Of a stretch of DNA of 64,000 nt, positions 1-64,000 are shown one piece after another; the first letter of the stretch is position 1; the number at the start of each line of letters is the position of its first letter. This stretch comes from Blepharisma stoltei ATCC 30299 (lineage: Eukaryota; Protista; Ciliophora): assembly GCA_965603825.1 (NCBI GenBank), contig CBFDEM010000058.1:186001-250000 (forward strand), in the 5' to 3' direction. Both the position numbers and the translations under genes were made by a program. The notes beneath the pieces are model-generated. The model was not told where the DNA came from. It saw only the letters and a program-made list of their open reading frames with translations, and ran no database searches.

Positions 1-2
1 AT

Positions 3-2267
3 CTAGGACCAGTAAGGGATTTATGTTTTTCTCATGATGCTAGATATTTGGTTAGTGGAGGTGGAGACTCTACTGTCAGTGTCTGGCACATTGAGAAATT
101 AGAAGCCACTGTACTAAGAGGGCATTTGCAAAGCGTATGAGCTGTCGCTATAAGCTCTGATGGAGAAACTGCTATTTCTGGAAGTGGTGACGGAACATTG
201 CGCGTTTGAGATGTATTTAAAGGCAAAGAAAGATACAGCGCTCAGTCACAAGAACAGATTTCTGCTTTGCAAATTGATAGGCAGGACAGATACGTGATTT
301 CTGGAGACCTAAGAGGAAATGTCAAGATATGAAGCATATATGAAAAAGCGATAGAGACTGACTTTAATGAGCAGCATAGAGATTGTGTTACTTCTATCTA
401 TGTATGCCATGATAATGAAAACTTTTTGACGTCTTCAAGAGATAAGACCATTTATATATTTTCACTAAAATACAGGGTAGCGCTGTCATATTTGACCAGA
501 AAACAGACTATTTTTTCTATGGCAGTTTCCGCTGATGAGATGCTTATTGCTACAGGTGAGCAGGAAATGATTTATTTTCAAGAAAACCCATTAAAGTCTA
601 CAAAGCCAAGAATTGTAGGCCCACATGAAGGGCTACAGAAGTTTATTGCATATGCAAAAGAAGTGATTAGTGATTCTGGCCCAGAACATGATTCTAGTAT
701 GGACAATTTCATTATTCTGCCTTATTTTTTCAATATTCTACACATATATGCTTACTATAATTTTTCTAGTTACCTTAAACAGTCTTTATTACAATCGTCA
801 GCTCCTATGGTTCCGTCTAGAGAAGGCCATACTCCAATGACAATCACTTTACTACGTAAAACAAGATACTCAAGAGACGAAATAATTAAGGCCCTTTACC
901 GCTTTGGAAAAAGCAGCCCTTTTATATTGCTTACACTGGAGCGTGACATATTTGTGCTGACCAAGCTAGGGCTGCCATTAGTAGAAGAACTCTATAAAGT
1001 ACTATTTCAACAAGCAAGTAGACATTCTTTGCCGAAATTTTGTGAAGACGAAGAAATGATTTTGCCGATTGTTAATTTGTCTGAGCACCCCAGAATAAAA
1101 CCAGTTGAATTTATGGACGAATCTTTGATGGGAAATAGTGGAAAGTGCATTTGCTTTATGGAAAGCTATGTAAAAATAGCTTTAACTGTAGGCAGCAAAG
1201 AAAGCATTGATTTTTTAGAATCACTATCAAAATGCAAAAATAACGAAATTTTTAGAACTCCATTTATTAAATCAATAATTGATTATAAGTGAAGGCAAGT
1301 AGGATTTATGATGAAAACGCTCGGTGGGATGTATTTTTTGTATTTATTAATCATGTGCTTATATACTGCATATTTCCAAGGAAACGTGTATTTTCAGTCA
1401 GCTTTATTTGTCTTTAATGTCATTTTGACTGCATTTGAAACTTTCCAACTGTGTGTGTCAGGGAGCCATTATTTTACATATGTATGGAATTATATTGATT
1501 GAACAAGAAGCATTTTGGTACTTGTTTACTTAATAAACTCCTGGTCTGATGTAGATATGGAGCTTAATTTTTCAATCTTTTCTTTAGCGACCTTTGTAAG
1601 CTGAATCAGAGGTTTTTCATTTTTCAGGATTTTCTCAAAAACAAGATATCTGACTAATATGGTTGTAGAGGTCATAAAAAGCATTACAGGGTTTTTAGTT
1701 ATCATGGCATATTCCACCTTAGCCTTTACCTTTTTATTTATGGTCCTAGCTGGTCTCCACGCTAACCCTTCATTTTTAAGCTATTTATCAGTCTCATATA
1801 ACTTAATGCTCGGCGCTTTTGATGATGGGGAATATGATATAATTGAATGGACCTGCATAACCTTTGCTTTAATAGTAAACCCTGTTGTCATCCTAAATCT
1901 GCTAATATCAATTGTATCGGATGCTTTTGATAAAGTCAAAAGCGACAGTATCTCAGCTGACGCCAGAGAGCTTGTAGACATGATAATTGAAATAGAAAAT
2001 TTAATGATCACAAGGAGAGGAAGGAATGAAAAAAAGTTTTTCCAAGTCTGCAAAGAGTATGAAAAAGATGAAGAAGATGAGTGGGAAGGCAAAATCCGAG
2101 AAATGCAGAAATATATTGAAGAAATTATAGAAAATAATGAAAAAGACAGAGAAAAGATTATTAAACTAATCAAAATGCAGGAAAGAGAAGCCAACGAGCA
2201 ATCAACAAAACTAGATATAGTGGTTCACAGAATGAAAAAAATTTGTGAAGCAGAAAAAATTATTTAA
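3..2267 (+). CDS. WD40-repeat protein with C-terminal TRP-like ion-channel domain (5' partial)
   Basis: One frame runs from the window start to TAA 2267 when TGA=Trp. WD40 repeats include LVSGGGDSTVSVW and SGSGDGTLRV[TGA]D. These are followed by IIDYK[TGA], six hydrophobic segments, the pore-like SYNLMLGAFD and S6 LNLLISIVSDAFDKV. Confidence 0.8.
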
Positions 2268-3186
2268 TCCTTTTAGAGATCAAATAGCTAATTTTCCAGT
2301 CAAAATAGTTTCTTTTTTCTTTTGGTAGGAGCTTGTTTATATTTTCTAGCGACTCCTTGATTTTTGCTACATCCTCATCAGGGACGACAAGTCCTTTATT
2401 TTGTGTTTCTCTATATAAAATTTGATAGCCAGCTTCGAAATTTCCTCTTATAAAAATAAAGCTGTCCCATTTAAGCAGCCTAATTTCTAGATTCCCAATG
2501 ACTATATCTCTATTAGCCTCATTAATTCTTTCAATTAAAGCTTCTTCTAATAGCTCGTCTATTGAAATTAAATTCGGAGAAATTTTGTGCCTGAAAAAAA
2601 TATTTGAGTCTAATGCGGTATATCCTAAAATTCCGCCACAATTTTTGCATGAATAAAACCCTCTTGACTGTATTAATGAATCTTCAATAACACTTGAGCC
2701 TTGGATATGGCAATAAAATAGCCCAATATAGCAGCTGTATATGTTTTACATATTAGGCCTTAGCTGTAAGCTTATAGGAGGCTCATGAGATGGGTGGCAG
2801 CTTCACAGTTCGCTTACAATTTCCCAATTAGTAGACGGCAATGCCAAAGTTTTGGTGATATTATTTGCAAATTCATTATCACAATTTCTGCACCTTAAAA
2901 AGTCAATATCCATATCATATTCCACTCTATCTCTGGATTCCACCCCTATATCAGCTTCACAAGCCACCCTAATATAAATTCACCTACCTTTCTTCTCACA
3001 TATACTGTCATCTGTCTGTGTAATTGGTGCTAACAATTTCACGATTATCGTAAAGTCGTTTATTCCGATATAAAGTTTTTCAGGCTCTGGGGTTAATACT
3101 ACTCTTTGTTCTTCGTCATTGCTTAAGTGTATATAAAAGCTATAAGCTTTTAAATTCCTACTGAATTCACCGAAAATACTTTTCAT
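2260..3186 (-). CDS. HECT-like E2-binding protein (UBE3D/Ipa1, HECT_2 family); one 15-nt intron
   Basis: Motifs CRNC, LPSTNWEIVSEL[TGA]SCH, CKNCGGILG and C-terminal NKLLPKEKRNYFDWKISYL. Intron at 2735-2749; TAA at 2262-2260. Confidence 0.7.
2735..2749 (-). other. 15-nt spliceosomal intron
   Basis: GTAAAACATATACAG; removal deletes an in-frame TAA. Confidence 0.85.
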
Positions 3187-3193
3187 ATAAATA

Positions 3194-4444
3194 ATGGAAC
3201 CACAGTTAGTAAAAGCAAATACTCCTAAGAGCACTTCGTCAAAATCCTCAAATAATGGAGATATACCTAACAATGGCTGGAAAGATGAAAAAAATTGCGC
3301 AGTCTGCGATTCAAAATTCAGCGCTTTTGGAATGGGCAGACACTGCTGCAGATTTTGTTATAAAGCAGTTTGTTCTAAATGTTCAGAAAATAAAATAAAA
3401 GTGCCGGATAAAAGCGAAAAACAAAGAATTTGTGACAAATGTTTTGAGGAGAGGCTAAATAATCAAGATGCACAGATGATAAGAGAAACCATTAAATTGA
3501 AAGATGACCAAATCGCAATTTTAGATAAAAGGCTAAAAGATGATACCAAAGAACTCAGAAAAGAGCATAAAGCAAGAATAAAAGAAGAAAAAAAAGCTGT
3601 GGAATTAGAAGAAAAATTTAAATCAAAAAATGAAAAAATCGAGGAAATTAGAAAAGAAGTGGGAAGAAATTTGGAAAAATTAGGGAAAAATGAAAATAAG
3701 AAGAAAAATCTGGAGGAAGAAAAGGAGAAGCTGGATATGGAAAGTGATAACTGTGACAAGCCATTGCCAGATTTGCAAAATAAGGCTGAAAATAATATGA
3801 AAGAAATAGAAAACGATAAGAAAATACTAAAAGAGCTAGAAAAAAATTTAGCTAGCTTAGAAAGTGACCAGAATTCCTTACAAAGCCAAGTAAAGCTGAA
3901 GACCGCAGCCATTGACGACTTAAGAACAGCTATCTCCAAAAGAGAAGCAGAAATAGCCCAAGTATCCAAAGAGCTAAACGAAAACCAAAACCACTGCCAA
4001 AAGCTTAAAACAAAAATAGACGAGCTTTCAGCAGAATTCAAAGAGCTAAAACTCCAAGAAGAAACCCTCCTCAATCAAGAAGAAAACTTAGAACAAGAAG
4101 TAAAATCACAGCGAAACATTGTAAGTGAGCTGACAGAAACAATCCAAAACTTAAACTCACAAATAAATAAAACCCAAGACTCAATCAACAAAAAACAAGA
4201 AGCAGAAACTGAACTCAAAACCCAAGTCCAGGACCTCACAAAAAATAATGAATCTCTAGACGAAAAACAAAAAGAAAACGAAGACAAGCTAAAAAAACTC
4301 AACGAAGAGCACCAAAAGTCATTAGCAGACTTAGATGAAGCCAGCAGAGACCTAAGCGCACTTACTATTATGCTGAATGAAAGCAAAAAGAAGCTTGAAG
4401 AACCTGTCCCAAAGAAAAAGAAATCAGACTGCATTATATATTAA
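3194..4444 (+). CDS. FYVE-type zinc finger + long coiled coil, CaaX-like C-terminus
   Basis: WKDEKNCAVC...RHCCRFCYKAVCSKCS...RICDKC, then a ~300-aa heptad-rich region; ends KKKKSDCIIY. Confidence 0.8.
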   Translation: MEPQLVKANTPKSTSSKSSNNGDIPNNGWKDEKNCAVCDSKFSAFGMGRHCCRFCYKAVCSKCSENKIKVPDKSEKQRICDKCFEERLNNQDAQMIRETIKLKDDQIAILDKRLKDDTKELRKEHKARIKEEKKAVELEEKFKSKNEKIEEIRKEVGRNLEKLGKNENKKKNLEEEKEKLDMESDNCDKPLPDLQNKAENNMKEIENDKKILKELEKNLASLESDQNSLQSQVKLKTAAIDDLRTAISKREAEIAQVSKELNENQNHCQKLKTKIDELSAEFKELKLQEETLLNQEENLEQEVKSQRNIVSELTETIQNLNSQINKTQDSINKKQEAETELKTQVQDLTKNNESLDEKQKENEDKLKKLNEEHQKSLADLDEASRDLSALTIMLNESKKKLEEPVPKKKKSDCIIY

Positions 4445-4456
4445 CTTATTTTACAA

Positions 4457-5698
4457 TTAATTGCCTCTAGAAGCAGCTCTTTGGCGAAAAGCTGCATTTA
4501 ATTGTTTGGTCATTAAAGAGCTTTCTTTTACGAAGGAGTTTGCTAATTCTTGGTATTTTTCTGTGTCAGTGTTGTCGTCGATAAAGGTTTTGGACTGGAT
4601 TTCTAAGCTTTCTTTCTTTTTTAGGCTGGGATATCGAGATTTTATTGGAGAGTTGCATGTACTTGTAGGGCGGGATCGGAAATAAGAAGAATTGCTTCGG
4701 CCTATTGCAAGAATCTGGTTTACGTAATCTTTGACTGATCTTACAGGCGTTTTATTAACATTGAAGCTTTGGAAAGAAGGATCCTGCTGGAGCATTGGCT
4801 TGATTTTAGACTCAGCAGTAATTATTATGCTTTGCTGTCTGCTTGGAGGCTTCGATGGTGGGTTAAGGTCTCTCAGTTTTTTCATTTCAAAATCTTTTCT
4901 CCTCTGCTCCTCATGTGCATTTTCTTCTAAAATATCTTTTATATTACTATCAATATGGTCCATTTGCAAATCCCACATACTTTGGTACTTCTATATATCC
5001 TTTACCTTATGCCCTTTTCCTTGCTGCTTAGTTTTTCTCCCTGATTCTTTTGGAGATGTACTTTTTTCATTTTTTGATAATTTTGTAGTTGCTTTTTTTA
5101 CATAATGGCTGACTTTGTCCTGGATCACTTGTTTGGAGTGGTTTTCGTCAATGCATTCATTGACCAATAAATATTTTTCGCAGAAAAACTGTTGCAGATT
5201 TTTCATTTTTTTAGCTTCTAATGCAGGGTCAAAAACAGGCGCATTTATGTACTCAACCATGGCTTCACTTATGTAGGGGCCTTCGACGTCAAGGGTTTTG
5301 GATACGTTGAGAAGTGTGTCAGAGTCGGTGTACTCGTAGCGGCTCTCATTATTTGCAGGATCCTTTATAGGGATATCTTGGAAAAAAGAGATGCTTTCTT
5401 GGCTTAAGTTGGATATTTTTTTGGCTTTATTTAAAATGCTTACAAGTTTATTGGGTTTTTCTTTTAAAGGAATTAATTTTGATTTCGACATTGTGACAAG
5501 AAGTTTTTTGAAGCTTTTGTTCTGGTTTTCGACAGCTTTAAATAGCCTTTCCCCTCGTTTTACTCTTAAGAGTCTCTGCTCAGAGCTCTTTCTAAATATT
5601 TTTTACAAGTAAAATTTCAAGTCAAGCTTTTTAGGGTTATTCCCAAATATAAAATCCTGGTTTCGATTCACAACAACATTTCCATCTTCATTTGTCAT
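4457..5698 (-). CDS. hypothetical protein, two 15-nt introns
   Basis: ATG at 5698 (MTNEDG). Introns 5592-5606 and 4991-5005 each remove an in-frame stop and join the ORFs 4991-5491 and 4457-4978. Confidence 0.65.
4991..5005 (-). other. 15-nt intron
   Basis: GTAAAGGATATATAG. Confidence 0.8.
5592..5606 (-). other. 15-nt intron
   Basis: GTAAAAAATATTTAG. Confidence 0.8.
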
Positions 5699-5744
5699 CT
5701 AATTAATATTTATTTAACTGATTATTCTAAAAAATAATTATAAT

Positions 5745-6785
5745 ATGAGTGGGATTTTAAAGTGGGCTGAGTCAAAACTCGAAAAATTCGACTATCCCGC
5801 TACAGATGCCTTCAGCTCAGAAAAAAGCCTCGAAAACGAAAGAGAAAAACAAATCGAAGACATGCAGCAATATATCGCTAAATTAAAAGCTGATATGAGA
5901 TCTATAAGAAATTTATCAAACCAGCAAGCAGAAGAATTCCAAGACAAACTTCAAGCCCAAGCTGAAACTTATAACCTCACTGTTGCAGATTTACAGCAGC
6001 AAGTAAAGCAGATGTCTGAAGAAAACCTTTTGTTGAAAGAAAAACTCAGGGCTTCTGATAAAAAAATTACCAGCTTAGAAGAAAGAAATGCACAGCTTAT
6101 TTCTTCTTTAGAGACTGAGCTATTGCCAGAACAAAGACCTGAGGCCACATCTGACCAATTGCAGTATGAAATCAATATAATGAAGCAGCAAGTCTCTAGC
6201 TTAAAAGGTCTTCTCAATGCTGAAAAGCTAAAAACAGAAAATGCTATAGGTGAACAAGCCCAGGAGCGAAAAATTTTTAATATTGAAAAAAATAATTTAG
6301 AAGGAAAAATAGGAGAACTAGAAGAAGAGCTATATAAAACTAAAAGAAATATAGAAGAGCTTAAAGAGCAGCTTGAAGAAAGCAAAACAAAAGAGCCAAG
6401 CAGCAGCACAGACTCACAAAATTTGCTGGCTCTTTCTGAACATTTGCAGACAAAACAAAGGTCAATAGAAGCTCTTATAAGTGAAAAAGCGACACTAATT
6501 TTGCAATTAGAAAATGAGAAAAAAGAAAAACACAAACTGTTGGAAGGAACCTATCAAAATCGTGTAAATAGACAGCCACTGACAAATATTGGGATTTTTA
6601 AAGCGAGAGGAAAGCTTCATAGAGTTATAGAGTGGCTTGATGACGGCCTGCGAGAAATTGGTGACACGCTAGATGAAATTGCGTTAGCAAGGTTTGGAGT
6701 CCTTATTTATATGCTCGTGATTCATTTTTGGGGACTTTATTACATTCTAGGGCACGAAGAGAAGCCATTTTTAAGCTCAAATTAA
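5745..6785 (+). CDS. golgin-84/GOLGA5-like tail-anchored coiled-coil protein
   Basis: Coiled coil plus a C-terminal TM, ARFGVLIYMLVIHFWGLYYIL, carrying the Y...H pattern of golgin-84/CASP. Confidence 0.65.
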   Translation: MSGILKWAESKLEKFDYPATDAFSSEKSLENEREKQIEDMQQYIAKLKADMRSIRNLSNQQAEEFQDKLQAQAETYNLTVADLQQQVKQMSEENLLLKEKLRASDKKITSLEERNAQLISSLETELLPEQRPEATSDQLQYEINIMKQQVSSLKGLLNAEKLKTENAIGEQAQERKIFNIEKNNLEGKIGELEEELYKTKRNIEELKEQLEESKTKEPSSSTDSQNLLALSEHLQTKQRSIEALISEKATLILQLENEKKEKHKLLEGTYQNRVNRQPLTNIGIFKARGKLHRVIEWLDDGLREIGDTLDEIALARFGVLIYMLVIHFWGLYYILGHEEKPFLSSN

Positions 6786-6801
6786 TAATAATCAATTAAA
6801 T

Positions 6802-7950
6802 TTATCACCCTATAACTCTATTATAAGCTTCTCTCCAGACTTCAGATATTTTTTCAGTCATTTCTTGTTTGTAAATTATCAGCTGGTTGCTTACAGATTT
6901 TCCAAGAAATATTTTTTCCTGCTGAAATTGCTCTAAATCTTTTTTCAAGTCAGCATTTAGATCTCGCATGCTAATATTTGCATAAATTTCTGGTTTTTCA
7001 ATTTTTATTTTGTTTCTTCTTTCAAGAGTTTCAAGGGCTCCTAAGGTCAATCTTCGATAGTCTTCTAAATCTTGGCCGACTAATAATTTTATTTTATCAA
7101 AAGACTCTTTTTGGACTTCAGCTATTTGATGGTGTGTTTCTGCGAGAATTTTTAATTTTTCAGCAATTTGTTCTTTCTCGACTTTTCTCATATTTTCGTA
7201 TGCTTTTGAAAGAGCGATGTTGCTGTTAATTTCAGCATCTAAATTAGTCACCATTTCATTGCCTTGGCTACATAAAAGTTCTTGTTGCTGGTAGAGCCCT
7301 CTTAATTCTGTTCTCTGGGTATTAAAAAACACATCAGCTTCATCTTGTAAAATAGGCTGCTCTCCATACATATAGCTTGAAATAGTCGAAGAAACAGAAC
7401 TTTTGAAATCACTAAAAGTCCCAATCCAGCCTTTTTTCGCTAGGCTTTCTTTCATCCTAATCTGCAAATTTGCTTCATCATCTCTCATAAAGAACAAAAA
7501 CTCTTGACTTTGGCTAAGCTTAGGGTGGCCAGCAACTCGTTTGAGGAATTTTTCCAGTCCATATCTTCTCATAGTATAGAAAATTGATTCTTGATTTGTC
7601 CAATATCCAATAATCCCTTCTTTTTCTGGGAGAGCTGTTGTAATGCAGCCTGGAAAAGTCTCTGCAAACTGGTTGCGGAGTCATACAAATTCTCGATATC
7701 TGCGGTGGACTAGGAGAGTGCCATTATGGTATATTGGAAATGTATAATAAGATTCACGGCCTTCTCTATGTTTCTGTGCTTCACCGAGTGCTATGTCTTG
7801 ATAATCTTGAATATTTGATGGAAATGATTGAGAGCGATTTGACAGATCAGACTCTAATGAGTAGCGATTTCGTGGTTTCGTGTAACTTCCAGAGCCTGGG
7901 TTAATTTTTTCCTCTTCTAAAGATTCAATATCATTAGGTGTTCTTCTCAT
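6802..7950 (-). CDS. sorting nexin (PX + BAR/Vps5-like)
   Basis: PX motifs VHRRYREFV[TGA]L, LPEK and RRYGLEKFL..V..HP.L; helical C-terminus. Ends TGA-TAA (TAA 6804-6802). Confidence 0.8.
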
Positions 7951-8160
7951 TTTTGTTTATAGAAAGCAATATTTAGCCCTATATATTTGAGGAAGATTAA
8001 ATTAGTTTGAAGATTTATAATTAAATTCAAATATTTTATTATTGAATTTTCCATTCCATAAGATTTTTTTTAAATTCAAACAAATAACGAATAAATCAAT
8101 TATATTCCGCTCTCTTCACCTCGCATTCTAAATTAACTATTTCTCTCTAAATAAAGATAA

Positions 8161-8775
8161 ATGTCAAGGAGAGACTAGTAATCCCTAAATAGTGATTATC
8201 TCTTTAAGATGGTTCTTATCGGAGATTCGGGAGTCGGCAAGTCTTGCATTCTTCTCCGCTTTGCAGACGACACTTTCTCAGAAAGCTATATATCCACTAT
8301 AGGTGTAGATTTTCGCTTCAAAACACTTTCAGTCGATGGCAAAATCGTAAAACTCCAAATTTGAGATACCGCTGGCCAAGAGCGTTTTCGGACCATCACA
8401 AGTGCATACTACCGAGGCGCAGACGGTGTTATGATGGTCTTTGACAAAACAGCCCGAGAAAGCTTTAACCATATCACAGATTGGCATGAAGAGATCAACA
8501 AATATTCAGAAAATTCTTCAAGAGTTCTAGTAGGCAACAAATACGATATGACTGAGCATATACAAGTGGATGAAGAAACTGGCAAGCAACTAGCTGAAAA
8601 GCTGGGAATGCATTATATTGAAACTTCTGCGATGAATTCTTATCAAGTGACGACCGCCTTTGAGCTGATTGCCAGAGAGCTGATACAGAAAAAAGGAAAC
8701 CAGCAAGAAAGAGGGAAAAAACTGAACCCAGTGAAAACGAGAAAGCCGATGTCAGCGCCTTGTTGCCAGAATTAA
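8161..8775 (+). CDS. RAB1: Rab1/Ypt1-family small GTPase; one 15-nt intron
   Basis: [27 protein letters not shown][TGA][21 protein letters not shown] and a C-terminal CC motif. Intron at 8178-8192. Confidence 0.9.
8178..8192 (+). other. 15-nt intron
   Basis: GTAATCCCTAAATAG; removal restores MSRRDYDYLFK. Confidence 0.9.
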
Positions 8776-8807
8776 GAATGATAATCTAAACTTTTTAAGG
8801 TAATTAA

Positions 8808-9716
8808 CTAGAGGAAATAAGGCACTACAGATCTGGGAGGGATACTTTTGGCACTTTCTGGGACTTCTTTGAACATTTTGAACTCCCGGTTGAGGTTTTC
8901 GTCGACGACCAAAATTGAAGCGTCGTTGGCACAGCGGTAGAAATAGTTGGGAGCACTCCAAACGGTAACTAAATTTTGCTTAGGGAACCAAAATTTGTAA
9001 CCTTCTTGTACAAGCTGATGGGCTCTGCAGATTAGTGACAGCCCATTTATTTGGTTGAACTCTTCAGTCACTTTAGAGCCAAAAATCCATCCAGCCCCTC
9101 TAGGACTCATAGACCAAGTTTCAATATCTTCAGGGTCGCTCCACATTAGATCGCAAAAAGCTCCTTCCTGTGGAATTTCCACTTTTCTATCAATAACTCT
9201 CATTTGGTCAATAGTTTTGATTTCTGGGGAAAGTCCTCCATGCACACACAAAATCTGTGAGTCTACTACAGCAGCTATATTTAAGTAGTCAAAGACTTCA
9301 GTACAATATTTCCAAGCATTGGCGTTGCCGTATTTTCTGACACATTCATCATAAAATCCGTAGACTTGCGTAATTTGACGACTCTCATGGTTTCCTCTAA
9401 GAAGGGTGATATTTTGGGGATATCTGACTTTTAGAGCTATTAAGAGCTCGAAGGTTTCTACTGAGTTATAGCCGCGGTCAACATAGTCACCCATGAAGAT
9501 ATAGTTGTTGTCGGGAATTTGGCCGCCAGTTCTGAAGAGTTCGAGTAAATCATAAAATTGACCATGGATGTCTCCACAGATAATGACAGGGGCTGAGACG
9601 GGCTGAACGTTGTTTTCTTCCATTAGAAGGGCTTTTACTTTTTCACAGAGATTGAAAAGATCACTTTCAGGCAAGCATTTACCTTCGCGAACTGTTTGTA
9701 GCCAAGAATCTTCCAT
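8808..9716 (-). CDS. PPP6C: Ser/Thr protein phosphatase 6 catalytic subunit (PP2A-like family)
   Basis: GDIHG, GDYVDRG, RGNHE; PP6-type [15 protein letters not shown] and SPRGAGW; C-terminal PYFL. Confidence 0.88.
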
Positions 9717-10008
9717 TTAATATGCACGTTGATAGTTATTAGGAAAGGAAAAAGAGAAGAAAATAATTTCGGTTAGCAAGTTTTGAATTAGGCTTATTTT
9801 TTAAATTTGAATTTATGCTAATCAGAGCTGCCTTTATAGAAACGATTATTAGTATAAATTCATTTAAGATGTATTCAAAACTAGTGTAATAGAAACTCTT
9901 TGGGATTTTAAGCTAAAATGCTTAAAATTCATTTATTTCTGATATATCAAAACCCTAAAAAGATATTTAAATTTTATAAGACGATTTTTAAATTAATCAT
10001 AAAAATAT

Positions 10009-11946
10009 TTATTCTTTCTTATCCTTATCCTTATTCGCATCATCTTCATTATTTTGTGTGGTTTGATCCCCTTGCTGCTGTTGCTGGTTTTGTTGTTGTC
10101 CTTGATAAATGCTCTTTCCGATTTCTAAAGATAAGTTCTTAATCTTGTCAATTCCTGCTCTCATCCCGTCAACATCATCAGCGCTCATCTTTTCTTTTAA
10201 TTCACTAATAGCTTGTGTTATATCATTGCTCACATTTTCAGGGACTTTGTCCTTATGCTCATGGATTGTTTTCTCAATGTTATAAATGGTGTTATCGGCC
10301 TCATTCTTAGTGTCAATGGCATTTCTTCTTTTTTCATCCTCTGCTCTTAACCTTTCAGCATCTTTAACCATCTTTTCAATATCAGCCTTGCTGAGTCCTC
10401 CAGAAGACTGTACAGTGATACTTTGGTCTTTGCCTGTAGCTTTATCTTTAGCGTTGACATGGACAAGCCCATTGGCATCAATATCAAAAGTGACTTCAAT
10501 TTGTGGCATTCCTCTAGGTGCTGGTGGGATTCCAGTTAAGTCGAAGTTTCCTAGCAACTTGTTGTCGTTGGCCATTTCTCTTTCGCCTTGAAGGACTTTG
10601 ATTGTGACCGTAGTTTGGCTGTCTGCAGCTGTTGAAAAGACCTGCGACTTTCTTGTTGGAATTGTGGTGTTTCTATTGATAATTCTTGTGAAAACGCCTC
10701 CAAGAGTTTCAATACCAAGGGACAAAGGAGTGACATCAAGAAGGACAATGCCTCCCATTTCTCCTTGTAGCACTCCCGCTTGGATTGCGGCACCCATAGC
10801 GACTGCTTCGTCAGGGTTGACACTTTTGTTGCCTGGCTTTCCATAGTACTCCTTTACGAATTCTTGGACTCTTGGCATTCTGGTCATACCACCTACTAAT
10901 AAGATTTCTTGCAATTGGGATTTATTGAGTCCTGCATCTTTTAAGCAGACTTCACAAGGCTTTTTGGTCCTGTCAATAAGATTTGCAGTGAGTTGTTCAT
11001 ATTTTGCCCTGGTCAGCTTCATATTCAAGTGTTTTGGCCCTGTCTTATCAGCTGTGATGTAAGGCTGGTTGATCTCAGTTTGTGAGCTTGATGAAAGTTC
11101 GATTTTTGCCTTTTCTGCAGCTTCTCTGATTCTTTGTAAAGCAGTCCTGTCGAATTTAAGGTCGATTTTAGTTTCTTTCTTAAATTCTTCCAAAATATAA
11201 TTTTGTAAGACATTATCGAAATCTTCACCACCAAGTGCAGTGTCTCCATTGGTTGCTTTTACTTCGAAAACCCCTTGTGAAATTTCAAGAATTGAGATAT
11301 CAAAAGTACCACCACCAAGGTCGAAAACTGCGATAACTTTGCCTTCATTCTTGTCAAGGCCATATGATAAAGCAGCAGCTGTTGGCTCATTGATGATTCT
11401 TTCGACTTCAAGGCCTGAAATTTGTCCGGCGTCTTTGGTTGCTTGTCTTTGGGAATCGTTGAAGTAAGCTGGGACTGTAATGACAGCTTTTTTGACTTGG
11501 CCACCTAAGTATGACTCAGCAGTCTCTTTCATTTTCATAAGGACAAAAGCTCCAATTTGGCTTGGGCTGTATTTTTTACCGTGGGCTTCAACCCAAGCGT
11601 CGCCGTTAGGAGCTTTTATGAGCTTGTAGCCTAAGGACTTTAGATCTCTCTGGATCGTAGGGTCATCATAGCGGCGACCAATAAGTCTTTTGGTGGCGTA
11701 AAAAGTGTTTTCAGGGTTTGTGACAGCTTGGCGCTTGGCTGCAACACCGACGAGTCTTTCGCCTTCGGCTGAAAAGCTGACGACAGATGGGGTTGTTCTC
11801 ATACCTTCAGAGTTTTCTAGAACTTTAGGTTGGCCACCTTCGAGGACTGCGACACAAGAGTTTGTGGTCCCTAGATCAATACCAATGGCTTTGGAGAATT
11901 GTCGGCTGAGTAAATTCTTGCTGAATGAGCTTGAGAGTCTTAACAT
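10009..11946 (-). CDS. mitochondrial HSP70
   Basis: N-terminal presequence [17 protein letters not shown]; GIDLGTT; alphaproteobacterial/mitochondrial signatures GDAWV and YSPSQIG; no EEVD or KDEL tail. Confidence 0.95.
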
Positions 11947-12780
11947 TAAAATATGCGGCTCTAAATTATCAGTTCCATATTGGGAAAGAAAGATAATTTG
12001 CTTAAACTAAATCTTGATAGAGTGGAGATTTTGGGGAAATGAAGAGCTTATAGACAAATTGGGAGGTAAATATAGAAATTTGAGGGAGGAAAGGCTTAAA
12101 TGTTTGGGAAATCAATGAAAAGATAGGATTATATGGGTTTTGTGGGTTTATTGATATTTAAATAGAAATAAAAAAGAAAATGATAGAGTCAGAAAGAGAT
12201 TGCTTAAAAATGATAGAAAAAGCAGACTTTGGAAATTAGGTATGCTCAGAAATAAAAATGATAGAGCATGCATAAATAGGGATGATGATTCAAGATAATT
12301 GGAAATCTCCAAAATATAATTATTATGTAGTGTAAAATACTGAAATTAGTGGAAGTGGTTCTATTTCTTTTTTACCTATTTCTTACAATTCAGCAGATGG
12401 AAAAATAATCAAGAAATTGAATCTTATAATTATTGAATGTGACTTTTATGATCTGATTATTAAAATTCTGGCAGCCACAAACTATTTTATTGTTAAAATA
12501 TTGTCATATTAATTTATTCAAGAAAAATGGTAGCACTGAAGAAGGGCTAGGCAAGGCCTATTTTATTAGCATATAATTTAAGCGAGATATTATCTAAATG
12601 TCCTGAAGCTGCTAAAGAACAGCATTGCTTTCCTAATCAAACTCATTATTTTATGAATTATAATTGTATTGGAGCATTTAATAACAGTGGAGAAGCAGGA
12701 TTATTAATAAGCCAATTAGCATAATAAAGAAACTCATGAGGAAATAATTCAATATTTTTAATGCAAATATTAAAAGTGTG

Positions 12781-13578
12781 TTACGGATATGCGACCTCAG
12801 CTAAATAAAGTCCTGCTGAAGGGGCTAATTTTGGCTTTTTATTTTCTTTTCCTTTGAAAAATCCTTCAAACTCTTCTTGTGTAATTTTATTGGATGCATA
12901 GCCAACTAGAGCTCCAGTCATATATCTAATTTGATGTCAAAAAAACCTAATTGATTTAAAATGGATTTCAATAACATTTTCCTTAGCTTCCACCCACGTT
13001 TCAATCTCCATTTGTTCGTCGATTGGCCTTTTTTCATCTGGCCTGCATAAATTAACTGGATTAATTGGATTTTTAAAAATTTCTACTGCTTGACAAAGTT
13101 TTTCTCTATCAATATCGTCTATAACCCAATAATAATTCTCTAGAAAAACTGATGATTGGCCTATATAAATTTTGTATATATATTTCCTATACAGAGCATT
13201 AAATCTTGCATGAAAATCTGGGCTTACTTCTTCAATTCTTTTAACTCTTATCAAATGATTTGCTTTTTTTAATTCTTGATTGAATTTAAACACCAAATTA
13301 GTAGGTTGAATTAACACGAAATTTGGTAAAGTCGTAAATTCTATATGAAAAGCGTTAGAAATTGCGTGCACCCCACTATCAGTTCTACTAGAGCCTTGCA
13401 AAGAAAATGATTTAATGAAACCTTTATCAATAGGCTTCCTTATTATATATCTCAATGTGTCTTCTAAAGCACCTGATACTGTTGGCTGATTGGATGGCTT
13501 TCCTTGATTTTGTCACCCACAAAATGATTTCCCTACGTATTCAGCAAAGCATAGATATTTTATGACATTCATTTCCAT
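12781..13578 (-). CDS. tRNA pseudouridine synthase, TruA family
   Basis: YVGKSFCG[TGA]Q, SRTDSGVHA, FHARF, FF[TGA]HQIR, APSAGLYL..V.Y; TAA at 12783-12781. Confidence 0.9.
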
Positions 13579-13600
13579 ATAATTTTAATAATTATTCAAT

Positions 13601-14396
13601 CTAAGGTATTAGTTTTAAACTTGATCGCTTTTTTAAATGTGAGCGAGATATAGGAGAAATCATTTCTTTTAGATGAAAATAATACTTTGAGTATTGTTCA
13701 GGGGAGATGAAAAGTCTCCAGCCTAGAGCGCTTGCAAAATTCATTTCTAAGAGGTTTGTGGATCTTATTGTATAGTATGGGTATAAATTGGCAAAATCGA
13801 TGTTCAGGACACATATGTCTTCTCATATTTTACTAGAAAGCAATAATCCTGTATAAACTATGGGTCTCCAGTTGGTGCTTGATAATTGCACTCCTCCTTC
13901 AGTTATAAGCCTCTCCACATAAATAAGCATCATAACGACGCATTCATGCTGGACAAATAAATTTTCAAACGTCGGCTTGATAAAATCAAAAATCTGTAAA
14001 ACTGTTGGAACAGGGAATTCCGGCTTTATCTCTTTCTGAAAAAATCCAAAAAAAGGTAAGATGTCCATATGATTAGAAAGTTGTTGTGTGTATCATCTAA
14101 TTTTATATTTACTTGATTTTCAAATAGTGAATTTCATCAAAAATCATTGATTGTTCAGAAATTGTAGATTTTTGTCCCTCTAGTATATAACTCAATAAAA
14201 TTCGGCAAATTAATCTTAATAAATCATTCATATCTTGGTTAATTACTCCAATAGAATTAGTGTGGTCGACGTCATCATGAACCATTGAATCAAAATGAGA
14301 CAGACTTTCTGGTGTTTTAATAGTGTTATTGTAATTGAGTATTGAGCTCATTTCTTTCTCTTGGAAATTTTCTGCTTAGGATTTACGATTTCCCAT
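13601..14396 (-). CDS. cyclin Y-like protein; two introns (15 and 16 nt)
   Basis: MGN start, IYVERL, NWRP, LLSSKI[TGA]ED and YSKYYF. Introns at 14372-14386 and 14097-14112. Confidence 0.8.
14097..14112 (-). other. 16-nt intron
   Basis: GTAAATATAAAATTAG; restores frame between ORFs 14109-14351 and 13823-14068. Confidence 0.8.
14372..14386 (-). other. 15-nt intron
   Basis: GTAAATCCTAAGCAG directly after ATG GGA AAT C; in frame and stop-free. Confidence 0.6.
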
Positions 14397-14454
14397 TTTT
14401 AACTTTAAAATTAATTATGAGTTTTAGAAATAAATAATGACGTCTTGTCATTAC

Positions 14455-15630
14455 TTACTGAGTAAATAGCCTTTCGATTCTTATTTCGGTAATTTCATTA
14501 TTCTCGGTTTGAAGGATGGTCTCTGTTGAAAAAGTCGTTATATTATCTGCTACCATGTTTTGCTTGCAAAGTGGGCATCTGATATTATTGCTCGCTCATT
14601 CATCGATGCAATTTACATGAAAATAATGATCGCAATCAAGCATTCTTATAAGAGATTTAGGCAAAAAATCATCCAGACATATTGCACATAATTCTGAACC
14701 CTTGCCTAAATTTGCCCACTTTATAGATGGAAACTGAACTTGTATTCCAACTCCTGACAAAGGATTTATAGACTGGACTCTTGCAAGATTTCGGTGTCTT
14801 ATTATGACCCTAGCAATTGCTGAAAAAATAAAGCATAATGACACAAATAAAATAACTGAAATTGTTATAGCAATTATACATGTATTTTTATCTAGCTCTG
14901 AATTATTGCTATCAAATTTAAAACTGAGTTCTATTTCAGATATTTCTGGCCCAAAGCAAAATAAAGAAAGCTTCAATAAATCTATGTCGATAACTCCTGA
15001 AATGTAGGTAAATTCATTATTTCCATTTGTAAATCAAAATGACATATCAGATTTAAACATGCTTGGAAGAGTACTTTGTGGATCATCATAAGTGAAATAA
15101 AAGTTGGGATTCCCTTTTTTCTTTGAAAATTTAATAGATAAAGTTGATGCTTGATTTGGAAATTCGAGGTAAAAAAATTTTCAACTGTAAGGAACTATTG
15201 TTTGGTTATTTACTGAATTTAGATATAGCCCCTCAAGTTCTACTGAACAATCATAATCTGTATATCTATAATCTTACAAAGACAGTAACCATATTAGCAT
15301 ATTGATCCAGGATTGCATTTAAAATAACATTCTGAGGTTTTAGCTACTTGAACATCGATTACATAATTTATTAATATATCAGTGTCCTTATATACTCCAA
15401 TTATAATATTATTTCCGCCAATATCTTGTATAGAATTATATGAAATTGAAAGAAAGCTGTTCGGCTCATTGAAAACTCAGCTTTTAAAATCGTAAAAGTC
15501 GAAATTGTTTTCGAAATTTTTTATTGAGGAGATATCAAGAAAATAGATTAAAAAGTCAAATAGATTTGCAATTTGTGAACTAAGTGAGGATACAAAAAAG
15601 ATTGTAACGATAACGCTTAATTTTTTTAAT
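14455..15630 (-). pseudogene. single-pass membrane RING-H2 E3 ligase with EGF-like ectodomain; 5' part disrupted
   Basis: The TM segment and RING-H2 (CAICLDDF..CDHYFHVNCIDE[TGA]..CPLC) are intact. The upstream EGF-like CNPGSIC*YGYCLC has a TAA (15296-15294) and a frameshift near 15275. A shorter product from ATG 15060 is possible, and the 5' end is approximate. Confidence 0.55.
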
Positions 15631-15831
15631 TAGTACTTTGATACAAATAATTTTAAGTTAATATCGCTTTTAGCATGAAAAAGAAAGCTATTTAACACCA
15701 GCACAAAAAAATTAGTCAAATTTTTTAAAAATATGCAATTAAAAAACATTTATTAATAAATGCACCATATTGATACATTTTTGAAATTTTTGAAGTCTAA
15801 AACTGAAATAAAAGGCTAATTAAACTCATAA

Positions 15832-16947
15832 ATGAATTTATCAAGAAGATTCAGTATTCTTGCAAGCTCTCTTCCAATATCTTCATTCATCCCATCAGCT
15901 CCCCCTTCAATAGCTCCTATATCTCAAACACTTTTGCCTCACATCGATCTAGTCAATTCCATTAAATCATCTCCAGCTGATATAATTCACCAAATAAAGC
16001 GTCTACCTCAATTTGATTCCTCGACTATCTATCATGATAATCATCAAGTCGAGCTCGCAACACTGCTTCATGCGATGATAGTTTCAGCTTACTACTGGCA
16101 CTCAGACCCTCCACTACCCCGTATTCCCTCAAATATTGCGATCCCTTTTTGCGATCTTAACAAACATCTGAGCCGTGCTCCTGTCCTTACAATAATTTCA
16201 ACTCAATTTTACAACTGAAAATTAAAAGACGAATCTAAACCTTTTCACCCCAATAATATTGAAGCTTTATTCACTTTTTCAGGCACAGAAGATGAAGTTC
16301 AGTTTTATCACTGTGCAACTTATATCGAATATTTAGGAAATTCTATTATTAATGCCATTCCAAGTCTTTATAATGGAGCTCTAGCAAAAAATGAAATCGA
16401 GGTCAAAAATTCGTTAAAAATTTTTGCTAAAACTTTAAAAGAAGCCAAAAAAGCTTTGGGGTTGGTGTATCAGAAGGTGGATCCAAATGTATTTTATTTC
16501 GGATTTAGGAAATATTTGAAATCTTTTGATGGAGGGGTGATATATGAAGGAGTCTCGGATACCCCTCAGAAGTTAATGGGGCCAACTGCAGCTCAAAGCC
16601 CTTTAATGAGGCTTGTGGACACTATTTTTGATTTAAATAGTAATAATGAGTTTTTATTGCGAATCCCAATGTACATGCAAAAAGAGCACAGAGACTTAGT
16701 AGCATTTGCTGAAAGAAATAGGCCAAATAACTTAAGAGAAGCTGCTATAAGTTTAAATGCAAGTGACGAGTGGAATTCTGCGATTGGCGAGCTATGCAAT
16801 TTCCGATCCGCCCATTCAAAGCTCGCCTATAATTACATTATAAAGCCAAGTCAAGGAGGTGAAAGCAAAGGCACTGGTGGTTCCTCTCTCGAAGCCTTCC
16901 TCAGTGCATTGATAGAAAATACCAAAAAACTAATGATTTCTAAGTAG
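15832..16947 (+). CDS. indoleamine 2,3-dioxygenase (IDO)
   Basis: One frame via TGA 16216-16218 (FYN-W). Motifs FTFSGTEDE, GPTAAQS, YMQKEHR, FRSAH (heme-ligand His region) and KGTGGS. Confidence 0.88.
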
Positions 16948-16997
16948 TTTCATATTTTCTTACTTCTTTTTGATTTCTAATGAAATAAAGAAATAAA

Positions 16998-17735
16998 ATG
17001 GTAGACCAAATCACAAAATCTCTTTTTTATAGACTAGATTATTATTTTTGGCCCTATATTGCAACAAACAAATTATCAATGACTATTTTTATAGGACGCA
17101 AATGATGAGCAGTTTATCGAAGCATCTGTACTATTATATGTCTAATATTATTTGGATTTAGCATCATTTTATCTTCAAGCTTCAAGTTTCTTCTTCAATT
17201 CGGCAGCTGAAGCATGATTTTAACTCTGCTTTTCTTTTTCCTTTTACTGATAAATTATCATTACAAGAAACTATGAAAACTCACACATATTTTATATGAA
17301 ATGACCTGGTGCTTTAATTGGACATCAGTTATCATTCATTGGGGAATTATCTTTTGGATGCAGCCAGAGGGCTCCAATTTGTATATAACAGTAGGTTTGC
17401 ATGGAGGATTATTAATTTTATTAATACTCGAATCACTGAACAACCAAATATGATTTTATGCTCGACACCTGTACATTATTTGCATTCTTTCATTATTATA
17501 CTTTATCATGATCATGACATATTCACTAGCCGTCGAAAAAATATATGATAGTTTTTCATTTAAAGACGCCAAAACCTACCTAATTCTCCTAACCTCACTA
17601 ATTATAATAATCCTCTCCTTTATTTCAGGCTCCATCTTAGACAAATTCAAATCCAGACACGCAGCAATCGAAGTAATCCCAGAAAATGGCTATACCTATG
17701 ACGAACTCCAAGATACCACAAAATCCTTTAAATAA
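16998..17735 (+). CDS. multi-pass membrane protein, rolling-stone/FAR-17a/AIG1-like
   Basis: Continuous 245-aa frame when TGA=Trp, including tandem TGA TGA at 17103-17108. About six TM segments, IHWG, LHGG and IYD; missed as a unit by the ORF track. Confidence 0.6.
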
Positions 17736-17766
17736 CTATATGTTTTTCTTATATAAATAATCCATT

Positions 17767-18975
17767 ATGATTTCCAAATTTTTATCAAGAAATTACGGAA
17801 AAGTCGGCTCACTTTACACATGAGGAAATGGCTACCATACAAATCTCGGTCACGATGACGAAATGCCATGTTTAAGGCCAAAGAAAGTAGAAACCACACA
17901 TAGGGTTCCAAGCAATATGCAAGAAGGGTCAAATTATCACTTAAGAAGGACAACTCAGCCATTAAAAGCAAAATTTAAAATAGTAAAGACAGGGATGCTC
18001 CACACTGCAGCAATTTCTGAAACTGGGCAGCTTTATACATTTGGAAATGAGTCTTATAATAAGCTAGGATTCCTTGATAATCCAATGATCCCTGGTAGAG
18101 TTCTAGGGCTAATAGGGATAAATGTGGTAGACGTCGCTTTAGCGCTTGATTCCACATTGGCACTTACAGGTATTTTATAGCTAGATAATGGAAGAGTTTT
18201 TACCTGGGGATATGGAGGGGAAACTAATGGTAATTTATATGCTGCATTATTCAAAGAAGAAGCTGGGGCATTAGGACTTGGAGACTTGTACAATTATAGT
18301 GTCCCAACTGCTATCCCAAACTTTGAAGATGTTATACAGATTGAAGCTGGGTTTTATCATGGCTTAGGACTCACAAGTATCATTTATTAAGAAAATGGAC
18401 ATGTATATTCTTGGGGAAATAATGAATTTGGAGAACTTGGAGTAGAGATGGAGTTCGCAAAGTCCCCTGTGAAAATTGATTTAGAAGGGATCACAAAGAT
18501 TTCAGCTGCTGCTAATTATAGTGTAGCATTGAACAGTAAATTGTATTTAGATTTTGGCGATGTGTGGGTTTGGGGAAGAAATCATTATGGACAGTTAGGA
18601 GTTAAAGAAGAAAAATTATTCAAGCCTTATAAGCTGACGACAGGGGCAAGAGATATTGAAGCAGGAGAAGGGTGCCTTATGATTGTGAAAAATAACGAGT
18701 TATATTTGGCTGGGTTAAGGGAATTTTATGAGCTTACACATTTTCCTACCCAAAGTGTGCCAATAAAACTTTCATGTGGAGATGACCATGCTGAGTTTGT
18801 GGCTGCTAATGGATTAGTGTATGCTATGGGAGGGTTGTTTAGTGAAAAGCCTCAAGGTTATTTTTTCCATAAAAGAAATAGTAATTTTTCTGAAGCCCCA
18901 GCTGGCTTTTTCACAGGGAAAATCCTACATCTTGCAGGAAAATACAATTATCATGCCGCAGTGCTAGAAGATTAA
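17767..18975 (+). CDS. RCC1-repeat protein; 2-3 15-nt introns
   Basis: Repeats LYT[TGA]G, LYTFG, VFTWG, VYSWGNNEFGELG and VWVWGRNHYGQLG. Introns at 18170-18184, 18377-18391 and probably 18536-18550. Confidence 0.85.
18170..18184 (+). other. 15-nt intron
   Basis: GTATTTTATAGCTAG; removes an in-frame TAG. Confidence 0.85.
18377..18391 (+). other. 15-nt intron
   Basis: GTATCATTTATTAAG; removes an in-frame TAA. Confidence 0.85.
18536..18550 (+). other. probable 15-nt stop-free intron
   Basis: GTAAATTGTATTTAG at the same repeat position as the two preceding introns. Confidence 0.65.
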
Positions 18976-19434
18976 TAATAAAATAGTTATTAAAAATGTT
19001 TTCCTAACTTAGAGATTAAATCTTAAAGTTGTAGATATAATTGAAATATTACTAGTAGAGATTGAGAAAATTTATTTATGATGAGCATGCTGATTGTTTT
19101 AAATAGCCAAAGACGTTCTGTGCTCATACCAATGCAGATATAGATTAATATTTTTTAAGAAATACAAAATTTTTTTAATAGTCTTTTAATTAAAAATACT
19201 GAAATTTATGACCTTGGATTTCTATTCTTATCCTAGACCAATTAAGTGTCTGCATGAATAATGAAGAAGACAGGATAATATTATATATAAATTGATTCTT
19301 CCTTATAGCATTATCTAAGCATTTTTTAGCTTTATCAAAATTAAATAAATAATTCATTTATCTTTCAAAATCTGATGATATAAAACATAAAAGACTAAAC
19401 ATGAACATCTAAAAAAAATAATTTATATATATTA

Positions 19435-22400
19435 ATGGGGGAAGACAAATTATTCAAAACAAGTTCAGCGCCAGGCTCTGATTTCCGACAAATAAGTATA
19501 GATCGAGGGCGTGCGTCTGAATTAATTGTATTTCCAACAAATTACATAACAACCGCAAAATATACAATTCTAACACTTCTACCAAAAAACTTATTTGAGC
19601 AATTTCATAGAATTGCAAATATCTGATTCTTAATTGTTTCGATACTTCAACTTTTGCCGCTTGATCTCTCTCCTACTTCAAATTGAGCTACAATTGCCCC
19701 TTTATCATTAGTCCTTACTGTGACTCTATTCAAAGATGTGTATTTGGACTGATGCCGGCACAAAATGGATCGAAAAATCAACAATAAAATAGTTAACATT
19801 TGAGATGAAAATCAAGGAAAGTTTATTGAAATCAAATGAAAAGACTTAGAAGTAGGGAATGTGGTGCTATTAACTGAAGAAAACTGCCAAGTCCCTGCAG
19901 ATATAATGCTTCTAACTTCAAGTCACCAGGAAAAGCTGGTTTATATCGAAACTAGTAGCTTAGATGGAGAAAGCAATTTAAAAATTAGAAACTGTGTCTA
20001 TGAAATTGCCAGTATATTCGAAAACGAATCCCCAGACTCAGCTATTAAAAAATTATATCATCTAGATGAAGGCGTACTTAGAACTGAGCAGCCTAATAAC
20101 CGACTTCATGCTTTTGACGGCTCATTAAAGCTAAAAGGTCACCCACGAGCAATCCCAATTGACATAAATCAAATGGTTTTACGAGGCAGTAGTATAAGAA
20201 ACACCCGCTGGGTACTTGGACTCGTCGTTTTTTCCGGCTCAGATTCCAAACTGATGCGAAATTCTAAAACTCCTCCTCACAAAAGAAGTAATATGGAACG
20301 AAAAGTCAACAAATACCTTGCAGTGGTGTTTTCTTTATTATTCTTAATGGTATTTATCAGCACTAGCATATCATTATCTTACTATTATTCAAACAAAACA
20401 GCTGTTGAGTATTTTTCAGGCACCACCGTTGACAACCAGCCTTTAATTATTTTCACTTTTTTGATTTTATATAATAGCTTGGTGCCTATTTCTTTATATG
20501 TGACTATGGATTGTGTAAGAATTATCCAAGCTCAGTTTATTAGATGGGACTTAGAGATGTTTAATGAGAAAATGAACCAGCCTACAATTGTGAAAACTAT
20601 AGATTTAAACGAAGACTTAGGACAGATTGAGTATATATTTACAGATAAAACCGGGACTTTGACTGAAAATCAAATGGAGTTTAAAAAATGCTATATTGGA
20701 GAGAAATCATATGGATTTCTTGAGCCTCAGCATAGCACAAGACAAACTCAACTATATCATCATAAAAAATTTAAATTTGATGACCCGCAGCTATGGGAAG
20801 ATTTACAAGGAGAAGGTAAAGCAGAAATTTCAGCCTTTTTTGAAGGTCTTGCACTATGCCATACTGTAATAGTAGACCATAAAGAAGATGAAACTGTATA
20901 TCAAGCTGCTTCTCCAGACGAGGAAGCTCTAGTAATCGCCGCTCATTGCTTCGGATTTTCTTTTATTTCGAGCAAAAACAAAATTTACACCTTAAAGATA
21001 AATAATGAGTGCATGGACTACAAAGTCTTAGGAATAAATGAATTTACATCAGACAGAAAAAGAATGTCAATTGTGGTAGTTCCTTTAAGTGATAGATCTA
21101 GAAAGCCATTTTTAATTTGCAAAGGAGCTGACAACGTTATGCTTGAGCGCTGCTTAGGAACTTCAAATGAAATTGAAAAGCTGACAGTAAACTCTTACGA
21201 ATTTTCTGTGTCTGGGCTTAGAATTATGGTTCTTGCAAAAAAAGAATTGTCAGACGAAGAAACCCAAGCATACGAAAAAGGGTATAATGATGCTATGCAT
21301 GCCTTAAATGACAAAGACAAAAGACTTGCAGATCTCGCTGAAGAGCTTGAGCAAGACATGCAAATTGTAGGGGTCACTGCAATTGAAGATAAAATCCAAG
21401 AAAATGTCCCGTCAACTATAGCAACACTTATTGATGCTGGAATAAAAATATGGGTATTAACAGGTGACAAACAAGAAACTGCTATAAATATTGGCTATTC
21501 ATGCAAATTAATTAAATCAAATATGAATCTTATCAAAGTCAATGCAAAATCATTAGATGAGACGAGAAATATCCTAAGAGGAAACTTAACAAAGCATATA
21601 AGTGGGCACGAGTTTAGGAGACAAACAAGCGTATTAGATCAAATAAGGTACATTGGTAATAACAATACTCCTGGGAATACTGTGATTGGCGACAAAATGA
21701 TGCCTAGATATCAATTTGTGAAGCATGATACTGATCTTCTTGATGGAGATATCAAAGTAAAAAATCCTCATTTATTGAATCAAGCCCTAATAGTTGATGG
21801 GCTAACTTTAAGCTTTATTTTGTCTGATTCGGTATGCCTAAGGCTTTTTGTAATTTTAAGTACTTTGTGCAAGTCAGTTCTGTGCTGCCGTGTATCGCCT
21901 TTGCAAAAATCGGAAATTTTAAAAATTATTAAAAATCACCTAGTGTTCAAGCCTATGACACTAGCAATTGGGGACGGAGCTAATGATGTATCAATGATAC
22001 AAGAAGCTCATGTAGGAATAGGAATCGTAGGCAGAGAAGGTATGCAAGCTGTAAACTCCAGCGATTATGCTATAGCAAGATTTCAATATTTATTACCTTT
22101 ACTATTGAAACATGGTAGAAACAACTATGGAAGACTCGCAAAGGTTATTTTATATTCATTTTATAAAAATTTTATGCTAGTGCTACCTTTATTTTATTTC
22201 AGTTTCCTTAATCAGTATTCCGGAACTACCCTTTATGACTCTTATCTTCAAGTGTTTTTTAACGTGATTTTTACATCACTTCCTATAGTAGTTGTAGGGA
22301 GCATGAACAAAGATATAGAAAGTAGAGTGGTAATGGCAAATCCTTTTGCTTATATTCCTGGGATTTTTAATAAAAAATTCAACCTTGTGATTTTTATTAG

Positions 22401-25400
22401 ATGAAGCTTTTTTGCGATACTTCATACACTTTTGATATTTATTCTTTTGAGAGGGGCTGATTCGTTTACTATGGATTCACATGGAATGATGAGTGGGCTT
22501 GATTTATTTGGGACAGCAGGATTTTTTGCAATTATTATAACAGTGACGTATGTTGTTTTTCTTGAAATGAGAGATTGGACATGAATTTTTGTTTTAATAG
22601 CAAGTCTTAGTTTACTGTTATTTTATCCGTTTGTATTTTTGTATGATGTCTCAGCGTTTCCTACAAACAATCTTGTGGGAGTTCCATCGAGGCTATATAA
22701 AGTTGCTCATTGGTTTTTTTATATAACTTTAGTCCCGCTTGGCTGTTTTATTATAAACCTCTCCTATTTTTTTACACGAGTTTTGTGGTATCCTACTATA
22801 TCAGATCTGCTGATAAAAACTTCACAGATAGCTCCTGAAGAAAGATATGCAGAAAATGAGCCATCACAACAAAAAAATAATTTTCGCTTAGAAGAATACT
22901 GCAATGCCTTAAACAAAGTCTTCATCAACAAAAATTTCAAAAACCTCACCAACCAAGATGAAGACAGTGACTTTTATGCAATGAACTCTATCACTCTTGC
23001 ATTTAAAAACCCCTACGTTGAGAACAGTTATAAACAAAGCATGCTTGACAAACAAGTAAGATTCACTAGATGAATGATCAAAATAATTTTTGTGCTATAC
23101 TCCATATACTGCATCGCTGACTTATCATCAAATTCCTATGGCGATGCTTATATAGCATTTAGATGCATCATGATAGGTGTCGTTTTCAGCTTGTCTTTCT
23201 TTGCATCATCCCAAATCTTTAAAAAACACTACGAATTATTTATGGTAATAATCATCTTCTGTGCCTTGCTTATCAAATTTATTTTTGAAACAATTGCAAT
23301 GAATGACGCATCTATGAGTACTGCAATTGTGCCAATTGCGGTTTTTATTTTGTTTAACGTGAGCAACTATAAAATGTTTATAATTAATCTGCTATTTCTG
23401 GTGATGTATTTGATTAGAATCACGATATGGTATGGTGGTCATTCTTCTCAAGCAGAAGCCACAATTATTATAACAAATTACATTGCATTATTATCTGGAA
23501 TATTTTTAATAAGTGCTTATGTTGGCTATAAAATCGAAAAATTCAATAGAATTTCATTTATTCTTGACAAAAAACTTCAATTTCAATTCCAAAAAGGCCA
23601 AGATATATTAGGCAATCTCTTGCCAGGGTTTGTAAAGGACAGAGTTAAACAAGGAGTAAGATATATAGCTGAAGAGCAAGCTCAAATCACATGCTTATTT
23701 TGTGATATTTATGATTTCGATACAATTTGTGCAATACATACACCAAATGAACTTCTTGAACTATTGGATAAATTTTTCGCTATGCTAGATGCTCTTTGTG
23801 ATAAGCATGGAGTCACTAAAATTGAGACGGTAAATAAAACCTATATGATTTGTGGAGGATTAAAAGATAGTGAAGCTCATCTTCCGAAAAAACAATTAAG
23901 GAGAAACCACGCAGAAAGGTGTCTTGATATTGCTTTACACATAATAAAAAAACTTGAACCAGTTTATATCAAAAATGGGCACAAGCTACAAGTAAAAATT
24001 GGAATCAATTCAGGTCCTGTAATTGCTGGAGTCGTTGGTGAGCATAAGCCACAATTTTCCCTTGTAGGCGACACTATTAATACAGCTGCTAGAATGTGCG
24101 GAACTATAAAAGTCCCTGATAGAATTCAGATATCAGAAGACACTTATAATTTATTGAACAATCACAACGAATACATCTTCTTGCCAAATAAGGTTGAAGC
24201 CAAAGGTAAAGGCATTATGGATACTTTTCTGGTTGAGTCCGCAAAAGGACGAAAGCAGCCAAGGATGCTTGGAGAAGGAGGCATCCGTATCCCAATAAAT
24301 GATTTGTCAGGCGAAGAGTCGTTCTATGGCATTTCTGATAGCGTTTTAGAAAAAAGCTCTGAGCCGCTTATGCAGGATATTATTAGAGGGACAACAATAT
24401 TAAATTTTGAAGAAGAAAGAGTCCAAGAAGGTGAAAAGTTTGATTGGAGTAAGCTAAGAAAAGTGCATGGGGATGAAGATAATGATTTAGAGCTTGCTGG
24501 ACCTATGCATTGACTGATGTGCAGCTTTTTTGAGACGCCTTCTCAACATAAATTTAGGATTCGGCAGTTTAATAATGAAATAAAGAGCGTGAATATTGGA
24601 CTTTATTTAAGCATTGGTACATTTACTGCAATTATTATTGTGTTTATTGCGGCTTATATTGCTGATGAGATAACGGGATCTGTTATACAGGTGATTTTAA
24701 GGCTAAGCTATGTTGTTATTTTGATCTTTTATTTGATTTTGCTACTAAAAATGTACCAAAACCCAATGTTTCCTTGGGGAGTTATGATGGTCTACATATA
24801 CATAACATTTGTCAACCTTTTGAATTTCCACGATATTGATACTGGTTTGATTTATATAAAAGTTATTCAGGTTATGTACACAAATATTGTAGTCAGCCAT
24901 GTCAGCGGACTCCCAATTGGGTATATATTAACTGCTACTGTAGTAAATTTTGTTGATTGATACTGCGTTGCCTTTAGTTCTGAGCATTCATTAGGAAGAA
25001 TGATTGAAGGAACCTTTTTTATTGTTGCATTTTTCTTTTTAAACTGTATAGCAAGTTGTGTAAGAGAATATCAAGCTAGAAAATCTTATGATCTTAATAA
25101 ATTCGCTGAGAGGGAAATTAAAAACACAGAAAAGCTGTTAAATCAAATGATCCCTCCCCAAGTTCTCAGAAATCTCCAGAACGATATTACTACAACGGAT
25201 AGATACACAGATGTAACTATAATTTATGCAGATATCTGCGGATTTACCAGCTGGTCTTCAGATAAAAAGCCAATAGAAGTGGTCGGTATGCTTTCCAAAC
25301 TCTTTACTAATTTTGATCATTTGTGTGTGAGGCATAATGTTTATAAAGTTCATACCATTGGAGATTGCTATGTGATATTAAGTTTTACTGACAGTGAAAA

Positions 25401-25794
25401 AAGGAATTTCAAAGAAGAAGCTGTTAATATGGTCGAAATGGCTTTAGATATGGTTAAAGCTATCAAAAGAGTTAATAAAAGCAAAGGAATCGGCTTGAAC
25501 ATGAGAATTGGGATGCATACAGGAGTGGTGGTTGCTGGAATTACTGGCACAAATATTGTGAGATATGATATTTATGGTCCTGATAATGATATTGCGAATA
25601 AAATGGAAAGCAAAGGATGTCCTGGGAAGATTAACGTTAGTCAAGTTTCTAAAGCAATTTTGCAAGAAATAGTGCCGAACCGATTCGAATATCAGTTTAA
25701 TACTGTTGTAACTCATGATCCTACTCAGAGATCACTAGACTCATTCTTTTTAGTTCCATTGCTTGAAAAAGATATCATAGTTGATGAAGAGTAA
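19435..25794 (+). CDS. P4-ATPase (flippase-like)-guanylyl cyclase fusion, copy 1 (~2119 aa)
   Basis: All ORF fragments share one frame and are joined by TGA. P4 motifs: [37 protein letters not shown]. Two TM blocks and two cyclase domains follow (KIETV/INTAARM; ADICGFT/TIGDCY/RYDIYG). Confidence 0.93.
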
Positions 25795-26155
25795 AATAAT
25801 TTAAAATATGTTGAATAGTTTGGTCTAAGATTCTTTTCAATTTTAACATTTTTTTTTTATTTATTCCTTATACCAATTTTTATTTTGCTAGATTTTAAAG
25901 TTTAAGAGGATATATTTTGATGCAAAGAGACGTTTACATTTATACTCAAAAAATGTTAAATCTCAAATAATATTTATTTAAACTGCAATTTTTTTAAAAT
26001 ATTTTCATCAATTCTTTATTTCAATTTATTACCGGCAAATCGATCAATATTTTATTTAAAAATGCAGCAATTTTTAAAAATTGTAAAAACTGCAGAAGAA
26101 GAAAAATTTATCAGCAATATATATTCAAATTTTTGTGTAAATTTATAGTAATATT

Positions 26156-29100
26156 ATGGGAGATGATAAGCTGTTTGCAGCAAGCACAGCGCCTGGATCA
26201 GATTTTCGTCAAATAAATATCGACAGAGGCCGTGCATCAGAACTGATTGTTTTTCCGACAAATTATATCACAACTGCAAAATATACCTATTGAAATCTAT
26301 TACCTAAAAACCTATTTGAGCAGTTCCATAGAATCGCAAATATCTGATTTCTAATAGTCTCGATTCTTCAACTATTGCCTCTTAATTTATCCCCTACTTC
26401 GAACTGGGCCACAATCGCTCCATTATCCCTCGTCCTCACAGTAACACTCTGCAAGGATATTTATTTAGACTGATGCCGTCACAAAATGGACCGTAGAATT
26501 AATAACAAAAGAATTAACATTTGAGACGAAAATAAAGGAAAATTCATTGAGCTCAAGTGGCAAGATCTTGAGGTTGGAAATATTGTGCTTTTGACTGACG
26601 AAAATTGCCAAGTCCCAGCTGATTTAATGCTGCTTACTTCAAGCCACCCAGAGAAGTTTGTATATATAGAAACAAGCAGTTTGGATGGAGAAAGTAACTT
26701 AAAAATAAGACACTGCGTAAATGAAATTGCCAATATTTTTGAAAATGAGTCGCCTGACATGTCGATTAAACAATTATATCATTTAGATGAAGCGGTATTA
26801 AAAACAGAACAACCGAATAATAAATTGCATGCTCTTGACGCTTCATTGAAACTTAGAGGGCATCCTCGGGCTATACCGATTGATATTAACCAAATCATTT
26901 TGAGAGGAAGCTCAATTAGAAATACTAAGTGGGTGCTTGGTTTAGTTGTCTTTACAGGAATTGATACAAAGCTTATGAAAAATTCAAAGCCACCACCTCA
27001 CAAGAGAAGCAATGTGGAAAGAAAAGTCAATAAGTATTTAGCCTTGGTGTTTTCTATATTATTTATTATTGTGCTAATATCTACTTCGATTTCTTTATCT
27101 TACACTTACAACAATAAAAATGCAGTGAAATTTTTTACAGGTGCAGAGCTTCAAAATTCTCCATTGGTAGTCATAACTTTTCTGATTTTATATAACAGTT
27201 TAGTCCCAATTTCCTTGTATGTGACTATGGATTGCGTGAGAATTATCCAATCGCAATTTATTAAATGAGATTTGACTATGTATAGTGAAAAAATGAACCA
27301 GCCTGCAATTGTAAAGACGACCGATTTAAATGAAGATTTAGGACAGATTGAGTATATTTTTACTGATAAAACAGGGACTCTGACAGAAAACATCATGGAG
27401 TTTAAAAAGTGCTATATAAATGGGAAATCGTATGGATTTATAGAGTCTCAGCAGTCTGATCGACCGACCCAGCTGCTTTATCACCCCAAATTCAAGTTTG
27501 AAGACCCACAGCTTTTAGAAGATTTGCAATGGGATGGAAAAGACGAAATTTCAGCATTTTTTGAGTCACTTGCACTTTGCCACACAGTAATCCCAGACCA
27601 TGTAGATGGTGAACTTGTATATCAAGCTGCATCTCCTGATGAAGAAGCACTTGTAATTGCAGCCCATTGTTTTGGATTTTCTTATATTTCTAGCAAAAAT
27701 GGGATTTACACACTCCAAATCAATTTAGACGTGACTGAGTACAAAATTTTAGGGATTAACGAATTTTCATCAGACAGAAAGAGAATGTCGATTGTGGTGT
27801 TCCCTATAAATGACAGGACAAGAAAGCCTTTTTTAGTATGCAAAGGAGCGGACAATGTTATGCTGGAAAGATGCCTAGGGACGACTACTCAAATCGAAAA
27901 GCTGACTGCTAATTTATACGAATTCTCTGTAGAAGGGTTAAGAATTATGATTATTGCAAGAAAAGAACTGACTGAAGAAGAAGCTTTGGCGTATGAAAAA
28001 AAATATAGTGATGCAAAAAATGCGTTAAATGATAAACAAAAAAGACTTGCAGAGTTAGCTGAAGAACTAGAACAAAACATGACGATTGTAGGAGCTACTG
28101 CGATTGAAGATAAGATTCAAGAAAATGTCCCTGAAGCAATATCTACCTTAATAAATGCAGGCATAAAGATATGGGTATTAACAGGTGATAAACAAGAAAC
28201 AGCCATCAATATCGGCTTTTCTTGCCATCTGCTAAAGCCAGAGCTACAATTAATGAAGCTTAATGGCAGAAGTGTCGATGAAACTAGAAATATTTTGCGT
28301 TACAACCTAGCCCGACATGTAAAATGTGACGAAGATGATGAAAGAAAGCACAGTGTCCTCAGCCAAATTCGATATGTCGGAAATACTCCATCAAGCAGCA
28401 TCATAGGTTCCAAAATTTCTGGCCCAAGATACCAATTCATAAAAAATGACGTCGATATATTTGATGGAGACTTAGAAGTAAAAAATATGAATACCCTTAA
28501 ACTTGCCCTTATAGTTGATGGAGTCACTTTAGGGTTCATTTTGTCAGATCCAGTATGCTTAAGACTATTTGTCATTTTAAGCACCCTCTGCAAGTCAGTT
28601 ATTTGCTGCAGGGTTTCTCCGCTTCAAAAAGCTGAGGTCGTGAAGACGCTTAAAAACCACTTGGCTTTTAAGCCTATGACTTTAGCTATTGGGGATGGGG
28701 CAAATGATGTCTCAATGATACAAGAAGCACATGTAGGTATCGGAATTGTGGGTAAAGAAGGTATGCAAGCTGTAAATTCCAGTGATTATGCTATTGCAAG
28801 GTTCTATTTCTTGCTGCCACTGCTGCTAAAGCACGGTAGAAATAACTACGCAAGAGTGTCAAAAGTGATTTTATATTCTTTTTATAAAAACTTCATGCTG
28901 GTTTTACCCTTATTTTATTTCAGCTTTTTTAATGCTTATTCTGGCACTGCACTTTATGACTCTTGGCTAATGGTTTCTTATAACATCATTTTTACATCTC
29001 TGCCTATCGCTGTTGTTGGCAGTATGAATAAGGACCTGGAAGGAGAAATCGCAATAGCAAACCCTATAGTTTATTTACCTGGGATTTTTGGTTTAAAATT

Positions 29101-32100
29101 TAACTTCAAAATATTTTTAAGATGATGCACTTTTGCAATCGTCCATACCATTTGGATTTTTTTTCTTTTAAGGGCTGTTGACTATTTTACAATAGACTCA
29201 CAAGGATCTTCTTCGAGCTTAGACTTGACTGGGACTGCAGGATTTTTTGCGATCATTATTACAGTTACTTATGTAATTGCACTGGAAATGAAAGATTGGA
29301 CACTTTTATTTGTCCTGGTAACGACGATCAGCTTACTTCTATTTTATCCAATTATTTTTATATACGATTATGGAGGATTTCCTACTCCAAGTATGGTCGG
29401 AATTTCAACAAGGCTTTATTCAGTTCTCCATGTGTTTTTATACATCACATTTGTACCTTTAACCTCTTTTATCCTGAATATAACAGTTTATCTAATCCGT
29501 ACTCTTTGGAGCCCTACTGCTTCTGATAAAATCATCCAAGACTCAGTTTTAGCTTCAAAAAAATATTCAAATGACCCTCAGAACGATTCCTTTGCGAAGG
29601 ACAATTTCAGACTTGAAGAGTATTCATCGAAACTTAATAAGGTGTATATTAATAAAGGTATTAAAAATGACATGAATGAAGACGAAGACAGTGATTTCTA
29701 TGCGGTATCAAACATTACTTTACAGTTTAAAAGGGCTTATAATGAAAAAGTGTATAAGTTGAGCTATATCGACAAGAGAATTAAGTATACAAGAGCAATG
29801 CTTATTGTAATCACTTTTATTTATACGGTATACATTATCCCAGATATGGTTGTAAATACATATTCTGATACTATAATTGTATCAAGATGCATTATTTTTG
29901 TAGTTTTAATTGGTATTTGTATTTTCACTAAGACTCAGACATTTAGAAAACATTGTGAATTTTATATTTTGACTATTACATTTTTAGGATTATTAGCGAA
30001 ATTTATTAATGAGTCAATGCTAATGAATGATGGCTCAATGAGCACAGCAATAGTGCCGATAGCCTTATTTATTTTATTCAATGTCAGCACTTATAAAATG
30101 TTTATCCTTAATTTATTGTTTTTGATCATGTATTTTATAAGAATCACCATTTATATTGTAACTTCTGTTGACCCTGGTACTGGTTGGATGGTTATAATCA
30201 ATTATCTAGTCCTTTTGTCTGGGATTTTTATAATAAGTGCTTATGTTGGCTACAAAATTGAAAAATTCCACAGATTAGAATTTATCCTCGATAAAAAGCT
30301 TCAGCTGCAATTCCAAAAAGGCCAAGATATCTTAGGCAACTTATTGCCTGGTTTTGTTAAAGAAAGAGTAAAGCAAGGAGTCAGATATATAGCTGAAGAG
30401 CAAGGACAAGTCACATGCTTATTCTGTGACATTTACGATTTTGATACCATTTGTGCTATCCATACCCCTAATGAGCTACTAGAGCTCCTGGATAAATTTT
30501 TTGCTATTATAGATGCTCTATGTGATAAGCATGGGGTGACTAAAATCGAAACAGTAAATAAAACCTATATGATTTGTGGAGGACTAAAAGACAGTGAAGA
30601 AAGACTGCCAAAAAGTCAGCTCAAGCGAAACCACGCTGAAAGATGCCTTGACATAGCACTTCATATTATTAAAAAAATAGAGCCAGTCGTTTTGAAAAAC
30701 GGGCATAAACTTCAAGTAAAAATTGGAATAAATACAGGTCCTGTGATTGCTGGAGTCGTTGGAGAGCACAAACCTCAATTTTCTTTAGTTGGGGACACTA
30801 TAAATACAGCTGCTAGAATGTGTGGGACTATTACAATTCCTGACCGAATTCAAATATCAATGGACACTTACAATCTTTTAACAGAGAAAAACCGCTATCT
30901 TTTTTCTCCTAATGAAGTTGAGCCTAAAGGGAAGCCTAAAATGCATACTTTTTTTGTAGAAAGCGTTAAAAACCGGAGAGGGTCAGAATTGGTAACAGCT
31001 TTATTAGACGCTACCTCTATTTCTCCTGATCATTCATTTTATGCTATTGCTGACGAAGGTTTAGAAAAAAGCCAAGAGCCTTTAATACAAGATTTGATAC
31101 GAGGAAGCACTGTAAAAGATTTTGAAGATGACAGAGTGGAACAAGAAGAAAAATTTGACTGGAGCAAGCTAAGGGAAACTGCATCTGCTGAAGACGAGTT
31201 TGAGTTAGAGCTTGCAGGACCAATGCATTGGCTAATGTGCAGCTTTTATGAGACCCCTGCAGAGCACAAATTCAGGATACACCAATTCACGAATGAGCTT
31301 CAAAGCGTGAAATTTGGGCTTTGGCTAAACATTTCTGTGTATACTGTCATGATTACTCTTTTTACAGTGCTGTATACCTTTGATGATGTGAGCGGCTCAA
31401 TTTTCCAGATAGTTGCAAGAGCCTGCTATATAGCTGGCCTGATGATATACTTGATCTATATAAAGCAACTAAATGAAAGCTCTCTTTTCCCATGGGGAGT
31501 GATGATGCTTTATATCGTGATTTCATTCATAAATAACCTGAACTTTGAAGAAGCCGGCAGGACCCTCGCATATGCAAAAGTGCTACAAGCAATGTTCACG
31601 AATATCACAGTAAACCATATAAGCGCTCTCCCAATTGGATTTATTCTTACAGCAACGGTAGTGAACTATATAGCCTGGATATGTATGGCTTTTAGCTCAG
31701 ATTACTCAGCAAACCTAAAAATAGAAACCACCTTTTTTGTCACCATTTTCTTCCTATTAAACTATGTAGCTAGTTTTGTCAGGGAATTTCAAGCAAGAAG
31801 GTCATATGATCTTAATAAATGCGCAGAGAGAGAAATAAAAAACACAGATAAGCTGCTCAGCCAGATGATGCCTCCACAAGTGCTCAGAAATCTTCTAAAC
31901 GATGTAGCTACAACTGATAAATACACAGACGCGACGATTATTTATGCTGATATCTGTGGATTTACCAGCTGGTCTTCTAATAGGAAACCTATAGAAGTAG
32001 TAGGGATGCTATCAAAGCTTTTCACTAATTTCGACCATCTCTGTGTGATGCATAATGTGTATAAAGTCCATACCATCGGAGACTGTTATGTTGTTTTAAG

Positions 32101-32512
32101 TTTCACTGACAATGAAAAAAGAGACTATAAAGAAGAAGCTGTGAAGATGGTAGAAATGGCTTTAGATATGGTAAAAACTATTAAAAGAATAAGCAAAAGC
32201 AAAGGAATTAGCTTGAATATGAGGATTGGAATGCACACTGGAGAAGTTGTAGCTGGAATCACAGGGACAAATATAGTAAGATATGATATATATGGCCCTG
32301 ATAATGATATCGCTAATAAAATGGAAAGCAAAGGGTTCCCTGGCAGAATTAATGTAAGTGAAGTAACAAAAGCAATTTTGCAAGAAATGCTTCCTAGTCG
32401 CTTTGACTATGTTTTTAATACAGAAGTTACTCATGACCCAACCCACAGGACGTTGAATTCGTATTTTATAATCCCTTTGCTTGAAAAAGATATCATTGTT
32501 GATGAAGAATAA
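26156..32512 (+). CDS. P4-ATPase-guanylyl cyclase fusion, copy 2 (~2118 aa)
   Basis: Tandem paralogue with the same start (MG.DKLF), the same end ([12 protein letters not shown]) and the same motifs; one frame via TGA. Confidence 0.93.
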
Positions 32513-32987
32513 TATTAATTAAGGCTTTGTAAAATCTCCAATTAATGGCTAAATAATTTTTCATACTTATTTAAGCTGATTATTCTCATTCCTTCATTAA
32601 AATTGATAGCACTTCATTAATGAATTATCCATATATGTTTGAATTTCTCTTAAAATCCTATGAGGTGCACAGCTCCTAGGCAAATTTTTCTGCAATTATA
32701 AAATTCTTCTTCTATTGAAAATCTGAGCCTCTAGCATCTAAAACTTTCTTAACTTTTCAATCCGCATTCTTTGATACTGACATAACAGTCAAGAGAGTTT
32801 TTCTAAAGCTAAAATATTTCATTGCTTTAGCTCTGCTTGCTATAGATGCTCCTCTGATAGCTGTAGACTCCTTACTGGTTCTTTCAAGCACGTGTTCAAT
32901 TCGTTATAATTTTTTCAGCCAATTTTTAAATTAAGTAATTAAAAGTGGTATTTTCATCTTGCATAATTATTAATCAAAGACTTAAGA

Positions 32988-35798
32988 ATGGTAAGCGACA
33001 CTTAGTGGATGATCAAGTTCTTAAATAAAGAAACCAGATATCAGGTTCCTCGCTGATGAACCCACATGAGCTCAAACCACGACATAGTGTGACTCTTCCA
33101 AGATGACATTCAAGTGCCACCAGATGAGCGGTTTCCTTTTTACTTGAAATTGGTAAGGGTTGCAGTGCTCCAGCTTATCTTACTGTGCGCAGTCGCTTTT
33201 TTGTTTGGCAATGGCGAGTATTTTTATAACGAATGTCAAAGGAGGAAGAAATGTATGACATATTGCCAAGAAGCCTATTTTCCTTTATTAACATGTGCAG
33301 ATTCTGGCTATATGCTGAATTACAAAGGAAATGAGTACAGAAAGCTGTGGAGTTACCCTTATTATGATAACTCAGAATATAGGACTTGCTATGGCTATAT
33401 GAGTGACAACCCTGACTACTCCACATCAGAATGGGACTCAGATAGGCAAGAGAGGCTTCATACTTGTTTTCCAGCCTGCAAAACCGGAAATGATTCAGAT
33501 TATACTGATGACACAAGACCTGAATGCACAGATAGCTCAACTGACCCTGGAATGGTATGTGTTAGAGAAAGTGATTCGTGTGAACAAGTGTATTTGCCTT
33601 CAAGGGTTGGGGATGTGGATGGGGTTTCCTTCGATATTGGCTATGCTTGAATTGCCATTGCCATTGCAAATTGTTTTCAGTATATTTACTTGTATATACT
33701 TATATTTACACTTGGGCTTAAGTCTCTGAGCATAAACAACATTAAAATCGGCTTTATGAAGTGTGGTGTAGAAACTGTAATACTGGTTATTTCTGGACTT
33801 TGCTCGCTGCTAATTGTATATCAAGCTACACTTATTGATGCTTATGGACCTTCTAAAGAGTTTTGGTTTACATTTTTTGTAGCTTTTATGATAGACCAGT
33901 CCAAGAGTTTTGTGTTTCATACAGGTGTATGATATTTTTTATTCCGTAGATGTGGTTACTTAAGAACTAATGAAGAAGATTTTATTGATCCAGCATGGAA
34001 ACATAAAGATGAACAAGCCCAATTGTCAATTCGTGGCCAAATCGCTAAAATAATGGAGACGAATCAATACAAATTTTGTTCGATGGGCTTTCTAGGCATT
34101 TATGCTGTCTATGTTTTAGCAATTTTAAGTATTGGCTCAAATAGTATCCTTGATATTATCGATGTGTCATTTATAGGAGTGTTTTTATTTGAAATTTGTG
34201 TAGCCACATGAGTCAACTGCATGAAAAATTTTATGGACCTTTTTAATATTTTTGATGCTGTTATTGTGTCTGTATCATTTATTCTGTATTTTGTAGGGGT
34301 TGGAGCTAAAGGATTAGCAGTACTTAGATTGCTGAGACTTGTAAGGCTTATCATTGTGCTGAGAAAGGTTACTGCGAACACTCAAAGAAAAAGCAGTGGG
34401 TATTCGACTGTTTATGAAGAGTCTTTAGCTATACTCAGACAGCTGAAAAACCAGAAGAAATTGAGTTTTAAACAGAAAAAAGAACTGAATTGGGTAATCG
34501 GGATTATAGAAAGCGGAAAACTTTATGACGTGGTGGTAGCTCAACAGAGCGATAAAGGGAATGGGCAGGTTTCTCAAGACAATGAAGGCAGAAAATGGAT
34601 TAATATGGCTACAATAATTGCAAATGATCCTTTGTTATGGTTTGATAGAGACCTAGACGATTATTTATACGAAAGGCAAAGAGATGATGAGCCTGAAGAC
34701 AATAAAGACGAATTTGAAGAAGAAATCCGCCAAATAATCGGAATTTCTGAAAAAACCCATTTTCAGCTTGAAAAGATTTTCGATGACATCGGCAAGTGGA
34801 GATTCAACGCTTTTCAATACTTTGACCTATGCGGGCCTCAAGTAATTTCTCATTTTATTATCAGACTCTTCAAGCTTTACGACATTTCAAGAAAATTCGA
34901 AATCCCAATGATGTCTCTCAAAACCTTTTCTACAGCAATATATGAAGGATATTCCAGCACAAATCCCTACCACAACGCAATCCATGCTATTGATGTAGCG
35001 CACAAGCTTAATTATTTTATCCTGACTGGAGACTTAATGAAATATATTTCAGATCTTGACATTATGGCAGCGCTTATAGCAGCAATTATTCATGATTTCC
35101 AACATCCAGGAGTCACTAATGAATTTTTAATTAAGCGGTCTCATTCAAAAGCAATCAGGTATAATGATTTTTCAGTCCTAGAAAGGCATCATTTAGCTAG
35201 TGCATTTGCTGCCTTGCTAGACCAAAGCTGTGATATCACGATTAATCTTACAGAAGACCAATACTGGCTGGTGAGGACTACCATTGTAAAAATGGTTTTA
35301 TCGACTGATTTAAAGCTTCATGACAAGACTTTAGGGTCTTTCAAAAATTCCAGAAATATCCCGAATTTTCCTAATAATGATAAAGAAAGACAAATTTTGA
35401 TGAATATAGCCTTAAGGATTGCTGATAATGGAAACCCTCTGCAGCCTCAAGATTTGTACTTTAAATGGATGGCTTTAATGATGGAGGAATTTTATCAGCA
35501 GGGAGATATAGAAGAGCATTTAAATATGGAGCTTACTGCACCTTTTATGGATAGAAAAAGCACAAATCCTTATACAAGCCAGCTTGCTTATATTGAAGTA
35601 GTGGTAGAGCCGATGGTAGAGATATGGATTGATTTTATACCAGAAGTGAAGGAAGATATATTTACTAGAGGGCTTCTTGAAAATAAAGAAGCCTTAAGAC
35701 AAAAGTCAGATACAGTGCCAAAAATGAATAACGAAGAAGATACAAATGAAATTGATATGAAAAGAAAACGAAAAGAAGGAATGCTGATGGAGAAATAA
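32988..35798 (+). CDS. membrane class I cyclic-nucleotide phosphodiesterase with an N-terminal 4-TM/Cys-rich module and an S1-S4 voltage-sensor domain (~931 aa)
   Basis: ATG 32988, intron 32991-33005, then one frame through TGA codons. VSD: FLFE (S2), NIFD (S3), LRLLRLVRLIIVLRK (S4). PDE: PYHNAIHAIDV, HDFQHPG.TN, SVLERHH, TDL, ADNGNP, EEFYQQGD, SQ. Confidence 0.88.
32991..33005 (+). other. 15-nt intron immediately after the start codon
   Basis: GTAAGCGACACTTAG; an alternative start is ATG 33009. Confidence 0.65.
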
Positions 35799-36187
35799 TC
35801 GATTATCTTTAATTTATTGAATTCAATTAATTTATGACTATAAATTAATAATATTTTAAAAATTAAATTTTCATCTACGTTTGAATAATAATGATATAAA
35901 TTTTGGAATTTAATCCAGATAAGAAAATAAATAAAAATTTTTTTTATTATAAAATACCTTAAAATATATATGCATAAGAATATCTAAAGTTCTTTGGGTT
36001 TATACATATTTTTATTAGAGCAGTTTCTATTATAAATTAACAATATTAGATATCATTATTATCCAAAATAAATAATTGCGAATAATTAATGCATATAATT
36101 TATATATGAAAAGTCTGCTTTGAAGAGATTTTCAAATAAAGCTTAAATCATACTATAGAAAATAATTGGTGATAAAATAAAACAAAG

Positions 36188-36933
36188 ATGGACAATAAAG
36201 AAATCGACGGAGAAGATCTAAAGAGAAGACTATCAGAATTCATAGAAAATCAGCCTTTATGCTCAGCGCCAACTTCTAATATCAATCATATGCATCCAAC
36301 CCTTAATTCACGGCTGGAGAATCATATGGATGCTCATCTCAATGATCTAATTAGAAAAAACGATGAAGAAACAAAAGAGTCTCCCCTTCCTCAACGAGCC
36401 AAAAGAAGCGGGGAAGAAAGCCACTCCGTCCTAACGATCGAATCAAGAAGAAAACTGAAGAAAAAGATAAATATTGATTTAGAGTATTCAGAGCATACAT
36501 GAAATCTCAATATTCAAATCTGAAGCCAAAGCTTAGCAAAGACGATCAGCTATTTTGGCTTGAACATCTAGGTCCAGAAGGGAAACCAGGGAAAAGGAGT
36601 AAATTTTTATCCTATGGAAAAAAGTATAAAACATTTTTATTTTCTCAACCGATTTTTGTTGCATATTTTCGGGATTGATTTACAAATCATGGCCAAGAAG
36701 ATTTATCTAAAAAAACACCACAAGGATCTGATTTATGATATGTATACTATGATTATGGAAGTAAGGAGCTTTTTAATTATACTCCACAAGGATGTTCGTC
36801 AATTGATGGTCGAGACTCTCCATTAAGCTGTACTTCGCCACCAGAGCCTCAAGAGGAGCCTTTGGTAGATGCAGCTGATTTTTGTATGATTGATTCAAAT
36901 AATGAATTATATTTTGAGTCGTATATTAAGTAG
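36188..36933 (+). CDS. hypothetical basic protein with an AT-hook-like KKRGRKP motif; apparent frameshift at ~36355-36395
   Basis: The ATG frame (MDNKE...) overlaps a long -1 frame (QKKRGRKPLRP...KDKY[TGA]FRVFRAYMK...) that ends at TAG 36933. Confidence 0.5.
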
Positions 36934-37440
36934 AATATAGCTTAAATGCCATCAAAATGGAAATATGATTAATATGCAAAAATATAATTACAAGCATCAT
37001 ATAAATGACAGGTAAACTCTGGAAAATATTAATAAGTTAAAATAAAAGATACTGAAGTTTAGGAAAGGCTCACATTAAGATCTATAATAATATCGATATT
37101 AATGCAGTATTTTCAGCACTTGCGGAATAAGATTATTTTTAAGTATAATTAAATGATATACAGCCTATGATTTATAAATTAATTCTTCCAGTTCTTCTTT
37201 AAAGAAAAGTTATCTAGGCTTATTATAAAAATATGAATTTATATTGCTTTGCCATATATGACATATATATTTGTTTTTGACTAAAAGATAACATTTGCAC
37301 GAATATTAATCCTCAACTTATTGATATTAAATCATAATATAAAGCTAAATAATTTTTTGTTTATTTTAATTATAAATTCAATTTAACTGATTTTTAAATT
37401 TGATCTGAATCATCAGCAGCATTAAAATTTATGCAAAACC

Positions 37441-37642
37441 TGAATATTGAGTTATTAATTATAATTATAACAGTAAAGAACGATATTCAATATTCATCAC
37501 ATGCTTAATAAAATACTTAAAAATGTAAAAGGAAAGCTATTAATTGTGTGGGTCCATATTGCCATTTCTATTGCGATCCACAAATAACCCCTATTCTTCT
37601 TTTCCTAATATTCGCCTCAATTAATTTAAATTCTAAAGCTAA
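37441..37642. repeat. ~200-bp inverted repeat, left arm
   Basis: ATCACATGCTTAATAAAATACTTAAAAAT...AATTGTGTGGGTCCATATTGCCATTT...ATCCACAAATAACC matches the reverse complement of 39609-39810. Confidence 0.85.
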
Positions 37643-37897
37643 ATTTATAAAAGATTGTGATTATTCTTCTGTTCCTCCATTCCCAGGATTTTTTAATTTT
37701 TAGAGCTAGTGATTATTTTAAATTGATTGCTTCTAAGGTCTTTTGAACTTAATTTTATGATCTTTATATCTTAATCTTTCAATTTTGCAAAAAATTTAAA
37801 CTAAAGTTTTTCCCTATTCTAGAATTGCAAATTGTTTTAAGCCAAACCTTTCCCTTTATCTATTGATTTCTCAACAAAAAATTGGCGAATTTATAAA

Positions 37898-38803
37898 ATG
37901 AAAATTTTATTACTTTCAGCCCTAGTTGTCCTTGCCTTATCAGGACCAGCTATTGTCCGTGACCCGTCTGCTCCTCTTTTTACTCAAGAAGACATCGATT
38001 TAATTAACCAAAGTCAAGATTCATGGACAGCCTCACTCGATTGGGTTGGCTCAATGACCGCTGAAGACGTCAAAAAATATGCTACCACCCAAATCAGACC
38101 AAGAGAGTTCCCAGAATTCCACTGGGGAGCAGTGCTCGAAAATCTCCAAGTTCCAGCCAGTTTCGACTCAAGGAATCAATGGCCAAGCTGCGTTCACCCA
38201 ATTCTTAACCAAGGAGATTGTGGATCATGCTGGGCTTTTGGAGCAACTGAAGCTCTGTCAGACAGACTTTGCATTGGTTCAAAAGGATCAATCAACGTTG
38301 TCCTTTCCCCTCAATATTTAGTTGATTGTGACCACACTAGCCAAGGATGCAGTGGAGGATACCCAGATCTTGCCTGGAGCTTCATGAAGACTAACGGAGT
38401 TCCTACATATTCTTGCGTTGGATACACTGCTGCTAATGGAAATTGTCCAAAAACTTGCGACAATGGATCTTCATTACAATTCTACAAGGCTGCAAGCGTA
38501 AGCACTTACAGCGGACCATCTTCAATTCAAGCTGCTATTCTTGCTGGAGGTCCAGTAGAAACTGCTTTTTCTGTTTATGAAGACTTTATGACTTACAGCG
38601 GTGGAGTCTATAAGCATACCAGCGGTGGATATGTTGGAGGACATGCAGTAAAAATTATTGGATGGGGTAACCAAAGCGGAACCAATTACTGGATATGCGC
38701 AAACTCTTGGGGAACTAGCTGGGGTATTCAAGGATTTTTCTGGATTGCTTTTGGACAATGTGGAATTGATAGTCAAGCAGTTGCTGGAAGCCCATTAGTT
38801 TAA
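37898..38803 (+). CDS. cathepsin B-like cysteine protease (papain C1A), intact
   Basis: Signal peptide, FDSRNQWP, QGDCGSCWAF, GGHAVKIIGWG, YWICANSWG; no occluding loop. Confidence 0.95.
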   Translation: MKILLLSALVVLALSGPAIVRDPSAPLFTQEDIDLINQSQDSWTASLDWVGSMTAEDVKKYATTQIRPREFPEFHWGAVLENLQVPASFDSRNQWPSCVHPILNQGDCGSCWAFGATEALSDRLCIGSKGSINVVLSPQYLVDCDHTSQGCSGGYPDLAWSFMKTNGVPTYSCVGYTAANGNCPKTCDNGSSLQFYKAASVSTYSGPSSIQAAILAGGPVETAFSVYEDFMTYSGGVYKHTSGGYVGGHAVKIIGWGNQSGTNYWICANSWGTSWGIQGFFWIAFGQCGIDSQAVAGSPLV

Positions 38804-39379
38804 GATAATAATTTCATTATGTCAATTCTTTATTCTATCTTAAGAATAGAAAAACTTTTCTTTATTGGAATTAGTAGGTCTTTTAATGTTTCGTATCAAA
38901 TTATTTTATATTGAAAATTAAATAGGAAACTATATATTTATAAAAATATATCGGTTTTTAAACTCAAAATATAAATCAAAATTTAATTTTAAAAATGGTC
39001 TAAATAAATTGTGCATTATTAAACTCCCAATTTTAAAAGATATTGCGCAATGATTAATTATTCTGTATATAAAATTCCATTTATATTATTATATTTAAAT
39101 ATTTTTAACAACTCATTGCTCTATTTCCAGCAATTAAGATTTTCTGTTGTATTTTTAAGAAAATAATATTAAAAAATTAATTAAATGTAATTTTAAATTC
39201 TTTCCAACTAATTTTATCACAATAATGTTAATATCTCTAGATTTGAAATAACCCATAGAATATATTTTCCTTTTCCTATGTTGGAAATTTTTTAAAATCA
39301 TTCCATTTATATATTGATTTGCTAACATTAAATAGGTGAAATAATAAAAAGAAGACTTTTATTGATTTCAATTTTAATT

Positions 39380-39610
39380 ATTCTTGCCTTATCAGGGCCA
39401 GCTATTGCCCGAGACTCGTCAGCTCCTCTTTTTGTTAAAGAAGACATCGATTTAATTAACTAAAGCCAATACTCATGGACAGCCTCACTCAATTGGGTTG
39501 GTTCAATGACCTCGGAAGACGTCGAAAATACAAATCTGGCCATGATTGTTTTCAAAATTCAGCTGGGGAGCAATGCTTGAAAACCCCAAAGTTCCAAGCA
39601 GTTTTGACTT
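39380..39610 (+). pseudogene. cathepsin B 5' fragment
   Basis: Close match to about 37927-38168 (propeptide), with an in-frame TAA and internal scrambling; truncated at the inverted-repeat arm. Confidence 0.85.
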
Positions 39611-39810
39611 AGCTCTAGAAAATTAATAAATTGAGGGAATATAAGGAAAAGAAGAATTGAGGTTATTTGTGGATTGAAATATAAATGGCAATATGGGCCC
39701 ACACAATTGATAGCAATTTTTTTTATATTTTTAAGTACTTTATTAAGCATGTGATATTATTCCTTACTATTGTAATTATACTTTTCAATAATTCAATAAC
39801 TCAATATTTA
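39609..39810. repeat. ~200-bp inverted repeat, right arm
   Basis: Reverse complement of 37441-37642 with scattered substitutions and small indels. Confidence 0.85.
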
Positions 39811-40803
39811 TGGTAGGATGGAGTTATCGTGAGCGAAGATGAGTGCAAGATGGCCAAAGTGGTAAGGTTTAGTGAATTGAAAATTTGAGATGTTAAAGAA
39901 TTTCAAAAAATTATTATGGATATGATAAAAACTTACGCTTGAAATGCGTATCTGGTAAGAATGAATAAGAAATTCTGGCAACTACAAGGCTATTTGTAGC
40001 ACTAATGAAAGGAAAAAACGCCTTAAAGAGAAATCCTTATATATATTTGAACTCTGACAGGGGTGCAGGCAATTGCCAGCATCTTCAGGTTTAGGGATAG
40101 CTTTAATATAACTGCGAGTGCAGAATATAAGGCATTTAAAGAAAACTAATATGTGAGGGGTGTAGATGAATAAAAGAGGATTAAGTGTATTTGCTTGATG
40201 ATTGCTATTTTTACGATATTTACAGAATGGATTTATTACTGGGACTAGAAAGATGTGGAATACTAAGTAAATTTAAATAATATGATACTATAAAAGAATT
40301 ATTCCAACACAGTGCCCCATTTTAGTTATCTACTAAGTTTTACAAATTAAGCAAAATACAATAAAATAATCATAAGAGCTATTTAATACAATGAATCTAT
40401 ATTTTTAATTTTAAACGAAAAAGTTTTTGAAGTGCACTATAAAATAAAAAAATAGAATTCTTATACTTATGCTGATTTTAAATTTCATCAAATTTCTAAC
40501 CACCTAAACTAATAAGCTTATGCAAATATTTTCATGTCTATTATGATCGAATACCAATCTACTGCTCTTTTACTTATATTTCAGAATTAAGTTGTATTTC
40601 ATATAAATTAATTAGTATTAATAGTAGAATTGAGAATATTGAATTGAAAATTTAAAAAACTGATTAAGCATAATTTTAAGTTCATTTTTGAATCATTGAG
40701 ACCACCAATACAAAAGGTTTTTAAGTTTTTAGAGCTTAAATTTTTTTTATTTAAGCCACCCTTTACATTGACTTTATAATAGAAAATTGTTGAATTAAAT
40801 AAA

Positions 40804-41709
40804 ATGAAACTTTCATTGCTTTCAATTCTAGTTGCATGTGTCTTGTCAGGTCCAGCTTCTCTCCGTAAGTCATCACATCCACTCCTCACTCAAAAAGACA
40901 TCGACTTCATAAATCAAAGCCAAAATTTATGGACAGCTTCACTTGATTGGATTGACACTATGACCCTTGAAGAATTTAAGATCTATGCTTCAGTTCAGCC
41001 CAGAGCAAGAGAATTCCCAGAATTCAACTGGGGTGCAATCCTTGAAAATCTCCAGATCCCAAGTGCTTTTGACTCAAGGACTCAGTGGCCAGGCTGCATT
41101 CATCCAATTCTTAACCAAGAGCTCTGTGGCGGGTGCTGGGCTTTTGGAGCAACTGAAGCTCTATCAGATAGATTTTGCATTGCTTCTAACTCAACAGTTA
41201 ATGCTATCCTTTCTCCTCAATATTTAATTGACTGCAATACGGCAAATGGGGGATGCAATGGAGGATGGCCTGATGTAGCATGAAACTTCATGATGACTAA
41301 CGGAGTCCCAACGTCCCAATGTGTTATGTTTAAAGATCGTAATGAAAAATGCCCATCTACCTGTGATAACGGATCCCAATTGCAATTCTATAAGGCTTCA
41401 AGTGTTAACCAGTTCAATGGGCCATCTGCAATCCAAGCAGCAATTCTTAGTGGAGGTCCAGTTGAGACCACTTTTACTGTTTATGCAGATTTCGGAGCTT
41501 ACAAAGGCGGCATTTATTCGCCTACAACAAATCAAATCGTGGGATATCATGCAGTAAAAATTGTTGGCTGGGGTAACCAAAATGGAACCAATTACTAGAT
41601 TGTCGCAAACTCTTGGGGACCTAATTGGGGGTTGAAAGGATTCTTCTGGATTGCTTTTGGAGTGTGCGGAATTGATGCTCAAGCTGTTGCAGGAAATCCT
41701 CTAATTTAA
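40804..41709 (+). pseudogene. cathepsin B paralogue with a single in-frame TAG at a conserved Trp
   Basis: Collinear 906-nt copy of 37898-38803. TGA 41281 corresponds to TGG 38375, and TAG 41596-41598 corresponds to TGG 38690 in YW..ANSWG. Confidence 0.8.
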
Positions 41710-42198
41710 AAAAATTCTTTAAACTGATTCTTTTATAAACGATTTTAGATAAATCTTATTCTTTTATTTATTTTTACAAATATTTTTTAATAATTAACGA
41801 AAGCTCATATTAATTATATTGATTATTTAAATAAAAAATTTAAGTAAAACATTTATTTAAGAATGCTCTAATAATTATATTTATATTACCATCTTATACA
41901 GTCCTCAACTATGTAATTCCTCTTTTGCTAATTTTTATGCAAAATGATAGCTTAATTTATGCAAAATTGCTATTTATACATTCATTGCTCAATATTAGTA
42001 CTATAGTTATTAAAATACAAATATAATTTAAAAATTAGAAATTAAATTAATATATTTCGAAATTTTGGATATTAATCGCAAATCTTTTAATTTGTTGTTA
42101 AGAGCAGCTATACAAGCTCGAGAATATCTTAACAATTCCTCTCCCTATTTTTGAGCATTCCGTTGATTTCTAGACATAAGTTGGAAAATATTATAAAA

Positions 42199-42512
42199 AT
42201 GAGGTATTATTCATTATTGCCTTCAATTTGGTGATTTTGTCTTATCTAAGCCAGCCTTTACCCATTACACACCATCTCCTATTTTCTGCAAGAAGGCATT
42301 AACTTTACTCGGTAGACTTGGCTTATAAACCTCTGAAGAGTTTAAAAATATGCACCTGCTGGAGCTAGGCCAATAGAATTTCAGAGTTTAGCATGGAAGC
42401 AGTTTTAGAAAACGCTTGAGTTCAATAAGCCTCGAATCAAAGGACTCAACGCAAAGATGCACTCACCAGCCTTAATGTGTATACCGGACTTTTGGAGCAA
42501 TTGAAGCTCTTC
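42199..42512 (+). pseudogene. heavily decayed cathepsin B relic
   Basis: GAAGAGTTTAAAAATATGC, GCAGTTTTAGAAAAC and CTTTTGGAGCAATTGAAGCTCT match the propeptide and AFGATEAL regions; many indels and stops. Confidence 0.65.
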
Positions 42513-42598
42513 AAATATATATTGCATATAAAGGATTAATTAGCATAATCCCTTCATCTCAGCTAGATAAAAATATTTATTTAAAATTTTGCATAAAC

Positions 42599-43522
42599 TT
42601 AATTATTAAACCACTCATGAGCAGCAGTAGACAGCTCAATATTCTGATCTCTTATAGCCCCTATTACAGTTTCTACATCAAACGTCGCAGTTAGCTCTGA
42701 GTAGCTTAAAATCGTACACTTTTTCTTAATGGTAAAAAGTTTCAACTTCTGAAGACGTTTGCTAATCATTTTAAACGTAAATTTGTCAAGATTATAAAGA
42801 ATTACAGGTCTTTTTAGCATAAACTTCAAGAATTCTCCATATGCAGAATGCAAAGTCAAAGGATTGTTTCTTTCAATCACTTTTAAAAAGCATGCGAAAA
42901 CCATCAATTCAATTGGCTTAAGTTGTTTTATATTCGCTAATTTTTTATCTTCTCGGCTTTCTACAGTCATTCTGCCTAAGTCTTTTGCAAACTGATTAGC
43001 CTCATCTTCTACTGCTGCAGGGGAGACAAGCACGATTTGGCATGAAAGCCTTGACCTAATTCTTTTTTCCAACATTTCAACAAAATTTAGATTAGGAGTG
43101 ATTCCTAAAATGCACAGCATGCATATCTCAGTATGGATAAGCTCAAATAAAGTATAAAGAAATACCTGCTTGATTGTTTTGTGTGCGAATTCTTCTATGT
43201 CTTTGATAATAATCAAAATTTTATCACTAGGTGATAAATTTTCTTTAAGAAATTCCAAGCTGTATTGGATTGAGGTTTCTTTATATTCAAGGCCTTTCTT
43301 TTGACTGATTCCTCATACTATGGTTTGGAAAGCTGAGACATCATCTGATGCTAATATTCCGCTAATTTTAATTATGATAGGTTTATGCTTGTTTTCTAAG
43401 GCCTTATCAATAATTTTGTCGTTGTAGTTTCCTCTTTGTCCCATCATTAAAATGCATTGACTTTGTCGATAATCGTAGCACATGTCAAATAAATTTCTCA
43501 GCTGGGTATTGCACGATTCCAT
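42599..43522 (-). CDS. ORC4: origin recognition complex subunit 4
   Basis: KQVFLYTLFE and MLEKRIRSRLS match the ORC4 motifs QxLLYNLFD and LEKRVKSRFS; joined via TGA 43315-43313. Confidence 0.75.
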
Positions 43523-43656
43523 AGTTATTTATATTCATTTTAAGTCCATAAGAAGCATTTTCACATCAATTTTAATTATTTTTAATCTTTCTGGGACTTT
43601 TGCTTTCATTTTTCTTAATTTCCTTGAACTAATTCTTCATACGCGGTAATTTAAAA

Positions 43657-46600
43657 ATGTCAAACACATCTTTTGAGGCTACACTTAAAATCCGCACAAG
43701 TCCTATAGAACAGTTATCTGACACTGATACATGTATAAGGTTTACTCTGGACTTCCTTCAGAGAATTAATCTAGCGAGAAAATCGTAATTACTATTTAGA
43801 CAAGGGAACCCACTTCTTTATCTCGATGAAAATTGTTGCTCAGCTTGCTCAGAATCAATGATAAGACTTGGGAATTTAGACACACTTTTGCTTGCAAGTA
43901 ATGTAGTTGGAACAGATTTCAAACATATCGCCCTAGATGGGACCTTTGATGTCGCGATGTCTCATAATATTAACAGAGCAGTCTATGACAATTTCAATCG
44001 ATTAGTCGAAACGATTGATCAAAACTCTCAAAGAATCCTGAATGATCCATATTTTACCCATATTGGCATTTATGCTAAGAGATCTTACTCATGTTTCAAA
44101 CTCGTTATAGTTGTTTTCAAAAATGATGTATGAATCCACCATGCCAAGCACGATATAGAAGAAGGGTATCACATTACAGGAAAACTGCTTAACCACCAAG
44201 TTATCCTTTGCTGTTTAATAATTAAAGACCTAAAAGAAGGATCAAAACCAACACTTGCAGGCCCAAAAAGAATTAAATATAATTATGATACTTTGGAGTT
44301 CGAATTCACCATTCCAAGGGTAATCATTGCTCAAAGAAGCCTTGGCGAGCGAAATTTGGAATTTTATGCTTGCCAAGACCAGAGGCAGATTAATTATGGC
44401 CAAGGCCAAGATCTACAACAAATTCCTGATGGGCTGATACCTTTGCATAAGATGGCTTTTAGTGGGCTTTGGGAATCGAATATCATGTTTGAATTGAGGA
44501 ACCCAGAAGATTCAGTTTTTGTACTGAATGAGTATGAGTCGAAATCTCAGAAAAATGTCATGGTGTTTTCTGGGAATGACTTCAAAAAGTCTGCATTGGT
44601 GACTGGCAGAGGGAGAGGAAGAGGGATCACAAGGCAAACTGTAGGAATTAGAAATTCGTGGGGAAGAGGAGCTGGGACACCTTTTAAAGGAATTGATACC
44701 AATTTGCCTAGTGTTCCTGAGCTTCCAAGTGGAAATATGGATAGAAATGACAGTTATTCAAGAACTGCCGGAGGTTATGGAAACACTGGAAATGGGTATA
44801 GCAGCAGTGGATATGGAAACACAGGAAGCAGCTACGGAAATAGGCAAGTTTCTACAAACAGTTGGGAAAATCAGCCAATTGCTAGCAGCGGGTCTTATAT
44901 GAGTATATCTTCAACCAACAGCTACAACAGAAATAAAGAAAACAGTTATTCCAATAACAGAGCTCCTAATGATCCTATTTTACCAAGCGCTTCTAGACCT
45001 GAAAATCGAGATGTTCCTCAAGTTTTCAATTTTGGAGATAACCCATTTTCTACTCAAAACTCTGTGTCTAACCCTTTTAGCTTATCAAATCCTTTTAGCC
45101 AGACTAGCAATCATAACTATAGATCAAGCGCTCCAATGGTAAACTCTTCAACTCCTTATTCCCAACCTATCTCTAACCAAATAATTTCAACTCCTACAAA
45201 CCCATTAAGCTCTTATTCGATAAGCCAGCCTCAAGCTTATATAAATAATTACCAGCCCCAATTTCCTATACAGACAAACCCTATTATTTCTCCAATTCAG
45301 AACCAAACTCCTATGTATCAGCAGCCAACTCTGTATGCCTATCCTCAACAAATAATTACTCAGCAATTACCTCAACAATATATGCCCCAATTTCCACAGT
45401 CTCCAGGACCAAATTTCTATCAACCAAACCAGTTTTTTAGCAGCCAAAGAATTGTTCAGCCCGGCTGCCATTTCGCGAGTCCTCAATTAGCTCATATGAT
45501 AAATAACATTCCTCCAGGGACCCCTAATGTTTTCCAAAACCCAGGCCAGCCTACACAGGTGTTTTCTGCAAGCAATATACTCCAAAACGGTTTTGGGCAG
45601 CCATCCGCACAAGGCATTTTTGGGAATTCACAAAAAAGCTCTTTAGGGTCTACATTTAACAAACCTCTTGATAAGCTAAATCAACAGCTCAAAGCAATTT
45701 CACAAAAACCTAAAGAAATCGAAAATATAGAAAACCCTGACCTAGTTAATATTCCTGCCTTAATCTTGCCAATTCCTAAAGGACTATTAGAAGATATCAG
45801 GAAAATCCAGCCTGAAAATACTTCTTATAAAACTTTATATCAAACTATGGAATATTCTGATGTCCTTATCAGAGTAAAAGAAACCGATATTAAAGCGCAT
45901 AAAGCTGTTTTATACTCTGCAAGCCCTTTTTTTAGGGATTATTTAGATAGACTGAAAGGGATCCCATCATCTATCCATGTGGCCAAAATTATTATGCCTA
46001 CTTGGTTTTCAGTAGAACCATTTAAAATTGTATTGAAATTTATGTACAGCTGCGACATCGAAAAAGAGTTGATTAACTTGGCAACTGCTAAAGAAATTCT
46101 GCAAATTGCTGACCATTTAGACCTCATAGAGCTTGTAAGAGTAATTATTGTGAAATTTGTAATTGTGCAGCTCACAAAAGATGATGTTCTTGGGCTGCTG
46201 CAATTAGCTGGCTCCAGAGGAAAAGATACAAAGGATGAAGCATGGGATTATTTAATGGACTCCTGCGCAATGTTTGCTGCTCAACATTCTAATTGGCTAG
46301 TAAGAAACAGAAGAGCTGAGTGCTTAGGGCTTCCATTAAGTTCATTAATGAGAATGATTGAATTTGCTATGGGCTGCTGTGTTTCTAAAGAGCACATTGC
46401 ACTAGTTTTAAAGCTCCTAACTGATATCAGATATGCTGATGATATTTTTGCTTTAGCAACAAAAATCAGCGCTTTGTATATGATAGGGTATACAGATAGC
46501 ACCTTAGACATCAGGATGGTTGACTTTGTCAAACCTTTTACAAAAGAACAGCTAGGAAAACTAGATGAAAGTATGGCTATGGAATATGCAATTCTTGAAG

Positions 46601-47955
46601 AGAACGCGCCTTATTATCTTACTTTTGTAAGACATACACCAGTTCCTCCACCACAGCTTCCTGAGTCTATTAACTTAATAAATGCTCCATCAAGTAACCC
46701 TCTTTCAGTGCAACCATCATCCTCATATCAAAATCTGCCTCCTCAAATGAACAAGGAGCCTACCAAAATAACAAGCTCATATACTCAAAATATCGCCCCA
46801 ATCGCAACCTGCATTTTTGACCCAAAAAATCTTCGCGCACGCAAAACCCCTATTTTTTCTTTTTCAGTCCCTGAAATAAACCGCTCTCGCAATGTAATGT
46901 CAAGATGTTTTACCTTTGCAAACAGAAAATGGTCAGTCTTGGTAAGCACCTGCCCAGATGGATTTACATCGTTATTTTTATGTGAAAGAGGCCCAGCTGA
47001 CACTGAGTCAAAATTCATGTCATTATTATTTACTTCAGTGCTTTTTGAACTAGAGATAGATGACCAAGCTTTAAGAGAAACCAATAGGGTTGGTAACCAA
47101 AGCATGGCTTCCTGCTGTTTTTATAGTTTCCCTAACGATCATTATCATATAGCGGGCGAAAGAAAATACTGCAAAACTTCTACATTAAAAAACCAAGAAA
47201 GCGCCATAGTTAATGTATATATGAGAATCGCTGGAATTCATTCAGGAATAATGCATTATTTAACTGAAAATTTCAGTACACTTATAGTGAAAGACTATAA
47301 GAGTTTTAGAGACATGAGTTTTTATAACATGAAATATATATTATCACATGATGCATTAGCAGTCAAAGATGAGCATGAAGCAGCTGGGGCGTTATGGAAA
47401 TACGCAGCATCAAGGGAACCTGAAGTTATCAATATCATGGTCCCTGAGATCAGGTACCAGTTTTTAAGCATGAAAGATTTATTGACCCTTGCAAGAGATC
47501 ATAGAGCTATCAGAAATGCTGCTAATTTTGGATATATTTTTAAGCAAGAATATTATAGGAGAACTGCTGGAAAACCTATAACAGAGAAACCAAGAAATAA
47601 TTATGTCAATACTTTGGAGGATTTCATGAAAATTGATCACAATGAAAGTATTATTGACTGGATTTTGCATAGCAACCACCATGAAGGGTATGAAGACAAG
47701 CTTGCTCAGGTAAAAAAACAGTATGAAGAAGAAAAGGCCATGAATGATAAAAGAAGAGCTGAGCTGAATGCAAAAAAGCATGAGCTTTATATTGAAAATG
47801 ATAAATTGGCACAAGAGTTGAGGAAAACAAGAGTAGAAGAAAGGAGGATTGGACATGTGATAAATGATTTACCAAAAGCAGAGGTGGATTTGAGAAGTTC
47901 AAGACAGAATTATGAGATTTATGATGCTGGAAGATCAGAGTGTGCTATTATGTAG
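43657..47955 (+). CDS. CAP/SCP-like + low-complexity + BTB + MATH-like + BACK-like + coiled coil protein with CaaX (~1427 aa)
   Basis: CAP-like INLARKSQGNPLLYLD and ILNDPYFTHIGI; BTB YSDVLIRV..IKAHKAVL..ASPFF; MATH-like SRCFTFANRKWSV..SLFL; BACK-like LAVKDEHEA..LWKY..IRY; ends CAIM. Intron at 43785-43799. Confidence 0.75.
43785..43799 (+). other. 15-nt intron
   Basis: GTAATTACTATTTAG; removes an in-frame TAA. Confidence 0.85.
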
Positions 47956-48114
47956 TTTTTAAAGTCTAATTGATAATGGTAACAACCAATTATTAAAATA
48001 TAGTTAGCTTGATAATGCAATAAATAAAAGATGTAAGTTTTTGCATCTAATAATAGGATAAGCCTATTGGCTGCTATGGCATGATTAAATTTATTATTAA
48101 AGGTATTAATTGTA

Positions 48115-49164
48115 ATGAGCAGCAAATGTAGCTTTTTAGGCTGCAATCAGGCAGCAGATATCCAATGCCTATGCACGACCCCTAAAACACTTCTTTGCAA
48201 TGCACATCTAAGCGTTCACATTGCAACAGTTTCTGGAATACATAGCTGTAAACAAATTATTTCAAAATTCAACACCCAATCACGTAAGAAAGTCTTGGAG
48301 CTTTTAATCTCTCAAAAACAGAGTTTATTCTGCTTGAAGAATGATATTATTCAAAAATCCTCAGCATTATTAAAAACTTTATCTGACAACTCCTTCAAAG
48401 AAATATCAAGCATAGAGACTCAACTCAAAAAGATCCAAGATCTAATCAATGAAATTCAAAAAGATTCATCAAAAGCAGCCCATTTAAAGATTTTGAAGGA
48501 AGCACCTGACCAAGCTTTATTGAAATACAAAGAAATTCTAGATGAAAATTTTATTTTATTAAACATTGAAGAAATTATTGACTTTATTTGTTCCCCAATT
48601 GTCAAAGACAAATATATAAGCAAAGATGATTATCAAGCAAAAATATTAAAATATGAAGACAAATTATACAATCTTGAAGAAAAGCTGAACTTATCTGAAT
48701 ATAAGTATAAAAACTTTGAGCTTTCAACTAAAAGAAATACAGAAAGCATTATAGCTAATAGCGAAATTCTTAAGAAAGAAAAAATATCTTTAAATGAGCA
48801 GATTGTACGATTAAATGCGCATATAGATCTATTAAATGAGCAAATAAAGGAAGCCAAAGCAACAAGATTCCAGCGAAATGAAATAGGAAGAGAAAGTGTT
48901 GATGAATTGAAAGGTACTATTAAGCTATTGGAAGAAAATAACGAAGCCCTAATATCAGAAAATAAAAGGCTGACTATCAGGCTTAAAAATAAAGCGAGAA
49001 ATGAAAGAAATCCTAGAAGACAAGAATTTATTTGTAGCAGATGTGGCAAGCAAGTTTTAAATATTTCAGCTGGTTCAAATCCTTCAGGAGCCTATGAAAC
49101 AGAAGCTTTTGGTTTATATAGCAACCATTGCACATGCCCTAACCCAATCTATAAGATGAGCTAA
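48115..49164 (+). CDS. hypothetical Cys/His-finger + coiled-coil protein
   Basis: N-terminal C-x4-C...CLC...LCNAH...H...H, a coiled coil, and C-terminal CSRC...HCTC. Confidence 0.7.
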   Translation: MSSKCSFLGCNQAADIQCLCTTPKTLLCNAHLSVHIATVSGIHSCKQIISKFNTQSRKKVLELLISQKQSLFCLKNDIIQKSSALLKTLSDNSFKEISSIETQLKKIQDLINEIQKDSSKAAHLKILKEAPDQALLKYKEILDENFILLNIEEIIDFICSPIVKDKYISKDDYQAKILKYEDKLYNLEEKLNLSEYKYKNFELSTKRNTESIIANSEILKKEKISLNEQIVRLNAHIDLLNEQIKEAKATRFQRNEIGRESVDELKGTIKLLEENNEALISENKRLTIRLKNKARNERNPRRQEFICSRCGKQVLNISAGSNPSGAYETEAFGLYSNHCTCPNPIYKMS

Positions 49165-49222
49165 ACATCCTCAATTATAATTGATTTTTAATTTGAGAAT
49201 ATTTAACTGTTAAAATTTAAAT

Positions 49223-49768
49223 ATGAATCCCTATGCAAATCCTTCAAAAATCACGCTTCATATCCCTCAGCAATCTGAATTCGCTTACGAGGAATTAGAA
49301 CGAAAACTTCTAATTGCCAAAAATAAGCGCCATGAGCTATACGAAAACTCGTTAAGAGAAAAACTGAATTACGAAAGAGAAATTCGTAAACTAGAAAGCC
49401 AAAACTATAAGCTCTATCGCTACAATAATGTGCTGGAAATGAAATGCCAAAGCGTAGACCCTGCAGCAGCTGATAAAGAAAACCCTACAGGAAATAGTAA
49501 AAAGGCCACAAGCTACAATAGAAATCCACTAAAAGAAATATCTGGAAATATTTCACGAAGCAAAAGTCGGGATAAATCTACGACAAAATGTACAAAGTCA
49601 ACACAATTTTTAAGCAAAGAAAATGCTGTTATAAATAGAAGAATTCGTTCGAGAGCTTTGAAATCATCAGAAGTCCCAGACTTGTCTCCGGATGTCCAAT
49701 ATGATGAAAGCCTTTTCCAAATAATTGATGAAATAGAAAACATGAGCATTAGGAAGGATTCTTTATAA
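49223..49768 (+). CDS. hypothetical protein
   Basis: 181-aa ORF with a short coiled coil, flanked by AT-rich spacers. Confidence 0.6.
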   Translation: MNPYANPSKITLHIPQQSEFAYEELERKLLIAKNKRHELYENSLREKLNYEREIRKLESQNYKLYRYNNVLEMKCQSVDPAAADKENPTGNSKKATSYNRNPLKEISGNISRSKSRDKSTTKCTKSTQFLSKENAVINRRIRSRALKSSEVPDLSPDVQYDESLFQIIDEIENMSIRKDSL

Positions 49769-49789
49769 TTATTTAATTTTTGATATAAT

Positions 49790-52117
49790 TTATTGCCATA
49801 TAAACGAATTGATATCAGGTGATAATTCTTGTCTTGCTATTTTAAAGTCAGTTTCCCCTTGAAAACTCAAAATAAGTGGCTTTGACTCGATTGAGTAGAA
49901 GTGTTCATCATACCCTAATAAGCACAGCCAGTTCCTCACCCTCTCTTCTCCTTCTTTTCCTTCTTTTAAATTATCAATAAAAATCTCGAAAAATCCTTGT
50001 CTTGTCAACCCATCATGGGTACTTGTGTATTTGCTTAAAATATTTTTGACGAAAATATCAGAGGTTATGTAGACCCCAAGTTTTTTATTGAAATTAAAAA
50101 ATTCGTCGAAATTCAATGGGGCGTTTACATTGTAACTTAGTCTTCTGTATAAGTCTCGGATTATGTTTTTAAATATTGGATGGAGATCGCCCATTTCAGT
50201 AATTAAAGGAAACTTTAGAGGGATAAAATCCGCAGGTTTTGTTAGAGAAGCTGCAGTGCTTGTTGGGATTACTAAATAGCTGCCTGTTTCCAAGCTTCCT
50301 TCCCAGTAAATTTCACGAACACATCTAGTTGTTTGGGTTTTGAAATAATTTTCATAGCCAAATGCGGTTTTTCTAAGGATCGCTAACCCTAGGTCGAGGT
50401 ATTTCCTTAGTTCTCTAGCTCCTATACTGTTTTCATCTTCTTGATGGACACCAATAAACATTTTTGTAGGCTCACTTATCTCGATTTCCCAACAATGCGT
50501 CGATTTTCCTATGTTTTCATATTTTTCCATCAAGGTCTTTAATCTATATTCTATATATTTTTTGATCCTTGAAACAATAATATTTTCAAAATTTTTGAAA
50601 AGATCATTTATACATATCCAAAATGACCCATCATTGTTATCGAATTCAATTCTCAGCGTTTCACGAGTTTCTAGAGTCCATAAAGGAGATTGATCACTTC
50701 AGTCTCCAGTTCAATCATATTCATCCCATGGGTTTTTCAATTGAATAAGTTCTGTCTCGTTTACTGTTTCTAATCTATTGACATAAAAAAAGCGCTGTTG
50801 TAAAATGCCTGTGCTTGAAAATAATTCTTTTGTGGAGACAACCAAAGAGGCTCCTTCAGATTTTCAAAAGTTTAACTGATTTCATAGGGAGCTTCCAAAA
50901 GATTGTAAAGTATAAGAAAAAGAAGGGCACCCAGTTAGATCAATAATTGAATCTGTAGGTTTGATTTTCCTTAGGGAATAGTAGTACCCGTTAATTTTTG
51001 CATATGATTTTTCAAGTAGCATAACTCATAACTCAGGACCATGATTGCAATTAAATATCGGCCCCATCCCTGTGTGGCAAGGAAAATAGTCATCAATTGT
51101 CATCGTATGATTTTCCCCATTTTTCAATAACTTGACTCTATAAATGCCATTTTTATTAATTCCTGAATTTTCATAAAACATATTTTTTATATGTTCCGTT
51201 TTTTCTAGCAGTGTAGTTATCAAAGCCATAAGTCAATTATTTTCAATGGTCCCCTGCATAATTGTGCTGTCTTCTAAGTCATCCTCATAAATTTTGATTT
51301 CCCCAACCATAAAATCTCCTGGCCTTCTTCATTGGATTTCATTGAGTTGCTCTGAAACATAGCCGAGTATTGAATAATCATTGGGTGGAAATAAATGATC
51401 AGTAAATTTGTTTTCACCAAAAATCCTTTCTAAATACTTTAATGGGACCACATCTACAGGCACACTTCTAATTTGGAATTTTGCATCTTCAAGCTCTTGG
51501 TTTTGCTCTCTTTTTATTTGTTCGAGATTTACATCAGCTGGTTTTAGGTAATATTTGTATGTGTATTTATATGACCAGATCCCAGCAAAGCTTAACTCAC
51601 AGAACGTTCTTGCAGACTTTGGAGGTAAGTCTATTACAATTTGCATGGAGCCATTAGGCGGTTTAATACCACTCATATCAAGGAATATAAGCTCGAAGTG
51701 GATCATTTCAGGTCTACCATTGATAAGCTCGAAATTGATGGTTTTTTCGATGTCATTTTGGTTTATAACTAGTTCCAATTCTTCACTGATATGGACTCGC
51801 TTGATTATAGGGTCTTGGCTTAGTTTTTGGTATTTGTATGAGTATTTATAGGAAAATTGGCCATCTGTGGAAAATTCTGCGAATTTAACTGTGGAGTAAG
51901 GGTTTATTTCTATGTGTCTTTCTAAACTGCTGTCATCTCTTAAGCGAGCCTTGTTTAAATCACTAAATGTGAAGTCAATTATAAATAAAAATGATGTCGA
52001 GTTCTTCATGCTGAATTCTACAAGTGATTGTGAAGGAATTTTAGTCATTAGTAGCTGAAGCCCATGGCATAATACTTTTCGAACGGTGTCTTCTCCATTT
52101 GCATCTTTTGTTTTCAT
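49790..52117 (-). CDS. calpain-family protein, catalytically degenerate
   Basis: FTDHLFPP, [TGA]RRP, TIDDYFPC, EL[TGA]VMLLEKSYAK, DLTGCP, LKNPW, [TGA]TGD[TGA]SD, DGSFW, and domain III (IGVHQED, GSYLVIP). Confidence 0.85.
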
Positions 52118-52736
52118 GAATTTATTATGTAAATGACATTTTAATATATAGTTAAAAGACAAATAATAAGAAATTTAATCTATCAGACAATAGTAGGAAT
52201 CTAGGTTTTATCAAATTTATATTTAATACTAATTTCAATAATATTAAAAAATATAATAAATAAATTATCTATTTATCAATAATTAATATAATTAATACTA
52301 AATTTAAAATAAATCTTTTATAATTTTTTAAGAATTTAAATTATTTGTAGTATCGAGATATTTTTTTAATTTTTAATTAAAATAATAATTTGCAGCAAAA
52401 ATCATCATGAGTTTATCCCATATTTTTAAGAGCAGTGAATAATCATTCCATATTTATTTACTCATTGATAGATACTAAAAAGTAAATAATCAACAACCCA
52501 CAAATTGCATCTATCAAAAGGCAATTTCAAGATTCAGCAAGATTTTATTTAGCTTATCAAAATACCTCTCAAACTATCATAAGCTGCTGGCAAAACCTAA
52601 TATTCCTCATATTTGTGAAGGTAATTTGATATCTATTTTTTACTGACTATCTCAAATACTTGCCTTTAAAGCCTAAACATAAAGAATAATCCCATTTAAT
52701 TTTCATAAAATTACGCACGTTCTTCGTAATAATAAA

Positions 52737-53838
52737 ATGAAGGCTAATAATCTTTCCGAATGTTTATTTTCCAGAGAAATTGGATCTCTTCCAAACAATG
52801 CTATAGCTCAACAAATCCCATTTAGATCTTCATGAGCACCCAAAGTAACTTATTATTTAGCTAATGTTTACTCATATGGAAATAACGAACTCTGTCGTTT
52901 GAATAAAAGGTAGAGATAATTATGTCATCTCTCTTAATAAGAGTGGTAAAGCAGCTTATCGGAGCATTTTACCATTTTCTAATCCAGTAATGCTATCAGA
53001 GCCCAATGAGCATGTCTACAAAATTTGCCTGTCATCAAAGGGAGCTTTTTTCATGTTAAAGCGTATTAACGAGCCTGGTCTACAGTTTTTCGTGATTTCG
53101 GAAGAAAACCTAAAAAATGGGATTTTTACTCGAACAAGGATTCTTGAAAGATTGGCTATAGAGCTCAAAAATTATGAAGAGATCGACTATGAACGGCAAA
53201 TAATGGCAGTGAAAGTTGATAATACCTACCAGTTATGGAGTTTGGAAACGGAAAATATTATCTTTTCTTTTCCTTCACCTCCAAATACATTAATGAGGTA
53301 TTTTAAAGGGTTTGTTATTCTATGCACTCAAGAAGAAAAATGCTTAGTATTCACTATTCAAAATGTAGATTCAAATACTATGTATCGAGTAAAGATCATG
53401 GGCAAAGGGATTTTACATCATTTTTTAATATGCCAAAACTGACTTGTAGTCAGTATCAAGCATAGCTTTATTCAGTTGATAAATCTTTTGACTAGAGAAA
53501 CTAAATGAATTAAAAAAAGTGGAGCTAAACAGTTTTATGAAATGGAAAACGAGAACGAAAGCATGCTGACTTTTAGTGACGGGACTGCAGTTTTAATTAC
53601 AGATACTGAAAAAGAGTTAAGTTTAGGATTTCCTGATGGGATTTATGCAGATGTGGAAGGAATGCTAATTGCTTATTGTGAAAGTTCAAGTAGTATTAAA
53701 GTCCTTGATCTCAAAACTTCAACAATTGTTAATTCAATTGAGGTAAAAAGAAATGAAGTGACATGCATTGGAATTAACGAGCAAACCCATCAAATTTTCG
53801 TAGGTTTCAAATCTGGAAAGATTTGTGTGCTAGATTAG
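52737..53838 (+). CDS. WD40-like beta-propeller protein; one 16-nt intron
   Basis: ATG 52737, intron 52845-52860, TGA read-through. Beta-rich repeats YQLWSLE, IKVLDLKT and VTCIGINE..QIFVG..SGKICVLD. Confidence 0.6.
52845..52860 (+). other. 16-nt intron
   Basis: GTAACTTATTATTTAG; restores frame into ORF 52990. Confidence 0.75.
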
Positions 53839-54005
53839 CCTTTTGGCATTTATCATTTCAAATTTCAAATTAATCATTTAAAATTCTTTAAAATGCGATT
53901 ATTATAATGAAGAAAAACAATTTATTTCAATATTAAAAATTTCTTAAAAGTTCAATTAACAAATTAGCCATTATGTTAATTTCCCTATTTGAAAACTATG
54001 CTAAG

Positions 54006-54533
54006 TTAGTTAATAAGAATGCCTTCATACTTTTGTTGGAACCATTGCATAGCCTCTTCTCTTGTTACTTTCTGACTCTTTCCAAGTCTTGAAGTAGCGT
54101 GACGTCTTTCCTTAATCCTATTTCCACTGCGAGCAAGAACAACATAGAAATCCATCCCATAAATACCTGTGTTAGGGTCATATTTGATGCCGAGATCAAT
54201 GTGCTCTTGGACTCCAAAGCCGAAGTTTCCGCTCTTTGAGAAGTTTTTTCTTTTGAGTTCAAACTCTCTGACTTTTAGGCCTCTTTCTAAAATATCTTCA
54301 GCTTTGTCTCCTCTCACAGTGGTGTAAACAGCGATTTTTTCATTACGTCTGATTCCAAAAGAACGAATGGTGTATCTAGCCCTTGAAAACACTGGTTTTT
54401 GATCTGTAAGATCAGCCAAAACTTTCCCTGCTCTGGTCACTCTGTCACCAGCCTCTCCAACACAAATATTGAGAACAAGTTTTTCAATTCTTATGTTTCT
54501 CATAGGGTTGTCCAGCTTCTCTCCCTTGACCAT
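54006..54533 (-). CDS. RPL11: 60S ribosomal protein L11 (uL5)
   Basis: [49 protein letters not shown]. Confidence 0.97.
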
Positions 54534-54604
54534 TTTATTATTTACCACTCATTTTCTTAAGCATATAAGTGACTTAGAATCATACACTTAATTACATAAA
54601 TTTA

Positions 54605-55060
54605 ATGGGGCGTATGCATTCGAAAGGTAAGGGGATAGCATCCTCTGCTCTCCCCTACAAAAGAGCAGCACCAAGCTGGCTTAAAGTGTCTTCTTCAGAA
54701 GTCAGCGAGCACATTGTCAAGCTAGCAAGAAAAGGGCTGTACCCATCACAGATCGGTGTAATACTTAGGGACACCTCAGGAATCCCACAGGTCAAATCCG
54801 TTACCGGCGCTAAAATCCTTAGAATCCTCAAGAAGAACGGAATTGCTCCAGAAATCCCCGAAGACCTTTACCACCTAATCAAAAAGGCTGTGCAGGTTCG
54901 CAAGCATCTTGAGAAGTTTAGAAAAGATAAGGACAGCAAATTCAGACTGATTTTGATCGAGTCAAGAATTCACAGACTTTCACGCTACTATAAAAGAACA
55001 AAGAAATTGCCTGCAAACTGGAGATATAACTCTTCAACAGCATCAGCCTTAGTAAGCTAA
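54605..55060 (+). CDS. RPS13: 40S ribosomal protein S13 (uS15)
   Basis: [18 protein letters not shown]...[12 protein letters not shown]...[16 protein letters not shown]. Confidence 0.98.
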
Positions 55061-55475
55061 ACAATTCTTTTTAGGATAAATTAAGACTTTTAAAAGTGAT
55101 AAAATCAGGGAAATTGGGCTAGTTCGGCAGGAGAGTGATTTGTTATGGCTAGTTTGTGAAAGAGAGAAAATTGTGATGTAAGATGAGAATTTTAGTAAAT
55201 TTTTGATTTTTTGTTGAAATTATAAAGTTTTTGATCGATTTCTTTAAATAATTGAATATTTTTAAATATTTTTGATCAAAAATAGATAAGTCTGAATAAT
55301 AATAGTTATCAATATTGATATAATATATATAAGGAGCATAATAATTCTAGATAATACAGTTTTAGGCTGACAAAAATCAATATTAGGCCTGATTATGCGC
55401 CAAGATATATTATTTTATGATAATAATAGATAGCCCTTCCCGTCCTGCCATAAAAAGAATAATTTTTCTGAAAAT

Positions 55476-56087
55476 ATGCAAAAAAACTTTTTAAAGCCTG
55501 CAGAAAGTGCATGAAATGATACAAATAAAGACTCCAGCTTTCTCCAATACACTCCAATACAGTCAAAATCCCATAAAAGCTTTGATATGTCAATGCACAG
55601 CTCTTTATCCAAAACTTCTCTTCTAGAAGATAAAAGGAAGAGCTGCAACTTCAGTAGCTCATTCAGCACAAATGAGCTATCCCCTTTAATTCAAAAGAAA
55701 AATCCAAAATATCTGTCAAAAGGTATGAATTTGTGCTATGAAATTTACCCTTCTCCTCTCCGTCCAAAAATAGCACTACCCCAAAGAACTCTGCCAAGGC
55801 AAAAAACAATAAAAATAAATTATGATTTTAACCAAATCAACAAGCCTTCCAAGCCTTATAACAGCTATGGGAATATAGTATTTAAGCGGGCGCTGTATAA
55901 AATTTTATTAGATCCTTTAATTACTCCAAACATCCCTAAGCAGAGAAGTGAGGCCAAAAGTTTTTCGATAACATCTGAGAAAAGTGTAATGAAATCTGAC
56001 GTAGAAAAAATCATGGAAAGCTTAGAGCCGCTTAGACAGCACAAATTAAAAATTCGGAAGTTTAATTATATAAATAAAGTTATATAA
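55476..56087 (+). CDS. hypothetical protein
   Basis: ORF 55587-56087 extends to ATG 55476 through one TGA; no family recognised. Confidence 0.5.
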
Positions 56088-56088
56088 A

Positions 56089-58161
56089 ATGAATATTTCT
56101 CGTGTTGACTATGTTCAAGTGCCAGGTACAAATCGAGGTGTTTTAGCACTTCTTCCACAAGGTGACAGAGAGCCATTAGCAGTTGGCGACCAAGCAGGAA
56201 CTCTTTCACTATTCAGGCTTGACCCAATCTCTACAACTGATATTTGGAAACAAGTTTTAAGGCCGATAACTCACTTAGAACTCGGAAGACGAGTCCAATC
56301 CTCCGCTCCAACTGAAACAATCTACGCATCAAGTGGCTGCTGCATCCAAAGCTTTTCAAACGGCGGCCGAGAAGTATCAAACTTCGACACAAATATCGCA
56401 GAAAATCTAAAATCCTTCAAAATCCAAGAGTCTGATATTTGGGCAGGTGGCAAATACATTTACAGTCACTTTGTAAATGAAAGAGATATAGATTACATTA
56501 TTTTTGAAGATCTTATAAATGATCTTGCTCTCTGTAAAGTCTCAGGAGATTTAGTCACAAATGCAGTTTTAGCGTTTAATGACAAAACAATCAGAGTTTT
56601 AGATGGCAGCAAAGTAAAATATTCCCAAGTTTTAAGCTCGTCCCCTACAGTGCTTTCTAATTATAACCAAAGGGCTAATGATTTTTCTCATACTAGAAGT
56701 CTTCTATATGGAACTTCTTCTGGGTCTATTGGATTGGTAAATTTAGAGAGGGAGAGGTCAAATTTGTTATGGAATATTGATATGGAAGGAAAAGAAATCA
56801 ATTGTATTTCTTCTTATGATATGACTGGAGATGGTTTTAAAGATGTGCTTGTAGGAAGAAATGATGGGAAAATTGAAATTTATTCTTTTGACCAAAGCTC
56901 AGGAGAGCTCCTTTTAAATTCAAGCTTAAATGTATCTGAAGGAGTTACTTCGCTGGCTGCTGGAAAGCCTAGAGGATCTCCTGAAATTTTGGTTTCAACT
57001 TATTCAGGAAAAATCATAGGAGTTGGAGAATCAAATATGCCAATTGGCACTGGGGCTAGTGTAATTGAAGGCTTACAAGGAGAAATCACGCTTCTAAAGC
57101 ATCAAGTTGACATGGCAAAACGAGAAAGCGTAACTTCATTTCCAGGGCAGACTTCAGGAACTACTGCAAAAGTATCAAATACTTTGTCATTAATAGGAGA
57201 TGAAGCTTGCTATTTATTAACAATCCAGTCGCAAGAGCCAATAGGACTAATTTGTTTGCAATCCGAAGTGCCTTTAGATTTAATAGAAGACGAAAACAGT
57301 AAAGTTATCCATAATGTTCAAGATGAAGGACAAATTTTGATGACTTTCAGGTTTCCTGACTCAAGTTTCACACATTTTGAGATGAAATTCAGAAGTACTG
57401 AGGGGCAGTCTGGGGATATTCAGCTGTATATTATACCTACGTTAGAACCAAAAATAGCCCAGTTGCTTAAGTTTGATTTAAAGCCTTTATCTTTGCATGA
57501 AAAAGTGTCAGCGATTCCTGAAGAAGGCCACCCTTTAAATAACTTGCAAATCACAGGATCATTTACTAAGAACGATATGCATGGCTGGGTAAGTCACACT
57601 TTGCCCGATGTACCTCCTCACACAACAGAAAACAATGTAACCCTTTATTACACCAACTGCATTTTGCATACAGTTTTGATTGTAAAATACACAGCAAACT
57701 TTGCGGAGTTCAAAAGTGACTCAGTGTCGGTGATTGCGATAATTAAAGAAAGCATTTCGAAGCATGCAAGTTTTAAAAAAATTCAGTTAGATATAAGATA
57801 TATTGAAGAACCAGCATCACATGAGTATGTTTTAAGGTTAATTGATCAGCAATTAAGTGTATTACAAGATTTAGAGACGAGAAATCAATTATTAGACGCT
57901 TTAAGAGAAATAAGCAATCAAGGAGATCTTGAAAAATTTTCAGAAGAGTTCCAAGGGGTTCTGACAGAAAGTGAAAGTATTCAGAATGAGTACAAGAAAA
58001 GACCTAAAAAATTGCAATTTTTACAAGGAGTGATTTCTGATTTGTATGTAGACAAATCAAAATTCAGAGGAATTCATAGTGTAAGCGGTAGAATTCAACA
58101 ACTTCAACAAATTTTAGCAAATTATGATATCGAAGCTTTGATTGAGTTTTTCAAAGAATAA
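56089..58161 (+). CDS. BBS7: Bardet-Biedl syndrome 7 protein (BBSome)
   Basis: N-terminal RVDYVQV, a beta-propeller (YDMTGDG..DVLVGRNDG), KPLSLH, and C-terminal ISDLYVDKSKFRG...YDIEALIEFF. Confidence 0.88.
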   Translation: MNISRVDYVQVPGTNRGVLALLPQGDREPLAVGDQAGTLSLFRLDPISTTDIWKQVLRPITHLELGRRVQSSAPTETIYASSGCCIQSFSNGGREVSNFDTNIAENLKSFKIQESDIWAGGKYIYSHFVNERDIDYIIFEDLINDLALCKVSGDLVTNAVLAFNDKTIRVLDGSKVKYSQVLSSSPTVLSNYNQRANDFSHTRSLLYGTSSGSIGLVNLERERSNLLWNIDMEGKEINCISSYDMTGDGFKDVLVGRNDGKIEIYSFDQSSGELLLNSSLNVSEGVTSLAAGKPRGSPEILVSTYSGKIIGVGESNMPIGTGASVIEGLQGEITLLKHQVDMAKRESVTSFPGQTSGTTAKVSNTLSLIGDEACYLLTIQSQEPIGLICLQSEVPLDLIEDENSKVIHNVQDEGQILMTFRFPDSSFTHFEMKFRSTEGQSGDIQLYIIPTLEPKIAQLLKFDLKPLSLHEKVSAIPEEGHPLNNLQITGSFTKNDMHGWVSHTLPDVPPHTTENNVTLYYTNCILHTVLIVKYTANFAEFKSDSVSVIAIIKESISKHASFKKIQLDIRYIEEPASHEYVLRLIDQQLSVLQDLETRNQLLDALREISNQGDLEKFSEEFQGVLTESESIQNEYKKRPKKLQFLQGVISDLYVDKSKFRGIHSVSGRIQQLQQILANYDIEALIEFFKE

Positions 58162-58213
58162 TCGATTTAAATAACACCCCATATTTATTCATTTTTCTTA
58201 TAATAAAACAGTT

Positions 58214-60817
58214 ATGACCTACTTCTCAGAGAACTCCAAAAGTATCGATTTTCCGCTAGTTACAGATGAGCTTGAATACAGCGATCCTCTCATCCCCATA
58301 AAGCTCCACGTTGCCTATCTCCCTAACTCGTTACTCACATCATTTGTTATCGAAAGTTCTACCGCTGAAGAATCTGAACTTTTCGATAACGCTGCTGAGT
58401 TATATGACTCAGTAAAATATGATGAAGAAATCGAGCTTCTAGGCCGACCAGAAGCAGCCCAGAATTTCCGCTTTGAAAAGGTTGAAAAAAATCCTTGTGT
58501 CCTCCATGACCGATTTTTCTTCGGAAAAGGAGAAACTGTCTTCAAAAATGGGCTGAAATACACAGGAGATATGAATTTTTCGCTGATGCATGGAAGAGGA
58601 ATTATACAAGGGGACGGATTCAAGTATACAGGGACTTTTAGGAATAATGAAATTGAAGGAGATGGGAGGTATGAATGGAAAAATTCAGTTTATGATGGAG
58701 AAATTAGGAGAGGGACAAGAAACGGGGATGGAGTTTTGAACTTTGAAAATGGAGTTACTTATAATGGACAGTGAAGGGAAGGGCTAAGAGAGGGATATGG
58801 AAAAGTTGTATTCCCTAGCGGCCAAAGTTATGAAGGATATTGGGAAAAGGGCAAAAAACATGGATATGGAGTTCTAAAATTCGCTTCGGGGAATGTTTAT
58901 GAAGGAAATTTCCAAAACGACAAAATGTGTGGACAAGGGACTATGTTTTGGAATACAAAAAAGGAAAAATACACAGGAGAATGGAAAGACAGCTTAACCC
59001 ATGGCTATGGGATCCATATTTGGCTTGATTCCAAAGGGAATAAGTTACTCAGAAATAGATATGTAGGACAATGGGCTTTTGGAAAGAGGAATGGCCAAGG
59101 CACATTTTACTATGCAAATGGGAGTAAATATGAAGGAAACTGGGTCGATGACTTAAAATCTGGGCAGGGGACAATGACTTTTGAAGATGGCTCAGTCTAT
59201 TCCGGAGCTTTTGAAAATGACCATATGGTTGATCGAACGCTATCTGGGCAAGTTGAAGTTAGAACTGCTACATCTCCAGTAGTCGCCCAAGCAAACACCA
59301 CAGCTGCTGCCAACACTACAAAAAAATCCATCTTGAAAAACAACCCTCAAAAAGATAAAAACGCTAAAGAAGCTCCAATAACCCAAAAAAAATCCCCAGA
59401 TGGTGGTATGTTTGCTTCAAAAAGATCAAAGCGCCAGGTTGAGGCTAACCCATTTAAAAACTTACTTGACATTACTGATATCACTATCTTTGAAGATGAC
59501 GAAGAAAAGGCTGAAAAAGAAGTCCAAAATTTGCTATTAAAACATAATAGCAATATGATGATGTGGTATAGACGTTATAGCACTCAACAAGAATCCAAAG
59601 AAAAAGAAGAGAGTTTTACAATGGTAATGAAACAATTTTGGAGGTTCTTGAGAGATGCTAGAGTTATTTCATACAAGGTGCCAATTGCACATGTTAACAG
59701 ATTATTTATACAAGGAAGCAAAAATAGTTTCAAAATTGCTGGGTCGAATGTAGAAGCAGGAACAACTGTTGAACAATCATATATTAATAAATCATCAAGA
59801 CCTTTTACACCTGCAGTTCCTCCTAATTTGGACATTTCGAATATTGTGTCACAAGCTGACCCAGAAACACTCAGTGATGAAGAAGAAGCCCTAATTGAGC
59901 TTGAACTTGACGATGTTCATAGCACAGATAGGCCGATTTTAATTAGGCAGTTTATGGAAGCATTAGTAAGAGTTGCATTTTTGAAGTATTCAAATGGAGG
60001 AAAACTCCACTTAGAAAATGCTAAAATTAACATAAAAGAAGGAGAAGTTTATGTTGAAAGGCCACAAAGCCAAATTGGATGCGCCTTATACAAACTATTT
60101 GCTGAAAGACTTGAACCTTTTGCTGGAAATAAAACATGCAAAACAATAGAAGAAGATATTGATATCGAAGAAGGGTTATCAGCAATCCAATCAAATGTAG
60201 CAGAAGAGCTATTCCTTAGATATGCAAAAACAGACAAAGGTCTTATATCAAGAAAAGACATAACAATTGAAATAAAAAGCATCGTCCAAATGCTTAAAGA
60301 TTCACATGTAATTCCAAAGCACAAGTCTTTCGAAGAAGTTTTGGAAATTGTGGAGAGATACCACGACCCTGAATACTCATATACAGAATTAATTAAAGAA
60401 AAATCGGATAAGGTTAAAACAAGGGTTCTAATGAAATTATTAGGATCTGAGCTAACTGAATACGAATTTTATGAAATTATTGTACTTATTGGGTTAAGTA
60501 TGGTTGAGAGGACAGAATTCATGGAATCAGAAGAAAGTGAGGATAGCTATGCAAGAGATCGCGTCGAAAAATTCTTTAATGAAATTTTGATTCCGGGATT
60601 TGGAGCTAAAGCTGAACCTGAACTGTCTGAAGAAGGCGAAAAACCTAAAATTCAGAGTAAAAAGCCAAATTTGTCAAAATATAAAATTACTTATCCTAAG
60701 ACTGCTAAGCAAAAAACAATTGAAGAAAATATAAGGAAGAAGAAGGAAGAGGAAGAAAGAGAAAGCAAAGAAACTGCAAATATGGAAAAAGAAGACGTTA
60801 ATATTAATTTATCTTAA
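58214..60817 (+). CDS. MORN-repeat protein, radial spoke head 10B-like
   Basis: About 10 MORN repeats (YxGx[W/F]xxGxxxGxG), LRNRYVGQW, QFWRFL.D and ILIRQF; joined via TGA 58772-58774. Confidence 0.75.
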
Positions 60818-61164
60818 AGCTAACATATTAAAAAAACAAAAAATAAATATGATCAATCGAAATATACAAAATAGAATACAAATCGGTCTTTATCTTTGCC
60901 TTAAAATTGAAATGACTCTCTTATACATTTTTATTATTTAAAAATTATTAATGTAGATTTCAATTAAATACAATCAAACAGATTTTACGAAATTCCTAAT
61001 TTAGATAAGTTTGGAAGCAACATCAAAATTCCTAATATTGTTGATGAATTCCTGCATTTAATTATAAAGAATGCCAAATAAGAAGAATTAAATTATAGAA
61101 AAGCCCCTAAGTAAACTCCTGTATAAAAGTTTATTTTTTCAGTACATTAGATTTGAATAAAGAT

Positions 61165-61668
61165 ATGGACTTCAACCCAAATGCTTACATAGAAGACTTT
61201 GACTTCGAATCTCTCGAAGGCTTCCAGGAATTTTCCCAAGCCATGCCAGTCCAACCTTTTCGCTATGAACTCAATGCTGCTTCAGTGTCAGTAAAATGTG
61301 AACTTGATGACATCGCATTTCTCGAGCCAGCTTATATGGATGATTCTACTGCAAGCACTTCGCCATGTGAAAGTTCCTCACAGCAATTTATCCCAAAACC
61401 GATCCCAAGCACTCTTTTCAATGTTGATGAACATAAAGAAAAATTAATCGGAGCATTAACTGTGCAAGAAAGAAGAGAAAAAATTAAAAAATATCAAGAA
61501 AAGAAGAAGAGGAGGACTTGGGATAAAAAAATCAGCTATGTTTGTAGAAAAAAAGTAGCTGATAAAAGAGTCAGAGTTAAAGGAAGATTTGTTACTCAAG
61601 CACAAGCTGAGGAAATCATAAAGCATCAGAAAGGCGAAGTGAAAAGCGATAAAACAATTCTGGAATAA
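61165..61668 (+). CDS. CCT-motif protein
   Basis: RREKIKKYQEKKKRRTWDKKISYVCRKKVADKRVRVKGRFV; acidic N-terminus. Confidence 0.85.
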   Translation: MDFNPNAYIEDFDFESLEGFQEFSQAMPVQPFRYELNAASVSVKCELDDIAFLEPAYMDDSTASTSPCESSSQQFIPKPIPSTLFNVDEHKEKLIGALTVQERREKIKKYQEKKKRRTWDKKISYVCRKKVADKRVRVKGRFVTQAQAEEIIKHQKGEVKSDKTILE

Positions 61669-62202
61669 AATTTAAATTAAATAAATATAATTAAATCGGC
61701 AAAAGTCTAGAATTTATTATAAAGCTTTTTTAATTTGATCTTATTTATATCTCAGCCCCTTATTATAATTAATTGCTTTGGATATTTCTAAAAATAAATT
61801 TAAATTAAATGAAGAATAAGAATCCAATACTTTTTAAAATGCGGCAATAATTGAATTATTATAGGAAATTTATTACTCTCAAATAATTTTTTCGATACAT
61901 CTTAATCGCAGACAAAGTTGTGGGAGTTAGTAAAAGAGCTAAACTTATTAATTATAATAGTAGAGTAGTCTTCATTTTTTATAATTTAAATATGATTTTA
62001 TAGATAAAAATAAAGAAATTGAGTTTTATTTTCCAGTCCTTTTAAGGCAAATGCTAAGCACGCATTAAGCACATGCTTGATAATAAATCAAAAATTTTGA
62101 ATGCATATTTAAACTAAAATCAAAGTCTTTCTATCTGCATTAGCCATTGATGCATCTTAAGTGCTTATGCATATAAAATTTAAAGTTAGTGCTATTACAA
62201 AA

Positions 62203-63261
62203 ATGGTTGACAGGAGTGTGTCAATGGAAAATTTTACTCTTCTAAGTGTGATCGGCAAAGGTTCATACGGTAAAGTGCTTCTTGTAAGAAAAAAGGACAC
62301 CGGTGAGCTCCTTGCCATGAAAATGCTTAAAAAAGACTACATTGCTAGTCGAAATCAAATAGAACATACCAAAACCGAAAGAAATGTTCTTGAAAAAGTC
62401 AATCATCCATATATCGTTAAACTGAAATACGCTTTTCAAAACCCCAAAAAATTATATTTTGTTCTTGAATATTGTCCAGGAGGCGAGCTTTTCTTTCATC
62501 TTTCAAGAGCGCAAAGATTTGACGAAGCAAGAGCTCGGTTCTATGCTTCTTGTATGGTTTTAGCTCTTGAGCACCTTCACCAGCTTAATATTGTCTATAG
62601 AGAGTAATTGTTACTTAGTCTTAAGCCTGAGAATATTTTAATTGATGCTGACGGATATGCAAAGATAACAGATTTCGGTCTGTCCAAAGAAAATATCACA
62701 GGAAACACTGGGGCAAATTCCTTTTGTGGGACCCCTGAGTATTTAGCACCTGAAGTACTGAGAAAAATTGGGCATGGAAAAGCTGTAGACTGATGGAGTC
62801 TTGGAGCTTTGATATACGAAATGCTAACAGGTCTACCTCCATTTTACACAAGAGATAGAGAAAAGCTGTTCCATAGCATTTTGAATAGTGAATTAAATTT
62901 CCCAGGCTATATTTCACCTCCTGCAAAAGACCTCTTGCAAGGATTATTTATAAAAGACCCATCTCAAAGATTAGGATCTGGCCCAACAGATAGTGAAGAA
63001 ATTAAAAGCCATCCATGGTTTGCAGGAATTGATTGGGTGAAGCTTCTAAACAAAGAATGCCAGCCTTCATTTGTACCAAACGTCATAAGAGATCATGGGT
63101 TAAATAACTTTGAAGAAGAATTCAAAAGACTGCCGCCTGTTGATTCTGCTGGAGCTGAGTCAAAATTGCCAGCCCAAAGTCCAACTTATCAAGGCTTTAG
63201 CTATACTGAGTCAACTGACTTACAGTCAAATGATTTAGAGACCATGGATCTTGAAAGTTAA
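62203..63261 (+). CDS. AGC-family Ser/Thr kinase (Akt/SGK/S6K-like, no PH domain); one 15-nt intron
   Basis: [10 protein letters not shown](D)LKPEN with the Asp codon split by intron 62604-62618, [16 protein letters not shown][TGA]WSLG, and hydrophobic motif YQGFSY. Confidence 0.92.
62604..62618 (+). other. 15-nt intron
   Basis: GTAATTGTTACTTAG; removal recreates the catalytic RDLKPEN. Confidence 0.92.
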
Positions 63262-63294
63262 TTTTTAACTATTTTATGATTTTATATGACAAAA

Positions 63295-63999
63295 TTATTT
63301 ATGACTATGACGATGTCTGTGCTCAAGACTTGCAGCTGAATGCTCTCCAGATCGAATTGAGGCATGAAGTAAAGAATGGTATTGAGCAACCGATGTCTTG
63401 TGAGACGAGCTTCCTTCTGATGTATTTCGTTCTGCACCGTCAGTATGTGATCGGTAAGTCCCACGAATGAAGTGTTCTCTGTCTTCTTTGTGATTATGCT
63501 CTTGATGCTTTTCGTAAAGTCAGGAGATTGCTTTGATAGTACTATCAATTATGTTTGTTTCTTCAGGGTTTGCGTTCACTATTGGTAGTGAAAACACATA
63601 ATCTGTAATTCTTGCAAGGCCTTCAGAAAGATTTTGTATTTCTTCATCTTTTCTTTTAAGCCTTTTTCCTAAGTCTTCATCAATATCTTTTCTTTTGGCT
63701 AATTCTAAAAATCTCTTCTGCAGCAACTCATTTTCTTGAGTTTTTGTATCAAGATCATCCGATATTTTGGCATTGAGAGTTTTCAATAAACTATTTTCCT
63801 CTTTTAATTTTTCATGAATTTTTACTTTTTGGCTCATATTATCATATCCTGAAAGCCTATCATTTTCCTTGTTTAAAACTTCCATGTCTTTTAATATTCT
63901 TGCTTTTTCTTCTCTTATTTGAGAAAGCATTTTTTTGATTTCTTCGTTTTCTTTGACGCTTCGATATTCTTCACTTCTTAGTCTTTTTATTTCTTCTAG
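63295..63999 (-). CDS. 3' end of a coiled-coil protein with an HMMR/KIF15-type C-terminal motif (5' partial)
   Basis: LSGYDNMSQKVKIHEKLKEEN resembles LxGHQNxxQKIxxxxxLKxEN; TGA read-through to TAA 63297-63295. Confidence 0.55.
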
Positions 64000-64000
64000 C

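What the first reader, a model, noticed from the sequence alone, without database searches (positions are those of the whole stretch)
32988..35798. Candidate voltage-sensing phosphodiesterase: pore-less S1-S4 sensor fused directly to a class I PDE
Seen: reading TGA as Trp joins four ORF fragments into one ~931-aa protein. Bases ~34068-34370 encode four helices with voltage-sensor hallmarks: S2 FIGVFLFE (charge-transfer Phe plus Glu), S3 NIFD, and S4 LRLLRLVRLIIVLRK (Arg at 34326, 34335, 34344, then R/K). No S5-pore-S6 follows. Instead a ~200-aa linker leads to a PDE domain with intact metal and substrate residues (YHN..H, HD, D, invariant Q in SQLAYI). Established: VSD-enzyme fusions include the voltage-sensing phosphatases and alveolate channel-like adenylyl cyclases, while characterised membrane PDE sensors include rhodopsin-PDEs. 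I know of no characterised VSD-PDE. S1 has no Hv1-type Asp. Inference: membrane potential could directly control cNMP hydrolysis, linking ciliary electrical excitability to cGMP/cAMP.
Basis: partly seen in the sequence, partly recalled or inferred. Interest (0 to 1): 0.92.

Follow-up and report, generated by a model that had tools for sequence, protein, structure and literature searches.

The report
Pore-less voltage sensor fused to phosphodiesterase
This ciliate gene really encodes one membrane protein in which a channel-type voltage sensor without a pore is joined to a cyclic-nucleotide-degrading enzyme. It belongs to an untested protein family found across ciliates, dinoflagellates and chromerids, and it could turn membrane voltage directly into a cAMP/cGMP signal.

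Summary
Window 32988-35798 (+) is one gene: an ATG, an annotated 15-nt intron, and one exon with six in-frame TGA codons read as Trp. The public record for it (P0092) is exactly 931 aa.

- **Voltage sensor.** Residues 354-463 form an S1-S4 domain (Pfam Ion_trans 42.9 bits, S1-S4 part of the profile only). The predicted fold matches CatSper, Cav2.2 and Ci-VSP sensors at Z 12.8-14.1. No pore follows.
- **PDE.** The class I PDE (232 bits; TM 0.93 to PDE4D) keeps its metal ligands and the invariant Gln.
- **One transcript.** A 2851-nt mRNA from a close relative is collinear with the whole gene. It swaps TGA and TGG at two Trp codons.
- **Family.** The sensor-linker-PDE core recurs in about 50 protein clusters, including Climacostomum, Chromera, Oxyrrhis and Amoebophrya. 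Gating residues are almost invariant (D418 55/55, R445 54/55, R448 53/55, E397 53/55, F394 51/55).
[quoted passage not shown] Neither read it as a voltage sensor, and nobody has tested it.

Voltage control of catalysis is inferred, not shown. The scan also holds first-reader notes on this same stretch (the N-terminal module and the upstream cyclase cluster).

The parts
32988..32990 (+). Start codon (exon 1 of the annotated model)
   Evidence: P0092 begins M-W. An 'MW' start is shared by long-form homologues from Chromera, Amoebophrya and others.
32991..33005 (+). Annotated 15-nt GT..AG intron that holds the only in-frame TAG
   Evidence: Unresolved: the relative's mRNA L005 begins inside it and carries its last 11 nt.
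33006..35798 (+). Main exon, with six in-frame TGA = Trp (33054, 33057, 33090, 33648, 33930, 34209) and stop TAA at 35796-35798
   Evidence: In the relative's mRNA, TGA 34209 is TGG and TGG 34596 is TGA.
33138..33206 (+). TM0 (residues 46-68)
   Evidence: Hydropathy and model helix 46-68.
33207..33635 (+). Cys-rich ectodomain (residues 69-211). Six of its Cys are nearly invariant (C84, C88, C98, C129, C155, C186).
   Evidence: Alignment A4. Model pLDDT is mostly 85-95, falling to 65-75 at residues 131-150. No known fold or family was found.
33636..33953 (+). Three long membrane helices (residues 212-317) carrying the DQxKS and W..RRCG motifs
   Evidence: D298, W310, R315 and G318 conserved.
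34062..34391 (+). Voltage-sensor domain: S1 354-377, S2 381-405, S3 413-431, S4 435-463. Key residues are D387, F394, E397, N415, D418, R442, R445, R448, R454 and K455.
   Evidence: Pfam Ion_trans 42.9 bits. PDB sequence hit to Nav1.7-VSD2/NavAb, E 1.4e-6. VIA Z 14.1 CatSper, 13.9 Cav2.2, 12.8 Ci-VSP. Conservation counts.
34392..34742 (+). Linker (residues 464-580). It has a basic juxtamembrane stretch, a conserved helical hairpin at residues 470-503 (bases 34410-34511), then an acidic segment of low model confidence.
   Evidence: E472 and Y508 are invariant, and L478, L487, Q491, W497, I499, I502 and L507 nearly invariant, among 16 full-length members. pLDDT values. Against the relative's mRNA: 27 synonymous and 2 non-synonymous differences.
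34743..35717 (+). Class I PDE catalytic fold (residues 581-905; the Pfam domain is residues 656-884, bases 34968-35654)
   Evidence: PDEase_I 232 bits. Foldseek PDE4D TM 0.93, rmsd 1.8 A. Catalytic residues aligned to PDE4D2.
35718..35795 (+). C-terminal tail with a basic cluster (residues 906-931)

Best explanation
The gene encodes an eight-helix membrane protein. It consists of a conserved four-helix N-terminal module with a Cys-rich ectodomain, a pore-less S1-S4 voltage-sensor domain, a conserved cytoplasmic linker, and an active-looking class I cyclic-nucleotide phosphodiesterase.

**Most likely mechanism**
1. A change in membrane potential moves the S4 arginines (R442, R445, R448) past the Phe394 / Glu397 / Asp418 charge-transfer centre.
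2. The movement passes along the cytoplasmic extension of S4 into the conserved helical hairpin (residues 470-503).
3. The hairpin changes access to, or the conformation of, the PDE catalytic site.
4. Local cAMP/cGMP breakdown under the membrane therefore follows voltage.

**Shown here**
- One gene and one transcript.
- A voltage-sensor fold with its hallmark residues.
- No pore domain.
- Intact catalytic residues.
- Family-wide conservation and purifying selection on sensor, linker and enzyme.

**Inferred**
- That the sensor moves with voltage.
- That it controls catalysis.

**Unknown**
- The polarity of the response.
- The substrate.
For: - **Gene model.** It equals the public record P0092, 931 aa.
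- **One transcript.** The relative's mRNA L005 is collinear with window 32995-35827. The stretch carrying sensor, linker and PDE is contiguous.
- **Genetic code.** TGA and TGG swap between the two species at two Trp codons.
- **Independent ORF.** Homologue P0097 is one uninterrupted 928-codon ORF in the standard code.
- **Sensor.** Pfam Ion_trans 42.9 bits, S1-S4 part only. The fold matches solved voltage sensors at Z 12.8-14.1, rmsd 2.2-2.5 A, over 117-119 residues.
- **Gating residues in 55 family members.** D418 55/55, R445 54/55, R448 53/55, E397 53/55, F394 51/55, D387 47/55, R442 40/55.
- **Family architecture.** 50 of 55 members have Ion_trans and 51 of 55 have PDEase_I.
- **Linker.** Its residues are conserved from ciliates to Oxyrrhis at 26-30% overall identity.
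- **Selection.** Synonymous / non-synonymous differences against the relative's mRNA are 31/1 in the sensor, 27/2 in the linker and 58/3 in the PDE.
- **PDE.** Fold and catalytic residues are intact.
Against: - There are no functional data for any member.
- About 60 residues of the linker (504-567) are predicted with pLDDT 41-60. Rigid mechanical coupling like that of the short VSP linker is therefore not evident.
- The fourth S4 position (451) is hydrophobic, so there are only three stacked gating arginines.
- Full-length P0092 missed Ion_trans in hmmscan. The hit appears only on the excised domain or in homologues.
- I had no model coordinates, so contacts between the linker and the catalytic site were not examined.
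Confidence: 0.6

Rival explanations
1. The S1-S4 domain is only a membrane anchor, targeting or oligomerisation module. PDE activity is constitutive or regulated by other means such as phosphorylation or Ca2+, and voltage does not control it.
For: The linker is long and partly low-confidence. Many alveolate PDEs carry N-terminal transmembrane regions with no known sensing role (PMC10865986). TMEM266 shows that an S1-S4 domain can exist without a known effector (PMC6392501, listed).
Against: An anchor would not need R445, R448, D418, E397 and F394 kept in 51-55 of 55 clusters down to about 25% identity. It also would not explain 31 synonymous against 1 non-synonymous change in the sensor. TRP-type S1-S4 domains that do not sense voltage have lost these charges (established knowledge).
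Confidence: 0.15
2. The primary input is extracellular. The conserved Cys-rich ectodomain and its four-helix module bind a ligand or sense a mechanical or chemical cue. The S1-S4 domain acts as a transmission element, or as a second, integrating input to the PDE.
For: The N-terminal module is conserved from ciliates to Chromera and Amoebophrya, with six nearly invariant Cys and the DQxKS / RRCG motifs. It is confidently modelled.
Against: Short forms such as Oxyrrhis P0095 (600-780 aa) lack the module yet keep sensor, linker and PDE, so the module is not needed for the core design. It has no known fold or family. It is less constrained than the rest, with 60 synonymous against 19 non-synonymous changes.
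Confidence: 0.15
3. The pore-less sensor itself conducts ions or protons, as in Hv1 or an omega current, and the PDE is a tethered regulator or is regulated by that flux.
For: There are three S4 arginines followed by a non-basic residue, as in Hv1 (sequence; the Hv1 pattern is from established knowledge). CatSper sensor domains, the best structural match, have been reported to pass Ca2+ (PMC7560727, listed).
Against: No acidic residue lies in S1. The nearest candidate column is Tyr in 44 of 55 members and Asp in only 2. The Phe394 hydrophobic plug is conserved.
Confidence: 0.06
4. The fusion is an annotation artefact: two adjacent genes, a sensor-only protein and a PDE, joined by reading through TGA.
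For: Under the standard code the frame is broken at 34209, between S2 and S3. A Euplotes study reported PDEase_I and Ion_trans genes as always adjacent (PMC8670190).
Against: The break lies inside the sensor, not between domains. S3, S4, linker and PDE form one standard-code ORF, 34221-35798. TGA 34209 is TGG in the relative's mRNA. P0097 and about 50 other clusters carry both domains in one ORF.
Confidence: 0.02

Closest known systems
Voltage-sensing phosphatases (Ci-VSP, Dr-VSP, TPTE family)
   Same: A pore-less S1-S4 voltage sensor sits N-terminal to a cytoplasmic enzyme. S4 continues as a helix into a basic juxtamembrane linker. The predicted sensor superposes on the Ci-VSP sensor 4g7v at Z 12.8, 2.3 A, over 117 of 136 residues.
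   Different: The enzyme is an HD-type class I PDE acting on a soluble second messenger, not a PTEN-like lipid phosphatase. The linker is about 115 aa rather than about 16-20 aa. There is an extra four-helix N-terminal module with an ectodomain. S4 has three stacked Arg.
Toxoplasma gondii TgPDE4 and TgPDE16 (clade B PDEs)
   Same: [quoted passage not shown] Their clade also holds human PDE1 and PDEs of free-living alveolates (PMC10865986). That fits this PDE's similarity to PDE1 and PDE4.
   Different: Those papers did not interpret the domain as a voltage sensor and did not test it. TgPDE4 is reported to have many substitutions among its catalytic residues and to be expressed only in cat stages. 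Here the catalytic residues are intact. Orthology was not tested, because the Toxoplasma sequences were not retrieved.
Alveolate ion-channel adenylyl cyclases (Paramecium, Plasmodium ACalpha)
   Same: An alveolate protein that joins a voltage-gated-channel-derived membrane domain to a cyclic-nucleotide enzyme (established knowledge).
   Different: Those proteins keep S5-pore-S6 and make cAMP. This one has no pore and degrades cNMP.
Rhodopsin-phosphodiesterase (Salpingoeca rosetta Rh-PDE)
   Same: A membrane sensor domain joined by a helical linker to a C-terminal class I PDE, making a direct stimulus-to-cNMP-hydrolysis enzyme (established knowledge).
   Different: The sensor there is a retinal-binding rhodopsin. 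Here no rhodopsin family is detected and the sensor is an S1-S4 domain.
SLC9C1 (sperm Na+/H+ exchanger with a voltage sensor)
   Same: A voltage sensor controls a non-channel effector. The sensor matches structurally at Z 11.5 (8pcz).
   Different: The effector there is a transporter with a cyclic-nucleotide-binding domain, not an enzyme.

Membership tests
Voltage-sensor domain (S1-S4 of Pfam PF00520 Ion_trans) | Significant match restricted to the S1-S4 part of the profile | tested here: met
   42.9 bits, E 4.4e-11, profile positions 13-111 of 241. Homologues score 36-52 bits.
Voltage-sensor domain (S1-S4 of Pfam PF00520 Ion_trans) | S4 with basic residues at every third position | tested here: met
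   R442, R445 and R448, then hydrophobic 451, then R454 and K455. R445 is kept in 54/55 members and R448 in 53/55.
Voltage-sensor domain (S1-S4 of Pfam PF00520 Ion_trans) | Charge-transfer centre: S2 aromatic plus acidic residue, and S3 Asp | tested here: met
   F394 51/55, E397 53/55 (the other 2 are Asp), D418 55/55. They align to the same positions in the Nav1.7-VSD2/NavAb chimera.
Voltage-sensor domain (S1-S4 of Pfam PF00520 Ion_trans) | Four-helix voltage-sensor fold | tested here: met
   In the predicted model, the top ~40 VIA matches are nearly all S1-S4 domains of voltage-gated or TRP channels, Z 9-14. This rests on a predicted structure, not a solved one.
Voltage-sensor domain (S1-S4 of Pfam PF00520 Ion_trans) | Charge movement in response to voltage | not testable with these tools
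   Requires gating-current or voltage-clamp fluorometry recordings.
Voltage-gated cation channel (full Ion_trans) | S5-pore loop-S6 after S4 | tested here: not met
   There is no hydrophobic segment after residue 470 except a PDE core helix. The Pfam match stops at profile position 111.
Class I cyclic-nucleotide PDE (PF00233) | Domain match above the curated cutoff, and the PDE fold | tested here: met
   232 bits against a cutoff of 24.8. TM 0.93 and rmsd 1.8 A to PDE4D.
Class I cyclic-nucleotide PDE (PF00233) | Metal-binding His/Asp residues and the invariant substrate-clamp Gln | tested here: met
   H657, H661, H697-D698, D808 and Q860 align with the corresponding PDE4D2 residues. They are invariant among 16 full-length relatives.
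Class I cyclic-nucleotide PDE (PF00233) | cAMP/cGMP hydrolysis and substrate preference | not testable with these tools
   Needs an enzyme assay. Sequence similarity is highest to PDE4 (199 bits), then PDE1B (176 bits).
Voltage-sensing phosphatase (VSP) | PTEN-like phosphatase and C2 domains after the sensor | tested here: not met
   Only PDEase_I is found C-terminal to the sensor.
Hv1 voltage-gated proton channel | Selectivity-filter Asp in S1 | tested here: not met
   S1 (residues 354-377) has no acidic residue. The nearest candidate column is Tyr in 44 of 55 members.
Rhodopsin-PDE | Microbial rhodopsin membrane domain | tested here: not met
   No rhodopsin family is hit in residues 1-345 or 340-480.
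Ion_trans-PDE proteins noted in Toxoplasma (TgPDE4, TgPDE16) | PF00520 fragment N-terminal to PF00233 in one protein | tested here: met
   The architecture matches the published description. It is present in 50 of 55 family members.
Ion_trans-PDE proteins noted in Toxoplasma (TgPDE4, TgPDE16) | Orthology with TgPDE4 or TgPDE16 | not tested
   The Toxoplasma sequences were not among the hits. The Eimeria PDE that was retrieved (P0258) has no sensor.

The most novel reading that the evidence does not exclude
This family is a second, independent class of voltage-regulated enzyme after the voltage-sensing phosphatases. It would be a voltage-gated cyclic-nucleotide phosphodiesterase, ancient in alveolates, that converts membrane potential directly into a cAMP/cGMP signal and so links electrical excitability to ciliary or flagellar and sensory behaviour.
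Probability: 0.5. Interest if true: 0.88.

Novelty: new variant of a known kind. Interest (0 to 1): 0.78.

Why it matters
**For the voltage-sensor field**
- To my knowledge, the voltage-sensing phosphatases are the only enzymes shown to be driven by a voltage-sensor domain.
- A 2024 review of voltage sensors that I searched mentions neither phosphodiesterases nor cyclases.
- A sensor-PDE would show that the module has been wired to a second-messenger enzyme.
- It would also offer a naturally evolved tool for lowering cNMP by voltage.

**For protist biology**
- In ciliates, cAMP and cGMP levels track hyperpolarisation and depolarisation and set ciliary beat (established knowledge from Paramecium).
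- A voltage-gated PDE is a concrete, testable molecular link between the two.

**For reach and testability**
- The family spans ciliates, dinoflagellates and chromerids, and probably coccidia.
- It is clonable, so the question can be tested directly.

Tried and rejected
**Calls that failed or found nothing**
No reads from this organism were laid and read laying was not used.
- One six-term paper search timed out. Searches for 'voltage-sensing / -gated / -dependent / -sensitive phosphodiesterase' found no paper.
- No tRNA gene lies in the window, so a UCA-anticodon tRNA-Trp could not be used as evidence for the code.

**The N-terminal module**
- It has no Pfam hit.
- It has no convincing look-alike in the ESM Atlas. 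The best lead is a 344-aa diatom cluster, with feature score 0.80 and TM 0.42.
- In the VIA search the sensor filled the list, so the module's fold remains untested.

**Other negative results**
- Full-length P0092 misses Ion_trans in hmmscan. Scanning the excised domain recovers the hit.
- Foldseek on the 475-residue model gave only E of 0.2 or worse, though its top rows were voltage sensors. VIA gave clear Z scores.
- Looking for the Toxoplasma orthologue through an Eimeria PDE failed. Those proteins have no sensor.
- The cyclase-PDE gene adjacency is not conserved in the genome that carries P0097.

- No complex prediction was run, because I make no binding claim.
- I did not type or build the joined, read-through protein. 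The pieces were searched apart. After that I used the database's own record P0092.
Full report
**1. The gene**

The frame opening at 32988 runs to a TAA at 35796-35798. It is interrupted by one TAG and six TGA codons (33054, 33057, 33090, 33648, 33930, 34209). The TAG lies inside a 15-nt GT..AG stretch (32991-33005) directly after the ATG.

With that stretch removed and TGA read as Trp, the product is 931 aa. A protein of exactly this sequence, P0092, is already on record in NCBI/UniRef for a 1.14-Mb contig. Its name is withheld, as the tools do for the window's own products. I did not build the joined sequence myself. The stop-separated pieces were searched apart, and after that the database record was used.

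The genome (G000) has 41.5 Mb in 64 contigs. Together with UGA = Trp, 15-nt introns and a 92%-identical MMETSP transcript, this points to a Blepharisma species. That identification is my inference from general knowledge; no tool named the organism.

**2. TGA is Trp, and the gene is one transcript**

L005 is a 2851-nt assembled mRNA, held both as JGI 3300016922 and as MMETSP Transcript_3958. It comes from a close relative and is collinear with window 32995-35827 at 92% nucleotide identity.

- It runs from the first codons to 29 nt past the stop.
- It has no in-frame TAA or TAG.
- Five of the window's TGA codons are TGA in the mRNA too.
- TGA 34209 is TGG in the relative, and TGG 34596 is TGA. 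These are synonymous swaps in both directions, as expected if TGA encodes Trp.
- Two TGA positions, W30 and W321, align with Trp in all homologues that cover those columns.

The transcript has a run of N near 33336. Only the part from about 33337 onward is contiguous assembly, and that part holds the sensor, the linker and the PDE.

One loose end remains. The mRNA begins inside the annotated intron and carries its last 11 nt. Either that molecule is unspliced, or translation starts at the ATG at 33009. The 'MW' start shared by distant long-form homologues favours the spliced model. Neither outcome affects the sensor-PDE reading.

RNA reads from the organism itself could not be obtained.

**3. 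Domain anatomy**

Coordinates are residues of P0092. The full-length AlphaFold2 model was built on 55 sequences and has mean pLDDT 85.

| Residues | Element |
|---|---|
| 1-45 | Cytoplasmic N-terminus |
| 46-68 | TM0 |
| 69-211 | Cys-rich ectodomain |
| 212-238, 247-281, 284-317 | Three long helices |
| 330-352 | Pre-S1 helix |
| 354-377 | S1 |
| 381-405 | S2 |
| 413-431 | S3 |
| 435-463 | S4 |
| 464-580 | Linker |
| 581-905 | PDE catalytic fold |
| 906-931 | Basic tail |

With a cytoplasmic N-terminus, the eight helices place the ectodomain outside and the PDE inside. After S4 the only hydrophobic stretch is a PDE core helix, so there is no S5-pore-S6.

**4. The voltage sensor**

- *Sequence.* The excised domain matches Pfam Ion_trans at 42.9 bits (cutoff 25), over profile positions 13-111 of 241. 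Against solved structures, the best sequence matches are the Nav1.7-VSD2/NavAb chimera (E 1.4e-6), NavAb and Cav channels. Phe394, Glu397, Asp418 and the S4 arginines fall in register.
- *Fold.* A separate model of residues 1-475 has pLDDT 80. Searched against 48,161 PDB representatives, its top ~40 matches were almost all S1-S4 domains of voltage-gated or TRP channels:

| Match | Z | rmsd (A) | Residues aligned |
|---|---|---|---|
| CatSper | 14.1 | 2.5 | 119 |
| Cav2.2 | 13.9 | 2.2 | 117 |
| Ci-VSP sensor (4g7v) | 12.8 | 2.3 | 117 of 136 |
| SLC9C1 sensor | 11.5 | 3.1 | 118 |

- *S4 pattern.* S4 carries R442, R445 and R448, a hydrophobic fourth position, then R454 and K455.
- *S1.* It has no acidic residue, so the Hv1 selectivity-filter Asp is absent.

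**5. The PDE**

PDEase_I scores 232 bits. The model superposes on PDE4D catalytic domains at TM 0.93 and rmsd 1.8 A. H657, H661, H697-D698, D808 and Q860 align with the general-acid, metal-binding and substrate-clamp residues of PDE4D2. The closest solved relatives by sequence are PDE4 (199 bits) and PDE1B (176 bits). Substrate preference cannot be read from this.

**6. A family, not a one-off**

- *Search.* A profile of sensor plus linker was run against 1.84 billion representatives. It found 158 proteins below 1e-30.
- *What the hits are.* About 50 are covered in one stretch from S1 to the start of the PDE. The rest of the top list are four-domain Cav/Nav-type channels that match the sensor only.
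- *Architecture.* Of 55 collected members, 51 carry PDEase_I and 50 carry Ion_trans.
- *Named sources.* These are Climacostomum virens, Chromera velia (A0A0G4HX23 and a second protein), Oxyrrhis marina (A0A7S4GPV4), Amoebophrya sp. A25 and an unnamed dinoflagellate.
- *An independent ORF.* Homologue P0097 (57% identity) is an uninterrupted 928-codon ORF in the standard code on a 313-kb contig.
- *A second copy here.* The window's genome holds a second, 27%-identical long-form copy, L002.
- *Two forms.* Long forms (about 900-1100 aa) share the N-terminal module, with six nearly invariant Cys and the DQxKS and RRCG motifs. Short forms (about 600-780 aa) begin just before S1.

**7. Constraint on the sensor**

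Across the 55 members, at 17-30% identity to the query outside its close heterotrich homologues:

| Residue | Conserved in |
|---|---|
| D418 | 55/55 |
| R445 | 54/55 |
| R448 | 53/55 |
| E397 | 53/55 (other 2 are Asp) |
| F394 | 51/55 |
| D387 | 47/55 |
| N415 | 43/55 |
| R442 | 40/55 |

Codon differences between the window and the relative's mRNA show strong purifying selection:

| Region | Synonymous | Non-synonymous |
|---|---|---|
| Sensor | 31 | 1 |
| Linker | 27 | 2 |
| PDE | 58 | 3 |
| N-terminal module | 60 | 19 |

A mere anchor would not be expected to keep the gating charges and the charge-transfer centre this strictly. This is the main argument that the domain still senses voltage. 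It is an argument from conservation, not a measurement.

**8. Coupling**

S4 continues as a helix into the cytoplasm, to about residue 463. A basic stretch follows, then a helical hairpin at 470-503. Its residues E472 and Y508 are invariant, and L478, L487, Q491, W497, I499, I502 and L507 nearly invariant, among the 16 full-length members from ciliates to Oxyrrhis. L507 and Y508 stay at 90% or more in the 55-member set. The hairpin is modelled at pLDDT 78-88.

Residues 504-567 are acidic and poorly modelled, at pLDDT 41-60. I infer that the hairpin is the coupling or autoinhibitory element. This is by analogy with the S4-linker-enzyme contacts of VSP (PMC9245683, listed) and with the regulatory helices of long-form PDE4 (my own knowledge). 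I could not inspect model contacts, and the flexible segment weakens any claim of rigid coupling.

**9. What is already known**

Phrase searches for a voltage-sensing, -gated, -dependent or -sensitive phosphodiesterase returned nothing. A 2024 review of voltage sensors contains neither 'phosphodiesterase' nor 'cyclase'.

The domain combination itself has been noted in print:
- Vo et al. [quoted passage not shown]
- Moss et al. [quoted passage not shown]
- A 2023 review places these two in a clade with human PDE1 and PDEs of free-living alveolates (PMC10865986).

None of these papers reads the domain as a pore-less voltage sensor or tests it. A Euplotes genome paper reports PDEase_I and Ion_trans genes as always adjacent (PMC8670190). 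Those could be split models of the same fusion, which I did not check.

**10. Context**

Two tandem genes lie directly upstream on the same strand (about 19.4-25.8 kb and 26.5-32.5 kb). Each has P4-ATPase domains followed by two guanylate-cyclase domains. This agrees with the scan's note s1-657768. The adjacency is not found around P0097 in its genome, so it gives at most a weak hint that cGMP is the substrate.

**11. Verdict**

The architecture is real, expressed in a relative, ancient and under constraint. The reading 'voltage-sensing PDE' is the best-supported mechanism, at about 0.6, but it rests wholly on inference.

This is not the first sighting of the domain pair. I rate it a new variant of a known kind (sensor-coupled enzymes), with high interest.

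Noticed in passing
window 19400-32512 (+): There are two tandem genes, each with P4-ATPase (flippase) domains followed by two guanylate-cyclase catalytic domains (Pfam). A 2026 paper states that Blepharisma stoltei has only one such gene (PMC13466520). If this genome is that species, the count needs rechecking.
   Followed up: partly
window 32988-33953 (P0092 residues 1-317): The N-terminal module consists of TM0, a Cys-rich ectodomain and three long helices with DQxKS and RRCG motifs. It is conserved between ciliate, Chromera and Amoebophrya long forms and has no known family or fold. The only lead is a 344-aa diatom protein cluster in the ESM Atlas (feature score 0.80, TM 0.42). That cluster might be a stand-alone version of the module.
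   Followed up: partly
L002:1000-3400 (G000:C21:727310-729710): A second long-form sensor-PDE gene lies in the same genome. It is 27% identical over sensor and linker. It has intact S4 arginines, an S3 Asp, PDE motifs and at least one in-frame TGA.
   Followed up: partly
window 32991-33005: The relative's mRNA L005 starts inside the annotated 15-nt intron and carries its last 11 nt. This means intron retention, an unspliced molecule, or a start codon at 33009 instead of 32988.
   Followed up: partly
P0129 (Chromera velia A0A0G4IBZ8, 785 aa): This family member matches the sensor-linker profile (positions 17-333) but is named a RING-type domain-containing protein. RING families were hit by one member of the 55-protein set. 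It may be a variant with a different or additional effector domain.
   Followed up: no
literature: PMC8670190 (Euplotes genomes): The paper reports PDEase_I and Ion_trans genes as always adjacent across Euplotes subgroups. These could be split gene models of the same sensor-PDE fusion.
   Followed up: no
window 37898-38803 (+): A papain-family cysteine protease ORF (Peptidase_C1, 209 bits). Nothing unusual about it.
   Followed up: no
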